Of a stretch of DNA of 64,000 bases, positions 1 to 64,000 are shown piece by piece (the first letter of the stretch is position 1; every line of letters starts with the position of its first letter). The notes beneath the pieces were generated by a model. It saw only the letters and a program-made list of their open reading frames with translations, was not told the origin of the DNA and made no database searches. Source of the stretch: an uncultured Phycisphaerales bacterium (lineage in GTDB: Bacteria; Planctomycetota; Phycisphaerae; Tepidisphaerales; Tepidisphaeraceae); NCBI GenBank assembly GCA_963755915.1, contig CAVWLP010000002.1, positions 1,824,001-1,888,000 on the forward strand, in the 5' to 3' direction. Both the position numbers and the translations under genes were made by a program.

Positions 1-1500
<1,500 letters not shown>

Positions 1501-3185
1501 TCAGGCTCGGCGTCGGCGTCGCATGAGGCCAAACGCCCCGATGCCCAGGAGGGCAATCGACCCAGGCTCGGGGACGGAGGTAATAATCACCGCATTGCCG
1601 GAATCTCCGACGTTGGGACCTCCGATAAACGTGTAATCCACATCCACGGCGAGATAGTCGTCGCTAAGCGAGCTCTTCAAATAGTCGTTGTTGCTGCCCA
1701 GAGGATTCCAAATGAAGTCGTTGACCACCGCTGGTTCACCGTCAATGTTGACAGTGTCGCTGTCGTCGGGAGTGCTGCTGGCAGAGGTGGAGAGAACCAG
1801 TTGCGGACTGGTGTCGCCCGGCTGCCAGAGGAGTATCGCCTCGGTGGCATCGGCGGCCGACGTTCCCTGCGGCCCGAGCAATGCCGGAAACGCGACCGCG
1901 CCGTTTGAATTCACATCGGGATACCAGTCATCGGCGCTTTCCTGAAGAGAGATGATTGGCAGGCTCGGCTCCGACGGGTCTACCGCCAAGGCGGTGTTTG
2001 GGATCGGACCCGATGCCGGCGCTTCGGAGGCGATTGTCGCCGCCACCGTGCTGGGAACCGCGAGGTTTCCATATTGAATCGTATCGGTGGGCGTATTGGG
2101 TAATCCCGGAATCATCGCGGCGAACTGTCCGTTGGGGGTTAACTGTCCGTAAAACGGATTGCTCCCCGACACCTGTGAAAACTCGTTGGCGATGATCGAT
2201 CTGGGGGCTCCGCCTCCGACGCTCAGTACCACGTTTTCTTTGTTCGTGGTGGTGTCGTGGACCTCGATGACCACTGCCTGATTCAAGCCATTGACACCGC
2301 TGGTGTATCCGACGATGGGCTGGGGTATCTGGTTGATGGGGAGGGTATAGTTCGCTCCGAGAGAAATTGGCGTCGCCGATCCCCCACCTGTTGGGATCAG
2401 ATAGACATTGGGCGTGCTTCCCGAGAATAAAACGGCGGCGCTGGAACCATCGGCGCCCTCGCCCATGCGGTAATCGTCGTCGATGTTCTGAGTGACGCCG
2501 GCGGTGGGGCTGGTAAAGACGGTGGTGGGCGGCGGGGTCGATTGCCCGTACTGAATTACATTCTGAGACGACTTTGTGACCGCGGGGAACAACACATTGC
2601 TTGACGTGTTGACCTGATACTGGAAGTTTCCGGAGGAGTCGTCCGCCACCTGCTGATAACCCGCAATGTCGTTCTGGAAGGCGACATCGCTGGTGTTGCC
2701 GGATAAGGTGTCATATTGCAGGACACCCTGGTCGCTGGTCGCGTCCTGCAATTCGCCATAGAAAGTCAAAACCGGGTCGAGGGAGTTTCCGGAAATGGCA
2801 ATGTTCGCAAATTCACTGAACTGATTTCCCCCCGAAGATTGTTGCGACGGCGTGAATCCCGTGACCGTATAATTTTGCCCATCGAGGGCGACGGAGGTTG
2901 AATAACCCAAAAGTCCCGGCGTCGAATAGAGCACGGCCGGGTCCTCGCCGTTGACGTTAAAGATCGCGCCGAGATGCCAACGTCCCCCTGGTTGTTAACG
3001 GCGATCTGCCCAACACCGAGGAGGGTGTCGCCGCCGATGTCGACGGTGTCGCCTACATTGGTGACGGTGGTGAAGGTGAAAGGGGGAGCCGCCAGTGCGA
3101 CGCCGGCAATTCCCACAACACCGGCAACCACAAGACGAGTAACCGCGTCACAAGCCCCACCGCCGACAATCCATCGCCTTTTCAT
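1501..3185 (-). CDS. PEP-CTERM exosortase-sorted surface protein (frameshift near 2950 joins ORFs 2766-3185 and 1501-2934)
   Basis: N-terminal signal peptide; C-terminal VPEPGSIALLGIGAFGLMRRRRRA; NxxG-type repeats (NNQGDVGI, VNSNGAVAF). Confidence 0.88.
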
Positions 3186-3543
3186 GATTCTGCCCTCCGG
3201 TTCCGAGTGATCCGTTCCTTGACTTGACTGGCAACCGCCATTTTATGCAGCCGATCGGCGATTTCCACCTAAAAACATAATAATTTTCGCAAACGGAGAT
3301 ACGATTGTCGCAAAAGCAGGAAATCGACACGCAAATTTTGCCTTCCCGGCCTCGGGGGCTTGAATGGCCACAACTGTAATATTATTTTTTTCTAAGCCGG
3401 AGTCGGTATATACGGTTGCGCATTTCGTAGAATTGAGGCGCGTTTACCTTCGGGAACGCCGATCGCCGGACTTGTTGGCGGCGAGGTGTGCTCGAATCAC
3501 GGGCTGGTGAACGCCCGCTTTCCATTACGTTTGTCCCCCCAGA

Positions 3544-3597
3544 CAAGACTTCATGGGCAAGACTTCATGGGCAGGACTTCATGGGCAGGACTTGATG
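3544..3597 (+). repeat. 14-bp tandem repeat (CARGACTTCATGGG, about 3.9 units) spanning the kinase translation start
   Basis: Units start at 3544, 3558, 3572 and 3586, each with an ATG (3553, 3567, 3581, 3595). Confidence 0.95.
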
Positions 3598-6500
3598 TTC
3601 CAGGCCAATCAGCGCGTCGGTGAATACGTGCTCGATAGTCTCGTAGCGCAGACCCCCTATGCGGAGGAGTGGCGCGCGCACCACCATGCCTGGTCAGACC
3701 AGCTTGCGCTGGTGAAAATTCCCACGGATGCGCAGTACGTAAGCAATTTGCAGCAAGAGGGGGTGCGGCTACATCGGCTGGTCCATCCGAACATCCTCTG
3801 CCCGCTGGGGTTCGATCCGAAGGGGCAGCCGCCGTATCTGATCACCGAATTTATCCCCGGGGAAACGCTGCGGCAGTGGATCGCCGGCAAAAAACTCAGC
3901 GTCGATAAATCGGTGAACATTTTGCGCCAGGTGCTGGAAGCGCTGCGTTTCGGACATGAGCGGCAGATCGTTCACGGGGATGTGCGGCCGGAGAACATTC
4001 TGCTGGAGACCAGCGCGGCCGCGGGCGACTTCGCCGCCAGCGGCTCGGTCAAGCTGACCGATTTTGGCGTCGGTCAGGCTGCGACGGCGACGGTCACGCG
4101 CGACGCGGCCGCCAAGGCGCAGCCGCAGCGCGGGTCGCTCGCCTATGTGGCGCCCGAGCAGCGGGACGGGGCTGCGCCGGACGTGAAATCGGATATCTAT
4201 TCCGTTGGCGTCGTGCTTTTTGAAATGCTCACCGGCGAACCGCCGAGCGGCGCCGAGCTTCCCAGCGAATTGAATTCCGATGTTCCTGCATCGCTGGATG
4301 ACACCTTTAAGAAGGCCTATGCCCGCCGCGACCGCCGATTTGAATCGGCGAAGGCGTTCCTCGATGCACTGGCGCCGGGGGTGCGTCACAGCCGGTTTTC
4401 CAGGCGCCGTCGCCGGCGGCTGCGCCGGTTGAAACCGAGCTGAAATTTCGCGAAGCCGATATTCCTGTCGCCCCAGTGGCAGAGACAGTAGAGCCTGAAT
4501 CCGAGGCCGGGGGTGAGCTGAGCCTGAAATCTGACGACGATTATTCACCGCCGGCCTTCGCGTCTGAGGACGAAGCCGCCGCCGAGGCTGCGGAACCCCT
4601 CGCCGACGAACCAGCGCCGGCCACTGACGAGCAGCTTGAGGAGCAACAGGAAGCCGGCGCCGACACGGCGGTTACGCCCGAAGAACAAACGGGGGGCGAG
4701 CCGGTCATCCCGCCGATTCCGCGCGTTACCTCCCGCGCCGATCGCGATGCGCTCTTCGACGAAATCAGCAAAAAGCAGGTCCGCAGCGTGGAGGAATTGC
4801 GAAACGCTCTCAAGGGCTACTTCGAAATCCGCGACATGGACCAGGGCGAATCCGCGAACATCCGCCTCCGGCTGATCCGCTGGGCGAACGCCTTGGCCGG
4901 CGGGAGCGCCGAGGTCGAAAACGGGATTTCGCTCATCAACGCGGCGGCAAGGCCCCTGTACATCGTCAAGCTGCTGATTCGCAGCACCCGCGGCGACGAA
5001 CCGGAGCGATCGCAAACCCTGGAACATCTGATTGCCCCACAGGCGGGGTCGATGCTGCGCTCGGCCGATTACCGTCTCCTCGCCCATTTTTCCTCCGGCG
5101 CGCTCAATGAAAAGCTTCTGGAAACGATCGCCAGCGCGCCGCTGCGGGCCGCCGTCATCAACCTTACGCGCGACAGCCGGCGGGAATTTTTCGGGAGAAT
5201 TCAGCGCGAAGACCTGCTGATCTACCGCGCCAACGTCATCACGGCGGCGTACCGATTTGATAAGAAGAAATATCGGGCGTTCCTGGTGGGCAATGGGTTG
5301 AGCATCGTGTCGGCGGGGGAGCCGTTCACGAAGATTCGGCAGGAGCCGACGAAGCGGGCGGCGACGCTTCTCAATGGGGAGCAGATTCACCAGGGGATGA
5401 AAGAGCTTCGCCGGGCCCTCGACGACTCGCAATGGGAAAGCAAGGCCAACGGAATCCTGGGCGCATGGCGCGGCAAGCTTGCGGCGGCGTATGTCGCGGA
5501 GGCGAAGGCGCAGTTCAAATCGTTCGGGTGGCTGGAAAGCCTGGAATATTCCGCGAAGGCGGGGCAGCTTGTTCCGGGGCAGGAAGACGCGATTCAACAC
5601 GCCCTGCTGGTGCGAAAGCGGATTGGAAATCTTCAGGTTCTGCCTGGAACCTTTATCGCGGTGGTGCTGGTCGGGCTGGCGGTTCTGGTCGGGCTTTTGT
5701 TTCCCGACCAGATCAACCAGGCGACGACGATGAAGGCCAAGTGGATCCAGATCGCGCAAAATCCGCTCCTGGCGGCGGGCGTGGCGGCGTGGATTGCGAC
5801 GCTCTGGTCGGCGTCGGTGCTGAAATCGCGCCTGGCGCGCACGGATTTCGCGTTTTACCAGGCGGCGGTTTTTCCGCTGCTGGTGGCGCTGGCGATCGCG
5901 TTTGTGAATTACAAGAGCCCGGTGCGCGCGTCGATTTGCGGGGCGCTGCTTGTCGCCGTTGTCGTGGCGGACGTGGTGGTGTTTAAGAAGTTTCGGCGAT
6001 ATCTGATCCGGCCTATCGACGAGGGGAGCTTTCCCGGCGATGGGCTGACGGTGCTGAATCGCATTGAGTCGATGCTCAACGAAGACTGGGAGAGGATAAA
6101 GCCGCACTACATGGAGCTGGGGCCGCTGTACAGCTATACGTCGGTTCATGCGGCGGAGGGGGCGATGGGGGAGTTGATGCAGGAGCCGGAAACTTCCGGC
6201 GGGTCGAGCGACGATACTGCCGGGGGCACGGTTACCGGTAGTTGGCATGCGGCGCCGGCGCCGGCCTCGTCGGAGCCGATTGAGACGGGCAATCCGGAAA
6301 TCGACCGGCTGGCGGCGCAGATGAATGCGCGGATTTCGGCGAACCTTCGCGTTCTCGCGCCGGCGGCGCGAGTGCTCATGACGCTGTTCGGGGAATACAC
6401 GAAGGCGGTGAACAATCACCAGATCGGGATGGCGCAGTCGAACGCGGCGAAGATCGAGCAGAAGGGGAAGGACCTGGCGGCGAAGCTGGCGGATTTTGAC

Positions 6501-6728
6501 CGGCTGTGCCGGTCGCCGTTGACATTGAATGCGGGGGATGCCGCGGACCTGGCGAAAGAGGCTGGGGAGCGGCTGGCGGCGCGCAGCGAGGATCCGGACG
6601 TGCAGCTTTTGAAATCGCTGGCGGATCGGGCGAAGGATTTTCGAAACGACCAGGTTGGGGCGGCTTCGGACATCGCGGCGATTGCTTCGGAAGTGGATGC
6701 TGCGGTGGAGCGGCTGAAGAAGGGGTGA
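3595..6728 (+). CDS. Membrane-associated Ser/Thr protein kinase with a long C-terminal region (ORFs 3553-4443 and 4476-6728 joined by a frameshift in the G run at about 4376-4381)
   Basis: LVKIP, HGDVRPENILL, LTDFG, YVAPEQ and SDIYSVG motifs. The shifted frame GASQPVFQAPS... runs into the 4476 ORF, which has an acidic linker and about 4 hydrophobic helices. Confidence 0.85.
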
Positions 6729-6765
6729 GGGGCGAAAAAAAGTCCTCGCGGCTGATTGAGTTTGG

Positions 6766-7002
6766 TTGGGGCTTCTAACGATCGAGGATCCGCGTGTGGC
6801 CACTTCATATGCGATTGAAGCGATCCGGGTGTTCGACCATCTGCATTTCAGATCCAATATGGAAGAGGCTTCGACCACGAAGGACAACAACATCCTGACC
6901 CTGCAAAAGCCAACGGCGATCAGCGGCAAGCCGGCGTGGTTTGAAGATTATTATATTGCGGGGAGCCAGAAGGAAAAGGATAGGCTGTTGTTTTCGCATT
7001 GA
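6766..7002 (+). pseudogene. Probable orphan C-terminal fragment of a phospholipase D-like protein
   Basis: IEDPRVATSYAIEAIRVFDHLHFR...W..YY...DRLLF resembles, from memory, the tail of bacterial PLD-domain proteins. No HKD motif and no credible start. Confidence 0.45.
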
Positions 7003-7722
7003 GTGGGGGCAGGTGATTCGGGGGCGCGACGCGCTCGCCTTTTGGGTTGGGGGGAAATGGTAGCAGGCGCGATGCCGAGTCGCGACCTGATATGGGGGAC
7101 TCAAGTTACAGCCGGTCGGTGCATGGCGCATGGCCATGTCAGCCAAGGTTTGAAGCTCGCCGCGCGTCGTTCCGCTGGCGGCCTGAATGGATAAGCCGTG
7201 GACCAGCGCGGTAATGAACCGGGCCAAATCCGCGGCGCTGACGGTGCGGGCAAGATCGCCCTGGGCCTGGGCCCGCTGCAATCGATTGCGGATGGCGGTT
7301 TCTGTGGCCAGGCGGCGGGCGACGATCTCGCGGCGGACGGGGTCGGTTGCGTCGCCGCAGGGCGGAACGCCCTGCATCAGCAGGCAACCGCGCGGGTGAT
7401 TCCTGTCCGACAGGAATTGGACGGCCCCGCGGAAAATGTGCCGGATGACCTGCGTGGCAGTGGGCTTGCGGAGGGCGACGGCGATGAAAGTGGCCTCGCC
7501 GCGGGCGTAGCGATCGAGAACGCGGCGAAAAAGCTGCTCCTTATTTCCAAACGCGGCGTAGAGGCTGGGGCGATTGATGCCCATGGCCCGGGTCAAATCG
7601 GGCAGCGACGCGGATTCATAGCCTTTGCGCCAAAAGACTTCCATGGCCCGCTGAAGGGCGCGCTCGGGGTCGAACTGGCGCGGACGGCCTATTTGTTTTG
7701 GCGAGGCCCGTCTGAGTTTCAT
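6805..7722 (-). CDS. TetR/AcrR-family transcriptional regulator (true C-terminus probably near 7105)
   Basis: GRPRQFD...AMEVFWRKGYESASLPDLTRAMGINRPSLYAAFGNKEQLF HTH; GCLL motif; divergent from the SDR gene. Confidence 0.9.
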   Translation of the reverse strand: MKLRRASPKQIGRPRQFDPERALQRAMEVFWRKGYESASLPDLTRAMGINRPSLYAAFGNKEQLFRRVLDRYARGEATFIAVALRKPTATQVIRHIFRGAVQFLSDRNHPRGCLLMQGVPPCGDATDPVRREIVARRLATETAIRNRLQRAQAQGDLARTVSAADLARFITALVHGLSIQAASGTTRGELQTLADMAMRHAPTGCNLSPPYQVATRHRACYHFPPTQKASASRPRITCPHSMRKQQPILFLLAPRNIIIFKPRRLAADRRWLLQGQDVVVLRGRSLFHIGSEMQMVEHPDRFNRI

Positions 7723-7801
7723 ACCAGTTAGTACAATAATCCACTTGACAAAGTTCGTCCACCGGAAATAGTGTTGGGGGTATATTTTTTACCGATCGGT
7801 A
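7722..7801. promoter_or_regulatory. Divergent promoter region with probable TetR operators
   Basis: Perfect palindrome TACCGATCGGTA at 7790-7801, imperfect copy TACCAGTTAGTA at 7722-7733, and TTGACA at 7745-7750. Confidence 0.65.
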
Positions 7802-7825
7802 CATAACTCATTCAAGGAGATCGAT

Positions 7826-8578
7826 ATGGCCGGGAAACTGGAAGGAAAAGTGGCGGTGGTGACGGGGGCATCGAAGGGGATCGGCGCGGCGATCGCGGTG
7901 CAACTGGCGCGGGAGGGGGCGGCGGTCGTCGTGAATTACAGCTCGAGCAAAGAGGCTGCCGATGGCGTGGTGGCTGAGATCAAGGGTCTGGACCGGAAGG
8001 CGATCGCGGTGCAGGCGAGCATCGCCAATGAGAGCGACGTGAAGAGGCTGTTTGCGGAGACGAAGAAGGCGTTTGGGAGGCTCGATATCCTGGTGAACAA
8101 TGCTGGGATTTACGAGTTTGTGCCGCTGGAAAATGTCACGGCCGAGCATTTCCACAAGCTGTTTGATCTCAACGTGCTGGGGCTGTTGCTGGCGTCGCGG
8201 GAGGCTTGCAAACTGATCGGCCCTGAGGGCGGGAGCATCGTGAACATTTCCTCGGTGGTCTCGACGCTGGGCGTGCCGAGCGGCAGCGTGTACAGCGCGA
8301 CGAAGGCGGCAGTGGACGCGGTGACGCGCTCGCTGGCGAAGGAATTCGGTCCGCGCAAAATCCGGGTGAACTCGATTAATCCCGGCATGGTTGAAACCGA
8401 CGGGCTCAAAGCGGCGGGGATGCAGGAAAGCGACTTCCGCAAGATGGTGGAAGCGCAGACGCCGCTGGGGAGAATCGGGCAGCCGCGGGATGTTGCGCCG
8501 GCGGTGGTGTTTCTGGCGTCGCCGGATGCGGATTGGATTACGGGGGAGACGCTGTTTATCAGCGGGGGGTATCGGTAA
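7826..8578 (+). CDS. Short-chain dehydrogenase/reductase (glucose 1-dehydrogenase/FabG-like)
   Basis: TGASKGIG, NNAG and YSATK motifs; AAGGAG RBS. Confidence 0.95.
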   Translation: MAGKLEGKVAVVTGASKGIGAAIAVQLAREGAAVVVNYSSSKEAADGVVAEIKGLDRKAIAVQASIANESDVKRLFAETKKAFGRLDILVNNAGIYEFVPLENVTAEHFHKLFDLNVLGLLLASREACKLIGPEGGSIVNISSVVSTLGVPSGSVYSATKAAVDAVTRSLAKEFGPRKIRVNSINPGMVETDGLKAAGMQESDFRKMVEAQTPLGRIGQPRDVAPAVVFLASPDADWITGETLFISGGYR

Positions 8579-8585
8579 ACGGGAC

Positions 8586-8616
8586 GCGCACCCCTGCGGG
8601 GTTGCGGCTAAACGGG
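8586..8616 (+). repeat. REP-like repeat family E (GCGCACCCCTGCGGGGTTGCGGCTAAACGGG)
   Basis: 31-bp exact copy at 50934-50964; variants near 12634-12660 and 52048-52076. Confidence 0.85.
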
Positions 8617-8674
8617 AGTGCGGATCATAAAGTTCGCTTCGTTTGAATCCGATTCTTTATGAGCATACGCTTAG

Positions 8675-9724
8675 TTGATGAGTACCGTTGCGCCACCGCC
8701 GACGAATCTGACTGCTGCCGCCGCGGCGGTGCTGGCGCCGGCGAAGGTTAATGAATACAACCGGCTGCACCTGGATTATCGGCAGCCGATGCCGCGGCCG
8801 AAAGTTCGCGGGGCGGTGATTGATTATCACACACATCTGATTGCGGCCCGGCATGCGAAAGTTTGGTTTGAAACGGCGGATCATTACGGCATTGACGCGT
8901 TTGTGACGATGGCGCCGCTTGAAGAGGCGCTGGTGCTTCAGCGGGAGTGGCCGGGGAAGATTCAGTTCATTGCGGTGCCCTCGTGGCAGAATCCGTCGAT
9001 CGACGACTGGCTGCGCCGGCTGGAGATGTTTTACAACATGGGGGCGCGGATCATTAAGTTTCACATGGCGCCGGGGACGATCGCGATGCGGAAAATCCGA
9101 TTGGATTCGCCGGCGCTGCGGCCGGTGATCAAGGAGGCGGCCGATCGGGGGATGATCCTGATGAGCCATGTGGGGGATCCGGATACCTGGTACAACGGGA
9201 AGTATGCGGATGCCGCCAAGTATGGCACGCGCGAGGATCATTACGCGATGTGGGAGTGGGCGCTGGAGGAATATCGCGATCGGCCGTGGGTGGGGGCGCA
9301 CATGGGGGGAAATCCGGAGAATCTGCCGCGGCTTCAGAGATTGCTGGACAAGTTTCCGAATCTTTATTTGGACAACAGCGCTACCCGCTGGATGGTGCGG
9401 GAGCTGAGCGCGCGGCGGGATGCGGCGCGGGATTTCGTTATCCGTAACAGCGATCGGATTCTGTTTGGCACGGACCAGGTGAGCGGGGATGACCGGGGGT
9501 TTGATTTTCTGGCGAGCAGGTTTTGGGCGCACCGGAAGTTGTGGGAGACGGCTTATAATGGGCGGAGCCCGATTTTTGATCCGGATTTATCGGAGGAGAA
9601 TCAACCGATGCTGCGGGGGATGGCGCTGCCGGATGATGTACTGCAGAAGATTTATCATGATAACGTGGTGAAATTACTGGGGAGGGTGGGGATTGGAGTT
9701 GGGGATAGAGGGTTTGAGCAGTAG
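8675..9724 (+). CDS. Amidohydrolase family (Amidohydro_2-like) protein
   Basis: IDYHTH, HVGDP, GAHMGG and ILFGTD metal-binding motifs. Confidence 0.9.
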   Translation: MMSTVAPPPTNLTAAAAAVLAPAKVNEYNRLHLDYRQPMPRPKVRGAVIDYHTHLIAARHAKVWFETADHYGIDAFVTMAPLEEALVLQREWPGKIQFIAVPSWQNPSIDDWLRRLEMFYNMGARIIKFHMAPGTIAMRKIRLDSPALRPVIKEAADRGMILMSHVGDPDTWYNGKYADAAKYGTREDHYAMWEWALEEYRDRPWVGAHMGGNPENLPRLQRLLDKFPNLYLDNSATRWMVRELSARRDAARDFVIRNSDRILFGTDQVSGDDRGFDFLASRFWAHRKLWETAYNGRSPIFDPDLSEENQPMLRGMALPDDVLQKIYHDNVVKLLGRVGIGVGDRGFEQ

Positions 9725-9743
9725 AAAACTTTTCCGGTTTCGA

Positions 9744-9782
9744 CCCCCTCCAACCCTCCCCCCGGAGTACCGGGGGTGGGGG
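9744..9782 (+). repeat. REP-like palindromic repeat family A (CCCTCCCCCGGAGTACCGGGGG core)
   Basis: Hairpin CCCCCGG-AGTA-CCGGGGG; further copies at 18435, 20521, 54712, 57616 and a split copy at 60553/61965. Confidence 0.88.
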
Positions 9783-9805
9783 CAAGTGGCAAGTGGGGGT
9801 AAGAC

Positions 9806-10054
9806 TCACTCTTCGGGCTCTTCCATCGGTTGCGACTGGATGGCGCCGTCTTCGGCTTTTGAAAGCAGGTCGATCTGTTTTTCGGCTGCGCCGAGGACTG
9901 CGCGGCAATGCTGGATCAGAAATGTTCCGCGCTCGTAGCGGGAGAGGCTTTCTTCAAGCCCCACCTGGCCGCCTTCGAGGTCGGCGAGGATTTTTTCCAG
10001 TTCGGCGATGGCTTCTTCAAACGATTTGGGCAGTGGCTGATTCTTCTTTCCCAT
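9806..10054 (-). CDS. xseB: Exodeoxyribonuclease VII small subunit
   Basis: SFEEAIAELEKILADLEGGQVGLEESLSRYERG signature. Confidence 0.95.
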   Translation of the reverse strand: MGKKNQPLPKSFEEAIAELEKILADLEGGQVGLEESLSRYERGTFLIQHCRAVLGAAEKQIDLLSKAEDGAIQSQPMEEPEE

Positions 10055-10086
10055 CGGGTAAGATTATAGCGGATGGAGGTGCGGGC

Positions 10087-10242
10087 TTATTGTTCGGCGT
10101 TGGAATGAGGGAAATGGATGGGCGAGGCGCCCTGGAGAGGCCCGTAGGAGGGGGTGGCGGGGCTTTGGGCCATGGCCAGAAGCTTGGCATAGGCGGCCAG
10201 ACCAAAGAGAATGGCCATCGCAATGACAAAGGTCAATCGCAT
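10087..10242 (-). CDS. Small hypothetical membrane or secreted peptide
   Basis: AGGAGG RBS before MRLTFVIAMAILFGLAAYA (hydrophobic N-terminus). Confidence 0.45.
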   Translation of the reverse strand: MRLTFVIAMAILFGLAAYAKLLAMAQSPATPSYGPLQGASPIHFPHSNAEQ

Positions 10243-10467
10243 GTTCGCCTCCTGGCGATTTGAGCCCTGCACCCTGACCAAATTCTCAAACGCGGCTGGA
10301 GGTCTATTATTTCATGAGTGCCTGGGTTTCGGAAACATTATTTTCGGATGGCATTAAAAATATAAAGTCATATGCCTAAAGTGCTTGCAGTAGATTCGCC
10401 CCAGGTTAACGAAGTGAAACGGGGCAATATTTGGCTCCGATCTGCGTTAAACAAGTGACGATCGGAG

Positions 10468-11067
10468 TTGTGGATGGACGCGCGCGTGCCACCAGAAGAT
10501 ACAACTCCGGTCAGCGATGAGTCGCTCGTGAGGCGGTTGCTCACCGGCGATGAATGGGCAGGCGAAGACCTCGCCAGGCGGCATTGCTCGTCGCTTTTGC
10601 GGTATCTTCAGCGGCTGGTTCGATCGGAACAGCTTGCCGAGGAATTGCATCAGCAGACGTGGACCAGCGTGCTGGAGAGCCTGGATAAGTTTGATCTGAC
10701 CTCCGGCGCGGGTGGGTTTAAAGCCTGGCTGTATCGCATCGCGACGAACAAGGCGCACGACCATTGGCGGTCGCAGGGCAGGGAAAAAAAGGTCAAGGAA
10801 GGGCTTCGACTTATCACGGACGAGTTGGCTCCGGACGCCGCCCATCGAATCGAAGGCGTCGAGGCCGAGGCAAAGCTGCGGGCGGCAATCGAATTGCTGC
10901 CTGACAATCAGAAGGAGATACTTCTTCTGAGATATTACGCGAACCTGAGGTTCGTGGAGATCGCCCAGATGCTGGGTTGCCCGCTGAACACGGCGCTGGG
11001 AAGAATGCACAAGGCAATGATCCGTCTGCGGCAGCTTCTGGCCGAGCCGATGGAGACAAAAAGCTGA
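10468..11067 (+). CDS. ECF sigma-70 factor
   Basis: AEELHQQTW, FKAWLYRIATN (region 2) and EIAQMLGCPLNTALGRMHKA (region 4). Confidence 0.93.
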   Translation: MWMDARVPPEDTTPVSDESLVRRLLTGDEWAGEDLARRHCSSLLRYLQRLVRSEQLAEELHQQTWTSVLESLDKFDLTSGAGGFKAWLYRIATNKAHDHWRSQGREKKVKEGLRLITDELAPDAAHRIEGVEAEAKLRAAIELLPDNQKEILLLRYYANLRFVEIAQMLGCPLNTALGRMHKAMIRLRQLLAEPMETKS

Positions 11068-11098
11068 GAATGAATTGAAGCCCCAATGAATTGAAGTC

Positions 11099-11791
11099 AT
11101 GAAGAGCTATCTGCAACAACTCGAAAACAACGAAGCGATCCTGCTGATGTACCTGGCGGATGAGCTTCCTCCGGACGATCGGCAGGAAGTGGAGCAGATG
11201 CTGGCGTCGGATCCGAGCCTGCGGGCGGAGCTGGAGATTTTGCGGCAGACGCAGGAGCTGGCGTTCGACGCGCTGCGATCACTGGATGGGATGACGCGGC
11301 CGGTGATGATGCCGATGGCGGCGCAGCGGCGGGTGGGGGATCTGATCCGGCGATGGATCAATATCCACTACAAGCCGGCGGACGAGCTGGTAAGCAGCAG
11401 CCGGCAGTTGCCGTGGCGGCGCATCGGGGTTGCTATCGCGGCTTCGCTGATGATCGGGTTCTATATCTATACGGTCTATAACCAGAAACTAGGGCCCGAG
11501 GGCGGTGGTTCGAACCAGCCCGCGTTTAACGGGCCGAATGATCCGTTCGCGGACAATGAGCTGCCGACTTTGCCGCAGCATCGGGATCTGACTTCGGAGG
11601 AAAAACTGGCGCTGCTTTCGATTCCGCTGGATGATTCCGCGACTGACGAGTCGAATCTTCACGTGGCCGAAGTGGCATCGGTGACGCCCGCGGACGCTGA
11701 TTTCTCCAGTGACGGCAGCCGCGTCATCGATAATCATGCGGGCGATAATCATGCGGGCGATTCAAACAACAGCAATGTGGGGCAGCCATGA
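11099..11791 (+). CDS. Putative transmembrane anti-sigma factor
   Basis: Follows the ECF gene; N-terminal YLADELPPDDRQEVEQML ASD-like helix; single TM (IGVAIAASLMIGFYIY); 15-bp tandem duplication (DNHAG x2) near the C-terminus. Confidence 0.8.
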   Translation: MKSYLQQLENNEAILLMYLADELPPDDRQEVEQMLASDPSLRAELEILRQTQELAFDALRSLDGMTRPVMMPMAAQRRVGDLIRRWINIHYKPADELVSSSRQLPWRRIGVAIAASLMIGFYIYTVYNQKLGPEGGGSNQPAFNGPNDPFADNELPTLPQHRDLTSEEKLALLSIPLDDSATDESNLHVAEVASVTPADADFSSDGSRVIDNHAGDNHAGDSNNSNVGQP

Positions 11792-12574
11792 AGGCGAAAT
11801 TGAGGGGTAGCATTCTTGCAGTAGGCATGGCGGTGATGGCTTGCGCCGGGGTGTGGGCGGATGTGCCGGCGACGCAGCCGACGGCGTCGGTTTCGACGAC
11901 GCGTCCCTCGCCGCTGAATATGGGACAGTGGCGGCGTGCGTGGGCGCTTACTGCCGGGCGAACCGCGGGGATCCGTCCTTACACGCAGGAAGAGTGGAAC
12001 GACATGATGGCCTTCATGCGGGTCAACTCTCCGGCGCTGGCGGGTTCTGTCGAGCCTGCAGCTTCGGCCGAACGCTCCGATTCGCCTCGACGCGATCCGG
12101 CGGTGGCGGAATTTCACTTTCACGAAGGACCATTTTCCGGACGTTGCCGACCAGCTCGTGAAGCGGGTCCGTCTGGAGGATGATCTTTTTGCTTTGACGA
12201 TGGACGCGCAGTCGAGCGGGGAGGCCGACAGCGCTTCGATCCGCGAAAAAATCCGCGATAAGATCGCCGAGATCGTCAACCTGGATTTCTCGGAGCGGCA
12301 GACGCGCATCGAGAAGCTGGAAAAGATGCTGGACGACGAAAAGACCCGGCTGGCGGCGGATCAGTCGTCGGTGGATAAGATCATCGATCGCCGAACCGAT
12401 CAGATCATGAATCGTTTGGACGGTCTGAATCGCGAACTCTCTTCGCCCACCACGCGGCCGACGCTGACAGAAGAGGCGAACGAAAACGAGGCCGCGCCGA
12501 ACAGTGCCGCGCCGGCGAATGCCGCGGAGGTGGACGTCGACAGCGCCGCCACCTCGACACCGCCTCAGAAATAG
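11788..12574 (+). CDS. Exported helical hypothetical protein (frameshifts around 12050-12160)
   Basis: Signal peptide and ATQP/TTRP low-complexity motifs; ORFs 11788-12183 and 12158-12574 overlap; third gene of the ECF operon. Confidence 0.65.
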
Positions 12575-12765
12575 GCCAATCCGGCCGTAAATTCGCTACC
12601 TAAATGATGTTTCGTGTTTCTGGGCCAGGGGGACGCGCCCCGCAAGCGGGGCTGCTAAACTTGGCGATCGATGCCTGGTCCAGACATCCCGCAACACTAT
12701 TTAGTCTTTCAATCTCCACCTCTTTGATTTATCGCCTCTGACTGATTACAGGGAGAGGGGACCCA

Positions 12766-13671
12766 ATGATCGACCCCTCTATTAGCGGCCACGACCCTGT
12801 TCTCCTCGCGGAGGTGCTGGAATATCTCGATCCGTCCGCCGGGCAAACCGTGGTTGATTGCACGCTTGGGCGCGGGGGACATGCACTGGCCGTCGGGCAG
12901 CGTCTTGGAGCCGGGGGGCTGCTCATCGGACTGGATGCGGACCCGCGGAATCTGGAATTCGCGGCGGGGCGGCTGGAGTCGCTCCAGTGCCGCCGGCGGC
13001 TTTTTCATGCGAACTTCTCGCGGGTTTCCACGGTTTTGTCGGAAGCCGGGAATCCGCCGGTGAACGCCATCCTTGCGGACCTGGGTATTAGTACCAATCA
13101 GCTCTTCGACGCCCATTACGGATTGAGCTTCGACCGGCCCATGCCGCTGGACATGCGGCTGGACCCCGAACTGCCTGAAAATGCGGCAGACCTTGTGAAT
13201 CGATTGCCCGAAGAATCGCTGGCCAACGTCCTATATGATCTGGCCCAAGAGCGTTATTCCCGCCAAATTGCCAGAAAGATTGTCGAAAGCCGGCGAAGTC
13301 GTCCGATTAAAGATACGGAAGCACTTGCCGAGCTGGTTCGCTCGGCAATTCCGCGTCGGGGCAAAGGCCCGTCGCGGATTGATCCGGCCACGCGAACGTT
13401 TCTCACGCTTCGCATGGCGGTCAACCGGGAAATGGAGAATCTGGCCGAGCTGCTGAAAGAGGCGCCGGCGGGATTGGTTTCCGGTGGACGGCTGGCCGTG
13501 ATCAGCTTTCAGTCGATGGAAGATCGAGCGGTGAAACTGGCGTTTCGGTCGTTGGAGCAGACCGGGGTCTTTAAGGTGATCACCTCGAAGCCCCTCACAC
13601 CCACCTCCGAAGAAATCGCCCGAAACCCCCGATCGCGGTCGGCAAAGATGCGTGTGATTGAGAAATCATGA
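12766..13671 (+). CDS. rsmH: 16S rRNA m4C1402 methyltransferase RsmH (MraW)
   Basis: HDPVLLAEV, VDCTLGRGGHA, DLGIS, PLDMRLD and NPRSRSAKMR motifs. Confidence 0.97.
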   Translation: MIDPSISGHDPVLLAEVLEYLDPSAGQTVVDCTLGRGGHALAVGQRLGAGGLLIGLDADPRNLEFAAGRLESLQCRRRLFHANFSRVSTVLSEAGNPPVNAILADLGISTNQLFDAHYGLSFDRPMPLDMRLDPELPENAADLVNRLPEESLANVLYDLAQERYSRQIARKIVESRRSRPIKDTEALAELVRSAIPRRGKGPSRIDPATRTFLTLRMAVNREMENLAELLKEAPAGLVSGGRLAVISFQSMEDRAVKLAFRSLEQTGVFKVITSKPLTPTSEEIARNPRSRSAKMRVIEKS

Positions 13672-13672
13672 A

Positions 13673-13774
13673 GTTGCGAGTGACGAGTTGCGAGTTGCGA
13701 GTAAATGCATTTGCGTTTCACTCGCAACCCGCAACTCGCGGCTCGACTGAGCTCGCCGAAGTCAACTCGCAACT
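13673..13774. repeat. Inverted pair of heptamer tandem arrays (GAGTTGC)n / (GCAACTC)n, interrupted by 23-bp element C at 13740-13762
   Basis: Removing GGCTCGACTGAGCTCGCCGAAGT plus one duplicated C restores GCAACTCGCAACTCGCAACT. Confidence 0.85.
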
Positions 13775-13791
13775 GCCTTTGGGAGGCAGAC

Positions 13792-14688
13792 ATGACTCGT
13801 GAAACCAAAATCAGCCTGCTGGTGGGGCTGGCGTTCATCATCGTGATCGGGATTCTCCTGTCGGATCATTTCCGGGCGACGCAGGAGTTGCCGGCGGCGG
13901 TGCTGACGAATATCGGGGACGCGGTGCGCCGAGCAACGGATTCACCGGGCGGGGCGAGTCCGCCGATCAATTTTGTGACGCCGTCGGAGACTTCACCGAA
14001 CCAGCAGGTTGCGACGCATGATGAGCTGGAGAAGTCACCGCCACCGGTGGTGGCTTCGCATGATTATTCGGCCCAGGCGAACAGCACACCGGAGGCGTCG
14101 AACCTGGTTCCGCCACCGGCGCCCGAAGATCACGGCGCGGATGCGCCGTCGCCAGACAAGGCGCTGAGCGACGTGGCGGCTCAAAACGGGGAGCCGATCG
14201 TTCCGGCGCAGGTGGATGGAAGAAACGCTCCGAATACCGAATCTTCTCAGGCCTCGGTGCCTGCGGGTCCGAAGGAATATCGTGCCGAGTCGGGCGATAC
14301 TGTTTCGCGCATGGCGGCGAAATTCATGGGTTCGAACACGCCGGAAAACCGCCAGGCGATCATCAATGCCAACCCATCGCTTCAAGATGATCCGGACATG
14401 GTGATCGTCGGCAAAGCGTACGTGATTCCCGGCACTGGGGACAACAACGGCTCGAGCGAAGTTGCGGTGGTAAATCCCTCAAATTCGACGACCGGGCGAT
14501 ATTTCTACACGGTGAAAGAAGGGGACAGCCTGTGGAGAATCGCGAACGATCAGCTTGGCGATCCTTCGGATGTTGACGCAATTAAATCGCTGAACGAATC
14601 GGTGCTGAAAGGGGACGATCACGACGTGGTTATTCCCGGGATGAAACTGCAACTTCCCGCCAAACCGGTGGCTGCCAGTAACAACTGA
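13792..14688 (+). CDS. Membrane-anchored protein with two LysM peptidoglycan-binding domains
   Basis: GGGAGG RBS; N-terminal TM (LLVGLAFIIVIGILL); LysM repeats YRAESGDTVSRMA and YTVKEGDSLWRIA. Confidence 0.9.
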   Translation: MTRETKISLLVGLAFIIVIGILLSDHFRATQELPAAVLTNIGDAVRRATDSPGGASPPINFVTPSETSPNQQVATHDELEKSPPPVVASHDYSAQANSTPEASNLVPPPAPEDHGADAPSPDKALSDVAAQNGEPIVPAQVDGRNAPNTESSQASVPAGPKEYRAESGDTVSRMAAKFMGSNTPENRQAIINANPSLQDDPDMVIVGKAYVIPGTGDNNGSSEVAVVNPSNSTTGRYFYTVKEGDSLWRIANDQLGDPSDVDAIKSLNESVLKGDDHDVVIPGMKLQLPAKPVAASNN

Positions 14689-14693
14689 GACCC

Positions 14694-14975
14694 ATGCTCA
14701 AAATGCTTCTATGCCTGCTCTGTGGTGCCGCAATCGCGGTCGCCCTGCTGGAACTCCGCGAACAGCGGCTGAACCTGACGTTCGAAACCAACAAGCTGCA
14801 TAACGAAATCGAAGCGAGCCAGCTTCAGCTCTGGAACCAGCAGATGGCGATAGCCGTGGCGACGGCGCCGAATGCACTGGCGGCGTCGACGAAGGATAAG
14901 GATCTGAAGCTTTCGGCGGGGAATGCGGCGATCAAGCGATCGTGGGTGGATGATCCGGATGCGGGAAATCAGTAG
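14694..14975 (+). CDS. Probable FtsL-like cell division protein
   Basis: 93 aa with an N-terminal TM and a Leu-rich coiled coil; lies between rsmH and ftsI, the canonical ftsL position. Confidence 0.6.
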   Translation: MLKMLLCLLCGAAIAVALLELREQRLNLTFETNKLHNEIEASQLQLWNQQMAIAVATAPNALAASTKDKDLKLSAGNAAIKRSWVDDPDAGNQ

Positions 14976-14990
14976 CTCTGCGAAATCCAG

Positions 14991-15023
14991 TTGACTTCCG
15001 ATCACTTCGGGTACAAAATGTAC
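14991..15023 (+). promoter_or_regulatory. higBA-1 promoter and operator
   Basis: TTGACT-N17-CAAAAT; palindrome GTACA-AAA-TGTAC (15011-15023) overlaps the -10; ATG 8 nt downstream. Confidence 0.65.
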
Positions 15024-15027
15024 ACGG

Positions 15028-15345
15028 ATGCGGGTGATCAGCAAGCGGCGGCTGCGTGAGTTCTGGGAAATGTACGCTGACGCTCACAACCCGCTTGAAG
15101 CGTGGTTCAAGGCGGCGGAAAAGGCCGATTGGGCCAATTTCGCCGATGTGCGGGCAACCTTTGCCAATGCCTCGGGAGTCCCGCTTCAATGTGGAATCAC
15201 GGCGATTGTCTTCAATATCGGCGGCAATAAATATCGCTTAATTACGCGCATTGAGTACCGATTCCACGTGGTTTACGTAAAGATGGTTCTAACTCATCGC
15301 CAATATGACACGGGCGGATGGAAGGATGAACTATGCGGCGGTTGA
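15028..15345 (+). CDS. higB: HigB-family toxin
   Basis: MRVISKRRLREFWE, VFNIGGNKYRLI and LTHRQYD motifs. Confidence 0.92.
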   Translation: MRVISKRRLREFWEMYADAHNPLEAWFKAAEKADWANFADVRATFANASGVPLQCGITAIVFNIGGNKYRLITRIEYRFHVVYVKMVLTHRQYDTGGWKDELCGG

Positions 15346-15752
15346 AAACACGTCTCGAGAAGCTACCGGCGAATTTCGCCGATCTAGTCCGTTTGTATCC
15401 CCCCCAGGCAATTCATGATGAGGTTGGCTACGCCAATACACAGGAAATGATCGACCGTCTGACTTCCCTTCCGAAGCTTACGGCGGGCCAATCCGAGTAT
15501 CTTGAAACGCTGACAATTCTATTTGAAGCTTATGAAAATGAGCATGAACGCATCGACACAAGCCGTCTTTCTCCGCTGGAAATGCTGCGCTTTCTGCTCG
15601 ATTCCAATGGAATGACGGGTTCTGACCTGGGCCGGCTTCTGGGAAATCGGGAGCTGGGCCCCAAGATCCTGAATGGTTCTCGCCAATTGAGTAAAGCACA
15701 CATCCGCGTGCTCGCCGACCGCTTTAAGGTCGATGCCGGGTTGTTCTTATAG
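15333..15752 (+). CDS. higA: HigA-family antitoxin (HTH-XRE)
   Basis: YLETLTILFEAYE, LRFLLDSNGMTGSDL and ILNGSRQLSKAHIRVLADRF. Confidence 0.9.
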   Translation: MRRLKTRLEKLPANFADLVRLYPPQAIHDEVGYANTQEMIDRLTSLPKLTAGQSEYLETLTILFEAYENEHERIDTSRLSPLEMLRFLLDSNGMTGSDLGRLLGNRELGPKILNGSRQLSKAHIRVLADRFKVDAGLFL

Positions 15753-17706
15753 TCTGCGGTCGCTGGCGGCTTACAGCTCTCCTGCATCCGCCATTTTTAT
15801 CGTAATCCCCCCGATTTGCCGATCTATTATCGGACCATTCCATGCCCACGTTTTCTACCATTCTGCGCGGATCGTTGTCCTGCTGATCGTCGGCTTGTTC
15901 GCGGCGCTCATCGGACGGGTGGGATACCTGCAAACTTACGGGCGCGATGCGACCATCTCCCGGGCGGATCGTCAGCAGCACCTGGTGATGAATCTGCCGG
16001 CCCGGCGCGGGAACATCGACGATCGCAACGGGCTGATCATGGCGGGATCGGTTGAGACGCGGAATCTCTTCATCGACCCGAAGTTCATGCAGGATGCCTT
16101 TCAGGAAGATGGGCGCAGCCTGAATGACATGGACGATGCGCTCGGGAAGCTGGCCAAGATCATCGACAAGGATCCGTTTGAACTGGCCAAGCTGCTGGGG
16201 GATCGCGCTACCAGCCGGTTCGTCAAGGTCGCGGAAGACCTTGATGATGGGACCGTGCAGCAGATTCAGGCGATGAACCTTCCCGGCGTTGGCATCGATA
16301 CGGGCAGCGCACGGTGCTACCCGATGGGGGCGCTGGCCGCTCATGTGCTTGGGGGCGTTGGGTCGGACGATTCGGGGCTCGATGGGCTGGAACTGGAGTA
16401 CAACTCGCTTCTGACGGGCAAGCCGGGCTTTGCGCGGGAGATGAAAGATGCGCAGCGGCGGCCGATTGGGGTTGATGCGCAGGACTACGTGCCGCCGCGC
16501 CATGGGCAACATATTGTTCTCACGATTGACGCGAATCTGCAGATGATCGCGGAGGAGGAACTTCGGGATGCCGTGGAGCATGTGCATGGGAAGCGCGGGG
16601 AATTCATTGCGATGGATCCGTGGACGGGGGAGATCCTGGCGCTGGCGAATTATCCCACGTTCAATCCGGGCACGCTCAGTGATTCGACTCCCGATGAGAG
16701 GCGGGATAGTGCGCTGATCGCTCCTTACGAGCCGGGCTCGACGTTCAAGCCCTTTATTGCAGGGCCGGCGTTTATGTGGAATGTCACCACGCCGTGGGAA
16801 GTGTGGGATATTCCGGGGATCACCTGGTTTACGCCATATGGGCGGGCGATCACGGATGTGGAGCATTACGGGAATTTGTGTACGTGGGATGGGCTGGTGA
16901 AATCGAGCAATATTCTCATGTCGCAGCTTGCGGAGCGGATGGGCAATGCACGGCTGCACGATGCAATTACCCGGTTCGGGTTTGGGAAGAGGACGGGGAT
17001 CGATTTGCCGCGCGAGGATTCAGGGGTCGTTTACAATTTGCGGAAGTGGACGCGGAAGAGCACGGAATCGGTGGCGCAGGGGTATGAGGTGATGGTTACG
17101 CCGCTGCAGCTTGCGCGGGCGTTTAGCGTTTATGCGAATGGGGGGAAGCTGGTGACGCCGCACCTGCTGCTGGGGACGGTGGATCCGGATGGGAACATCA
17201 TGTCTCGGCGGCGATCGGCGAGTTTTGATTCGTTGCCGGAGGTGATGGACCCGCAGATCACGGCAGAGATGCGGCGAATTCTGTGCGATGTGGTGATCCG
17301 CGGGACGGCGGAGGGGATGCGGAGCAAGACGTGGAATATTTCGGGCAAGACGGGAACGGCGCACATTGCCGAGGGGCATGGGTATAGCCCGACGCGGTTC
17401 AACAGCAGCTTCATGTGCATGGCGCCGTATGAGAATCCGCGAATCGTTGTCGTGTGCGTGATTCATGATCCCGACCGGGCGATCGCGCACTACGGCGGTA
17501 AAGTGGCGGCGCCGGCGGCGGTGAAGTTTATCGAGCGGGCGTTTACGTATATGGAAGTGCCGGCTTCGCCGGATTTGCCGCTGCCGGATCCTAAGGTTGC
17601 GAGCGTGCTGTGGGATTATTCGGATAAGGCTTATACGGATCGGAATGTGGGGGCGATGAAGGAGGGGGATGATACGGAGACTGCGCAGGTGGATGGGAAT
17701 CAGTGA
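15733..17706 (+). CDS. ftsI: Class B penicillin-binding protein (FtsI/PBP3-like); true start probably near 15842
   Basis: ARRGNIDDRNG, RCYPMG, GLDGLE, SxxK (GSTFK), SxN (KSSNI) and KTG (GKTGTA). Confidence 0.9.
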   Translation: MPGCSYSLRSLAAYSSPASAIFIVIPPICRSIIGPFHAHVFYHSARIVVLLIVGLFAALIGRVGYLQTYGRDATISRADRQQHLVMNLPARRGNIDDRNGLIMAGSVETRNLFIDPKFMQDAFQEDGRSLNDMDDALGKLAKIIDKDPFELAKLLGDRATSRFVKVAEDLDDGTVQQIQAMNLPGVGIDTGSARCYPMGALAAHVLGGVGSDDSGLDGLELEYNSLLTGKPGFAREMKDAQRRPIGVDAQDYVPPRHGQHIVLTIDANLQMIAEEELRDAVEHVHGKRGEFIAMDPWTGEILALANYPTFNPGTLSDSTPDERRDSALIAPYEPGSTFKPFIAGPAFMWNVTTPWEVWDIPGITWFTPYGRAITDVEHYGNLCTWDGLVKSSNILMSQLAERMGNARLHDAITRFGFGKRTGIDLPREDSGVVYNLRKWTRKSTESVAQGYEVMVTPLQLARAFSVYANGGKLVTPHLLLGTVDPDGNIMSRRRSASFDSLPEVMDPQITAEMRRILCDVVIRGTAEGMRSKTWNISGKTGTAHIAEGHGYSPTRFNSSFMCMAPYENPRIVVVCVIHDPDRAIAHYGGKVAAPAAVKFIERAFTYMEVPASPDLPLPDPKVASVLWDYSDKAYTDRNVGAMKEGDDTETAQVDGNQ

Positions 17707-17762
17707 TGGATTCAGCAGTTCTATGAACGTCCCAAGGGCGTTTGGATTTACCTTCTACCTGG

Positions 17763-18065
17763 CTATTCGCCTTTTGAGGATTTTTGGGAGGATCCCAGCC
17801 AATACCCAACTAAGCCGGGCCAAACCAAAGTCGCTACGACCGCGTGCAAAAGCAAGGTAAGCACGTACCCTAGCCGGTACAACAACCCGCGCGGTGCGGA
17901 CGAAATCTGTGGCAAGTGCATAGCCCGTTCGTCAATTTGGTGCTGACCGGGCGGGGCCGTCTCGTTTTTACGCCGCGCGTCACGCCATGCGAGCAGAAAA
18001 AGGGCAAGCCACAAGCACGGCACGAAGCAGAGGAGCCCAAGCAGTACATTTGCTAGAAAATGCAC
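17763..18065 (-). CDS. Small hypothetical membrane protein
   Basis: Two hydrophobic segments; TATAAT 6 nt before the GTG start. Confidence 0.4.
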   Translation of the reverse strand: MHFLANVLLGLLCFVPCLWLALFLLAWRDARRKNETAPPGQHQIDERAMHLPQISSAPRGLLYRLGYVLTLLLHAVVATLVWPGLVGYWLGSSQKSSKGE

Positions 18066-18434
18066 GATGAGATTATACTTGGTGGGTGCAACAAGGAACC
18101 CATCGGCATGATGGCATTCCCGGAGATAGGGGACGCGTGCTAACGTTCAATCGCTTTCTGATAGATCGGTCGCGACATCACTGCGATTATGGTTTACGGG
18201 CTCAATTCGATCGGCATCGGATCAAGACATTAAGGCTGGACAGGTTTATGAATTCGTAGACGAAGCGACCAGCTTTTTAAAAGCAAATGCGAATGCAATG
18301 CAGGAGGGGCGAGGGGGGAATCAGGCGAGATTTAGATGCATGGGGCCTCAATGGTTTCCCCCCCTCGCCCCTCCCGTACCCTGCCCACTCCTCCCGCCTT
18401 TTGCGCTCAACTTGGATCGTGGGACGGAGGGAAA

Positions 18435-18475
18435 CCCCCTCCCCCCACCCTCCCCCGGCGTACCGGGGGCGGGGG
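18435..18475 (+). repeat. REP-like family A copy
   Basis: CCCTCCCCCGGCGTACCGGGGGCGGGGG, downstream of queA. Confidence 0.85.
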
Positions 18476-18511
18476 AAAAAAGCGGCATGCCGAGGCAAGG
18501 TCCGGCTGCGC

Positions 18512-19573
18512 CTATTCCATCATCATTGCATCCCCGTAACTGAAAAAGCGATACCGCTCTGCTATCGCCTCCTGGTAAATCCGCCGCTGCTCTTCCAGTC
18601 CCGTCATCGCGGCTACCAGGGCGATCAGTGTGCTGCGGGGCAGGTGGAAATTTGTGATGAGGGCGCCGACGTACTTCCAGCGGTAGGGGGGGTAGATGAA
18701 GATATTTGTGCTCCCGGCACCGGCGGCGATTGGGCGATCGTCCGGCTGGCTTTCCAGAACGCGGGCTGAAGTTGTCCCGACGGCGATGAGGCGGCGGTTT
18801 TCTTTTTTTGCGCGGTTGAGGGTATGGGCGGCCTGGTCGCTGATCGCGTAACTTTCGCTGTGCATCGCGTGAGCGGCGAGCGTGTCGGATGTGATCGGCT
18901 TAAATGTTCCTGCCCCAACGTGCAGGGTCACCATCACCCGCTCGATTCCCATCCCTTCCAGACGCTGCAAAATCTCCGGTGTAAAATGTAAGCCCGCCGT
19001 TGGCGCGGCGACGGCGCCCGGCTGGTGGGCATAAACCGTCTGATACCGCTGCCGATCCATCTCATCCCGCTCATCGCTCTGTTTTTGCCTGCGAATATAG
19101 GGCGGGAGGGGCATTCGGCCGATTTGCATGAGCAACTGCACTGCTGGAATTGCCTGCGAAAGTCCGATCACAAATTCGCCGGCTCCGCGACGCTCCAAAA
19201 CCCGGACGGGCAGCCCTCCCTCTTCATCTGCCTTGGTACTTCCGGGGAGGGGGAGGGTGAGGATGGGGTCGGAATTTCCGAGGTCCTTTAAAAGAACGAG
19301 CCATTTTCTCGGTTCTATTTGTTGAAGAAACAACGCCTCGACCTTTCCCCCTGTCTGCTTGCGCAAATAAAAGCGGGCGGGAATTACCTTCGAGTCGTTG
19401 AAGACCATCACGTCGCCGGGGCGCAGGATCGAGGGAAGGTCCGAGAACTTGCGATGGTGAATCTCGCGCGTTGGGCGAGCGTAATGAAGGAGGCGTGATT
19501 CGCCGCGGTTTGGTGGGGGCGTTTGCGCGATCAGCTCTGGCGGAAGTTGAAAATCCAAATGCTCGGTTCGCAT
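18512..19573 (-). CDS. queA: S-adenosylmethionine:tRNA ribosyltransferase-isomerase
   Basis: DFQLPPELIAQ, VFNDSKVIPAR, MPLPPYI, AVAAPTAGLHF, LITNFHLPRST and YRFFSYGDAM. Confidence 0.97.
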   Translation of the reverse strand: MRTEHLDFQLPPELIAQTPPPNRGESRLLHYARPTREIHHRKFSDLPSILRPGDVMVFNDSKVIPARFYLRKQTGGKVEALFLQQIEPRKWLVLLKDLGNSDPILTLPLPGSTKADEEGGLPVRVLERRGAGEFVIGLSQAIPAVQLLMQIGRMPLPPYIRRQKQSDERDEMDRQRYQTVYAHQPGAVAAPTAGLHFTPEILQRLEGMGIERVMVTLHVGAGTFKPITSDTLAAHAMHSESYAISDQAAHTLNRAKKENRRLIAVGTTSARVLESQPDDRPIAAGAGSTNIFIYPPYRWKYVGALITNFHLPRSTLIALVAAMTGLEEQRRIYQEAIAERYRFFSYGDAMMME

Positions 19574-19732
19574 CGGGGCATGTTGCTTTGGGGCATCATC
19601 CGGCATAAACGGACCAGTTTGACATCGCGCACATTGATCGCATAAAAATTTGTTTGCCGCAATATTCAAGGCGTTTTTTATCGCTGGCGCAGATTTGGCA
19701 CGGGCATCCATGGCCTTTGCTCACTGCTGCGC

Positions 19733-20170
19733 GTGGCGGCGGTTTCGAACGTCAATCTTCTGGTCGCGACGCTTCAGCTTCAACTGACGCAGTCGATCAT
19801 TGCGGCGATTCGGACGGCCGACCTTACGACGGCGGCCCATAGAGGTTCGCCAGGTTGCCCGGTCGATACGTTCTGCTGCGGCGGGAGGGGGACGATAACA
19901 CCGGAGCCTCGCTATTTACCCAGGCGGGTGCTTCATCCGACGCCGCGGTATCTACCGAGGCCGGTGCTGCATCCGCGGGCGCGGATTGAGCCGCGTCCGG
20001 CGCCGCCGCCGGCTCCTTCGGCGAAGACACCGACGATAACGGCGGGGCCGCAGCCACCGTGGAAAACGGTGCCATGGAAGGAACCGTTGCCGGCGGCGGA
20101 CGTAATAAAGGTAGTCGTGCGTCAACCCGATACGGTGACTAAGGGAACTTTGATCGATTTGTTCCTTTAG
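19733..20170 (+). CDS. Pro-rich hypothetical protein
   Basis: ORF with a repeated PRYLPRxVLHP motif and a C-terminal KGTLIDLFL. Confidence 0.5.
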   Translation: MAAVSNVNLLVATLQLQLTQSIIAAIRTADLTTAAHRGSPGCPVDTFCCGGRGTITPEPRYLPRRVLHPTPRYLPRPVLHPRARIEPRPAPPPAPSAKTPTITAGPQPPWKTVPWKEPLPAADVIKVVVRQPDTVTKGTLIDLFL

Positions 20171-20188
20171 GCTTCGGGAGAAATTGAT

Positions 20189-20416
20189 ATGCTTCAGTCC
20201 GATCAAGTCGAAGAGCTGATCACGCTGGTTTCAAGTTTGGACAAGCCTGCCCTGGTTCGACAATTCAGCGAATATCCTTCCAAGTTTCCGGTGGATTTCA
20301 CGAGCGATTTTCTGGATCGCCAGCCGCTGGATCGGCTTCGGCATCTATTCCTTGCCTTGTGCCTTCAGACGCAGCGCATGCCGCCTGCGGCGTGCGAGAC
20401 GGCGGAAGTTGCCTGA
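20189..20416 (+). CDS. Small hypothetical protein
   Basis: GGGAG RBS; 75-aa ORF with FPVDFT...LDRLRHLFLALC. Confidence 0.6.
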   Translation: MLQSDQVEELITLVSSLDKPALVRQFSEYPSKFPVDFTSDFLDRQPLDRLRHLFLALCLQTQRMPPAACETAEVA

Positions 20417-20520
20417 GGGCATCAGTCCTATAAATCCTACTGCTCACGTGGTGCGCGCTTGATCGCCGATCTTGGTTCGGCTGGATGGCGTTGCGCTGAT
20501 CCTGGCCAGATTGAGCTTCG

Positions 20521-20560
20521 GCCCCCACCCTGACCCTCCCCCGGATTACCAGGGGAGGGG
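20521..20560 (+). repeat. REP-like family A copy
   Basis: CCCTGACCCTCCCCCGGATTACCAGGGGAGGGG. Confidence 0.8.
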
Positions 20561-20618
20561 AAAAAGACGGCGCGTGGTGGGGAATTGGCGTCAGGCATTG
20601 ATCGCCCGGAAAGGCAAA

Positions 20619-20903
20619 ATGTCCAAACCGATTCCGCATTGCCCGTTTCTGGATGGGGGGGACCATCGGTGTTCTAATTGTTTTCGGCTGGAAGATCTGA
20701 AGCACGCGTTCAAGTTTTGTTTTGGGAGGTATCGGGCGTGCCCGACGTATCTGGATCTTCAAGTGGAGGGGCGGATGCGAATGATGGGTTGTAAACTGCC
20801 GGAGGCTGTGCGCGATGGCGAACATGGTATCACGGAAGATTCCGTCGCGGACGCGGGTGAGCGAGCCGCGGTTGCCGCTGCTGCTCACGTTTCTTGCGAC
20901 TGA
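20619..20903 (+). CDS. Small Cys-rich hypothetical protein (3' end uncertain; overlaps xerD)
   Basis: GAAAGG RBS; HCPFL...RC..C...FCFGRYRACPTY. Confidence 0.55.
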   Translation: MSKPIPHCPFLDGGDHRCSNCFRLEDLKHAFKFCFGRYRACPTYLDLQVEGRMRMMGCKLPEAVRDGEHGITEDSVADAGERAAVAAAAHVSCD

Positions 20904-21741
20904 GCGCGGGCTGGCGGAAAATTCGATTCACGCATATCGGCGAGACCTGGAAGACCTTTCTGAATTCCTCACCATTCGCAAGCGCGATTTCCAGTCGGCG
21001 GAAGCGCGCGACTACCGGGAATATCTGCACGATCAATCGCGCGGGGGGAAGTCGACGCGGACGGTGGCGCGGCGGCTGGCGGCGATTCGGGTGATGCTGC
21101 GATTCTTCGCTTCGGAGGATGGGAAATCCGCGGGGATTCTTCAGCAACTTGACCGGCCTAAGCCGGAGCAGTCTTTGCCGAAGATTTTGAGCCGGGCGCA
21201 GGTGAATCAGCTTATTGGGGCGCCGAATCCGAAGTCGTCGCTTTATTTGCGGGATGTGGCGATTCTGGAATTGCTGTATGCGAGCGGATTGCGGGCTACG
21301 GAATTGTGCACGCTGAAGCTGCGCGATCTGAATACCAGCGTGGGGGTGATTCGGGTTTTTGGGAAGGGGTCGAAGGAGCGGGTCGTGCCGGTGGGGAGGG
21401 CGGCGATTGTCGCGATTGAGCGGTATCTGGCGGAATGCCGGCCGGGGCTTTTGCGGGGGGAAAGTGAGTACCTGATGGTTTCGCGGAGCGGGAAGCCGCT
21501 GGATCGGATTGCGCTTTGGATGCTGGTGGAGAAGTATGGGCGCAGGAGCGGGATTCTGCGGCAGGTTTCGCCGCATACGCTGCGGCACTGTTTTGCGACG
21601 CATCTGATTGGGGGCGGGGCGGATCTGCGTGTCGTGCAGGAATTACTGGGGCATAGCGATATCAGCACGACGCAGATTTATACGCATGTGGATCAGGATC
21701 GGTTGAAGGCGATTCATAAGAAGTTTCATCCGAGGAAATAG
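20815..21741 (+). CDS. xerD: Site-specific tyrosine recombinase XerD
   Basis: ERGLAENSIHAYRRDL, LLYASGLRATE, GKGSKER, HTLRHCFATH and LLGHSDISTTQIYTHV. Confidence 0.93.
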   Translation: MANMVSRKIPSRTRVSEPRLPLLLTFLATERGLAENSIHAYRRDLEDLSEFLTIRKRDFQSAEARDYREYLHDQSRGGKSTRTVARRLAAIRVMLRFFASEDGKSAGILQQLDRPKPEQSLPKILSRAQVNQLIGAPNPKSSLYLRDVAILELLYASGLRATELCTLKLRDLNTSVGVIRVFGKGSKERVVPVGRAAIVAIERYLAECRPGLLRGESEYLMVSRSGKPLDRIALWMLVEKYGRRSGILRQVSPHTLRHCFATHLIGGGADLRVVQELLGHSDISTTQIYTHVDQDRLKAIHKKFHPRK

Positions 21742-21744
21742 GTT

Positions 21745-21977
21745 TCAGCGCGACCTTTGACGTCGGCCGTTGGTGATTACTTCAAGTGCGGTGACCAACA
21801 GCAAGTCAACTATCTCGAAAGAGCCATTATTGAGGTGAACTGTGGCGATCCGACTCCGCGGAGCATAGGCCAGCATCTCGGGATGCATTACGGGCAGGCC
21901 TGGCCATCACCCAAGCGCAGATAAAAAGGTCTGAACGGTCGGGCAATATGCACTCGATGCAATTCATCGGTGGTCAT
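21745..21977 (-). CDS. Small hypothetical protein (PF.PF...DG family), frameshift near 21895; absent from the ORF track
   Basis: Hand translation: MTTDELHRVHIARPFRPFYLRLGDGQ / LPVMHPEMLAYAPRSRIATVHLNNGSFEIVDLLLVTALEV; paralogue at 45237-45479. Confidence 0.65.
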
Positions 21978-22007
21978 GACTAAATTATAACTAATCCCAA
22001 AAGACTT

Positions 22008-23180
22008 TCACATCGCCTGCAATTCTTTGAGGACCCCCTCGGATTCGGATTCTTCCGGCTGTTCCGCGCGGATTGCGGTTCGGTAGGCTTTGGTGAGGGC
22101 TTTCCCGGAGAGGTCGGCGAGCTCGGCGAGGGGGATGAAGACACCCTTCGACTGGCTTGGCCAGAAGAGATGATGGGCGACGATGCCGATCCGCTCTACG
22201 CCGGGTTTGTCGAGGGGGGATTCTGTCCGCGCCTCGGCGGCTGTGAAGACGGCGCGGAGGATTTCGGAGCCCTGGGCGGGTTCGGCGATCAGGTCGGCGA
22301 TTTCTTCGATCGAGCCGGGGAGGATTAAGAATAGTTTTGCCTTGTTGGCCGCGGGGCCCGGTTGGACGGTGACGTAGGCGAAATCCTGGATGGGGCGGGC
22401 GTGGCGGTAGGGGCCTTTGCCGATTTTATTTAGCTGGTCGATGAAGGTTTTGATCTTGCCGGCGGTTTCGAAGCGGAGTTCGGCGGCGGCCTGCTTCATG
22501 CGGTCGTTTTGCTGGCGGATCATTTCGCGCGGGTCGGCCAAAGTTTGGGCGCTCCAGCGGATCATGAGACGGTATTGGTCCATCGAAATCGACCCATCGC
22601 AGGGGGCGGGGCATTTTCCCATTTCCTTGTAGGCGCAGGCGCGGGCGTTGGGGGCTTCGACGAGAATGTTGTAGTAGCGGCAGAGGTCGAAGGCGTCTTC
22701 GATGAGCTCCATCAGGCGGGCGGCGGCGTGCTTATCTTCGACGGGGCCGACGAGGATTCCGGGTTTGCCGGTGAGCTGAATGGTTTTCGTGTAGCGCGGG
22801 AAATTGGTTTCGGGGTCGACGTGGATGAACCAGGCGGGGCGGAAGCCGACCATGCCCTGGTAGCTGTCGGGGAAGGCCTGGCGGGCGACGTCGTGATAGA
22901 TCCAGTCGGCTTCGAAGGCGCTGTCGACGCGACGCCAATAAATTTTTCGGACGATTTCGCGGTAGTCGATGCGCTTGGTGAGGGAAATCGTTTCGCCGGT
23001 GAGGCGGCGCTTGAGGCTGTAGCGGAGGTTTTTGACGCAGAGAAGTTGGAGAGGGTGGTCTTCGGCATCCGCGAATAGGTAGACGACCCATTTGGCGGGG
23101 ACGGTGCGGAGGAATTCGTCGAAATTTTGCGCGGGGTCGAAATCGACGTGGCGATCGAGGATGCCCATAATTTGGGTCAT
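22008..23180 (-). CDS. UvrC N-terminal-like (Cho-like) protein with Cys cluster and UVR motif
   Basis: FDLCR...ACAYKEMGKCPAPCDG; MKQAAAELRFETAG UVR motif; degenerate GIY-YIG-like N-terminus. Confidence 0.8.
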   Translation of the reverse strand: MTQIMGILDRHVDFDPAQNFDEFLRTVPAKWVVYLFADAEDHPLQLLCVKNLRYSLKRRLTGETISLTKRIDYREIVRKIYWRRVDSAFEADWIYHDVARQAFPDSYQGMVGFRPAWFIHVDPETNFPRYTKTIQLTGKPGILVGPVEDKHAAARLMELIEDAFDLCRYYNILVEAPNARACAYKEMGKCPAPCDGSISMDQYRLMIRWSAQTLADPREMIRQQNDRMKQAAAELRFETAGKIKTFIDQLNKIGKGPYRHARPIQDFAYVTVQPGPAANKAKLFLILPGSIEEIADLIAEPAQGSEILRAVFTAAEARTESPLDKPGVERIGIVAHHLFWPSQSKGVFIPLAELADLSGKALTKAYRTAIRAEQPEESESEGVLKELQAM

Positions 23181-23227
23181 GCGTTAATCCATGTTAGGAT
23201 CGGAAGAGAGGAAAATAAAAAAACATT

Positions 23228-23887
23228 ATGAGCCAAAACGAATCGCCGCTGGTCATTATCGTGATGGGGAGCAAGTCGGACTGGGAAACGATGCAGCATG
23301 CGTCGCAGACGCTGAAGGATTTTGAGGTGGCGCACGAGTGCCGGGTTTTGTCGGCGCATCGGACGCCGAAGGCGACGGCGGAGTATATTACTGCGGCGGA
23401 ATCGCGCGGGGTTGCGGTGGTGATTGCGGCGGCGGGAGGGGCGGCGCATCTGGCGGGGGTTGCGGCGGCGCATACGACGCTGCCGGTTTTGGGGGTTCCG
23501 ATGCAGAGTGCGGCGTTGCAGGGGCTGGATTCGCTTTTGTCGACGGTGCAGATGCCGGCGGGGATTCCGGTGGCGACGTTTGCGATTGGGAAGCCGGGGG
23601 CAGTGAATGCGGCGCTGTTTGCGGTGGCGGTGCTGGCGGGTTCGCGGGCGGGGTTGCGGGATCGGCTGGTGAAATTCAGGGAGAATCAGGCGCAGAAGAT
23701 TTTGGGGAAAAATTACCGGTTTGAGGGGAGACGAAGACACGGGCCGAGGACGGCCCGGCTCACTCTGGGAGCAGAGGGTTGGTCTGATTTGGGGGTTTGT
23801 TATTTTTGGGCGTTGTCGAGAAGTTCCACCAGGGGTTTCAAACGTGCGTCGAAGCGTTGTTGGAAGAGTAGCTGCGCGGCGCGGTAG
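23228..23887 (+). CDS. purE: N5-CAIR mutase PurE (true end probably near 23720; ORF extended by a probable frameshift)
   Basis: MGSKSDW, VLSAHRTP, AGGAAHLAG and SLLSTVQMPAGIPVAT. Confidence 0.96.
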   Translation: MSQNESPLVIIVMGSKSDWETMQHASQTLKDFEVAHECRVLSAHRTPKATAEYITAAESRGVAVVIAAAGGAAHLAGVAAAHTTLPVLGVPMQSAALQGLDSLLSTVQMPAGIPVATFAIGKPGAVNAALFAVAVLAGSRAGLRDRLVKFRENQAQKILGKNYRFEGRRRHGPRTARLTLGAEGWSDLGVCYFWALSRSSTRGFKRASKRCWKSSCAAR

Positions 23888-25197
23888 AGGTTGAAGGCGT
23901 CGTTGGGGCTCATGTCGAATCTTGTGGAGATGGTGTTGACGGAGCTGCCGAAGGTGAGGGTGCTGAGTTCGCCGACCTGGGAGAGACTGAGGTGGGCGAT
24001 GCGGACGAGGCGGCCGCCCTGGTCTTTGATTTCGAGGTAGTGTTGGCGCTGGAGGGTGTCGATGAAGGCGCGGAGTTCGGAGGTGGTGTAGGTTCCCAAC
24101 GCGTTGTTTACGACGGCTTCGGAAAGGGTTGCAGAACCGGTGCGGTTGAGGAGGACGGAGCTGGAGACGCTGAAGCCTTCGAGGAGGTTTTCGATGCCGC
24201 CGAGCTGGGCCTTGGCGTTGATTTTGGCGTTGCTGGGGGTGCCGGCGTCGATGACGACGATGATGGCGCCGTTGGGATAGGGGTCGATGGGCTGCTCGGA
24301 TTCGGCCAGGTAGGAATTGATGAGCGTCTGGACGCCGAGGTTATCGACTACGCCGCCGTCGACGAGGTGGAGGTATTGGTTGAAGCTGGTGGAATAGTCG
24401 CGCAGGGTTGTGGGATCGAGGAGTGCGGGGACGGCGGAACTGGCGACGACGGCGCTGGCGAGGGGGTAGGTGTCGAGCTTCGAATTGATCATGTCGAAGT
24501 AGGCGTTGTCGAAGAGAAAGGGACGGCCGCTTTGCATGTCGGTGGAGTTGATGAGGAGGCGGGGGCGATCGGTGCGCAGGTCGGCGAAGGTGAGCCATTT
24601 TCCGTTGCGGGTGAACATGGTGTTGGCGAATTCATCCGCGAGCATGTCGCTGCGGTTGACGGTGCCCATGAGAAGGCCGAAGAGGTTCCAGGGGAGGAAG
24701 AAGACGCGGTCGAAGAGGGTGGTTTCGAATTGATTGGTGAGCTTGTCCTGGACGTTGGGAGGGTTCCACTGATAGTCCTTGCAGGAGCAGTAATAGGCGG
24801 CGGCGAGGGAGCCACCGCTGACGGAGGAGATGCACTGCACTTTCTGGAGGAAACCGATGCGCTGAAGCTCGAACATGCAGGCGGCGGCGAAGTTTGCGGA
24901 GCGGGAGCCTCCGCCGCTGATGGCGAGGCCGACGAAATAACCGTTGGGGCTGAGGCGACGTCCGCCGATCGGTTTGGCCTTGGGGCGTTCGTCGAGGGAG
25001 GGCATGAGAATGGGCTGGAGAAAGCTTTCGGTTTGGGGGTTGGTGTTGGTGGTTCGGTTTTCGAGGGGGAGGCGGAGGTCGTTTTCCTGCTGGTTGCGAT
25101 AGTCGGGGCTGCAGGCGGCGAGGATGAGGAGAAAGACGCAGGCGGTCAGGATCGCCCGGTTAGCATTTTCGGGTGAATATTCCTGTTGCGGTCGCAT
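23800..25197 (-). CDS. Patatin-like phospholipase lipoprotein
   Basis: LILAAC lipobox-like motif; SGGGSRSA, SSVSGGS and DGG motifs. Confidence 0.88.
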   Translation of the reverse strand: MRPQQEYSPENANRAILTACVFLLILAACSPDYRNQQENDLRLPLENRTTNTNPQTESFLQPILMPSLDERPKAKPIGGRRLSPNGYFVGLAISGGGSRSANFAAACMFELQRIGFLQKVQCISSVSGGSLAAAYYCSCKDYQWNPPNVQDKLTNQFETTLFDRVFFLPWNLFGLLMGTVNRSDMLADEFANTMFTRNGKWLTFADLRTDRPRLLINSTDMQSGRPFLFDNAYFDMINSKLDTYPLASAVVASSAVPALLDPTTLRDYSTSFNQYLHLVDGGVVDNLGVQTLINSYLAESEQPIDPYPNGAIIVVIDAGTPSNAKINAKAQLGGIENLLEGFSVSSSVLLNRTGSATLSEAVVNNALGTYTTSELRAFIDTLQRQHYLEIKDQGGRLVRIAHLSLSQVGELSTLTFGSSVNTISTRFDMSPNDAFNLYRAAQLLFQQRFDARLKPLVELLDNAQK

Positions 25198-25291
25198 GCT
25201 GGGGCCGAATATAACGCAGCCGTGGGATCGGGTGTAGGTGGTGGGCTTGTGGGCCTGTATCCGCCTAAACTCATATGTATGGAGGAGTTTG

Positions 25292-27145
25292 ATGAGCACG
25301 ATGCGTACGGATCGATCCGAGAATGAGAAAACGCGACGGCCGCCTGTGGGGCGGCCGAGCGTGGCGCAGCCGGCGATCAACTCTTACGTGCGGCAATGGA
25401 TCGATCAGTGCATCGACATGTGCCAGCCGCAAAATGTTTATTGGTGCGACGGCTCGCCGGAGGAGCGGCAAACGCTTCTGAAGCGGGCGGTGAAGGAGGG
25501 GGTCCTCATCGAGCTGAACCAGGAAAAGCTGCCGAACTGCTATCTGCACCGGAGCAATCCGAACGACGTTGCGCGTAGCGAGCAGGCGACGTTCATTTGC
25601 ACGCCGAGCCAGGATATGGCGGGGCCGACGAACAACTGGATGGAGACGCGGGCGGCGTATACGCGTTTGCGGGGGCTCTTCAGCGGGTGCATGAAGGGGC
25701 GGACGATGTATGTGGTTCCATTCGTGATGGGGCCGATCGGGTCGCCGCTGGCGAAGGTGGGGGTGGAGCTGACGGATTCGATCTACGTCGCGATCAGCAT
25801 GGGGGTCATGACGCGGATGGGGACGATCGCGTGGAGAGAGCTGGATTCAAGGGGATTTGATCCGAATATTGAGCCGGAGTTCACGCGGTGTCTGCATAGT
25901 GTTGGAGATTGCAGCCCGGAGCGGCGGTATATCTGCCATTTTCCGATCGACAATACGGTGTGGAGCTTTGGTTCGGGGTATGGGGGCAATGCGCTGCTGG
26001 GGAAAAAATGTCTGGCGCTGCGGATCGCGAGCTTTCTGGGATCGCAGCAGGATTGGATGGCGGAGCACATGCTGCTGATGGGAGCGACCAGCCCGGAGGG
26101 GGAAAAGACGTATGTGGCGGCGGCGTTTCCCAGCTCGTGCGGGAAGACGAATTTCGCGATGCTGATCCCGCCGGCAAAGTATCGGGATGCGGGATGGAAG
26201 ATTACCACGGTGGGGGACGACATCGTGTGGATGTGGGTGGATGAAAAGACGGGGAAATTGCGGGCGATTAATCCGGAGGCGGGATATTTTGGCGTGGTGC
26301 CGGGGACGAATGAGCAGACGAATCCGAACGCGATGGCGATCATGCGGAAGGACACGATTTTTACGAATGTTGCGCTGCTGCCGGATGGGGATGTGTGGTG
26401 GGACGGGAAGACGGCGACGGCGCCGGAGAAATGTGTTGACTGGATGGGGGAGGAGTGGACGCCATCGTGCGGGCGGAAGGCGGCGCATGCGAACAGCCGG
26501 TTTACGGCGCCGATGGTGAATAATCCGGCGCTGGATTCAGCGGCGGATGATCCGGCGGGGGTGCCGGTTTCGGCGATCGTGTTTGGGGGTCGGCGGTCGC
26601 GGGTGGTGCCGCTGGTGTTTCAGGCGTTTAACTGGATGCATGGGGTTTACCTGGGGGCGACACTGGGTTCGGAAACGACAGCGGCGGCGGCGGGGCAGGT
26701 GGGGGTAGTGCGGCGGGATCCGATGGCCATGCTGCCGTTCATTGGCTACAACATTCGCGATTATCTGGTTCACTGGTTCCGGATGCGCAAGAAGATGTCG
26801 GATTGTCCGCGGATTTTTCACGTCAACTGGTTCCGGAAGGATGACCAGGGGAGATTTTTGTGGCCGGGGTATGGGGAGAATATGCGGGTGCTGAAGTGGA
26901 TCATCGACCGGTCGCGCGGCCGGGCATATGCGCGGGAGACGCTGATTGGGTGGATGCCGCGGAGTTCGGATATCGATCTGGATGGGCTGAGCATCTCGCG
27001 GGAACAATTTGAGCAGCTGCAGTCGATTTCGGTGGAGGATGTGAAGGCGGAGCTGGTGAGCCAGGAGGAATTGTTTTTGAAGCTGGCGGGGGATTTGCCG
27101 AAGGAGATGATTTTTCAGAGGGAGTTGTTGATCAGTCGGTTATAA
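25292..27145 (+). CDS. pckG: Phosphoenolpyruvate carboxykinase (GTP)
   Basis: GSGYGGNALLGKKC, AAFPSSCGKTN, VGDDI, INPEAGYFGV and FHVNWFR; GGAGGAG RBS. Confidence 0.97.
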   Translation: MSTMRTDRSENEKTRRPPVGRPSVAQPAINSYVRQWIDQCIDMCQPQNVYWCDGSPEERQTLLKRAVKEGVLIELNQEKLPNCYLHRSNPNDVARSEQATFICTPSQDMAGPTNNWMETRAAYTRLRGLFSGCMKGRTMYVVPFVMGPIGSPLAKVGVELTDSIYVAISMGVMTRMGTIAWRELDSRGFDPNIEPEFTRCLHSVGDCSPERRYICHFPIDNTVWSFGSGYGGNALLGKKCLALRIASFLGSQQDWMAEHMLLMGATSPEGEKTYVAAAFPSSCGKTNFAMLIPPAKYRDAGWKITTVGDDIVWMWVDEKTGKLRAINPEAGYFGVVPGTNEQTNPNAMAIMRKDTIFTNVALLPDGDVWWDGKTATAPEKCVDWMGEEWTPSCGRKAAHANSRFTAPMVNNPALDSAADDPAGVPVSAIVFGGRRSRVVPLVFQAFNWMHGVYLGATLGSETTAAAAGQVGVVRRDPMAMLPFIGYNIRDYLVHWFRMRKKMSDCPRIFHVNWFRKDDQGRFLWPGYGENMRVLKWIIDRSRGRAYARETLIGWMPRSSDIDLDGLSISREQFEQLQSISVEDVKAELVSQEELFLKLAGDLPKEMIFQRELLISRL

Positions 27146-27177
27146 AGTTTTCGCGGTCCGAGCGCGTTTCGCACAGC

Positions 27178-27597
27178 TCACACTAAAAAACGCTCGGCAC
27201 GGATGTTCAAATAAGCGCTGAGCGAGCGGATTGCGCCCTTGCTCCATCCACGTCGACCGCTGAGCATTTCGGACAGATTCGACTGGGGCACACCTATTGA
27301 TCGGGCGAGCGCGTTGATCGAGATTCCGCGCTGTTCGATGCGATGGCGCACCAGCTCGGCGGCGGAGAGTTTTGCGGCACCGGCGTCCTGAGCGCTCTTC
27401 TGTTCGTATTCGGCGACGAGATCCACGAGCACGTCAAGATATTCCGATGCGCCGCGGTCGTGCGTCTGTTTTGACAGGCGAAGGATCATTTTTTTGGCCC
27501 TCGCGTGATCGGCCGCGCTGCGAATCTTGCGCAGCGGCAACTCTTTGATGAGCTGCATGTAGGAATCCGATGCAGAGGTCTTCAACGTAGCGCGCAT
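27178..27597 (-). CDS. higA: HigA-family antitoxin (HTH)
   Basis: YLDVLVDLVAEYE; LARSIGVPQSNLSEMLSGRR. Confidence 0.88.
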   Translation of the reverse strand: MRATLKTSASDSYMQLIKELPLRKIRSAADHARAKKMILRLSKQTHDRGASEYLDVLVDLVAEYEQKSAQDAGAAKLSAAELVRHRIEQRGISINALARSIGVPQSNLSEMLSGRRGWSKGAIRSLSAYLNIRAERFLV

Positions 27598-27598
27598 C

Positions 27599-27907
27599 TC
27601 AATACCGTCCTTTCCAAAGATTTTTGTCGTACTCCGCGTGGGCCAGCAGATCCAAGGCGACCACGACCTGATTATGGTAGTTCACGTTTGAGAGCAGCCG
27701 ATATTCGTTTCCCTTGACGTTGAACACGGTGATTACAATGTCGCTTTTGAGTCTGACACCGTCGGCGGATGGGTAGTCGCCTCGAAGCTCGTCGAGACTG
27801 TGCCACTCGGCGTCCTCGACGGTGGCTATCCATGCTTGAAGCCATTTTCTTGCGTCCGGGTGCTTGCGCATGGCTTTGGTCAGCGCGTCATAGCCCAGAA
27901 GCCGCAT
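27599..27907 (-). CDS. higB: HigB-family toxin
   Basis: KHPDARKWLQAW, YPSAD, VFNVKGNEYRL and HAEYDK; upstream TTGACT-N17-CAAAAT (27942-27914). Confidence 0.9.
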   Translation of the reverse strand: MRLLGYDALTKAMRKHPDARKWLQAWIATVEDAEWHSLDELRGDYPSADGVRLKSDIVITVFNVKGNEYRLLSNVNYHNQVVVALDLLAHAEYDKNLWKGRY

Positions 27908-27962
27908 TATCTCATTTTGGTATAGGGTGGGCGAAAAGTCAATTCGGCGACGGAAAGATAAA

Positions 27963-28001
27963 CGGGGACGCCGCTAGTTAAAAAACTAGCTGCGTCCCCG
28001 T
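27963..28001. repeat. Intergenic palindrome
   Basis: CGGGGACGCCGCTAGTT-AAAA-AACTAGCTGCGTCCCCG near-perfect inverted repeat. Confidence 0.6.
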
Positions 28002-28108
28002 CTTCAGGTCCGTGGACCACAAATAACTACTATAATCTACTAATTAGTGTACACTAATGGAAATCCCGAAAACCGTCTCTTTTCGTCCCATTTCGTCCCA
28101 CCACCAAT

Positions 28109-30274
28109 TCAACGCCAATTGTGCCACATCCGGCGGAATGCCGCTTCAATGCTTCGGGCGAATTTTGGGGCGTCCATCAGCGGCGAGCGCTGCATTCGTT
28201 CTCGCAATCCGGCTCTGAGGTCCGCGAGCCGGGGTTGATCCTTTGCCAGACCCACGGCGATCGTTATGAATTGCTCTTTGCTTTCCGCGGCGAGCTCCGG
28301 CAGGCCGAGGTTTGAGAGTTGAGACCAGCCGGCGCGGCCTACCGGGGTGTTTCCTATCAGCGTTGCGACCGGCACTCCCATCCAGAGGGAATCGAGGGTC
28401 GTCGTGTGGCCGTTGTACGGCATCGTGTCGAGGCCCAGGTCGATGCGGTGGTAGGCTTCCAGATATTCACGTCGGGATCGGCGGGAGAGGAATTCGATTC
28501 TGGTTCGGTCGATTCCCTCGGATTCAAATTGCTGGAGGGTGCGCTCTCGGAGGGAGCCTTCGGCGGCGAGGAGCAAAAGCCGGGAGTCTTTCACCTGGCG
28601 CATGATCCGGGCCCAGAGGGCGAAGAGGGGGTCGTTGGTTTTGCAGAAATTGTTGAGGCAGCCGAGGGTGACATAACCGTTGCGCTGGGCGGGCAGCGGG
28701 CTGACGGGAATGTCGGCTTCGTCCAGGGGCTCGTAGCACCAGAATGTTTCGGGGAGGCGGATGGTTTTTTCGGAGTAGAGGGATTCGTCCGTTGCGGGCG
28801 GATCGAGATAGGGGTCGCTGAGGCGATATTCGATGGCGGTTAGGCCTGCGCCGCCGGGATAGCCCAGCCAGGAGACCTGCACGGGGGCGGGCTTACGGGC
28901 GAAGATGAGAAGGCGGTGTTCGGCGGTGTGGAGTTTGAGGTCGACGAGGATGTCGATCTGGTCGCGGCGGATCTGGTCGGCGGCCTGATCGTCGGACAAT
29001 TGAGTGATGTTTCGCCAGGCGTCGGCCTGGTGCTCGAACCTGGTCGTCATCGCATCGAGGCGAACGACATTGGCGTAGCAGAACAATTCGACTTGAACGC
29101 GATCGTGCTCGCGGAGAAGGGGCCAGAGGAAATTGGCGGAGGCGTGGGTTCGGAAGTCGGCGGTGAGGTAGCCGATGCGGAGGCGGCGATTGGGGTCGCG
29201 GTCGTTTGTCCAGGGGAGGATGGATTTTTCAAGCGGCTGGGCGAATTTCTGGTTCCAGAGGCGGCACTGTTCGGCGATGGCATGGGTGTCGCAATCCAGA
29301 TCGTAGTGCATCGCGAGAATGAGGTTGCTGGAGGCTTCGAGGTAGTTAGGATTCAGCTCGATGGCGCGGCGATATTCGGCGATGGCCTGGTCGATCCGGC
29401 CAATCTCTTTTTTCACGCTGCCGAGGTTGCAGTGGACCTGCGGATAGTCGGTTTTTAGCTCGATGGCTTTTTGCAGAATCTCATCCGCTTCGTCGAGCCG
29501 GTCCATGAGTTTCAGGGCGATGCCAAGATTGCTGTAGGCTTCGACGAGGCGGGGTTGAAAGGAGATGGCTTTGCGGTAGGCGGCGATTGCTTCGTTTAGC
29601 TGCCCGAATTCGGTGAGGACGTTTCCCAGATTGCACCAGGCGTTGGCATATTGCGGCTTGAGTGTGATTGCCTGGCGGCAGGCGGCGATGGCTTCTTCGA
29701 GGCGCTTGGATTCCCAGAGGATGTTTCCGAGATTGCTGAAGGCCTCGGCGAGGCGCGGGTCGAGGGCGATCGCCTGGCGGTAGGAGGCGATGGCCTGGTC
29801 GCGCTTTCCCAATGCCCGCAGCACATTGCCGAGATTGGAGTGGGCGCCGGCGAGGGTTGACTTGAGGCGGATGGCCTGGCGGCAATGGGCTTCGGATTCT
29901 TCCCACTGCCGGTGTTTGTAGAGCACGTTGCCAAGGCTGCTGTGGGCCTCGGCGAGATGGGGTTTGAGTGCGATGGCCCGGCGGAAGGAGGCGACGGCTT
30001 CGTCGGTGCGGCCCATCTCGGCAAGGATGGTTCCGAGGTTTAAGTGGGCTTCGGCATAATCGGGGCGCATGGCGATGGTGCGGCGGATCAGTTCGACGGC
30101 GGCGTCGTTGCGTCCGACCTGGTGGGCGATGAGGCCGAGGTTGTGCAGGACTTCGAAATGATCGGGCTGGCGAGCGAGGATTCCGCGGTAGAGTTGTTCG
30201 GCTTCGCGCAGTTTTCCGGCCTCGTGGTATTTGAAGGCGAGGTCGAGGGCTTGCTGGATGGAGATTTCGGGCAT
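28109..30274 (-). CDS. TPR-containing O-GlcNAc transferase-like (GT41/SPINDLY family) protein
   Basis: About 9 TPRs (AEAHSNLG type), then RLRIGYLTADFRTH, DQIDILVDL, KPAPVQVSWLGYP and DTMPYNGHTTTLDSLWMGVP. Confidence 0.93.
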   Translation of the reverse strand: MPEISIQQALDLAFKYHEAGKLREAEQLYRGILARQPDHFEVLHNLGLIAHQVGRNDAAVELIRRTIAMRPDYAEAHLNLGTILAEMGRTDEAVASFRRAIALKPHLAEAHSSLGNVLYKHRQWEESEAHCRQAIRLKSTLAGAHSNLGNVLRALGKRDQAIASYRQAIALDPRLAEAFSNLGNILWESKRLEEAIAACRQAITLKPQYANAWCNLGNVLTEFGQLNEAIAAYRKAISFQPRLVEAYSNLGIALKLMDRLDEADEILQKAIELKTDYPQVHCNLGSVKKEIGRIDQAIAEYRRAIELNPNYLEASSNLILAMHYDLDCDTHAIAEQCRLWNQKFAQPLEKSILPWTNDRDPNRRLRIGYLTADFRTHASANFLWPLLREHDRVQVELFCYANVVRLDAMTTRFEHQADAWRNITQLSDDQAADQIRRDQIDILVDLKLHTAEHRLLIFARKPAPVQVSWLGYPGGAGLTAIEYRLSDPYLDPPATDESLYSEKTIRLPETFWCYEPLDEADIPVSPLPAQRNGYVTLGCLNNFCKTNDPLFALWARIMRQVKDSRLLLLAAEGSLRERTLQQFESEGIDRTRIEFLSRRSRREYLEAYHRIDLGLDTMPYNGHTTTLDSLWMGVPVATLIGNTPVGRAGWSQLSNLGLPELAAESKEQFITIAVGLAKDQPRLADLRAGLRERMQRSPLMDAPKFARSIEAAFRRMWHNWR

Positions 30275-30456
30275 CAGGCCCAAATCTTAGCGATGGGAAA
30301 CTTCCCGGTCACGAATCCGTCTGAAGTTGTTGCCGCAGCGTTGCTCGTGGGTGTTATATGGATTTAAATATTGGTTGTTGAGGCGATTTGTGATGGGCTG
30401 GCGAATTTTTTTGTCATGATCGGGTCGCAGCGGACACTATCAGTGGATGGCGTGAT

Positions 30457-32679
30457 ATGTCGATTGCTGAGGACGAGGCTGGGGTTGTGAACAGCGCGCT
30501 CCCGGCGGGAGCGGCAGCGCCGCGCGCATCCAAGGGGCGCGGCGAAGGGTGGATTGTTTTTGCTTTGACGGCCTTTTCGGCGGTGCTTTGTTTCAACCGG
30601 CTGAATCATCCGCCGATGCTGATCGATGAATCGCTGACCTACTGGCGGATTTGCGGGACGATGGGGGAGATGCTGGACACGCTGCGGCACGACGCGTTTA
30701 CGCCGCTGCATTATGAGCTGCTGAACTGGATTCGGAATGGGATGCCGCTGGGGTTTGGGATTCGGATCGTTCGCGGGGGGATTATTATGACCCCCGCGGT
30801 GATGCGATTTGTGCCGGCGCTGTCGGGGACGCTGATGACGCCGGTGATGTATTTCCTGGCGCGGCAGCTTTTCAACCGGCGGACGGCGGTCATCGCGGCG
30901 GCGTTTATCGCTTGTTCGGCTTATGGGCTGTTTTTTTCGCGCTATGCGAAGATGTACGCGTCGGCGTGGATGCTGGAGACGCTGAGCATCGCGTGCTTCG
31001 CGTGGTGGATGAACAGTGAAAAGCGGCTGGCGTGGCTGTGTTGGATCGCAACGGGGATCGCGGCGGGAGGGTTTCATGGGGTTACGTTTCTGGTGATTAT
31101 TCCGCTGCCGATTCTTTATTTTGTGTCGATGTTCCGGTTTGGCGGGTGGCGGGTGCCGATGTTGATTGGCGGGGTTGTTCTCATCGGGGTGGGGCCGGCG
31201 ATTTATTACGAGGTTTTCAATCAATGGATGCGGAATACCGGAGGGCTTGTGCCGGGGGTTGTGGGCAAGTCGAGCGCGGATGCGAACTGGGATGCGAGCG
31301 GGCTTGCGTGGCTGGATGCGATTGACAATTCGTTCGAGGCGCCGTTTCGGGCGCTCAATGCGTACCTGAGCGGATTTGAATGGAGTTCGCTGGACGATCT
31401 GGCGGAGCCGGCGCCGTTCGTGCAGAAGTTTGGGGCGGCGATGGTGGGGCTGGCGGTTGCGACGTATGGGCTGTTTATTTTTGGGGCGCTGCCGTGGCCG
31501 CATTTGCGAAATCCGGCCTTGAACGAGCGGACCGTGCAACCGTGGTGGAGGTCGGCGCTGTGGCTGATGATCTGGATTGTGATGCCGGTTTATGGATTTT
31601 TCTATTGCCGGTCGGTGCCGGATTTCTGCTCGCCGATGGTTTGGATTACCGCGGCTTGGGAGGTGGTGCGGCCGGTTTGGTGGGAGGCGGTGATCGGGGC
31701 GACGCTCATTGCGGCGGCGCTGAATTTTCTGCCCAAGGCGGGGAAATTTCTGGCGATTCCGGTGCTGCTGGTGGCGGTCGCGGCGGTGGTGCAGACGGGG
31801 CGGAACAAACTTGAATGGATGGATTATCTGAGCCGGCCGACGATTTTGGTGGATGTGCTGGCGATTCCGTCAGCGCTTATTTTTCATTTCAGCGGCTCAA
31901 AGCTTTCGCAGCGATGCGTGCAGCTTTTGCGATTTGTGGGGATCAACGTGATTGTGCTGGGGATGTGCGAGATCATGTTTTTCGCGTGGACGTGGATGCA
32001 GAAAATTTCGATGCGGAACAGCCCTGATCTTGCGTGGCAAACGGTGTGGCACATTCGGTATGTGGCGATCGTGTGGCCGGCGGTGTGGCTGGCGGCGGCG
32101 GCGCTGATCGCGCGGCTGCCGACGGCGGGGCTGCGGATCGCGGCGGTGGTGATGATCTGCTCGTTTAATCTCGTGAATGGGTTGGCGCGGCAGGTTGAAA
32201 CCACGGAGGTTCCGCTGGATCGGGTGATGGGGGATGTTTTCAGCTCGCAGCCGAATTCGGCGACGCGGACCTATTTTGACCTGGACCCGCTGTTGCACAG
32301 CACGTTTTTTGCGCCGATGGCGATGTATTACGCGAGCATCGCGGCGCGGCTGCAGCCGACGCCGGAGGAGTTTCGCGTGGATGAGTCCTGGCCGTTTGAA
32401 TACGGCGATGCGGCGCGGCAGTTTAAGAGCGAGTGTATTTACAATGATTCGATCTCGTCGGATCAGATTCGCGGAGATATCGCGGGCGATCGACGGATTT
32501 CGCGGGTGATCGTCTGGGAAGTCACCCAGTCGGGGGGCGACTGGCTGTTCGATCCGACGGACGGGTCGGGGCTGAATGGGCCGTGGAAGCTGGCGTCGGA
32601 TGAGCAGATTGATGTGTATTGGAATTGGGATTGGACCTCGCGGTGGTCGCTGCGGCGGCGGGAGTTTGACAGGCAGTAG
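30457..32679 (+). CDS. GT-C fold (GT39/ArnT-like) multi-pass membrane glycosyltransferase
   Basis: IDE motif after the first TM, PLHYELL and SRYAKMYA; more than 10 TM segments. Confidence 0.8.
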   Translation: MSIAEDEAGVVNSALPAGAAAPRASKGRGEGWIVFALTAFSAVLCFNRLNHPPMLIDESLTYWRICGTMGEMLDTLRHDAFTPLHYELLNWIRNGMPLGFGIRIVRGGIIMTPAVMRFVPALSGTLMTPVMYFLARQLFNRRTAVIAAAFIACSAYGLFFSRYAKMYASAWMLETLSIACFAWWMNSEKRLAWLCWIATGIAAGGFHGVTFLVIIPLPILYFVSMFRFGGWRVPMLIGGVVLIGVGPAIYYEVFNQWMRNTGGLVPGVVGKSSADANWDASGLAWLDAIDNSFEAPFRALNAYLSGFEWSSLDDLAEPAPFVQKFGAAMVGLAVATYGLFIFGALPWPHLRNPALNERTVQPWWRSALWLMIWIVMPVYGFFYCRSVPDFCSPMVWITAAWEVVRPVWWEAVIGATLIAAALNFLPKAGKFLAIPVLLVAVAAVVQTGRNKLEWMDYLSRPTILVDVLAIPSALIFHFSGSKLSQRCVQLLRFVGINVIVLGMCEIMFFAWTWMQKISMRNSPDLAWQTVWHIRYVAIVWPAVWLAAAALIARLPTAGLRIAAVVMICSFNLVNGLARQVETTEVPLDRVMGDVFSSQPNSATRTYFDLDPLLHSTFFAPMAMYYASIAARLQPTPEEFRVDESWPFEYGDAARQFKSECIYNDSISSDQIRGDIAGDRRISRVIVWEVTQSGGDWLFDPTDGSGLNGPWKLASDEQIDVYWNWDWTSRWSLRRREFDRQ

Positions 32680-32687
32680 GCGCGGCG

Positions 32688-32750
32688 CAAAATCCGAATT
32701 CCGAAACCAGAAATCCGAATCAAACCCCGAACGACCGAATCACGAAACCA
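32688..32750. repeat. Degenerate heptamer (AAATCCG-like) intergenic repeat
   Basis: AAATCCGAATTCCGAAACCAGAAATCCGAATC...; related tracts near 43437-43466. Confidence 0.55.
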
Positions 32751-32794
32751 TAACGGGAATTTTATTGGTCGATTGGAATTGCGATTTACGATTC

Positions 32795-34471
32795 TCAGCC
32801 GTTTCCGGGCGTCAAGATCCAAGTGGGTAGCCGGCGTTTCTCAGCGGTCAATTGTATTCCCAGTTGCGAGGCGATCTGGTCGAGAAGCATCTGGGTTTTC
32901 TGCTCGGCCTCGAGCGGTGAAAGGTTTCGGGTGCTGAGTTTGGGGGTGGTGAATTCCAGTCGGACATATTTGCACCCGGTCCACTCGTTGATAACGGGGC
33001 GATGCAGCGCCTCGCCGAGGCGGCGGAAATAGTAGTAGACATCGCCGGCCTGGCGGGTTCGGCCTTTGTCGGTATCGAGCGCAATCGAAATTAAATCGTT
33101 GGGCGCGTCGCCCTTGTGGTAAACGCCTTGAGCGACGACCACATCGCGATCGATCGTTGCCTGCACGGCGATGAAGGCCGCGGGGGTGCCCCGGCAAATC
33201 GCTTCAAATGCCGGGAGTTTCTGGTCCGGTGTGGCCCCTTTGCGGATGACCCAGTCGCCTGGAACCTTTAACGCGGCGAGCGCGTCGGGGATCATCGTCT
33301 GGTCAGGAGTGAGGCCGACGAGATTTACCATCAGGCTGTCCACCTGCCAGTAACGATCGTTGGACCGTGTCCAATGTTCGACGCGATGGGTCGAGGGATT
33401 CCACTGGAGGAAAAATGCCGCGACGGGTTTCTGATCTTCGACCTTCAGGTCGGCGATGGTTCCGTTGCCGTGGTTCGGATCGTCGACTTGGTCAAGGTCG
33501 TAAACGTCGTGAACAAAACCGTCGCGCTGGGGGATGTAGGGGGGAAGGATGTTGCGCAGGACCTCGCCGGGCCTGAGGGTGTAGATCGCGTCGAAGCCTT
33601 CGCGCCAGGCAGGCTGGGTGGAGGGGGGAGGAGTAGAAGGCTGATCGGCGGATTGTGGAGCGGCAGGAGCGGTGGCGGTGGGGCTGGAGACAGCAGATTT
33701 TCTGGTTGATGAAAGCAACACCACCGTTGCGGTGGCGGCGATGGCGAGAAAAAGGGCGATGATGGCGGCAAGTGCCTTGGCCTGAGCAAGAAGCATCAGG
33801 CGCGCGGCGCCGCGGGCGATGGCGCTGGCGGCGGGGCTTTGCGGCGCGGCGGCGACGGCCGAGCGCAGGTGGGCCGGGGCCGGGTTGATGGCGTTGGCCG
33901 TCAGGGCTTCGCTCAGTGCCGAACCCGTGCCGGCGCTGCCAGCGCCGAGCATGGCCCGCAATTTCTCGAGCGCGCGGTTCGATCGCTTGGTGGCGGCGGC
34001 GAGGGAGATGCCCATCTCGGCAGCGACCTGGGCGTGGCCTTTGCCGTGGAAGAATCGCAGGATGATGACTTTCCGCTCTGCGTCCGGCAGACGATTCACG
34101 GCTTCGTCAAGCGTCGCGGAAATCGTTTCCCAGTCGGCGGAGGTGGCGTCTGGTTTCATTTCGGCGGCCCTTCTTTCGTGGCGGAGTCGGTTGGCCTGGG
34201 TGCGCAGGGCGTTGGCGGCGCAGTAACGAGTGGCACGGTGAAGCCAGGCGGGGATGACGACGCCGGATCTCAGCGATCGCGCCTTGCGGGCGAGGATGAG
34301 GAATACGGCCTGGGTGACGTCTTCGGCGAGGTGCGGATCGCGGACCTGGCGGCGGGCGGCGGAATAGACGGCGTCGATGTTGCGGGCGACCAGGGCGGTG
34401 AAGGCGGAGTCGGAGCCGGCGACGTATTGGCGGAGAAGGTCGTGGTCCGAAATCCCGGTGTCCGTGGTCAT
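32795..34471 (-). CDS. ECF sigma-70 factor with TM and large C-terminal extension
   Basis: SDHDLLRQY, AEDVTQAVFLILARKA and region-4 HTH, then a TM and an extracytoplasmic domain. Confidence 0.9.
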   Translation of the reverse strand: MTTDTGISDHDLLRQYVAGSDSAFTALVARNIDAVYSAARRQVRDPHLAEDVTQAVFLILARKARSLRSGVVIPAWLHRATRYCAANALRTQANRLRHERRAAEMKPDATSADWETISATLDEAVNRLPDAERKVIILRFFHGKGHAQVAAEMGISLAAATKRSNRALEKLRAMLGAGSAGTGSALSEALTANAINPAPAHLRSAVAAAPQSPAASAIARGAARLMLLAQAKALAAIIALFLAIAATATVVLLSSTRKSAVSSPTATAPAAPQSADQPSTPPPSTQPAWREGFDAIYTLRPGEVLRNILPPYIPQRDGFVHDVYDLDQVDDPNHGNGTIADLKVEDQKPVAAFFLQWNPSTHRVEHWTRSNDRYWQVDSLMVNLVGLTPDQTMIPDALAALKVPGDWVIRKGATPDQKLPAFEAICRGTPAAFIAVQATIDRDVVVAQGVYHKGDAPNDLISIALDTDKGRTRQAGDVYYYFRRLGEALHRPVINEWTGCKYVRLEFTTPKLSTRNLSPLEAEQKTQMLLDQIASQLGIQLTAEKRRLPTWILTPGNG

Positions 34472-35616
34472 TCCATCAGAATATGTAACCTGACGGCGAA
34501 ATCAGACAACGGAACGTCGAAATCCAAAAGCTCAAATGATGTTGGAGGCCCGGCGCTGCGGCGCATTGTCAGGGCAACCGCACCGACGCCCAGCAGGCCC
34601 AGCGATGCCGGTTCCGGCAGGGCGTAGACGTAGAGGTCGGAGCCGTCGTAGAGGAAGAGGTAGTTGCCGTTGCCGCTAACGGTCATCCCATTGTTTGGGA
34701 CATCGTAGGGATAGAAGTCCGCTCCATCCGGATTGATCGTCCCGACCTGGGAATAGTTGGTGGTGTTTATTTCAAGGATTTCGTCGGAATTGAAAGAGGC
34801 GTCGTAGAGGATGGGGCGCGTCGGGTCATAGGCAATCCCCCCGCCAGCATCGGTGAGGGATTGGATGACGGAAAGAGTGGAAGCGTTGCGGGCGGCGAGG
34901 TTGACGTTGAATCCGCCCAATGTGATGACGGAATCGTTGGGGGAAATCGCGACGCGCAGCCCGTTGAGGGGCGTGTTAAATTGCGTCTGTATGAGATTGC
35001 TGTCGCTGGTCGCGGAGAAAACACCGACGCCACCTGAGGAAAGTTCCGTGTCATTTTCGAATAACGTGGTGTAGTCGTAACTGCGGGTAAGCTGGTACTG
35101 GGGGTCGACGGTCTGCACCTGGCCACCGACGGTGAAATCGCCGATTGCCCAGGTGGTGAGGTTGATGGAGCGCAGGTTGGAGGCATTGCCGGTGTAGTTG
35201 GAATAGGAGGAGAAGATCGCCTGGTTGTCACTGAGGGCGACGATCTGATCGGCGCCGGCGTCGAGGTTTTCGATGGGATAGGTGAGATCGGTGACCGCAT
35301 TGGTGCTGAGGTTCACGCGCTCGATGGTGCCCATCCCGTTGCTGACGGCCGTATCGGCCGCGAGGAGATATTGCCCGCCGGGTGTGATGTCGATCGACTG
35401 GATATCCGTGCCGACGTTGATGGGGGAAAGAAACGTATTTGTCGCCGGGTTGTAACGCTCGACAACGCCGGTGCTCAGCGAGATGTAAAGTATGTTATTG
35501 TTGTTGTCGTAAACCTGGCTCGTCCAGTCGGAAATCGCGACTTTGTTTGCAGCCAGCGCGGAAGAGGCAAAAGATGCGGCCGCAAAAATTGTGATGAGAT
35601 AGCGCATAGTCTCCAA
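34468..35616 (-). CDS. PEP-CTERM protein with YncE-like beta-propeller
   Basis: Signal peptide; SIDITPGGQYLL and AISPND blade repeats; LPEPASLGLLGVGAVALTMRR. Confidence 0.85.
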   Translation of the reverse strand: METMRYLITIFAAASFASSALAANKVAISDWTSQVYDNNNNILYISLSTGVVERYNPATNTFLSPINVGTDIQSIDITPGGQYLLAADTAVSNGMGTIERVNLSTNAVTDLTYPIENLDAGADQIVALSDNQAIFSSYSNYTGNASNLRSINLTTWAIGDFTVGGQVQTVDPQYQLTRSYDYTTLFENDTELSSGGVGVFSATSDSNLIQTQFNTPLNGLRVAISPNDSVITLGGFNVNLAARNASTLSVIQSLTDAGGGIAYDPTRPILYDASFNSDEILEINTTNYSQVGTINPDGADFYPYDVPNNGMTVSGNGNYLFLYDGSDLYVYALPEPASLGLLGVGAVALTMRRSAGPPTSFELLDFDVPLSDFAVRLHILME

Positions 35617-35741
35617 CCCTCTGTAAATTAGACCTTGATGCCGTTTCGTCGATTGCGAGCCGTCTGACGTGACAGGCCCGAGCCCTCTGGCCCCAAGCAG
35701 AATCTAATATAGCAGATTTGGCTTCAAATACCCAACGAAAT

Positions 35742-37673
35742 CTACATCTGATCCGGGTGCTCAATTCCCAGAAGATCAAGCCCAAGTTCCAAAGTCCGAG
35801 CGGTTAAATCACACAGGGAAAGGCGGCTGGCGCGGGTTGGGGGCTCGCTCTGAATCACCGGGCAATTTTCGAAGAAGCCGCTGAAGCGGGTTGCGAGTTC
35901 GTAGAGGTAGGTACAAAGGTGGTGGGGCTTGAGTTCGCGGCCGACGACTTCGATAACTTCGCCCAATCGCAAAATGTGTTTGCCGAGGGCGAGCTCGAAA
36001 GGGGATTCCAATCGAATTGCGCCGGGTTTTGCGTCGCCGGCCTTGCGGAAGATCGAGCGGACGCGGGCGTGGGCGTACTGGAGGTAGGGAGCGGTGTTGC
36101 CGTCGAGGGCGAGCATCTTGTCAAACGAAAAGACGTAATCGCTGACGCGGTCCTTGGAGAAGTCGCCGTACTTTACAGCGCCGATGCCGACGGCGTGGGC
36201 GATGGCGCGGCGGCGGGTTTCATCGAGATCCGGCTGTTTGTCGGTGACGACGCGAAGGGCGCGCTCCTCGGCTTCGTCGAGGAGTGCCTTGAGTTTCACG
36301 GTATCGCCGCTTCGCGTGCGGAAGGGGCGGCCATCATCGCCGAGGATAGTGCCGAAGGGGGCGTATTCGAGGGCGACGTCCTTTGCCCAGCCGATCTTTT
36401 GCGCCGTCCAGAAGACCTTTTTAAAATGTTCGTATTGCCGGCTGTCGTGGGTGTAAACGATCCGCTGGGCGTCCAGCGTCTTGATGCGATAGCGAATGGC
36501 GGCGAGGTCGGTGGTTCCGTAAAGGAATCCGCCATCGGATTTGCGGATGATCAGCGGGGCTGCGTAGCCGGGGACGGGGACGACGATTGCGCCTTCGGAT
36601 TCGACGGCGACGCCTGCGGACATGAGTTCATTGACGACACCGGGAAGGTCGTCCTGGTATGCGGATTCGCCGCGCACGTCGGAAGGCTTGAGTTTTACGT
36701 CAAGCTGGGCGTAGATGCGGCTGACCGTTTCAAGCGTCACATCACGGGCTTTTTGCCATGCGAGGCGCTCCTGCTGGTTGCGGGGGTCATTGGGGTTTTG
36801 GATAAACGTCGTGAGTCGCCGCGGGATTTCTGCCAAGGAATACCCCTCAATGATCTCCTTCTCTGCCGCTGGGTTCTCCGTCGCGGCGGAGACGAACTGA
36901 TACATTCGTTCAAGTATTAGAAGCTCAATCTCCCAATCTCTTAGCGCCGGCTCAAATATCTTTGTTCCGTCCGGATCAGCTGCAAGCATTTGACGGTGCA
37001 TATCCGCCAACTCGTGCACTATTTCTGCTTTGGCACCCTCGGTCTTGGCTTCTGTCATCCTGCGCATCAGGTCGTGCCGTTCAGTGGCTCGTCCCAATGG
37101 CTTGGCCATAGCGTGATACCAGATCGCCAGCACCACGCGGCCGAACTGTGTTCCCCAGTCGCCTATGTGGTTCTGGCGGGTGATGCGGTTCTTCTGAAAT
37201 TTCAGGACCCGGCTCATGGCATCGCCGATGATCGTGCTGCGCAGGTTTCCGACATGCATCTCCTTGGCGATGTTGGGGCCGGAGTAGTCGACGACGATGT
37301 TCTGAGGAATCGCGGCGGGTTCGATTCCGAGGCGGGGGTCGGGCAGGATTGCGTTCAGTTGTCCGGCCACCCAGGCGGGGGAAAGGCGGACGTTGATGAA
37401 GCCGGGGCCGGCGATTGTTACTTCGGAGGCCATTTCGCCCAGGTCGAGCTTTGCCTTGATCTGCTCGGCGACGGCGCGGGGGTTGCTCTTGGCGCCGGTT
37501 TTTTCCATGACGGGCTTGGCGAGGGTCATGGCGGCGTTGGACTGGTAGTCGCCGAACTTCTCGTTCTGGCTTACGCCGACCAGGGCATCGCATTCGAGGC
37601 CAAATGCATCGGCAACTCCTTTGCGGACAATTCCATCGAGTTGTGCCAAAACGGTCTTCATTCTGGGTTCCAT
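35742..37673 (-). CDS. argS: Arginine--tRNA ligase
   Basis: FGDYQSN, IAGPGFIN, VDYSGPNIAKEMHVGNLRS, GDWGTQFG, KSDGGFLYGTTDLA and GNTAPYLQYAHAR. Confidence 0.97.
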   Translation of the reverse strand: MEPRMKTVLAQLDGIVRKGVADAFGLECDALVGVSQNEKFGDYQSNAAMTLAKPVMEKTGAKSNPRAVAEQIKAKLDLGEMASEVTIAGPGFINVRLSPAWVAGQLNAILPDPRLGIEPAAIPQNIVVDYSGPNIAKEMHVGNLRSTIIGDAMSRVLKFQKNRITRQNHIGDWGTQFGRVVLAIWYHAMAKPLGRATERHDLMRRMTEAKTEGAKAEIVHELADMHRQMLAADPDGTKIFEPALRDWEIELLILERMYQFVSAATENPAAEKEIIEGYSLAEIPRRLTTFIQNPNDPRNQQERLAWQKARDVTLETVSRIYAQLDVKLKPSDVRGESAYQDDLPGVVNELMSAGVAVESEGAIVVPVPGYAAPLIIRKSDGGFLYGTTDLAAIRYRIKTLDAQRIVYTHDSRQYEHFKKVFWTAQKIGWAKDVALEYAPFGTILGDDGRPFRTRSGDTVKLKALLDEAEERALRVVTDKQPDLDETRRRAIAHAVGIGAVKYGDFSKDRVSDYVFSFDKMLALDGNTAPYLQYAHARVRSIFRKAGDAKPGAIRLESPFELALGKHILRLGEVIEVVGRELKPHHLCTYLYELATRFSGFFENCPVIQSEPPTRASRLSLCDLTARTLELGLDLLGIEHPDQM

Positions 37674-37999
37674 ATGCCCGGATTATGCGCCGGGGCTTCT
37701 TTTATCGGCCGAAACTATTCGGCTCGGCTTGTATGCTACATTGGAGAGATGCGCCGAGCCATGTTGGCCCGGAGCGGCTATGCAAAGATGGCGCTAATTG
37801 CCGATAACGCCAGTGCTAAGGAGTCGGGATTGGCTCCCTGGCTGTCGGAAATCCCTGTGGGAAAATAGGTTTGATTCTGAAGATTAACCAAGCTAATGTT
37901 TTTGGTTCGGGGCGCATGGATGCAACATAGGAGGCGGTCTCCGTCGTTGGGGATAGCCGTTTCAATGCGCGATAAGCCAATCTCGTCTAAGGTGAATCA

Positions 38000-40285
38000 A
38001 TGAAATTGAAGCTGAGCCGGGTACTGCTGGGCGTAGGGTGTGGTGTCTGCCTGACGCTCGGCATGTCGTGCAAAACGTCGCCCAGCGCGGTTGCGGCTGA
38101 TTCTCCTGATGCGGCGGGGCAAACGCCAACGGCGGTTGCACCGACGACACTGCCCTCGCTGGCGACGCCGTACGGGCTGGAGACGGCGGCCGTTCAGTCT
38201 GCTCGGGAGGGGGAATTTGATCAGACGAACAATTACCTGATGCGGGCGGTGAGCCTGAACCACGATTCTGAAGCCCAGCAGATGGAGAAGTGGGTCGCGG
38301 ATTTTGAGAGTCAGAGGCAGGTTTTCGACGGGCAGCGGCACGACCAGTTCGTCAAGACGGAGGCAGACGCGAAGCTCCTGCTTTCCAAGAAGATGGACAC
38401 CTTCGCGACCGACCAGATTTCGCAGGCATATCTGCTGGCGGACAACAAGGATACTTTCGTTCATGAGAAATGGGTCAGCGACCTGATTCAGGAATCGATT
38501 AACTCGGCGGATACGGATGAAGCCAACGGGCTGTGGCTCAAGGCCTGGAAGATGTACCAGGACCTGAGCGTTATCCAGCCGCTTAATCCTGAGTGGAAAA
38601 ATAAGCTGAAAGTCGTGGCGCTGCGCCTGCGGCTGCTGATGGTGTACGCGCCGGACCGGATGAAGAAACTTGAAGAGGCCGAGCGGAAGGAACGCGATGC
38701 GGCCGATGCGCTGCTGCTCGGTCCGACGACGCAGCCCGCGGTCACGGCGGCGGACGAGGGGGATGCCATTCCCACGGATTGGCATCAGGTGGTTAAGGGC
38801 GTGCAGTTTGAAATGCTCTACAGCTCGCTGGCGCTGGCGGCGCAGGAATATTACCGCGACGTGACCCTCCAGGGGCTGTTGGAAGGGGGGCTCAATGGGC
38901 TGGAAACGGTTGTGACGACCGACGGGCTGGATGAAGCGTTTCCGGGGCTGGACGATCGGGATGCGCAAGCGGTTTCTGGATGATCTGGAAGACTGGAAAG
39001 ACAAAGCGGCCGCGGTGAGCAATGACGATGCGGACCGGGTTGTGGCGGAGGCGCTGACGGATCTGCGGGACATGAACTCGCGGACGATCAAGCTGCCGGA
39101 AGAGGTGTTCGTCAGTGAATTTGCGGATGGGGCGTTTTCGAAGCTGGATATGTTTACCACGGTGATCTGGCCGTACGATGCGCCGGAGCTTGAGAAGACG
39201 ACCGAAGGGGAGTTTGGGGGCGTGGGAATTCAGATCAAGGGTGATGAGAGCACGGGGGACATTGTTGTTGTGCAGCCGCTGCCGGATACCCCGGCTTTTG
39301 CGCGGGCATTCGGCCGGGTGATGTGATTGCGAAGGTGGATGGCAAATCGACGATCGGGCTGACGCCGGACGGGGCGGTTAAGATTATTACGGGCGAGATT
39401 GGGACGCCGGTCACGCTTACCATGCGGTCGCTCAACGGCAACGTGAAGGATTACGTGCTGAAACGGGAGTTGATCAAGGTCGAAAGCGTGAAGGGATGGA
39501 CGCCCAAGGATGACGGCGACTGGAATTACATGCTCGATCCGGACCAGAAGATCGGGTACGTGCGGCTGACGGGATTCAGCAAGACAACCGGCGACGATCT
39601 GAGCCGGGCGCTGGATGAGCTTAAGTCGGAGCAGGCACGGGCGATTATTCTTGATCTGCGGGACAATCCTGGCGGGTTGCTGGATACGGCCCGCAAGGTC
39701 GTCAACGAATTCATCGATCATGGGGTGATCGTTTCCACCCATGCGGATCGGCCGACGAGCAATCCGCCGTCGGAGCTGGATGCAGATCCGCGGGACCTGG
39801 AGACGACGCTGCCGCTGATCGTGCTGGTGAACCAGTATTCGGCGAGCGCGAGCGAAATCGTGTCGGGTGCGTTGAAGGACTGGCATCGGGGGCTGATCGT
39901 GGGGCAGCGGACGTTTGGCAAGGGGAGCGTGCAGATGCTCTTCCCGCTGGACTCCAAGCGCGACGCGTACCTGAAGCTGACCACGAGCCACTATTATCTG
40001 CCCAGCGGGCGATGCATTCACCGCGAGGAGAACAGCACGACGTGGGGCGTCGATCCGGATGTGACGGTCGAGATGACGCCGCGGCAGAAATATGACCGCG
40101 ACAGCGCGCGGCTGGAACTGGACGTGCCGGACAAATGGGCGAACGTGGGCAACAAGCCGACGACGCGGCCGACGGCGCAGGATCTGCTGAAAGTGGATCC
40201 GCAGCTTTCGGCGGCGCTGCTGATCATGCGGCTGCAATTGGCGGCCAGCGAGACGCCGCTGGCGAATCAGTCGGCGATGAGATAA
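38000..40285 (+). CDS. Carboxy-terminal processing protease (S41, PDZ), probably a lipoprotein; frameshifts near 38965 and 39305
   Basis: [39 protein letters not shown] and TFGKGSVQ across three consecutive ORFs. Confidence 0.92.
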
Positions 40286-40329
40286 ATTGTGTGCAGCCGC
40301 CGGGCCTGCGGGGCGCGGGGCATCCTCGT

Positions 40330-41339
40330 ATGCGACGGCTGCACCAATACGCCGCTTTCACCCTTGTCGAGCTGCTCGTCGTTGTGGGCATCATCGCGAT
40401 TCTGATCGCGATTCTGCTGCCGGCGCTCAACGGCGCTCACCAGCAGGCGACGCGGATCAAATGCCTTTCGAACCTTCGGCAGATTTCGATCGCATTCATT
40501 GATTACAGTGCGGAAAACCTGGGGAGTGTCGTGCCATCTTTCAATCTGTCGGGGACGGCGGGGTCGGCCACGAATTATATTGCCACACCCGATTCCACGA
40601 TTATGGACGGCTGGCCGGCTATTCTGGATCGTGATGGTTTTTTGCCTCCGATGCATTGAGCACGTCGACGGCGTTCTATTGCCCGGAGACGGTTGATATC
40701 GACGGGATGGCCACCGGACAGACGGGAACGTATGCGGCGAATCCGCGCGGGTGGATTGAGTGGCCGATGGAGTTCGCGGGACCGACGGGCGGAGACAGCG
40801 ACCCGCAGATTCCGGTGGCGTGGCCGGCGCAGGCGTTCAATAAGATCATTCGGTGCAGTTACTGGGTCAATGCGTACAACCCGATCGGGGGTTCGATCTC
40901 TACGCCGCTTTCGCAAAACGATCTGTATTACACGGCCTGCATCGGTTTCGGGCCGGATCCGAACGGAGCTTATATCAAGATCCACAAAACGACCGGGATC
41001 AAACACTCGAGCTTCCTGATCGTCGTAGCGGATGGCCTGTACATGGGGCGGCAGTCCGTGGATCAGCTGAATATGAAAAATTCTCGTATCGGGTTCCGGC
41101 ATTCGGGGCCGAAGGGTTCCTACACGCTGGCGAATGTGGGCTTCGCCGACGGGCACGTGGAGTCGCTCAATTCAGCGGAATTTCCCTGTTCGTATGCGAA
41201 ATCATCGAGCTATGCTTCGAATCTTGGCACAACGACGCTGGCGCAGCAGGAGGCGCTCAACCTTGCTGGGCCGACAGTGTATGCGGATCCGGAATCGGCA
41301 CTGCAAATCTTTTCCAATGCCAACCCCGGGGCAAACTGA
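40330..41339 (+). CDS. Prepilin-type N-terminal cleavage / H-X9-DG (DUF1559-like) protein; frameshift near 40655
   Basis: [33 protein letters not shown] and FRH...[11 protein letters not shown]. Confidence 0.9.
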
Positions 41340-41356
41340 AACGCGAAAGAAACTGG

Positions 41357-42905
41357 TTATTTGCGGCCAATATCGCGCCGGGTTACTTCTTGTTTTAGCA
41401 TAGCCACCACGTCGTTAATAACGGCTTCCCAATCCCCCTCCCTGGGCTGCCGAAAGAGGCGCATGGTCGGATACCACGGCGAATCGTGCCGATCGAGCAG
41501 CCAGCGCCAATCGGGGTAATGGAGCAGAAGGGTCCAGACGGGGCGTCCAAGGGCGCCGGCGAGGTGCGCCGCGGCCGTGTCGATTGAAATCACAAGATCC
41601 AGATTCGCGGTCAGCGCGGCGGTTTGGGCGAAGTCGCGCAGATCTGCGCCAGTCGACGAGTGGCACCTGGGGCGGCGCCTCAGTGTCGGGATCGTGGGGC
41701 TGCACGCAGAAGAAGACCACGTTATCAACCTCCGCAAACGGGGCCAGGAGGGGGCTTGGAATTGATCGATTTCCGCCGTCGGCAAGCATGCGCCGGCCGG
41801 ACCAGGCGAGCCCTACCTTTAATTTGCCGCCATACGGCGCCATTTTTCCTCGCCAGTGCTCGACCAGCGCTGGGTCGGTGTGCAGATAGGGGTTGTCTTT
41901 GGGGATGTGGTGCAGATCGGGACAGAAAATCTGTCCGAGGCTCAGCAGGGGGCAATGCAGATCGAACGATGGAATTGGCCGGCCTGTGGGGACGATCTGT
42001 TCGATCCCGCGCAAGCCGGCGAAAAGTCCTGCCAATTCGGGCAACGACTGAAGCAGGACGCGGCCGCCGCGATCGGCAACGAGCGGGGCAAAACGCGCAA
42101 ATTGGATCATGTCTCCGAAGGCCTGCTCGATATGCAGATATACCCGCTGGCCGGTTAGAGGTTGTCCCATCCACTGCGGCTGCGCGAAATTCCGAGGCGG
42201 GCATAGCGAGGCAATGCGCCTGCGCCATTCGTATTCCGCCCAGCCTCTTTTCAAATCCCCATGTTGAAGGAGCAGGAGGGAATAATTCCAATGTGCTTCG
42301 GCAAATTGGGGTCGTGCCGCGATCGCCCGCTCAAAGGCCCTGCTTGAGTCGGCAAAACGCCGCAGGCGGCGCATTTCATTCCCGATCCGAATATGCGCTT
42401 CGGCCAGATTGCTGTCCAGCGCAACGGCGCACTGGAATTGCGTTATCGCCTCGTCGGTTTTTGACTGATCTGCCAGGACGATTCCAAGGTTGTAATGTGC
42501 CGCGGCGTGATCGGACTGGAGGGCAATCGCATGCTCCAGGCTGGCCACGGCCCGGTCCAGTTGGCCCATTCTTCGGTGGAATTCGCCAAGATTTACGTAG
42601 TAGTCCGCGGCGAGCGGCTTGATCGAAATTGCGCGATTGATCAGGGCTACTGCCGAATCAAGACGATCCGATCCGGCTTCCACGAGGCTTTGAAGCTGGA
42701 GCGCGTCGACGTTGTTCGGATCCTGGGCCAGCACCTGCGTGCAAAGCGACCGAGCCTCGGCCAATCGACCGCGGTTAAAATGATTTAGCGCGAGGATGAC
42801 CGCGTTTTCGAGAGTCACGATAGGGATAGTACCGCGATGTGCGGGATCGAAAAACAAACGGGCGCTGCCGGCGATCATGGCATTGTTACCGGCCAAATTC
42901 CGCAA
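41357..42905 (-). CDS. TPR protein with C-terminal GT9-like glycosyltransferase domain; frameshift near 41645; start probably near 42820
   Basis: TPRs; EQAFGDMIQFAR, KVGLAWSG, LDLVISIDTAAAHLAGALG and SPWYPTMRLFRQ. Confidence 0.9.
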
Positions 42906-43408
42906 TTGGCTCTTCCGAGGATTTTGGCGAGGACGGTTCCATCATCAAATTCCACGTGTCCATCGCCAAAGAGAATGTTTGCTCCGCCGTTGGGCTGGGC
43001 CGGGAGTTCGTAGGCGATGATGTCGTCCGGCCTCACCGTCATGGTGGTGAATCCGCGGCCCAGATAAACGTAAGAGACATGAGCCGAATCGGCCAGTTGA
43101 TCTGCCGCGGCCTGAGTTGTCGGTCCACTCGCCGGCGTCTCGGATCGCGAGGGTGAGACAAAGACGGGGCTGGTGATGTCCTCATTCAGAAGGATTGTGC
43201 CGAAGGAATCCGGGTATTGGCCGTTAAAGTCTTGGGTGTAGAGCAGGATCGCCTGGCCGATCTGGCGAAGATTCGACATGGATTTGACGCGCGGCGACGT
43301 GTTCGGCTCTTTGTTCTGGCTTGGCAGCAGGAATAGACTCGCGGCGCCGATCGCCAAGACGACCAATATTCCGCCTATCCAGAATGAGCGTTTGGCGGTC
43401 ATCAACAC
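42875..43408 (-). CDS. Short DUF1559/H-X9-DG-like membrane-anchored protein
   Basis: TM, SNLRQIGQAILLY and GANILFGDGHVEF. Confidence 0.8.
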   Translation of the reverse strand: MLMTAKRSFWIGGILVVLAIGAASLFLLPSQNKEPNTSPRVKSMSNLRQIGQAILLYTQDFNGQYPDSFGTILLNEDITSPVFVSPSRSETPASGPTTQAAADQLADSAHVSYVYLGRGFTTMTVRPDDIIAYELPAQPNGGANILFGDGHVEFDDGTVLAKILGRANCGIWPVTMP

Positions 43409-43513
43409 TGCTCATTGGGGATAATGCGCCAAGTTGCGATTCGGATTTCGAATTCGATTCGAAATCCCCCCGGATTTCTGTTGTCACCATCACACTGGCC
43501 GGTTAAAATTTAT

Positions 43514-43636
43514 TCGGCCGGTCAGGCGGCCGACGGTCCGCGTGAAGGGAATGTCCCACCTGCTTAAACAATTCAACAGGCGGTCTTGCGACCCCTTCGG
43601 CCCTAAAGTGCGGACTAACGGGCAAAACAGAAGGAG
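43514..43636 (+). ncRNA. Candidate structured cis-regulatory leader RNA of the ankyrin gene
   Basis: Nested pairings GTCCGC/GCGGAC, GAAGGG/CCCTTC and CCTG/CAGG, plus crossing GCCC/GGGC next to the AAGGAG RBS. Confidence 0.5.
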
Positions 43637-43641
43637 TCGTC

Positions 43642-45185
43642 ATGTTGACGCCCAATTCTTCCGTTCGTTCGATTCCCCCGCGGCCTGATCTGGAGCGCGA
43701 TCGAAAGCAGGCCAAGTCGCTTCTCGATGCTGCGAAGCGCGGTGATCCTGCGGCGCTGGGGCAGTTTAAATCGTTTCATCCTCGATTTGCGGAACTTGCC
43801 GGTGGCGAAGAATTCGCTCTTCACAACGCGCAGCTCGTGATTGCCCGTCAGTACGGGTTTGCAAGCTGGCCGCGGTGGAAGCAGTTTGTCGAAACACGGC
43901 GGCTCGATCGCGCCGGCACGCGGCAGAGCTGATCAAAGCGGCCTCCTCGAACGACGTTCGCAAGGCCCGCGTGATGCTGGAAGCCGAGGCGGATCTCGCG
44001 AGATTTGATCTGGCGACCGCCTGCGCGTGCGGCGAAGTTGAAACGGCTGGCCAAATCCTTGGTCGCGATCCGGGGCTCGCGAAACATAAATTCGGGCCCC
44101 TCAACATCGAGCCGATTCTTTACGCGTGCTTCAGCCGATTCCTGCGGGCCGATCCGGCCCGTGCGCGTGGAATCGTCCAGTGTGTGAGATTACTCCTGGA
44201 CAACGGTGCCGATCCCAACTCGCACTACTGGACCGATTGGGGAAAGGAATCCTGGCTGCAATCGACGCTCTATGGGGCGGCGGGGATCGCCAACAACATT
44301 GAGCTGACCACCATGCTTCTCGACGCCGGCGCTACGGTCGATCCGCACGACGAAGAAGAGGTTCTCTATCATTCGACGGAATTTCCGGACCCGACGTGCC
44401 TGCGATTGGTGCTTCAGCGCGGCAAGCCGCCGGCAAAGCAGGTCAATTACTGCATCGGCCGGGCGACGGATTTTGAATATCCGGAGCACGTTCGGCTGTT
44501 TCTGGAGGCCGGCGCGGACCCGAATTTCCGGGTGAAGTGGGACGGCCTTCGCACGCAGCTTCACAAGGCGGTTTATTTGTCGCGATCCGCGGGCATTGTG
44601 AAGATGCTCATCGACGCCGGGGGTGATGCGAACGCGGTTGATGAGGGCGGCGTCAGCGTCCTTCGCTCCGCGGTGCGCAATGGGGATCGGGAAGTCATCG
44701 AACTCCTGCAATCGCGCGGAGCGCGCGATGAAAGCATCACCGAAGACGACAATCTAAAGGGCGATCCGATTACGCTCTGCCTGGCGGCGAGTCGAAACGA
44801 TTTAAGCACGATCCGCCGGCTGCTGGACGGTGGCGCCGATCCGAACCGTCCGGCTGCGCCGGATCAAACGCCGCCGTTACACTGGGCGGCCTGGCGGGGA
44901 CGGCTGGCGGCCCTGCAGCTTCTGGTTGATCGCGGGGCCGACATTCATTGGCTTAACTCCTACGGCGGCAATGCGATTGGGATGGCGATCCATGGCTCAT
45001 GCCACTGCTTCGACCCCGAAGGCGGGGGAGGCATGAAACTGCCCGAGGAGGCCCTTGCGGGCGAATATCCGCAGATTGTTGAATTTCTGATTTCGCGGGG
45101 GGCAAAACTGCCTGAAAAAATCCAGGGCGGCAGCGAAGCGGTACAGGAAGTTCTGCGTCGTCAGGGAATACCGGATGCGGAATAA
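43642..45185 (+). CDS. Ankyrin-repeat protein with N-terminal RPDLE..RKQAK / AQLVIARQYGFASW domain; frameshift near 43915
   Basis: LLDNGADPN, FLEAGADPN and TPPLHWAAWRG ankyrin repeats; ORFs 43642-43932 and 43875-45185. Confidence 0.9.
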
Positions 45186-45236
45186 TCTCGCTTCGACCGC
45201 TTTTTGCGCGTCGTCGTGAATGCGTTGATCAGGCGT

Positions 45237-45479
45237 CTAAGACGCCCTTCGCTGCGACCCGTCTCTTCCAAGCGGAATGGGTTGTTCAACGCCGGCAACA
45301 AGTAGGAGATCCAGTGTGGCTGCATAAAGCTGCATCGCCACAACGATGATTCTCCCGTTCCTGGTCATCGCGAGATTCTCGCGACGGTGCACGTCATATC
45401 GGCTGCCATCTGCGGTGACGATACGAAAGGGCTCAAAGGGCTGCTTTTGCCTTAATCTTTGAATTTGCTGAATCGTCAT
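45237..45479 (-). CDS. Small hypothetical protein (PF.PF...DG family)
   Basis: QPFEPFRIVTADGSRYDV...LDLLLVAGVE; paralogue of 21745-21977. Confidence 0.7.
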   Translation of the reverse strand: MTIQQIQRLRQKQPFEPFRIVTADGSRYDVHRRENLAMTRNGRIIVVAMQLYAATLDLLLVAGVEQPIPLGRDGSQRRAS

Positions 45480-45521
45480 AACTGGATTGTAATATGAATG
45501 TTGATTTCGCTCGTCGCATTC

Positions 45522-45972
45522 CTATGGATGCAAATTCGGATTTTCCACCTGCAATCCTTCGGCGATAGCGGCAGCATTTAATTCATCGTCGGCGGAAACA
45601 AGATAGAAACTTGCGGATGCAGGCGGTTCCGGACTAGAAAGCAAAGCACACGCAAGTTGAAGCGCATCTGCCGCGCCAGTGCGTGCGCCGCGGCCAATGC
45701 CACGGCGCGGGCGATTACCGGGCCTTGCAGCTCGATAATCTCAAAGATTTCTTGCATCTCCCGATCAAGCGTCGTCAGCGCGTTGTAACCTGTTCCGGTG
45801 TTATGCCACGCTCCCGGCCGCGGCGCACGATGGCAGAAGTTACCTCAATATGTGCCAGTCTTGCCACGACAATACGCTCTGATACCCCAGGCAAATTCAG
45901 CATCCACTGACTTCCCGCCTCACGCCGATAGCGCTTTAACAACGCCGATGAATCCAGGAAATACTGGGGCAT
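45522..45972 (-). CDS. vapC: VapC-family PIN-domain toxin (frameshifted)
   Basis: YFLDSSALLKRY...E; shifted frames give GAADALQLACAL and LVSADDELNAAAIAEGLQVENPN. Confidence 0.85.
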
Positions 45973-45977
45973 GAAAA

Positions 45978-46253
45978 TTAGCGTCGATCGCGAATCAACT
46001 CATCGGAGAGCGAGCCGCCAGGCATTTCAATCGGTCTCCACGCCATGAAACGCGCCAGGACTTCCGGACTTGGTTTTGGAGGAACTGTTCGTACCACGCC
46101 GCGCTGCCGGAGCAAGTGATCCAACTGCTGCTCGCTTTGTGGTTGAGCCTGCAGGACAGCACGCTCATTAAGCAGACGCACAAGCTGCTCGCGCTCCGCG
46201 TCATTTAGCGCTTGCGCCGCTTGGAAGAGCTTATTCACGTTTTGGCTGACCAT
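45978..46253 (-). CDS. Putative antitoxin of the VapC toxin
   Basis: Immediately upstream of vapC; C-terminal GGSLSDELIRDRR typical of VapB-like partners. Confidence 0.75.
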   Translation of the reverse strand: MVSQNVNKLFQAAQALNDAEREQLVRLLNERAVLQAQPQSEQQLDHLLRQRGVVRTVPPKPSPEVLARFMAWRPIEMPGGSLSDELIRDRR

Positions 46254-46302
46254 GTTTCGCTCTTATTTTGAGATTGTACCATCGGAACAGGCAACGCGCA
46301 AG

Positions 46303-46340
46303 AAAAACAAAAAAGCCCGGAGTCTTTGGACTCCGGGCTT
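46303..46340 (-). terminator. Intrinsic terminator ending the 16S-only transcript
   Basis: 12-bp stem AAGCCCGGAGTC/GACTCCGGGCTT followed on the minus strand by a T-rich tract. Confidence 0.85.
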
Positions 46341-46480
46341 GGGCTTGTTCTTCAACAAATGAATAGTCGGAAAACCATTCACCGATGTTGCCACCGGCGT
46401 TTTCACGGTTCTGCACCGCGAACGAGATTGTGCTGACGATAGGCTTTTACAGATTGCTCTGCAAAAGATTCTAAGTAATC

Positions 46481-47989
<1,509 letters not shown>

Positions 47990-48562
47990 GTATTTCTTGG
48001 ACCCGATCGCTCCTCCAGCACGGCGTGACGCGGTGAAGCGCTGGCCGTGACTAACGGTTTCGCAATCGGGGTTATCCTCGAAACGAGTTTGCCCACCGAT
48101 CGATTTAAGACAAATCAATCGGATGTTTCTGCCCCTTTGCCGGCTTGGGCAAAAGGGTCAGTCCCGATCCACCGATCCAAACAACAGACCGGCTTCTCGA
48201 GAGCAAGGCTCAAACATCTTCGATGGCTTACTTACTCAAACTAATGATCAAGGAAGATCACTTGGCAGAACCGGACGTTTGACGGTCCAATCCTGCCGTT
48301 TGCGTGTAACCACAAGGATGCTTGAGAAAAAAACTTCAAACCCGATTGTCACCGGCCTAAAGGTCGTGAAACCTGAAAACCGGCACGTTCGGATTCGTCC
48401 ACGGCGAAATGTACACCAATTCGCCTGGACACACATCCTCGCGGTTATCCGACTATTCACTTGTCAAAGAACAGAGAAACAATCATAAACCACCGCGGCA
48501 AAACAGGTTGCCGCCGTGATTGCTCCCACAAAAAGCTTTTTGAACTTCAGCGGGGGAGGCAG

Positions 48563-48829
48563 ATGTTATCCTTTGTTTAGCGGTTGTCAATCCAAAGCGG
48601 AAAAATCAACAGCTAAACCGTCCCATCAGTCAAAACGGAAACCTCTTATCGGCTCAAAGGGCCGATGAAGGCCAGTTCCATCCTGATTTTCAGGTGTTGC
48701 CTAGCGCAACGGACAGCAAAGGCCTTTTAAGTTTGCCGCAGTTCAATCACCGCAGCCGGGCCGTTGCCGGAGGAAAGGTTAAACCAACAGCATTATTCGC
48801 ATGTGGAGGGGCGGCGTCAAGTTTTTTTT
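48563..48829 (-). promoter_or_regulatory. Tandem rRNA promoters
   Basis: TTGACA-N16-TAACAT (48590-48563) and A-tract plus TTGACG-N17-AATAAT (48820-48792); boxA-like TGTTCTTTGACA near 48472-48461. Confidence 0.65.
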
Positions 48830-49126
48830 GGGAATCGTCGGTCAGTGGGTGTGACGCAGAATGTTGGCCGCCGACGAAGAGCTCCGTAAAAAAGGGCGCA
48901 CGGCGAAGAGAAAATGTTAGACGCGATAGGCTTTGTTCATCGCGGATGGATTGCTCTAAAACCCCCAAGCTCATACAATAATTTGTTCGCCCCAATTGCG
49001 GTGGACGTTCCGCCTCAGGGCAATATTAACATTGTGCGATCGGCAGCGCGTGGATGCCGGCCGTGGATTTTTGGTCACGCAAAACAGAGGCATGGGCAGG
49101 AACTTAGAACTGCCGCATTTGGTTTT

Positions 49127-50893
49127 ATGGTCGATTACAATCTGATTAATTCGCTGGGAAATCTGGACGCTGATGTGGATGCCGCGGTTGCGACCGCGCT
49201 GGGGGACGCAGCCAACGATCTTTCGAAACTAGTGGCAGGAGACGAGGTTCAGGATTTCACGCCGGGGGCGATTCTTAAAGGGAAAGTTTCCAGTACTGCC
49301 GGGGATGATTTTGTCGTGGAGCTGGGGCTCAAGAGCGAGGGGATTCTTGAGCGATCGGAATTCGATGAGCCGGACAACGTGAAGGTGGGGGATGAAGTTC
49401 GCGTGCTGCTGGAAGATGTGGAGGGAGACACGGGGCTGGTCAAGATCAGCAAGCGCAAGGCGGACCGCATCATCAATTGGGAAACGATCATGCAGTCCAA
49501 GAAAGAGGGGAATCCGGTTTCGGGGAAAGTTACCAAGAAGATCAAGGGTGGGCTGCTGGTGGATATCGGCGTGCCGGTATTTCTTCCGGCCAGCCAGGTG
49601 GATATCCGCCGGCCGGGCGAAATTTCCGATTGGATCGGGCGCACGATCGACGCGGTCATTCTCAAGATCGACGAAGAGCGGCGAAACATCGTCATCTCGC
49701 GCCGGAAGATGATCGAACAGCAGCGCGAGGAGCTGAAGCGCAAGACGCTGGACGGGCTGCAGGTCGGGGAGGTGCGCAAGGGTATCGTCAAGAACATCGC
49801 CGACTTCGGGGCGTTCATCGACCTCGGCGGCATCGACGGCTTGCTGCATATCACCGACATGAGCTGGGGGCGGATCAATCATCCCAGCGAAGTGCTGAAG
49901 ATCGACCAGGAAATCGAAGTGAAGGTTCTGTCGATCGACAAGGAAAAGGAAAAGATCGCCCTGGGGCTGAAGCAGAAGGAAGCGAGCCCGTGGGAGAATA
50001 TCGAGCAGCGGTATCCGGTCGGCAGCGTGCACGAGGCGGAAGTCGTCAACATCATGTCGTACGGCGCGTTCTGCAAGTTGCAGGAAGGCGTCGAGGGGCT
50101 GGTGCATATCAGCGAAATGTCGTGGACGAAGCGCATCAACCATCCGAGCGAGGTGGTTACCCAGGGCCAGCACGTGAAGGTGAAGGTGCTGGAGATCAAC
50201 AAGGACAAGCAGGAAATTTCGCTGGGGATGAAGCAGGTGGAGGAGAATCCGTGGGAGCGCGTGGCGGAGAAGTATCCGCCGGGATCGGTGGTCGAGGGCA
50301 AGGTTCGGAATATTGCCAACTACGGGGCGTTCGTTGAGATCGAAGAAGGGATCGACGGCTTGCTGCACGTTTCGGATCTTTCGTGGACGAAGAAGATCGG
50401 GCATCCGAGCGAGGTGCTCAAGAAGAGCGAATCGATCAAGGCCGTGGTCCTTTCAGTAGATCAGGAAAAGCAGCGGATCGCGCTGGGGCTGAAGCAGATG
50501 CAGGAGGATCCGTGGAAGACGGTGATTCCGGCGAACTATCAGCCGGGTATGGTCGTGAAAGGACACGTTACCAAGATCGCCAACTTCGGCGTGTTCGTGG
50601 AGCTTGAGCCTGGGCTTGAGGGGCTGCTGCATATCTCCGAGATTTCGGACCAGAAGGTGGAGAAGCCGGAGGATTTGCTGAAGGTGGGGCAGGAGCTGGA
50701 AGTGAAGATCCTGCGCGTGGACAGCGAAGAGAGGAAGATTGGGCTGTCGCTGAAGCGTGCGCAGTGGGCGCAGGAAGAGGAGGCGCGGGAAAGCGCGCGT
50801 GCGCAGCGGGCCGAGAAGCGCGGGTTGCGCGGCGGGCTGGAAGGCGGGGAGCAAACCCGCGGGCTGGGCGATATCGACATCACCGACGAGTAA
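49127..50893 (+). CDS. rpsA: 30S ribosomal protein S1
   Basis: Six S1 repeats (FGAFIDLGGIDGLLHITDMSW etc.); likely start MVDYNLI at 49127. Confidence 0.97.
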   Translation: MVDYNLINSLGNLDADVDAAVATALGDAANDLSKLVAGDEVQDFTPGAILKGKVSSTAGDDFVVELGLKSEGILERSEFDEPDNVKVGDEVRVLLEDVEGDTGLVKISKRKADRIINWETIMQSKKEGNPVSGKVTKKIKGGLLVDIGVPVFLPASQVDIRRPGEISDWIGRTIDAVILKIDEERRNIVISRRKMIEQQREELKRKTLDGLQVGEVRKGIVKNIADFGAFIDLGGIDGLLHITDMSWGRINHPSEVLKIDQEIEVKVLSIDKEKEKIALGLKQKEASPWENIEQRYPVGSVHEAEVVNIMSYGAFCKLQEGVEGLVHISEMSWTKRINHPSEVVTQGQHVKVKVLEINKDKQEISLGMKQVEENPWERVAEKYPPGSVVEGKVRNIANYGAFVEIEEGIDGLLHVSDLSWTKKIGHPSEVLKKSESIKAVVLSVDQEKQRIALGLKQMQEDPWKTVIPANYQPGMVVKGHVTKIANFGVFVELEPGLEGLLHISEISDQKVEKPEDLLKVGQELEVKILRVDSEERKIGLSLKRAQWAQEEEARESARAQRAEKRGLRGGLEGGEQTRGLGDIDITDE

Positions 50894-50933
50894 CACCAAA
50901 TTGGAGACTGGGGTTTTGGAGTAGGGCGCAAAA

Positions 50934-50964
50934 GCGCACCCCTGCGGGGTTGCGGCTAAACGGG
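50934..50964 (+). repeat. REP-like family E copy
   Basis: Identical to 8586-8616. Confidence 0.85.
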
Positions 50965-51164
50965 GAGGGCAGTGTCTCTTGAACGCGCGCCAACTTAGGG
51001 ATTCGGGTTATTCTGTTTATCCGATTTGCCGCGCCGATCCTGCGGACAAGCGAAAGTACGCGCTATGTTAAACCGATGACTAGTAAGGCACTGTCGCGTC
51101 TCGGCTTTTGGAATCTGGCTCGAACCGGGCCGGTCCGATAAGCGTAGTGAACAGTGCCCATCCT

Positions 51165-51989
51165 ATGTCAACCACCGCCGTACAGTCGGGATTGCAGCTT
51201 TATCTACGCCAGATCAATGGCAATCCGCTCCTCACTGCCGAGCAGGAGAAGGAGCTGGGTCGCCGGATCGTTCGCGACAACGACCCCGTTGCGCGCGAGC
51301 AGATGGTGAGGTCGAACCTGCGTCTGGTAGTCAACATCGCGAAGCATTACGTGAATCGGGGGCTTTCGCTGCCGGACCTGATCGAGGAAGGAAACATCGG
51401 GCTGCTGAAGGCGGTTGAAGGGTTCGATCCGGAGAACGGGGCGCGGTTCAGCACTTACGCGAGCTGGTGGATCAAGCAGGCGATCAAGCGGGCGCTGATC
51501 AACAGCGTTCAGCCGATCCACATTCCGGCTTACATGATCGAGATGATGTCGAAGCTGAAGGCGGCGGTGCGCGATCTGGAAGAGCAGCTTGGGCGGATTC
51601 CGAATACGGAAGAATTGTCGAAGCACTTGAACGTTCCGGCGAAGAAGCTGAAGATCATACGGAAGGCCGTGAAGGCGTATCATTCACCGACGCAGTCGGG
51701 CAGCGCCGACGGAGAAGTCACGATCAACGAGCTGGTCGCGGACACGCACAATCCCGGGCCTGACGAGGTGGTGCGCGACAGCGACGAGCTTCGGCAGCTT
51801 GAAGAGCTGATGACCGACATGGACCCGCGAGCGGCGAAGATCCTCAAGCTCCGCTACGGGCTGGAAGGGGACGACCCGCTGACGCTGAAGGAGATCGGGC
51901 AGCGCGTGGGCCTGACGCGGGAGCGCGTGCGGCAGATCGAGCATGAGACGCTGGCGCGGTTGCGCGATGCGATGCTGGTCGGCGCGTAA
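51165..51989 (+). CDS. RpoD/RpoS-family sigma-70 factor lacking region 1.1
   Basis: [43 protein letters not shown] and [20 protein letters not shown]. Confidence 0.93.
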
Positions 51990-52088
51990 TATGGCGGCGT
52001 CGCGTGATCCGAACTTAGAAAAGCAAAGCGCTTCCCTGGATGAGCTGGCGCTCCGCTTGGGGGGTCGCGGCTAAACAATACAGATGCG

Positions 52089-52909
52089 ATGAAACAATTC
52101 ATCAAGGGAATGGTGAAGTCGGCTTGGCGGACTGTGTTGCCGGCGAGTGGCGCAGCTCGCTTCGGCTTTGGGTTCTGCTGGACACACCTGATTTTTCTCC
52201 GCGACTTATCAAGGAATTTACGTCTGAGCCTGTCGTCGTTCTGGCCCCGCATATGGATGACGAGGTGATCGGGCCCGGTGGAGCAGTTCTGCGGCATCTG
52301 CAGGCGGGGGCGCCGGTGAGCTTTGTGTTCATGACCGATGGGGCGGCGGGCGGGGCGAGTCCTGATCCGGGTCTGCCGGAGGTTCGGAAGGCGGAGAGCC
52401 GGAAGGCGGCGGAGATCCTGGGGGTTAAGCAATTGATATTCCTTGACGGGCCGGATGGATCGCTGGACGATTCGCCGAAGATTGTGTCGGCGCTGCTGGG
52501 GATTTTGAAAGAGCGCAATCCGGGCGTCATTTACGCTCCGGCGCTGTCGGATCATCATCCGGATCATTGGGCTACGAACCGGATTCTTCGGAAAGCGGTT
52601 GACGAGTTGCCGGGCGAAATCGCGGACAAGCTTTTGATTCGCGGGTACGAAGTCTGGAGCACGGCGCCCGTCAATCGGATGATCGATATCACCTCGGTGG
52701 CGGATACCAAGCGGGCGGCAATCGACGCGTTTGTCTCGCAGACCAGCATGGTCGATTACTCGCGGGCGATCCTGGGATTGAATCAGTACCGCTCGATGCG
52801 CCACATGGCGGGGCATGGGTTCGCGGAGGCGTTTCTGGAGACGACGCCTTGTGAGTACAGGCGGCTGTTTGATCAGATCAAGATAAAGAGCTCGTTTGAG
52901 GAAAAGTGA
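52089..52909 (+). CDS. PIG-L/LmbE family deacetylase (probable frameshift near 52150)
   Basis: APHMDDE, MTDG, RKAESRKAAEILG and DHHPDH. Confidence 0.9.
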
Positions 52910-53119
52910 GTGACGCCGCGGCGCGAGCGGTTGATATCCCAGAATATCTCACTTTATCACACATTTCAGGGATATAGCCGGGGGGATTGGATTGTGACAA
53001 GGATTTCCCACTATTCCCCAAAATTCCCCATAATTCAGGAAGATGGGCGGCTATCCGCGGCGCTTTGTGATGGGAAACAGCGTTCATCTATATACAGGTC
53101 CAAAAGGTGTACGTTTTGT

Positions 53120-54607
53120 TAATCCCGTTCGGCACGCAGGCTTCATCGGAGCATTCCAAAGCTGTGGAGGACGCGAAACAATTGAAGCTTAGATACTTTT
53201 ACTTTCCCCTGCTGCACGCCGGCGTCCGCAAGAGCGCAGCATCAACCGCGAGGTCTCCGCGGCGACGGATTCCCCTTCAGTTTACTCCCAGTTTTTTCAA
53301 GGCCTCCGCTCTTGCCCTCAGCTTAATCCCGGTGTTATCCGGCTTGTTCAGGAATCGAAGCACGTCCTGTTCCTCGGCCAGCCCCAGCAGATACCAGCCG
53401 ATCATGTTCCGCATCGCCTTGTTCGGCTTCCTGCCGCTGATCAGCTGAATCAGCACGCAGACGATCAGCGCGCAGTGGATTTGGATGTCGATCCCCTCCT
53501 GGCGTTGGCTCAGCAGGTGACGCATGCCCAGCAGTTGCTTGAAGATCCGGAAGAACAACTCAACGGTGTAGCGGTACAGATAAATCAGGGCGATCAATTC
53601 CGCCGGCAGGTCCAGCAGGTTCGTGTACAGGATGATCAGGTCCGTCGGCTTGTTGCCGCTGCGCGTGCGGCGCGGATGGGGTTTCACCTGCACTTCCACC
53701 CGTCGCACCACCCTATCCGCCGCCGTCTCCAGGCCGTCGAGTTTCACCAGCGCGTCTCGCACCACGCCGCCGTCCAATGCTTCCTGTGAAAGCAATCGTT
53801 CTTCAAACAGCTCAAACACCGAGTTTTCCGCGGCCCGCATCACAAAGGAGCTTTGCGCCGCGGCGATGTCCGCAAAGAGGCTCCGGTCGGCGTAGCCGCC
53901 GTCTCCTACATAGCACCGTCCTGCTTCCAGGCTGCGCCGCAGGACGTTGTTTTCACGGTTGGCCCCCGCGTTGCGAGCGCCAGTGCGGTCGAGGCGATGG
54001 ACTTTGAACGTCTCCAGATCGAATTGAACGTGCAAACGCCAGCCATAGACCGCTTTCCCGTCCCGGGAGGTGTTGTAGGCGCATCGATGCCGCAAGCGGA
54101 TTTGGCCAGCCGACTCAGCGCCGTCAGCACCGTCCCGTCGACCAGCGTGATCGCCTGCCCAAAGTCCGCAAGACGCGGATCGGCGCCTGGGGCAGTTCCC
54201 CCGCCAATTCCTCAATCAGCGGCGTCAAACGCCCCGGCTCGAACACCCGAACCGATTCAGAGAAACTGCCCACGGAAAAACGCTTAATTCCCAGCGCCTT
54301 GGCCACCTTGGGCAGTTCAGCAACCTCCTGAAGATCCCGCAGGGATTGGATCAGCGGATTCCAGGTGTAAAGCAAAACCAGCTTGCAATAATCGTCGAAG
54401 TGAAGCTGGCGGTTCCCGGCTCGATCCCGCTCACAGCCCACATCCCGCAGCGTGGGCAGCAGCGCGAAGACGCGCCGCAGATGTCCGAGGCACAGGATCT
54501 CTTTTTCCTTCAGTCTTGCCTGCACGTCCGGCAGCATGCCATAAAAAGATCAAAGGCGCAATCTCAATATCTTGCTGCTTGCGCGAACCCCGTGCCGAAC
54601 GGGATTA
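53120..54607 (-). mobile_element. IS4-family insertion sequence
   Basis: 17-bp terminal IRs TAATCCCGTTCGGCACG; 9-bp target duplication ACGTTTTGT (53111-53119, 54608-54616). Confidence 0.92.
53277..54537 (-). CDS. IS4-family DDE transposase (frameshifts around 54050-54180)
   Basis: TLVDGT in the shifted frame, YVGDGGY, and YLYRYTVELFFRIFK (YREK motif). Confidence 0.9.
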
Positions 54608-54711
54608 ACGTTTTGTACCTATTTTTCAAAATGTTGGAATTTTTTTTGTGCGATGGGTGAGAATGCAAAGAATCTGATAGGCGTGGCCAGGAGTTTTTAA
54701 GGTCGAGCAAA

Positions 54712-54751
54712 CCCCCTCCCCAGCCCTCCCCCGGAGTACCGGGGGCGGGGG
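54712..54751 (+). repeat. REP-like family A copy
   Basis: CCCTCCCCCGGAGTACCGGGGGCGGGGG. Confidence 0.88.
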
Positions 54752-54780
54752 AAATGGGAGACGCGCGTGAACTGATCAAG

Positions 54781-56676
54781 TTAATTGGAACCGTGAGCGC
54801 CCAAGCTGGGCACGGGGGGTTGGGGAGGGGGTGATTCGTCGGTTTCGCGGATCAAAAGGGGCTGGGCCATCTGATGAATTTGGCGCAGGGCTTCGTCAAA
54901 CTGCGTCGCAAGCTCGGCGTTGGCTTCGCTGGTCAGGCGATGGCGAAGCTTGTCGGTAATTCCCTGCACATGCCAAAGGCCGATGACCAGGCGAATCTCC
55001 GGTAGCTTGGCGCGGACGCGTTTGCAGACGTATCGGGCGTGGGCGGCGGCGCCGGGGGGCATGGCGGAGATGACGACGACGTCGACCTTTTCGCTCGAAA
55101 GAACCTCCACGCGCTCGCTGGCGAGGGAACTGGCCGAGATTGGGGTGACGGTGTATCCCAGCCCCTGGAGGAGGCTGGCGAGCATCAGGCCGGCGATTTC
55201 CTCGACGCGGTTGTGTGCGGGGAGCAGGGCGATTCGAATCGTGGCATCCCGGGGCACTTTTACGGTGTCGTCCTTCTTTTCCGCGACCTGGGCGGATTTT
55301 TCGTCGGGCTGACCAGCATCTTCAATCTCATCGCTCATGACCTGCAGGATGAAATCCAAACGGCCCTCGTCGAGAATTCCGGCGCGGAAGTCGCGCTGGG
55401 CCATGACCAGGGCGGGGAGCATGATCTGGCTGAAAAGCTGCTCGCGATTACGGTCTTTCTCGAATTCATCGAGCAGGTCCTCGGCTTCCTCGGCGTCTTC
55501 GGCAAGCAGGCGCTGGTAATAGCGCTCGGGAGGACTGAGCACCGGCTGGTCGCCCAGCAGAATATCGAGAAAGGCGAGCTGGGGGACGTATTTTCCGGCG
55601 ACGGCGAGAAGGACGGTGAGCGGCGTAGAGAGGAGCAAGCCGATGCCGCCCCAGAGCCAGGTCCAGAAGACAGCGGCGACGAGAATCGCCAGCGGGGAGA
55701 GGCCGGTTCGGGCGCCGAAGAGGAGAGGCTCGACGGCGTTTGCGGCGACAATCTCGAGTAGGGCGAAGAGTCCGAGGGTGAGAAATGGGCGGGCGGTGTA
55801 ATACCCCTCCGGCAACACGGCGGAGAGGATGATGGGAAAAAGTGCGCCGATCCAGATTCCAACGTAGGGAACGAATCGGAGCAGGGCACAGAGCAAACCC
55901 CACAGTGGGGCGTTGGGGATGTGAATGAGATAGAGGCCGAGTGCGACCAGAATTCCGTAGATGCCGTTGACGGCGGATTGTGCGGCGAGATAGCGGCTGA
56001 TGCGGGTGGCGGCTTCGTCGAGGGCGCGGGTAGTGACGGTCAGTTGTCCGTGGCCGACCAGGCGGATCACGCGGTCGCGGATGTCTTCGCGCTGGATGAG
56101 CATGAAGACCACAAAGACGATGACAACCAGGAACTGGGCCATGGGCGCGATGATGTCCAGGGCGGAGCGGACGGTTCCCAGAGCTGATGGCGTTTCCGGC
56201 GACGAGGTAATTTCGACGGCGACGGGATTTTCTTTGGTTCCGCGGTTTGCCCAGGTTTGCCCAACGCCGTCCGGCTGGGTGGTAACCACTTCCTTGGCCA
56301 TGGTGGCGATTTCACTCGACGCCTTGGCCCAGACGCCGCCTCCCAGATAGTGATGGACGCCGGCGATCTTGTGCTCGATGTCGGCCTGATAATCACCGAG
56401 TTTAACGGCCAGTTCGGTGGCCTGATCTGAAATGACCCATCCGATGCCGCCGAGGAGGGCGAAGGAAAGGGCGACGACGATGAGGACGCTGGGGGTGCGG
56501 CGGAGGCGGAGGCGTTCGAGACGATGGACCAGGGGGGCGAGGAGAAAGGTCAGGAGGAGGGCGACGGCGAGGGGAATGAGGACGGCCCGGGCGAAATAGA
56601 GACCGGCGACCACGCCGCAGATGGCCGCCAGGGCGAGAAATCGCCCTGACTTGCTGCTTGCGGATGGTTCGCCCAT
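54781..56676 (-). CDS. AI-2E family transporter with C-terminal cytoplasmic Rossmann-like domain
   Basis: LIPLAVALLLTFLLAP, LRFVPYVG and AVFWTWLWGGIGLLLSTPLT. Confidence 0.92.
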   Translation of the reverse strand: MGEPSASSKSGRFLALAAICGVVAGLYFARAVLIPLAVALLLTFLLAPLVHRLERLRLRRTPSVLIVVALSFALLGGIGWVISDQATELAVKLGDYQADIEHKIAGVHHYLGGGVWAKASSEIATMAKEVVTTQPDGVGQTWANRGTKENPVAVEITSSPETPSALGTVRSALDIIAPMAQFLVVIVFVVFMLIQREDIRDRVIRLVGHGQLTVTTRALDEAATRISRYLAAQSAVNGIYGILVALGLYLIHIPNAPLWGLLCALLRFVPYVGIWIGALFPIILSAVLPEGYYTARPFLTLGLFALLEIVAANAVEPLLFGARTGLSPLAILVAAVFWTWLWGGIGLLLSTPLTVLLAVAGKYVPQLAFLDILLGDQPVLSPPERYYQRLLAEDAEEAEDLLDEFEKDRNREQLFSQIMLPALVMAQRDFRAGILDEGRLDFILQVMSDEIEDAGQPDEKSAQVAEKKDDTVKVPRDATIRIALLPAHNRVEEIAGLMLASLLQGLGYTVTPISASSLASERVEVLSSEKVDVVVISAMPPGAAAHARYVCKRVRAKLPEIRLVIGLWHVQGITDKLRHRLTSEANAELATQFDEALRQIHQMAQPLLIRETDESPPPQPPVPSLGAHGSN

Positions 56677-56796
56677 GGAGGCGATTGTAAGCGACCTTAC
56701 TCATTGGCGGAGCGGGGAAATTATCCGGACCGCGTTGGGGGCTGATAATCCATACCCGCAACGAAAATCAGGGCGAGATGGCCGATAGAGTTAGTC

Positions 56797-57498
56797 ATGA
56801 GATTGGGTAGGTGCGGGATCAGGCGTTGGTTGGATAGGCCCCAGGATGGCGGCTCGACTGTCTTCGACCCTGAGGCTCAGACCCGAAGGGAGCTCGCCGA
56901 AGTCCATCCTGGGGCTTTGGGCGCGGTGACTGGGGTTGTTCTGACTCTTGTCGTGCTGCTGGGTGTGGGGGAGGCTTCGGGGCAGGCCACGCGGCCCGAT
57001 TCGGATGCTTCGCCGACGTGGGCGAAGGCCGTGAGCTCTATTGCGGCGGCGGCGGCGGGGCACGATGCGCAAACATTGCAGTCGCTGATCGATCCAAATT
57101 GCCAGATCAAGCGTTTCAACGCCGAGGGGGCGGGCGATGTTTCCGACTTCACGGATTTCGCGACCGGGACGTCAATCATCGGGGATCACGCGTATGTATT
57201 TCCGGATGTCAGCGCGATCGCCGACATCGCGCGCGATATCGATTTATCGCCGCTGGTGAGCGACTACCAGCGGAAGGAGCTTTCGATGGGGGACGCGAAT
57301 CAGAAGTCGGGGGTGATGCGGTGGATCGCGCAGTCGCTGGATGCGCAGGATGGGGAGCTGATCGGGGTGATCGTTTTGTGGGATTCGCGTGCGGATACCG
57401 ACGACATGCACCGACCGAATTTTATTTTGATCAAGGCGGAGAAATCGGATGGGGGATTCAAGCCTACGCAGATTGTTTATGGGGATCCGCTGCAGTAA
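56797..57498 (+). CDS. Hypothetical exported protein whose 5' region contains nested palindromic insertions
   Basis: Hydrophobic signal segment and QATRP motif; start may lie upstream or downstream of the repeat nest. Confidence 0.65.
   Translation: MRLGRCGIRRWLDRPQDGGSTVFDPEAQTRRELAEVHPGALGAVTGVVLTLVVLLGVGEASGQATRPDSDASPTWAKAVSSIAAAAAGHDAQTLQSLIDPNCQIKRFNAEGAGDVSDFTDFATGTSIIGDHAYVFPDVSAIADIARDIDLSPLVSDYQRKELSMGDANQKSGVMRWIAQSLDAQDGELIGVIVLWDSRADTDDMHRPNFILIKAEKSDGGFKPTQIVYGDPLQ
56838..56915. repeat. Triple-nested palindromic elements D > C > B
   Basis: Removing B (56861-56889 plus 1 bp) gives the exact element C seen at 13740; removing C gives the perfect 24-bp palindrome GCCCCAGGATGGCCATCCTGGGGC. 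Confidence 0.92.
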
Positions 57499-57526
57499 GT
57501 AGGGACGCAAAATGACTGGGGATGTC

Positions 57527-57657
57527 TTTCCCGTCGCTCGGTACGCGGGACGCAGTCATCAAGGAGAGGGCAAGCGCAGCGCGGGTGAGGGAAGTTTTCT
57601 GCGTAATTCGCTCAAGGCCCTCACCCCAACCCTCTCCCGGAGTACCGGGGGAGGGGG
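57527..57657. repeat. REPIN-like inverted pair of family A repeats
   Basis: Degenerate inverted copy (...GGTAC...GAGAGGG...GGGTGAGGG) followed by CCCTCACCCCAACCCTCTCCCGGAGTACCGGGGGAGGGGG. Confidence 0.7.
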
Positions 57658-57698
57658 TAAAGAAATTAGGGGAATCATTTTGCGTTCGAAGTTAGCAG

Positions 57699-58525
57699 CT
57701 ATTTCACTTCAAGCACGATGATGGAAAGATCGTCCTTCGGGGCGAGGCTTCCCGTCTCGCGATCGATATTTTCGGCAAGCTCCTGAAGCAATTGCTCTGT
57801 CGGCATATCGCGGCGGTTTTGGAGCTCTTTACGCCATTGCTGGGTATCGAGGAGCTGGTCGTCGGCAAAGGCCACTTCGATGCCGTCGGTGTAGATGAAG
57901 AGGCGGTCTCCCGAGCGCAGTTGTACCTGGGCGTGGCAATATTTTTCTTCGCGGAAGATTCCGAGGAGGGGGCCTTCGCCGTGGAGGTTCATGACGCTTC
58001 CGTCGTGCGCATGAGCAGCGGGGGGGGGTGTCCAGCGCCGGCGTAGCGGCAGACCAGGGTGCTGGCGTTGACGGTGCCGTAAACGGCGGTTGCGAAGGTT
58101 GCGTGGGTGAGGTTCTGGTCGACGAGGGAGGCGTTGAGGCGTTCCAGGGTTTCGCCGGGATCGAGAAGGCGATAGCCGCCGGGGGTGATTTGTTTGGTGA
58201 CCAGGGCGTTTTTGATGAACATGGTGAGGAGGGCCGCGGGCATTCCGTGGCCGACGGCATCGGCCATGTAAAAGCAGACGTGGGTTTCGTCGAGGCGGGC
58301 GACATCGTAGAGGTCTCCGCTGACGTAACCGGCGGGGCGATAGAGGGTGTGGAAATGGATGGGGCCGATCTGGGGAAGGGTCTTGGGCAAAAAGTCCTGC
58401 TGGAGGCGGGCGGCAAGGCGGAGCTCCTCGTCGAGGCGGTGCATGTAAAAGTTGAGGGTTTCATCGCGGCGGCTCATCAAATTGATTTCTTTGCGCAGGG
58501 CTTCGAGCTCTGCGCAGGGTTTCAA
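57699..58525 (-). CDS. PP2C/SpoIIE (RsbU-like) protein phosphatase; frameshift near 57995, start uncertain (possibly near 58605)
   Basis: AARLQQDFLP, VSGDLYD, ADAVGHGMPAAL, AGHPPP, YTDGI and DDLS. Confidence 0.9.
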
Positions 58526-58646
58526 CCTGGGCCAAGGCCGCGTCTTCGATTTTGGGCTCGGAAGTTTGCTCGGTTGTCGTGCCCGCCACGGAATCCTCTC
58601 TCATCGGATTTCGGTCAGGGGCGATAAAAACTTGAATGAGGCGGGG

Positions 58647-59087
58647 CTATTTTTGCGGGGGGAGGGTTATATGGTCGCCGACGTGCAGATTGAGCCGGGC
58701 GGCGGTGCCGGCGTTGAGCTCGATGACATATTGGGCGGGGACGTCGCTGGAGATGCCTTTATCGCTGAATGCGTCCATGTGCTTGATACTTACAATCGTG
58801 CCATCGGGCGAAAGAAAGAGGTTATCGAGCCCGAAATGGACATCGTGATTCCAGAAATTCTGGACGAACGGGTGATCGTTAATAAAGATCATTCCATGGT
58901 CGGAGTCGAGGTGATCGCGGTGCATCAGGCCCACCTCCTGGTCGTGGAATGATTGGGCGATCTCGATGTTGAAGGTTTGGCCGCCGATGGTGATTTGCTC
59001 AACGGGGAGGGAAGAATCGCTTTCCCTGGAGCTGCAGGACGTAGCCAGGAGCAGGATCAGGAAAGTGGGTGCGAGGCGGATTTTCAT
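58647..59087 (-). CDS. DUF192 family lipoprotein
   Basis: LATSC lipobox; EIA...GLMHR...GMIF; YVIELNAG. Confidence 0.88.
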   Translation of the reverse strand: MKIRLAPTFLILLLATSCSSRESDSSLPVEQITIGGQTFNIEIAQSFHDQEVGLMHRDHLDSDHGMIFINDHPFVQNFWNHDVHFGLDNLFLSPDGTIVSIKHMDAFSDKGISSDVPAQYVIELNAGTAARLNLHVGDHITLPPQK

Positions 59088-59458
59088 GGTTTGTGGGTAC
59101 GTTCGCGTTTGAGCTTCATGGTCAGATGAATATCGATCGCCACGAGAATGATGATAAGCATTAGCAATAAAATCGCACTGGTCCAGACGGCGAGGTAAGC
59201 GCCGGGATTTCGCTGGTCATTGACGGTATTGAATCCGGCGAAACAGGCGACGGCCAGCAGAAAAAGCGACGCCCCGCAAATGCGGCGGAGGACGATGCGG
59301 AGGGAATTGCGTCCCTGGGGCTCGAGACCGGCGAGGCGTTTGGCGGCGTTGGAGGAGAAGAGGTAGAACCATCCAGCGGCGGCACAGGCGAGTGCGAAGA
59401 TGTCCGCGATGGCCGCCTCGTTCATGACGGTCAATTTACCTGATTCGCGGTTGGGCAT
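59084..59458 (-). CDS. Three-TM hypothetical membrane protein
   Basis: Three hydrophobic helices; translationally coupled within the operon. Confidence 0.65.
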   Translation of the reverse strand: MPNRESGKLTVMNEAAIADIFALACAAAGWFYLFSSNAAKRLAGLEPQGRNSLRIVLRRICGASLFLLAVACFAGFNTVNDQRNPGAYLAVWTSAILLLMLIIILVAIDIHLTMKLKRERTHKP

Positions 59459-60046
59459 GAACCCCTGCTGATTTGAGCATTTCGGCGGTGGTCGTCATCG
59501 GCAGGCCCATGATGTTGGTATAGCATCCTGCGGTGCGGCGGACGAAGGGATCGCGATCCTGAATTCCGTAGGCGCCGGCTTTTCCCTGCCAGTCGCCGGA
59601 GGCGATATAGGCGTCGATTTCGGCGGGGTGCAGTGGTTTCATTTCGACCGTAGAAATAACGACGCGGGAAAGAAACAGGTTGTCGCTGTGCCGAACAAGT
59701 GTGACGGCGGTGATGACCTGGTGGGTTGTGCCGGAAAGAGAGGCGAGAATTCTTCGGGCGTCTCGAGCGTCGCTGGGTTTGCCGAGAATTTCTTGGCCGA
59801 GGGAGACGACGGTATCGGCGCCGAGGACGAGCGAATCGGGGAAATTTTCCGCGACCTTTTCGGCCTTTAGGCGGGCCAGCTCGGCTGCGAGATCCTGGGC
59901 TGGCCATTTTCGCTGGCTGGTAATTGCCTCTTCATCGACATCGGCGGGATGAACTTCGAATTCGTAGCCGGCCTCGCGTAGAAGGGACTGGCGGCGCGGG
60001 AGGCGCTGGCGAGAATTAATTCTGCCGAGTTGGATTGATTGGCCAT
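59436..60046 (-). CDS. maf: Maf-family nucleotide pyrophosphatase (frameshift near 60003)
   Basis: LILASAS/PRRQSLL, VLGADTVV, GKPSD, KAGAYGIQ and NIMGLP. Confidence 0.9.
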
Positions 60047-60049
60047 TAC

Positions 60050-60469
60050 CTAATGAATGAGCCGCACGGCGACGTCACCGATGGCGGGCTCGCGCCCGCC
60101 CTTGCCGGGGGGATCATATTTGACAGTCAGAGAATTCTCGGTGACGGCCTCGACTTTTCCCATGGTCAGGACTTTTCCATTGGAATCCAGGAAGGTAATG
60201 ATGTCTCCCTCGGTGAAATCCTTGACGGGAACATCGGAGACGGAAGCGAGGTTAGAGCTGGAGAGAACGGCGGTCACTTCCCCGACGCGGGCATCGGGAC
60301 GCTGGTTGCGATAGGTTTGCTGCAATTGAGTCAATTGCTCGGGGGTTACCGGGGGGGCGGGGGGTGGGCTTGCCGTTGAGCAGCCGCTTAATGCCAAAAC
60401 TAGCCCGGCCAGCGTGGCCACCGTCAATCCATGAATGCAGACCTTGTTCATGTCGCCTAGTTTAACCAA
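60050..60469 (-). CDS. Hypothetical lipoprotein
   Basis: LALSGC lipobox and a beta-rich domain. Confidence 0.7.
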   Translation of the reverse strand: MVKLGDMNKVCIHGLTVATLAGLVLALSGCSTASPPPAPPVTPEQLTQLQQTYRNQRPDARVGEVTAVLSSSNLASVSDVPVKDFTEGDIITFLDSNGKVLTMGKVEAVTENSLTVKYDPPGKGGREPAIGDVAVRLIH

Positions 60470-60590
60470 GTTTATGGAAATCGGAAATTGGCAATGTCGC
60501 GAAGGGGCAGCCGTTATAGTGCAATCGCATATGGATTGAAAAATGCCGAAGGCCCCCCACCCTAACCCTCCCCTCTTCGAGCCTGAGCCT

Positions 60591-61947
60591 TGTATAGACC
60601 GGAGACATGGGTAACAGGTCTCTCAGGACATAGGTAACACATTTCATTTTGGGTATCACGGCCAAAAAGGAGGCCGATGCCCTGGAAGGAATGTGTGACG
60701 AACGAAGTTCGCGGTGAGTTTGTGCAACTGGCTATGCGGGCGGATGCTAACCTGGCAGCGCTTTGCCGACGGTTCGGAATCAGCCGGCGCTGTGGTTACA
60801 AATGGCTCCGGCGTTATCGTGCCGAGGGTCAGGCGGGATTGTTGGATCGTTCGCGTCGCCCGCACGCCAGTCCCGCACAGGTGGACGGCCGGATGAGGCA
60901 GGCGGTTGTGAGGCTTCGCATGAAGCATCCGGTGTGGGGAGGCCGCAAGCTGAGGAAGCTGCTGGAGAATCAGGGTCGGGATCCGGCGACGTTGCCTGCG
61001 GTGAGCACGATCGGGCGTATTTTATTTCGCGGTGGACTGATCGATCCGGCTCGATCATCACAGCACCGGGCGTTTCAACGCTTTGAGCACGATCAGCCCA
61101 ATGACCTTTGGCAGATGGACTTCAAGGGACATTTCGCCTTGGGCAACGGGCGGCGTTGCCATGCCCTGACGGTGCTGGATGATCACTCACGTTATTGTCT
61201 TTGCCTGCAGGCATGCACGGGTGAGACCGAGCAGGATGTGAAGCCCGCATTGGTGCGACTATTCCAGCAAAATGGCCTGCCGCTGAGGATTTTGTGCGAC
61301 AACGGTCCTCCGTGGGGCACCTGGCATGGGCAGGAACGGCAAGGGTACACGCGTTTGGGTCTGTGGCTGTTGCGTCAGAACGTGGGAGTATGTCACGGCC
61401 GTCCGCGTCACCCGCAAACACAAGGCAAGGACGAGCGTCTGCATCGAACGCTTAAAGAGGAGCTGCTGATGCGTCAGCCGCTGGCCAATATGGCTGATGC
61501 CCAGAAGCATTTCGACCCCTGGCGTGAGCAGTACAATTGCGTGCGTCCCCACGAGGCGTTGGGTCTGGCGGTTCCGGCCAGCCGCTACGGCAAAAGTCCT
61601 CGGGCTTACGAGCCTGATCTCAAGGTGGAGTACCTTGCCGGTGACCAGGTGAGAAAGGTGGATCGCAATGGGCTGTTCGCCTTCCGGAGCATCGAGTGGC
61701 GTTTGGGCATTGCCTTTGCGGGCGAGACGGTAGCGATTCGGTTGACCGCGGCGGATGGAATAATGGCCGTGGTCTATGCCAGACAAACAGTGGCGGGCGT
61801 CAATCTGAAGGAAATCAGCCGAGGCCGTCGGCGAGTTGTGTGCTGTGCCGAGCCTCCGGTCGCTGCGCTCCCTCCGGCTCGGCACAGCACACAAAAAGTG
61901 TTACCTATGTCCTGAGAGAGGTGTTATCTATGTCCTGGAACAAAACA
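60591..61947 (+). mobile_element. IS481-family insertion sequence
   Basis: TGT...ACA ends, doubled GACATAGGTAACA-type subterminal repeats in inverted orientation, 5-bp target duplication AGCCT (60586-60590, 61948-61952). Confidence 0.93.
60677..61915 (+). CDS. IS481-family transposase (intact)
   Basis: MPWKE...LCRRFGISRRCGYKW, WQMDFKG, LDDHSRY, CDNG and PQTQGKDERLH. Confidence 0.95.
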   Translation: MPWKECVTNEVRGEFVQLAMRADANLAALCRRFGISRRCGYKWLRRYRAEGQAGLLDRSRRPHASPAQVDGRMRQAVVRLRMKHPVWGGRKLRKLLENQGRDPATLPAVSTIGRILFRGGLIDPARSSQHRAFQRFEHDQPNDLWQMDFKGHFALGNGRRCHALTVLDDHSRYCLCLQACTGETEQDVKPALVRLFQQNGLPLRILCDNGPPWGTWHGQERQGYTRLGLWLLRQNVGVCHGRPRHPQTQGKDERLHRTLKEELLMRQPLANMADAQKHFDPWREQYNCVRPHEALGLAVPASRYGKSPRAYEPDLKVEYLAGDQVRKVDRNGLFAFRSIEWRLGIAFAGETVAIRLTAADGIMAVVYARQTVAGVNLKEISRGRRRVVCCAEPPVAALPPARHSTQKVLPMS

Positions 61948-62102
61948 AGCCTCAGAGCCGAAGGCCGGAGTACCAGGGGAGGGGTGATAGGGGCAGATGC
62001 GATTGCCCTGGCAGCCGTTATGGCGCGTGGCGGCAAAAGCTTGAATCTTCCGATGGAAATTCGATTGGTTTATTGAACCGTTGAACTTAGAATTCGGCTC
62101 CC

Positions 62103-62648
62103 ATGACGAATGTTACACTCGATCCCGTCGGCATCGACGGCGCAAAACTGACGAAACTTACGGTTTGGGAAGATGAACGCGGGTCATTTTTCGAGGCCTT
62201 CCGCGCCTCCTGGTTTGCTGAGCAGCGGCAACGCTGGATGCAGTGGAATGTTTCGCGCTCCACGGGCAGCGTGGTGCGCGGGCTTCATTTTCATAAGCTT
62301 CAGACGGATTACTGGCACGTGGTCGCCGGCAGGGTGCTGGTCGGGCTGGTCGATCTGCGGCCGAAATCGCTGACGTATAAGGTTGCCAAGTGCATTACGC
62401 TCGACGCGGCGGATCCCCAAGGGCTTTATATTCCGCCGGGGGTTTTGCATGGATACAAGATTGAGAAAGACGCGACGATCATGTATCTGGTTGACGTCGA
62501 ATATACGGGGAAGGACGAGTATGGCGTCCGCTGGAACGATCCGGCGCTGGGGCTGCCGAAGGAATGGTATGAGGGGCCGGAGCCGGCGGTGTCGAAGCGG
62601 GATTCGACGGCGCCGATGCTGAAGGATTTGAAAGCGAAGGCGGAGTGA
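62103..62648 (+). CDS. rmlC: dTDP-4-dehydrorhamnose 3,5-epimerase family protein
   Basis: DERGSFFE, QWNVSRS, VVRGLHFH, LYIPPGVLHG and VRWNDP. Confidence 0.88.
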   Translation: MTNVTLDPVGIDGAKLTKLTVWEDERGSFFEAFRASWFAEQRQRWMQWNVSRSTGSVVRGLHFHKLQTDYWHVVAGRVLVGLVDLRPKSLTYKVAKCITLDAADPQGLYIPPGVLHGYKIEKDATIMYLVDVEYTGKDEYGVRWNDPALGLPKEWYEGPEPAVSKRDSTAPMLKDLKAKAE

Positions 62649-62657
62649 TTGCGAACG

Positions 62658-63047
<390 letters not shown>

Positions 63048-63125
63048 TTATAGACAACCCAGGTCCGACATCCAATCGGGAGCGGATTGACTCCTTGTGC
63101 GGGCCTCTCGATGATTCACAGCGGC

Positions 63126-63641
63126 ATGGCGGAAATTTCTATTCGATTCATCCGCAAGTCTGACTTACCGGCATTCAAGGCGCTGCGGCTGGAAGCGCTC
63201 CGCGGGCATCCCGACGCGTTTGGGTCGGATCATGAGGAAAATCTCGACCGGCCGGAATCTTTCTGGATCGAGCGCGTGGAGAAGCTCGTCGACAACCCGC
63301 ATGGCTGCGCCGTGGTGGCGGAATCCGGAGAGGAATTGGCCGGGATGGTCGGTGTCTGGCGGGAAGAGGGGCGGAAGTGCCTGCATAACGCGCATATCTG
63401 GGGCGTCTATATTCGCCCCGCTCATCGCGGAAAAAAGCTGATGGATCGGATGATTGATCGCGCGATCGAGTGGTGCCGTGGCAATGGAATTCGGATCGTC
63501 AGGCTGACGGTCGCCACGCATAACGCGAGTGCGATCCGCTGCTACCTTCGCTGCGGGTTTGCGGTGTATGGGGTCAGCCCGGCGGAGTTGCTCGTTGATG
63601 GGCGATTTATCGACGAGCTACTTTTGTTTCGAAGGATCTGA
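63126..63641 (+). CDS. GNAT family N-acetyltransferase
   Basis: LRLEAL...PDAFGS, WGVYIRPAHRGK and NASAIRCYLRCGF. Confidence 0.9.
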   Translation: MAEISIRFIRKSDLPAFKALRLEALRGHPDAFGSDHEENLDRPESFWIERVEKLVDNPHGCAVVAESGEELAGMVGVWREEGRKCLHNAHIWGVYIRPAHRGKKLMDRMIDRAIEWCRGNGIRIVRLTVATHNASAIRCYLRCGFAVYGVSPAELLVDGRFIDELLLFRRI

Positions 63642-63851
63642 AGATTCGGCTGCGCTGGGGCCTGGGGCCGATTTTCTTTGGGATTCGAATTGGCGAACGA
63701 GGCGGTGTGCCTGCTCGAGCCACTCGAGCTTCTGTGCGAGGGAAAGCTTTGCCATTCGGAGCAGTTGCAATCGCTCGTGTTCGTCCCATCTCCGTTCCCA
63801 GACGCGCTGCTGATCGTCGGCGTTATCGGCGTCGCTCATTGGCGGCTCCAA
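63618..63851 (-). CDS. Small hypothetical protein
   Basis: WDEHERLQLLRMAKLSLAQKLEWLE helical ORF; GGAG precedes MSDAD. Confidence 0.55.
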   Translation of the reverse strand: MEPPMSDADNADDQQRVWERRWDEHERLQLLRMAKLSLAQKLEWLEQAHRLVRQFESQRKSAPGPSAAESSDPSKQK

Positions 63852-63863
63852 CCCATTTGGTAA

Positions 63864-64000
63864 TCATTTCTGGGTCGTCGCCCCAGGCAGGGCGGCTGGC
63901 CCGGCCTTATACGCCGCCGCGATGTCATCGCCGGCGAGGGCATTGTCATAAACGCGGAATTCGCTGATCGTGGCGCTGAGGCCCGGGTCGTTGTCATAGG
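63864..64000 (-). CDS. C-terminus of a LamG/concanavalin-like domain protein (truncated by the window edge)
   Basis: Hand translation YDNDPGLSATISEFRVYDNALAGDDIAAAYKAGP matches the I.EFRxY..AL LamG tail. Confidence 0.7.
   Translation of the reverse strand, partial: YDNDPGLSATISEFRVYDNALAGDDIAAAYKAGPAALPGATTQK

Follow-up and report, generated by a model that had tools for sequence, protein, structure and literature searches.

An orphan riboswitch-like leader class upstream of bacterial ankyrin-repeat genes, with predicted sequestration of the Shine-Dalgarno sequence

Background

Riboswitches in which a pseudoknot hides the Shine-Dalgarno (SD) sequence, such as SAM-II (RF00521), preQ1-II (RF01054) and NAD+-II (pnuC), are among the nearest comparisons for the leader described here. 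The ZTP (pfl) riboswitch, which controls purine and folate genes, is built from two sub-domains with a variable linker and a long-range helix to the 3' hairpin region. Leader structures that hide the SD sequence also serve autoregulation, as in ribosomal-protein leaders and the thrS and T4 gene 32 operators; the proteins concerned are established RNA or single-strand binders, and their leaders often mimic the main target of the protein.

The locus considered here lies within a 64,000-nucleotide stretch of DNA that was analysed as a whole (the window). Positions 43514-43641 (+) are the predicted 5' untranslated leader of an ankyrin-repeat gene and one copy of a conserved class of folded RNA. 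An earlier note on this DNA had listed a set of complementary segments in the leader and had proposed that they form a cis-regulatory RNA, and direct reading of the window recovers every one of these segments (Table 1).

Results

The locus

Direct reading places the ATG start codon at 43642 and an SD sequence, GAAGGAG, at 43630-43636. A consensus scan found one promoter-like site, compared with 0.2 +/- 0.4 in shuffled sequence, and a transcript initiated from it would begin near 43516, at the foot of the P0 hairpin. A genome of the same genus (G001) is 90% identical to the window from 43512 onward and unrelated 5' of 43512, and it carries a TTGTGA...TATAAT pair just 5' of the point where the similarity begins. 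Short-read contigs from four public runs, which may include the sample from which the window was assembled, jointly cover 43400-43837 (pieces 43400-43563, 43410-43837 and 43475-43633); the leader is identical in them, and an A>G at 43825, within the coding sequence, is the sole listed change in the span.

Table 1. Predicted elements of the leader, its promoter and its gene, in window coordinates
Feature	Position	Strand	Observation
Promoter-like TTGTCA-17 nt-TAAAAT	43481..43509	+	consensus scan, 10/12 matches
P0 hairpin (TCGGCCG 43514-43520 / CGGCCGA 43527-43533)	stem 43514/15-43520 with 43527-43532/33	+	loop GUCAGG; 5 pairs, 73% paired, 4 changed on both sides (alignment imperfect because loop length varies)
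PK1 5' strand CAGG, in P0 loop	43523..43526	+	pairs with CCUG 43559-43562
P1a 5' strand A-C	43533..43534	+	pairs with G-U 43542-43543; closes the GUCCGC loop
P1 5' strand GUCCGC, in loop	43536..43541	+	pairs with GCGGAC 43610-43615
Purine tract GAAGGG, alternative pairing	43544..43549	+	complementary to CCCTTC 43593-43598
Two unpaired A between P1a and P2	43545..43546	+	A in 101/101 aligned leaders, letters required by the retrieval pattern for 77 of the 101
P2 hairpin GGGA-AUG-UCCC (GGGA 43547-43550 / TCCC 43554-43557)	43547..43557	+	98.8% paired, 3/4 pairs changed on both sides
PK1 3' strand CCUG, after P2	43559..43562	+	pairs with CAGG 43523-43526; also complementary to CAGG 43577-43580
Linker, variable	43563..43587	+	length and sequence differ across the family; window copy contains CAGG
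Anti-SD strand GCGAC-C-CCUUC, 5' side of sequestering helix	43588..43598	+	window MFE and family covariation
PK2 stem 5' strand GCCC	43600..43603	+	pairs with GGGC 43620-43623; upper 3' hairpin
P1 3' strand GCGGAC, apical loop of 3' hairpin	43610..43615	+	pairs with GUCCGC
PK2 stem 3' strand GGGC	43620..43623	+	pairs with GCCC 43600-43603
SD strand GAAGG-A-GUCGU	43630..43640	+	pairs with 43588-43598
Regulated gene, N-terminal helical domain of ~80 aa and ankyrin repeats	43642..45185	+	ORFs, Pfam

Several other features of the surrounding sequence deserve mention in their own right. A perfect 11-bp inverted repeat (GGATTTCGAAT / ATTCGAAATCC, 43443-43453 and 43457-43467) lies between the divergent genes, and a third GGATTTC at 43472-43478 falls just 5' of the -35 box; the inverted repeat, of which G001 keeps a single arm, may be a transcription-factor site. 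The neighbours at 42875-43408 (-) and 40135-41339 (+) encode prepilin-like proteins of the DUF1559 type, a family typical of Planctomycetota, with N-terminal hydrophobic helices and a ...DGHVE... motif, and one of them has a weak match to Pfam PF07596 (E = 9e-4, below the cut-off). Farther downstream, two small adjacent ORFs at 45775-46253 (-) resemble a toxin-antitoxin pair and adjoin the 16S rRNA gene at 46487-47990 (-); the 65-aa product of this putative pair starts MPQYFLDSSALLKRY... and by eye looks like the N-terminus of a PIN/VapC protein.

Distribution of the leader

A search of 61 related genomes with the N-terminal 96 aa of the gene product (the N-domain) gave matches in 8 genomes at 9 places, and the leader is present at all nine as well as at a tenth homologous locus (L003). 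A loose DNA pattern, applied to 401 genomes of the window's phylum, matched 75 of them, with a reversed-pattern control matching at a similar rate. These matches are mostly chance, and the 13 clear members retained were chosen by eye and then confirmed by a covariance model; all 13 precede a gene that starts with the same N-domain. This model (R1), which spans 115 positions and describes nested helices only, separates the true members, at 40-92 bits, from other loci, none of which exceeded 15 bits. Across one genome per species (185,579 species), an exact three-block pattern recovered at least 120 stretches, and a census with R1 located the ~115-nt leader in 101 places within 100 fetched loci.

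Going by record titles, these leaders occur in at least ten phyla. Phyla were assigned by title for 80 listed loci and five lineages were checked in taxonomy, the remaining titles being placed in the phyla to which we presume them to belong. Acidobacteriota account for 49 of the 80, Gemmatimonadota and Actinomycetota for 8 each, Pseudomonadota (Alphaproteobacteria where named) for 6, Planctomycetota and Armatimonadota for 2 each, and Chloroflexota, Vulcanimicrobiota, Poribacteria, Latescibacterota and an unclassified record for 1 each, proportions that carry no meaning because the order of the scan was arbitrary. Within a sample of the window's phylum the motif is patchy, with the leader in 12 of 151 genomes at up to four copies each, and gene and leader may have spread together by transfer.

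The window's own genome has one copy of the leader. A second match in that genome, at 21.5 bits (E = 0.61), was treated as chance. Two genomes (G124 and G210) have four leader places each, and in multi-copy genomes each copy has its own N-domain gene. One Gemmatimonadota contig (L138) has two copies, at 792-916 and 4219-4336, which lie 3.3 kb apart on opposite strands.

Covariation and the 5' domain

Folded as a single sequence, the leader is not exceptional: the minimum free energy (MFE) of 43514-43650 is -51.4 kcal/mol against -44.6 +/- 3.9 for shuffled sequences (z = -1.74), a value that 10 of 200 shuffles reach, and the fold of the 252-nt intergenic stretch (z = -1.90) is likewise not decisive. 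It is the comparative evidence, and not the single-sequence fold, that leads us to judge the leader to be beyond chance.

Structure was counted on an alignment of all 101 sequences with three bracket types beyond R1. We adopted the model-based alignment, MAFFT alignments having misplaced helices of unequal length; it was fitted to P0, P1 and P2, with PK1, P1a and PK2 outside the fit. Covariation in the aligned sequences supports six helices, namely P0, PK1, P1a, P2, P1 and a long 3' hairpin that includes pairing with the SD sequence. Over the whole structure 85.7% of cells are paired, compared with 79.3 +/- 0.4 after shuffling and 26-46% in slid controls; 219 cells have changed on both sides, compared with 85.8 +/- 7.8; and the covariation score is 0.200, compared with 0.095, a value matched by none of 500 shuffles. 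The pattern that brought in 77 of the 101 sequences prescribes the P1 core, the AAG and the CTTCTTTC tract, and the invariance of these core letters in the 77 is partly by construction. For that reason we assembled a pattern-independent set of 25 leaders that had come to light solely through protein similarity or the model. Its covariation score is 0.294 against 0.125 shuffled, again with 0/500 shuffles as high, and the observed score was likewise beyond all 500 shuffles in each of four counts that we made.

The predicted 5' domain consists of P0, P1a and P2, tied together by the pseudoknot PK1. Covariation bears out the hairpin that the earlier note drew at 43514-43533, which is P0 (4 of 5 pairs changed on both sides), and its GGGA/TCCC hairpin, which is P2; the closing pair of P2 is CG in 73 sequences, AU in 13 and UA in 11. 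A further hairpin of that note, CCTG(43559) with CAGG(43577), is not conserved, being paired in 31.3% of cells family-wide against 31.6% after shuffling. The conserved partner of CCTG 43559 is instead the CAGG in the P0 loop (43523-43526). This contact, PK1, is absent from the search model R1, is 89.6% paired in the 101 sequences with 4/4 pairs changed on both sides (one pair is AU in 55, GC in 25, GU in 7 and CG in 5), and is 96.9% paired in the 25 pattern-independent leaders.

P1a was found by a mutual-information scan, with 90.4% of cells paired; one of its pairs is C-G in 95 and A-U in 5, with zero mismatches in 100 cells, and in the 25-leader set C-G in 20, A-U in 3 and G-C in 1, with 1 mismatch. 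In the window, A43533 could alternatively pair with U43514. The segments GTCCGC and GCGGAC, which the earlier note had joined as a nested stem, form P1, and this pairing too is upheld by covariation: 92.6% of cells are paired in the 101 leaders, and in the 25-leader set 150/150 inner cells are paired with 4/6 pairs changed on both sides. Compensatory examples include GUCCAC/GUGGAC, GUCUGC/GCAGAC, ACCCGC/GCGGGU and AUCCGC/GCGGAU. Because GUCCGC lies in a loop closed by P1a, the best reading of P1 is a loop-loop contact that links the two domains. Of the two unpaired A between P1a and P2, the first is a G in 1 of the 25 pattern-independent leaders. A conserved, structured 5'-UTR domain with covariation, as is characteristic of riboswitches, is thus present in both the 101 and the 25 sequences.

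Sequestration of the Shine-Dalgarno sequence

A start codon was called 12-45 nt past the model match in 85 of the 101 leaders; the 6 of these with the longest spacers, which contain inserted hairpins, were excluded by hand, leaving 79 sequences whose 3' domains could be aligned through to the start codon. In this alignment a 14-pair helix joins a strand of the CGAAC-CUUCUUUC type to one of the GAAAGGAG-GUUCG type family-wide and stops short of the start codon by one to a few bases. Of its cells 80.1% are paired, and both sides have changed in 8 of the pairs (for example CG 31/UA 17, and GC 25/CG 11/AU 5), and its covariation score of 0.203 against 0.137 shuffled is reached by none of 500 shuffles. 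Divergent members show matched changes, pairing CUUCUCUC with GAGAGGAG, GACCUCCU with AGGAGGUC and CGUUCUUC with GGAGAACG. The core of the helix is present in 67 of the 79 single-sequence MFE structures, and the window's own MFE structure pairs GCGAC with GUCGU and CCUUC with GAAGG. Applied to the alignment of the 3' domain, alifold with RIBOSUM scoring predicts the sequestering helix and the PK2 stem from scratch; RNAalifold with default scoring returns zero consensus pairs on the same alignment, a result that we count against our best explanation.

The GCCC/GGGC pair, described in the earlier note as a crossing pair, covaries as the PK2 stem, which is 72% paired in the 101 leaders and 85.1% in the better-aligned 79, where its middle pair is CG in 40, UA in 27 and UG in 8; the 56.9% pairing in the 25-leader set reflects misregistration of that stretch. 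The 3' domain as a whole is predicted to be one long hairpin comprising the sequestering helix, an internal loop, the PK2 stem and an apical loop with GCGGAC. Its lower helix pairs the pyrimidine tract with the SD sequence and with the nucleotides that follow it as far as the start codon, and would thereby hide the ribosome-binding site (RBS). This predicted pairing of pyrimidine tract and SD sequence, which the earlier note had missed, is the best-supported regulatory feature of the leader, and through the apical loop this expression platform is linked to the 5' domain, an arrangement again characteristic of riboswitches.

Some members depart from this layout. An extra hairpin of 15-45 nt lies between the PK2 3' strand and the SD sequence at six loci (L030, L032, L034, L074, L084 and L139), and at two (L003 and L034) 5-6 consecutive U come after the PK2 stem, an arrangement that resembles an intrinsic terminator. 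Expression platforms may differ between lineages.

U-G pairs persist on the sense strand, one pair of the sequestering helix, for instance, being U-G in 69 of the 79 sequences, which fits an RNA of the gene's strand and not DNA. That the stretch is instead a conserved DNA operator or promoter, or owes its complementarity to chance in GC-rich DNA, would agree with the non-significant single-sequence fold (z = -1.74), with its position between divergent genes and with the unrelated inverted repeat just upstream (43443-43467). We regard this as extremely improbable, given the compensatory changes in six helices, unequalled by any of 500 shuffles in each of four counts, the strand-specificity of the G-U pairs, a distance and orientation to the start codon that are fixed in 98 of 101 cases, and a similarity to the closest relative that begins at the predicted transcript start. 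The cis-acting RNA structure that the earlier note placed on the gene's strand is accordingly conserved, with covariation, across homologues.

The regulated gene and its N-terminal domain

A frame break near 43912 splits the gene in the window into two overlapping ORFs, 43642-43932 and 43875-45185: the first, of ~90 aa, runs into the ankyrin-repeat ORF in a different frame, and Pfam ankyrin matches reach E = 1e-25. One short-read contig from the public runs has an extra C behind 43912 and an A>G at 43918, giving a single ORF of ~515 aa, and the frame break in the window is probably an assembly or strain indel. Homologues are also frame-broken, in G001 at or near the same point and in another genome (G011) elsewhere, in assemblies of few contigs and low completeness. 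These genomes, 59-83% complete and in few contigs, have the look of long-read assemblies that contain indel errors.

The leaders that the earlier note had suggested ahead of homologous genes in other phyla do exist: an N-domain lies within 520 nt 3' of the leader in 98 of 101 places, as judged with a profile built from these same proteins. In the remaining three places the contig ends, the gene is truncated or there is no gene at all. Where it is truncated (L085, 4740-4930 (-)) the ORF stops after about 20 codons with unrelated sequence beyond, and where it is missing (L110, 4819-4932 (-)) neither an SD sequence nor an N-domain follows; both are probably decayed copies. The N-domain profile matches twice in tandem within one ORF in Inquilinus (L087/L208) and in Amycolatopsis (L096/L209), which indicates that the domain can be duplicated.

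This nearly one-to-one association across phyla is what would be expected of an autoregulatory operator, in which the encoded protein binds the leader through its N-domain, stabilises the fold that hides the SD sequence and represses its own translation. Other observations agree with such an operator. All seven leaders in five named genomes are followed by an N-domain gene, so that the leader is specific to it; and among 10 full-length homologues from different phyla the N-domain is constant and the C-terminal part varies (ankyrin repeats in 9/10, leucine-rich repeats in 1/10), with lengths of about 200-900 aa. In the gene neighbourhoods of 80 loci we found no recurrent neighbour, no conserved operon partner and no metabolic gene; same-strand clusters occur in at most 5 loci each, and the larger clusters other than the gene are opposite-strand ORFs that start in or near it, most likely shadow ORFs. 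Lastly, the N-domain is modelled with confidence as a five-helix unit (pLDDT 81) that belongs to no known family, leaving room for a role in RNA binding; as a variant of this idea, the domain may be a new RNA-binding module that recognises the leader.

By contrast, the N-domain has no likeness to an RNA-binding fold or sequence: its best match among PDB structures by Foldseek has E = 2, and among PDB sequences E = 0.039, to a protein named JUBO2. It matches no Pfam family; NCBIfam, searched with 10 proteins, returned only a sub-threshold match to the N-terminus of the PRK05973 'DNA helicase' in 2/10, and the ESM Atlas returned only unnamed clusters of hypothetical proteins. The same five named genomes also contain three weaker N-domain paralogues that lack the leader. 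Upstream of one weaker paralogue (L215, in the L081 genome), below detection by the model, a stretch ...CUGCCGAAAGGGCUAGGCCCGCC... resembles the junction and P2 and may be a reduced variant of the motif. An RNA core highly conserved over about ten phyla, as here, is moreover less usual in protein-binding leaders than in riboswitches, although gene and leader may, as noted above, have spread together. On balance we consider autoregulation by the gene product rather unlikely.

Discussion

We conclude that the leader is very probably a structured translational cis-regulator. As its effector we think a small molecule or ion likelier than the gene's own product, which would make the leader an orphan candidate riboswitch, an assignment that we offer tentatively. 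In the mechanism that we propose, the effector would stabilise the 5' domain and so lock the purine tract, (G/A)AAGGG, in P1a and P2; with the purine tract locked, the pyrimidine tract would pair with the SD sequence and translation would be off. In the absence of effector the purine tract, which would be transcribed first and is SD-like in sequence, would capture the pyrimidine tract and leave the RBS free.

The pairing invoked for this second state is the GAAGGG/CCCTTC stem of the earlier note, whose reading of the leader is supported in part. Family-wide, as (A/G)AAGGG with UUCUUU, it can pair in 97.7% of cells, but it shows zero covariation; there are several registers in which the two tracts pair, slid controls being at 54-84%. 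The pairing and P1a, P2 and the sequestering helix are mutually exclusive, and it is a plausible candidate for the 'on' conformation, as an alternative state only. With a sequestering helix far stronger than this alternative, any switching would have to be kinetic.

A fold with multiple pseudoknots, a core conserved in about ten phyla, an expression platform that would hide the RBS and the near-universal possibility of the alternative purine-tract pairing are all riboswitch-like traits. Against a small ligand, the genes under the motif are all of one non-enzymatic family of ankyrin/LRR proteins with no conserved neighbour, and include no enzyme or transporter that would point to a ligand; and the conserved unpaired nucleotides are few, mainly the two A and one A after P2, and so offer little obvious ligand pocket.

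An element that requires no effector, acting through constitutive damping of translation, protection of the mRNA 5' end or melting with temperature or another physical cue, is a further explanation. All helices supported by covariation, the sequestering helix included, could form at once; no two mutually exclusive helices are both so supported; and the transcript is predicted to begin at the first hairpin, where 5'-terminal hairpins can stabilise mRNA. Six helices in a doubly pseudoknotted fold with a loop-loop contact are, however, far more elaborate than is usual for RNA thermometers and 5' stabilisers, and purifying selection has kept the specific loop-loop and pseudoknot contacts in distant phyla. 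We think an effector-independent element improbable. A leader that responds to a small molecule or ion remains our preferred reading, and its fullest form, a broad new riboswitch class of at least ten phyla with a kissing architecture, whose ligand would govern the production of ankyrin proteins, is one that we advance as possible and with reserve.

To our knowledge, new structured cis-regulatory RNAs that span many phyla are now rare finds. The present class has more than 100 representatives and clear covariation in six helices, two pseudoknots and one loop-loop contact among them, and the ankyrin-repeat proteins that it would control are common in soil phyla (Acidobacteriota, Gemmatimonadota, Actinomycetota, Planctomycetota and Alphaproteobacteria). 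Identification of the effector would yield either a riboswitch class and a ligand tied to ankyrin proteins, or a new RNA-binding domain; should the leader prove to be a riboswitch, its ligand would be the first clue to the role of these proteins. The motif is in either case an immediately testable handle on ankyrin-repeat proteins without an assigned function.

Comparison with known systems

The Rfam search that the earlier note had called for returns no match to the leader in Rfam 15, and novelty therefore stands. At the gathering score the 16S rRNA is the sole match in the whole window; 43300-43800 gives 0 matches at E up to 10; 12 loci from other phyla give one tRNA only at the gathering score; and one acidobacterial leader, at E up to 10, gives three chance-level eukaryotic or archaeal matches (8-14 bits) on the opposite strand. 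The leader is an orphan riboswitch-like class absent from Rfam 15. We found no description of the motif in the full-text literature, although it may appear under a different name in the supplementary motif lists of comparative screens. Look-ups of terms in PMC11109978 and PMC5737381 likewise led to no description in the portions of those papers that they reach; the word 'ankyrin' has 0 occurrences in the available texts of PMC2864571 and PMC5737381, and 'Acidobacteri' and 'Planctomyc' have 0 in the main text of PMC5737381 (2017).

The orphan riboswitch candidates of Weinberg et al. (2010, PMC2864571; 2017, PMC5737381) resemble the present leader in combining conserved intergenic structure, covariation and association with one gene class; the leader differs in lying outside the families of Rfam 15.

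Like the ribosomal-protein leaders and the thrS and T4 gene 32 operators, the leader is tied to a single protein family, whose gene it precedes, and it overlaps the RBS. Unlike theirs, the protein here is an ankyrin-repeat protein whose N-domain has no detected RNA-binding fold. With ZTP (pfl) the leader shares the layout of two sub-domains, a likeness that is architectural only, in that there is no sequence or model match and the gene context is another. With SAM-II, preQ1-II and NAD+-II (pnuC) it shares a location in the 5' UTR directly before the start codon, an RBS within a conserved helix, pseudoknots that organise the fold and a likely output in translational control. It differs from these three in being larger (~125 nt) and without an Rfam model match, in its two-domain build, in which a variable linker and a loop-loop helix make the connection, and in preceding genes that are not metabolic.

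Follow-up and report, generated by a model that had tools for sequence, protein, structure and literature searches.

A 78-base tract at positions 56838-56915 of the 64,000-nucleotide stretch of DNA analysed here (the window) is made of three layers of small hairpin modules, of 24 and 30 bases, set one within another. The locus raises the question of whether modules this short can be mobile: an earlier note on this DNA had proposed an ultra-small non-autonomous family that enters hairpins and repeats.

A nest of three layers

The parse of the tract is exact and far above chance expectation, and each layer boundary of the three-layer structure originally described was confirmed:

56838-56849, + strand: left arm of the host palindrome D, GCCCCAGGATGG (direct parse)
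56850-56860, + strand: extra C (56850) and left part of unit C, GGCTCGACTG (56851-56860; parse)
56861-56889, + strand: unit B, a 29-nt imperfect palindrome, TCTTCG-ACC-CTGAG-G-CTCAG-ACC-CGAAGG (string match and genome-wide copies)
56890-56903, + strand: repeated G (56890) and right part of unit C, AGCTCGCCGAAGT (56891-56903; parse)
56904-56915, + strand: right arm of the host palindrome D, CCATCCTGGGGC (parse and orthologous empty site)

Unit B is predicted to fold into a hairpin with a 3x3 internal loop. The orthologous site in the sister genome (L001) is an uninterrupted palindrome, GGCCCCAGGAGGGCCATCCTGGGGCTTT, which is D with one mismatch, and the alignment of the two genomes has a gap of exactly 54 bp here; the sister genome thus supplies an empty-site allele of the nest. 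The best explanation of this comparison is that a C unit with B inside it (written C[B]) was probably inserted at the middle of a 24-bp palindrome already present, the two units arriving either together, as a ready-made 54-bp composite, or in two steps.

Uninterrupted D has no match within the window at up to 3 mismatches, and 14 D-like palindromes are present genome-wide (up to 4 mismatches; 28 strand-hits). An Rfam search of 56500-57100 returned only a chance-level match to tfoR (E = 0.52), and a BLAST comparison of the 56-nt composite with named plasmids and phages found no match. A search for an outgroup to the nest locus found none: among 12 genomes of the genus only G001/G041 was found to hold orthologous DNA, and a related-locus search found one relative.

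The nest and the downstream gene

The open reading frame at 56797-57498 does read through the nest, as first noticed, in the mechanical sense; its 5′ portion shows no conservation as coding sequence. The alignment with L001 points to a shorter gene:

56926-57498, + strand: probable true coding sequence of the downstream gene, with a GTG start inferred from the L001 alignment

The product has a hydrophobic N-terminus and is probably a secreted or membrane protein, without an assigned family. Its L001 orthologue is 91% identical. In L001, a 2-bp indel between the nest site and the conserved protein breaks the upstream frame, and the protein begins with an ATG, one codon past the aligned GTG; the nest therefore lies in a 5′ leader or a divergent promoter region, about 10 nt upstream of the inferred real start codon. 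The suggestion that the nest keeps a reading frame thus fails at this locus. The accompanying observation that net lengths are multiples of three holds for B (30) and C (24), but not for the variant C′ (25).

Tolerance in coding DNA is nonetheless real, if rare, the units being mostly extragenic. A nest of a B′ unit in an E-type repeat lies in frame in carB, where it was verified to add 25 residues to a loop of CarB, and a second in-frame copy is probably present in a GT41 gene. An open frame spans just 7 of 30 B loci and 23 of 68 C loci, against 768 of 1000 random sites.

Copies of the units across the genome

A genome-wide search found dozens of loci of both B and C. The genome that carries the window (G000) has about 68 uninterrupted C loci (68 at up to 2 mismatches), about 30 B loci (32 B-type loci at up to 5 mismatches) and about ten C[B] composites. 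When left and right parts of C were paired (n = 84), 59 pairs were uninterrupted C and 8 were C with an exact 30-bp fill. Deeper nests also occur: C[B[C′]], B[C′[B]] and B′ inside B′. Unit C is 23 nt long, C′ 24 nt and B 29 nt; counting the additional flanking base of B and C, the net lengths are 24, 25 and 30. One C copy lies within the window, identical and uninterrupted as previously reported at 13740-13762, where shuffled sequences gave an expectation of 0 matches:

13739-13763, + strand: solo C between C..C flanks, set in a hairpin of the heptamer repeat GTTGCGA (absent from the sister genome, as a clean 24-bp gap)

C shows base-pair covariation: in 57 of 62 copies, positions 2-3 match positions 16-17 by Watson-Crick pairing, in four different combinations. 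Fixed insertion sites were found in C, B, E, D, H1, H2 and REPs, and hosts are found empty far more often than filled. Tandem arrays of 24 bp that resemble C (172 units) were considered and set aside as a VNTR in an IS-like element, not C insertions; all 30 such arrays have identical flanks and belong to a single larger repeat, present in about 30 copies.

The flanking base and presence/absence events

The flanks of the units are very regular. B-type loci are flanked G..G in 30 of 30 cases and C loci C..C in 66 of 68, and exactly one C has been gained in all 13 filled copies of E, in keeping with the consistent one-base flank first described. On IMG/VR contigs the rule is kept by 17 of 18 C units and all 6 B units.

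Comparison with G041 covered about 0.88 Mb of unique synteny (304,699 + 576,391 aligned columns) and gave 14 clean presence/absence events, of 24, 25, 30 or 54 bp and in both directions; 13 of them are among the 370 indels of at least 12 bp, and one lies at an HSP edge. Present only in G000 are two C, one B in a heptamer array, three B′ in resident E, one C[B] and one B in a resident C; present only in G041 are three C′, two C and one B′ in E. The polarity of these events (gain or precise loss) rests on parsimony, because no unit was caught moving. A one-base repeat is present at all 14 empty/filled pairs and is indistinguishable from terminal redundancy combined with a target-base preference.

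A duplication of one base would leave the same sequence as a unit one base longer that always lands beside that base.

An insertion sequence at the centre of B′

The further B copy that had been placed at 60574/61964 is real, with three differences from B. It is a single B′ unit, split by a 1.36-kb insertion sequence:

60552-60573, + strand: left part of the E-type repeat that hosts the B′ unit, ccccaccctaaccctcccc (repeat comparison)
60574-60589, + strand: left half of B′, up to the IS junction (comparison with B)
60590-61949, + strand: IS481-family insertion sequence, at the exact centre of B′ (transposase family match)
60677-61915, + strand: 412-aa transposase of the IS481-family element (NF033577)
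61950-61964, + strand: right half of the same B′ unit (comparison with B)
61965-61984, + strand: right part of the E-type repeat around B′, ccggagtaccaggggagggg (repeat comparison)

The transposase scores 260.3 bits against NF033577 (cut-off 224), and is the single DDE transposase of the element. G000 has five identical copies (100%), all five in the centres of B units; 24 of the 25 relatives searched lack the element, the exception being one fragment in G008, and it is missing from other genomes with many B copies. Bases at the junctions form an inverted, not a direct, repeat in four of the five copies. The B halves were considered as the true ends of this element and rejected, since the element is confined to G000 (plus the G008 fragment) and B is widespread.

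Occurrence in other genomes and in viruses

Letter-perfect C was found in 10 of 12 other genomes of the genus, in 4 of 12 other genera of the family, in 7 of 400 other Planctomycetota and on 15 viral contigs. Letter-perfect B was found in 27 of the 120 genomes of the family sample, in up to 110 copies. The viral contigs that carry units span 39-71% GC.

Mobile units or passengers

Together, the empty site at the nest, the 14 indel events, the recursion and the constant flank repeat bear out the proposal of a very small non-autonomous family that enters hairpins and repeats. B and C are probably tiny modules, mobilised in trans, that insert at fixed sites and nest, and few mobile DNA elements as small as these have been seen. 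In outline, B (29 nt) and C (23 nt; C′ 24 nt) would be short hairpins without genes, mobilised in trans. A unit would enter at one fixed nucleotide and end up bordered by that nucleotide on either side (a G in the case of B, a C in that of C), and the net gain of an insertion would be 30, 24 or 25 bp because of this repeat of the flanking base. The preferred targets would be the tips of other palindromes or repeats, or points no more than a few bases away: the centre of the C loop, position 18 of B, the E repeat, GTAG-type REPs, heptamer arrays and palindrome D. Since these targets are other palindromes and repeats, units would pile up inside one another. The form recognised may be the single-stranded hairpin.

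The most serious alternative is that there were few real insertions, and that composites multiplied along with mobile REP-like hosts or by gene conversion, the nest in the window being the landing of one 54-bp composite. This is a real possibility, if an unlikely one. Other loci in G001 and G011 carry C[B] at 100% identity, and G000 has it some ten times; the orientation of C is fixed relative to asymmetric hosts; all 32 B loci (at up to 5 mismatches) sit within other repeats; and the hosts include GTAG-type REPs in a genome with multi-copy RAYT-like genes. What argues against it is that orthologous pairs show resident hosts gaining units singly: a C gained B, four E copies gained B′, and H1, REP and H9 hairpins gained C, with C entering one heptamer array and B another. 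Gene conversion, moreover, would require homology arms of only about 10-20 bp. Stepwise nesting is observed at loci other than the nest.

Candidate enzymes

The leading candidate for the mobilising enzyme is a GIY-YIG nuclease, small (101 aa; G000:C1:84953-85255) and tRNA-linked, which might act as a structure-specific nickase; the assignment is tentative, less likely than not, and more doubtful than the mobility of the units. Among the 120 family genomes, at least five copies of B and an orthologue of this gene occur together in 6, B without the orthologue in 4, the orthologue without that many B in 8 and neither in 102 (odds ratio 19, Fisher p = 1.3e-4, related genomes not being independent); discordant are thus 4 of the 10 genomes with at least five B, and 8 with the orthologue. 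The copy number of C tracks the gene poorly. The leader of the gene has the TCGA..CTGAG..CGAAGG grammar common to the units, and related CTGAG-N5-CGAAG modules flank it in 4 of 10 loci. The co-occurrence of a GIY-YIG gene, which the earlier note advised looking for, is seen as an association with high B copy number and is no more than a lead. Neither B nor C was found within 1.5 kb of the gene in any of the 10 loci, or adjoining the DUF559 and other GIY-YIG genes of G000, and a search of 195 kb of unit-bearing viral loci turned up no homologue.

Taken to its full extent, this line of thought would make the units an undescribed minimal transposable element: a 23-29-nt hairpin, inserted in trans by a tRNA-adjacent, structure-specific GIY-YIG nuclease at hairpin apices with a one-base duplication, self-nesting, carried between lineages by phages, and kin to the CTGAG..CGAAG modules beside such nuclease genes in other phyla. 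As a whole this is speculative and rather improbable.

RAYT-type (HUH Y1) transposases are less likely than the GIY-YIG candidate as mobilisers. That they move B and C as unusual REPs, by way of single-stranded hairpins, is quite improbable in our estimate, even though B is a high-copy, mostly extragenic 29-nt imperfect palindrome with an internal mismatch, the covariation in C indicates a hairpin form, and G000 has two RAYT-like genes. Neither gene is flanked by B or C: one lies between GGGGACGCAGCTAG hairpins and the other is preceded by a GTTTAGCCGCGACC palindrome. The earlier idea of a RAYT or IS gene flanked by the same ends as the units consequently found no support, the RAYT flanks being other palindromes and the ends of the IS481-family element being different. 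B and C also lack a GTAG or CGTC tag, and no strand bias of C was seen along the GC skew, itself weak. The RAYT-like homologues, present in 29 of 41 and 20 of 41 genomes, do not follow B and C in their distribution; G011 has 7 B and 16 C with no RAYT match, and many RAYT-positive genomes have neither unit.

It is very improbable that the units are not mobile at all, being instead parts of ancestral compound hairpins that differ between species by precise slippage deletions between one-base or short repeats at the hairpin bases. Palindromes are prone to deletion, and the polarity of the 14 events is unrooted, but the same 23- or 29-nt string occurs in at least six unrelated host contexts, in carB, in recursive nests and on viral contigs, and a one-base repeat is too short for recurrent exact deletions. 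That the nest is an error made in assembling or polishing a long-read MAG rich in repeats is scarcely credible: the genome is a MAG (81% complete, 8% contamination) and public contigs do not bridge the nest (Logan contigs from four soil runs, of 20 runs listed, match the flanks at 100% and none bridges 56831-56962), but units and composites with the same flank rule appear in independent short- and long-read assemblies of at least 15 genomes.

Relation to known small repeats

Probable mobility at this size invites comparison with described classes. By analogy, the small dispersed repeats (SDRs) of Nostocaceae come nearer to the units than any other published system, and nearer than the Rickettsia palindromic elements (RPEs) proposed as nearest analogue by the earlier note, whose remark that it knew of no described REP or MITE class with this combination of features was too strong as a claim of novelty. 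SDR4-6 of heterocyst-forming cyanobacteria are described as non-coding, dispersed and hairpin-forming, of about 21-27 nt (PMC5861425, PMC4390886, PMC3116915, PMC3733652). The account in PMC4390886 has SDR5 inserted between nucleotides 3 and 4 of HIP1, and that in PMC5861425 gives SDRs as reported only in Nostocaceae. Unit C (23 nt) and C′ (24 nt) fall within the SDR size range, and B (29 nt) just outside it. Both insert precisely, at a set point within a second short palindrome or repeat. The phylum differs and the sequences probably do; compared by description and with a Phycisphaerales host, the units are at most an analogue. SDRs are also said, by Elhai et al. in 2008, to nest and to be associated with heptamer repeats. 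To our knowledge, SDRs are not known to include a member of 29/30 nt, to keep a strict one-base repeat at their flanks, to nest three or four layers deep, to be targeted at the unit centre by an IS or to occur on viral contigs.

RPEs are palindromic elements of about 100-150 bp that lie in frame in genes. The copy in carB is alike in being a palindromic repeat in frame in a gene; B and C, however, are four to six times smaller, mostly extragenic and self-nesting.

REP, BIME and REPIN sequences, which are associated with RAYT transposases, are short imperfect palindromes (PMC3116915, PMC3733652), and as described in PMC3733652, one end of REPs and REPINs bears a conserved tetranucleotide tag, GTAG or CGTC, that stays unpaired. 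B resembles them as a short (20-40 bp) imperfect palindrome, high in copy number and mainly extragenic, and the units, like REPs and BIMEs, have tens to hundreds of copies and are targets of an IS. However, the B and C strings contain neither of these tetranucleotides, nor the complement of either, and no RAYT gene is flanked by, or distributed with, B or C. The unit of an indel is here a single unit, not the doublet of a REPIN, and it enters other palindromes with a one-base repeat. Genuine GTAG-type REPs (CCCCGTGTAGCCGCC..) coexist with RAYT-like genes in G000, and these REPs host C.

MITEs are given as 70-300 bp long, with terminal inverted repeats of 15-30 bp, and as moved by a parent IS (PMC3733652). 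B, with two 14-nt inverted arms around one base, looks like a MITE cut down to its two ends, and the flank repeat resembles a target duplication. At 23-29 nt, though, the units are far under MITE size and there is no parent IS with the same ends; the IS481-family element has its own ends and binding repeats, unlike B.

Mobile DNA is usually taken to require at least two protein-binding ends, and so a length of tens to hundreds of bases. The lower size limit of mobile DNA would be pushed down by units of 23-29 nt that insert precisely, stack, retain their sequence across genera and on viral contigs and are tolerated in frame in carB, an essential gene. A second system, independent of SDRs, could make the question of the SDR mechanism, open since 2008, a testable one, since its empty/filled pairs are many, its flank rule is strict, its base pairs covary and there is a concrete enzyme candidate. 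The units also have practical consequences: they create spurious open reading frames (as at the nest), disrupt short-read assemblies, lengthen leader hairpins near start codons and serve as landing pads for insertion sequences. Insertion sequences that target REPs, such as IS1397, have been described (cited in PMC3116915); the IS481-family element likewise occupies only the middle of a small palindromic repeat, in all 5 of its copies, with a different family and a different target.

The nest and its empty site

The reading that the earlier note gave of 56838-56915, as three layers of tiny palindromic units lying one inside another, matches the sequence exactly.

56838-56915, nest: GCCCCAGGATGG / C / GGCTCGACTG / B (29 nt) / G / AGCTCGCCGAAGT / CCATCCTGGGGC

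Here B is an imperfect palindrome (with a variant, B', at 3 differences), C a 23-nt unit (with a 24-nt variant, C') and D the 24-bp host palindrome; X[Y] denotes a unit Y inside X. The uninterrupted C noted at 13740-13762 is identical to C. The recurrence of B noted at 60574/61964 is indeed B-type (3 differences), but consists of a single B' unit split by a 1.36-kb element. Within the window, B at up to 3 mismatches occurs once, and no uninterrupted copy of D was found; chance would yield none of the B, C, or D matches, since 100 shuffles for each gave 0. Folded as single-stranded DNA, the 82-nt nest tract forms one coaxial nested hairpin (-24.6 kcal/mol, z = -4.1).

The gene at the nest has an orthologue in the sister genome (locus L001; 91% identical in protein), where the corresponding site is empty: it reads GGCCCCAGGAGGGCCATCCTGGGGCTTT, and its alignment to the nest has one exact 54-column gap, equal to C plus B. 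The window copy may have arrived as a single 54-bp unit or as two successive ones. The C[B] composite is a family in its own right, with 100% identical copies elsewhere in the sister genome and in G011, in several host types.

Two genome-wide families

Searching the whole source assembly (6.63 Mb, 3 contigs, 59% GC) showed both B and C to be genome-wide families. In its coordinates the window is C2:1824001-1888000. At up to 5 mismatches there are 32 B-type loci, with the pattern ..CG-ACC-CTGAG-G-CTCAG-ACC-CG.. or, in B', AGC in each arm and a central C. None of the 32 is in unique sequence: 18 are in the E repeat (ccctc[ct]cc|ccggagtacc...), nine in C units, four in heptamer arrays, and one in a degenerate context. 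C is represented by 84 pairs of left and right halves, of which 59 are uninterrupted, eight are filled at one and the same central G by exactly 30 bp of B or B', and four represent a variant of 2 bp. Deeper nests occur among the rest, namely C[B[C']] at C2:700998 and B[C'[B]] at C2:4193734 (reverse-strand numbering). A further nest, at C3:222272, has B' within B'. Recurrent hosts of C are the palindrome H1 (CCCACGGCGGCGCCGTGGG), the hairpin H2, heptamer arrays, GTAG-type REPs, and D-type palindromes. Empty host copies outnumber filled ones (palindromic hosts being counted on both strands).

Heptamers repeated in tandem (GTTGCGA, AAACCAG, GATTGCC, AAATTCG) and arranged as inverted blocks border hairpins and host units at many loci, including window 13660-13790; these arrays bring to mind the STRR repeats of cyanobacteria. 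A larger repeat, with about 30 copies (30 loci, e.g., C2:1631812-1632051), contains 24-bp units in tandem, 1 to 12 per array and 172 in total; the array unit is 19/24 identical to C plus its flank base.

To compare the two genomes, 1.2 Mb of sister-genome (G041) contig C4 was aligned to the source genome (G000), keeping single-copy syntenic segments. A first block comprised 45 segments (304,699 columns, 132 indels of at least 12 bp), and a second set 82 segments (576,391 columns, 238 indels). Thirteen indels were equal to exactly one unit, with a fourteenth at a segment edge.

Units present in one genome only
Source genome: C, n = 2 (window 13739-13762; C2:2230685, in H1)
Source genome: B in a heptamer array, n = 1 (C2:1940056)
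Source genome: B' in resident E repeats, n = 3
Source genome: 54-bp C[B] at the nest locus, n = 1
Source genome: B within a C that is empty in the sister, n = 1 (C2:1776492)
Sister genome: C', n = 3
Sister genome: C, n = 2 (one in a GTAG REP, one in the host hairpin H9)
Sister genome: B' in E, n = 1

These events imply that, in each of the two lineages, units enter resident hosts singly, and they show stepwise nesting directly. The core of the earlier interpretation, tiny mobile modules that nest, is well supported.

Flank bases and entry points

B, oriented with its central G, is flanked by G on each side in 30 of 30 loci (up to 3 mismatches), and C by C on each side in 66 of 68. Empty E repeats have a C run of 5 or 3 (95 and 68 copies); in filled ones it is one longer (13/13 copies). 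Each B thus adds a net 30, each C 24, and each C' 25. The pattern is predicted equally by a one-base target duplication, as first proposed, and by a one-base terminal redundancy combined with a target-base preference.

In 57 of 62 copies of C, positions 2-3 form Watson-Crick pairs with 16-17 (GC/GC 27, GT/AC 24, AC/GT 5, AT/AT 1), so C has a conserved 3-bp stem, with B entering in the middle of its 12-nt loop. Within B, the entry point of C' and B' is C18, 3 nt off centre; C itself enters H1 3 nt off centre, D at the centre, and H2 at the loop/stem junction. The shared target feature is a C (or G) at, or a few bases off, the hairpin apex; no longer target motif was found among the entry sites compared.

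Coding context

The frame from ATG 56797 is open for 233 aa. In the sister genome, however, an indel of 2 bp, lying after the palindrome and before the conserved protein, throws the equivalent ATG out of frame, and an ATG one codon after the position aligned to window GTG 56926 starts the conserved hydrophobic N-terminus. Given this, and with the upstream gene (54781-56676) divergent, the nest is placed in a leader or promoter region, about 10 nt ahead of the start codon. The proposal that units preserve the reading frame thus fails at the nest locus, but occasionally holds elsewhere. Open frames with at least 50 codons on each side span 7 of 30 B loci and 23 of 68 C loci, vs. 768 of 1000 random sites, and are mostly upstream extensions of real genes. 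One in-frame case is carB (C2:1317380-1317520; 1245 aa, CPSase_L domains), where an E+B' nest adds 25 residues (..RPFSEFSPSPGTPAFGSEAQARRGEGRGEGRQN..) in a loop; the insert is absent from 11 of 11 in-frame relatives, three of which have other, shorter extras there; two more relatives were out of frame as extracted. This loop is length-variable in relatives too. A probable second case is a GT41 glycosyltransferase, whose Pfam match is interrupted around a C unit.

An intergenic stretch at window 56700-56800 (GGAGCGGGGAAATTATCCGGACCGCGTTGGGGGC.GATAATCCATA) is near-invariant between the two genomes, its surroundings having diverged. It has no Rfam match, and may be a leader or operator.

Distribution and comparison with known systems

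Occurrence of C and B (G014 counted as one genome without units)
C, up to 1 mismatch: other genomes of the genus, 10/12
C, up to 1 mismatch: other genera of the family, 4/12
C, up to 1 mismatch: other families of the class, 0/16
C, exact: other Planctomycetota, 7/400, 1-2 copies each
C, exact: IMG/VR contigs of 39-71% GC, 15 contigs (predicted viral)
B: relatives including the source genome, 13/41
B: family sample, 27/120, up to 110 copies, both variants letter-perfect
B: IMG/VR contigs, 6

On the IMG/VR contigs the C..C flanks are kept in 17 of 18 C units. Units on viral contigs (L091-L113) often lie inside other modules of the CTGAG..CGAAG type, C within C among them.

The best analogue is the small dispersed repeat (SDR) families of the Nostocaceae, which nest and are associated with heptamers, rather than the Rickettsia palindromic elements suggested earlier, which are several times larger than B and C. 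Two papers give SDR units as 21-27 nt, and SDR5 as inserting precisely within HIP1 (PMC4390886, PMC5861425). Assignment as REP/REPIN fails on tag and RAYT association, and as MITE on size and parent IS. Full-text literature searches yielded no comparable element for Phycisphaerae, nor any tied to bacterial GIY-YIG genes.

Candidate mobilizing enzymes

C1:84753-85255: region containing a 101-aa GIY-YIG gene, directly 3′ of tRNA-Ala (L031 753-1255; also in L033-L041)
C3:1125058-1125801: RAYT-like gene, below NCBIfam cut-off
C3:576251-576835: RAYT-like gene, below NCBIfam cut-off
Window 60552-61984: four-layer nest, IS481-family element in B' in an E repeat
C2:740520, C2:1049268, C2:3969067, C3:917959: further IS481-family copies

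The small GIY-YIG nuclease is a tentative, rather doubtful candidate for mobilizing B and C. Eight genomes keep a leader between tRNA and gene, right after the CCA end (TTCGACTCGCTGCGCTCGCTCATGGCAGGCC, spacer, GAGTCGAATGCCCTGAG..TCGAAGGGC, ATG), which has a TCGA..CTGAG..CGAAGG grammar in common with B and C; CTGAG-N5-CGAAG modules, which match the 3′ part of C in pattern, adjoin the gene in 4 of 10 loci. Among 120 family genomes, those with at least five B copies have an orthologue in six cases and lack one in four, against 8 and 102 for those with fewer (odds ratio 19, p = 1.3e-4, relatives being non-independent samples). On the other side, C tracks the gene poorly, neither B nor C was found adjoining it, and no homologue was found on viral loci carrying units. 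The tRNA ahead of it differs among genomes, and the gene looks like a tRNA-targeting selfish gene.

Of the co-occurring RAYT or IS genes with B or C ends that the earlier note proposed looking for, none was found. One RAYT-like gene is flanked by GGGGACGCAGCTAG..CTAGCTGCGTCCCC hairpins (about 15-20 genome copies), and the other has a GTTTAGCCGCGACC palindrome (about 50) ahead of it; their homologues, in 29/41 and 20/41 genomes, do not follow the distribution of B or C. These homologues are multi-copy in most family genomes. The 1.36-kb IS481-family element (412-aa transposase) is a recent user of B rather than its parent, since its copies are 100% identical and confined to the source genome, plus a fragment in G008. 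All 5 of its copies lie precisely at the centre of a B-type unit, with junctions CTGAG-S-C|IS|G-S'-CTCAG whose repeat at S is inverted, not direct, in four of five.

A DUF559 (Vsr-like) nuclease gene at C2:1930200-1930760 has E-type repeats on both sides.
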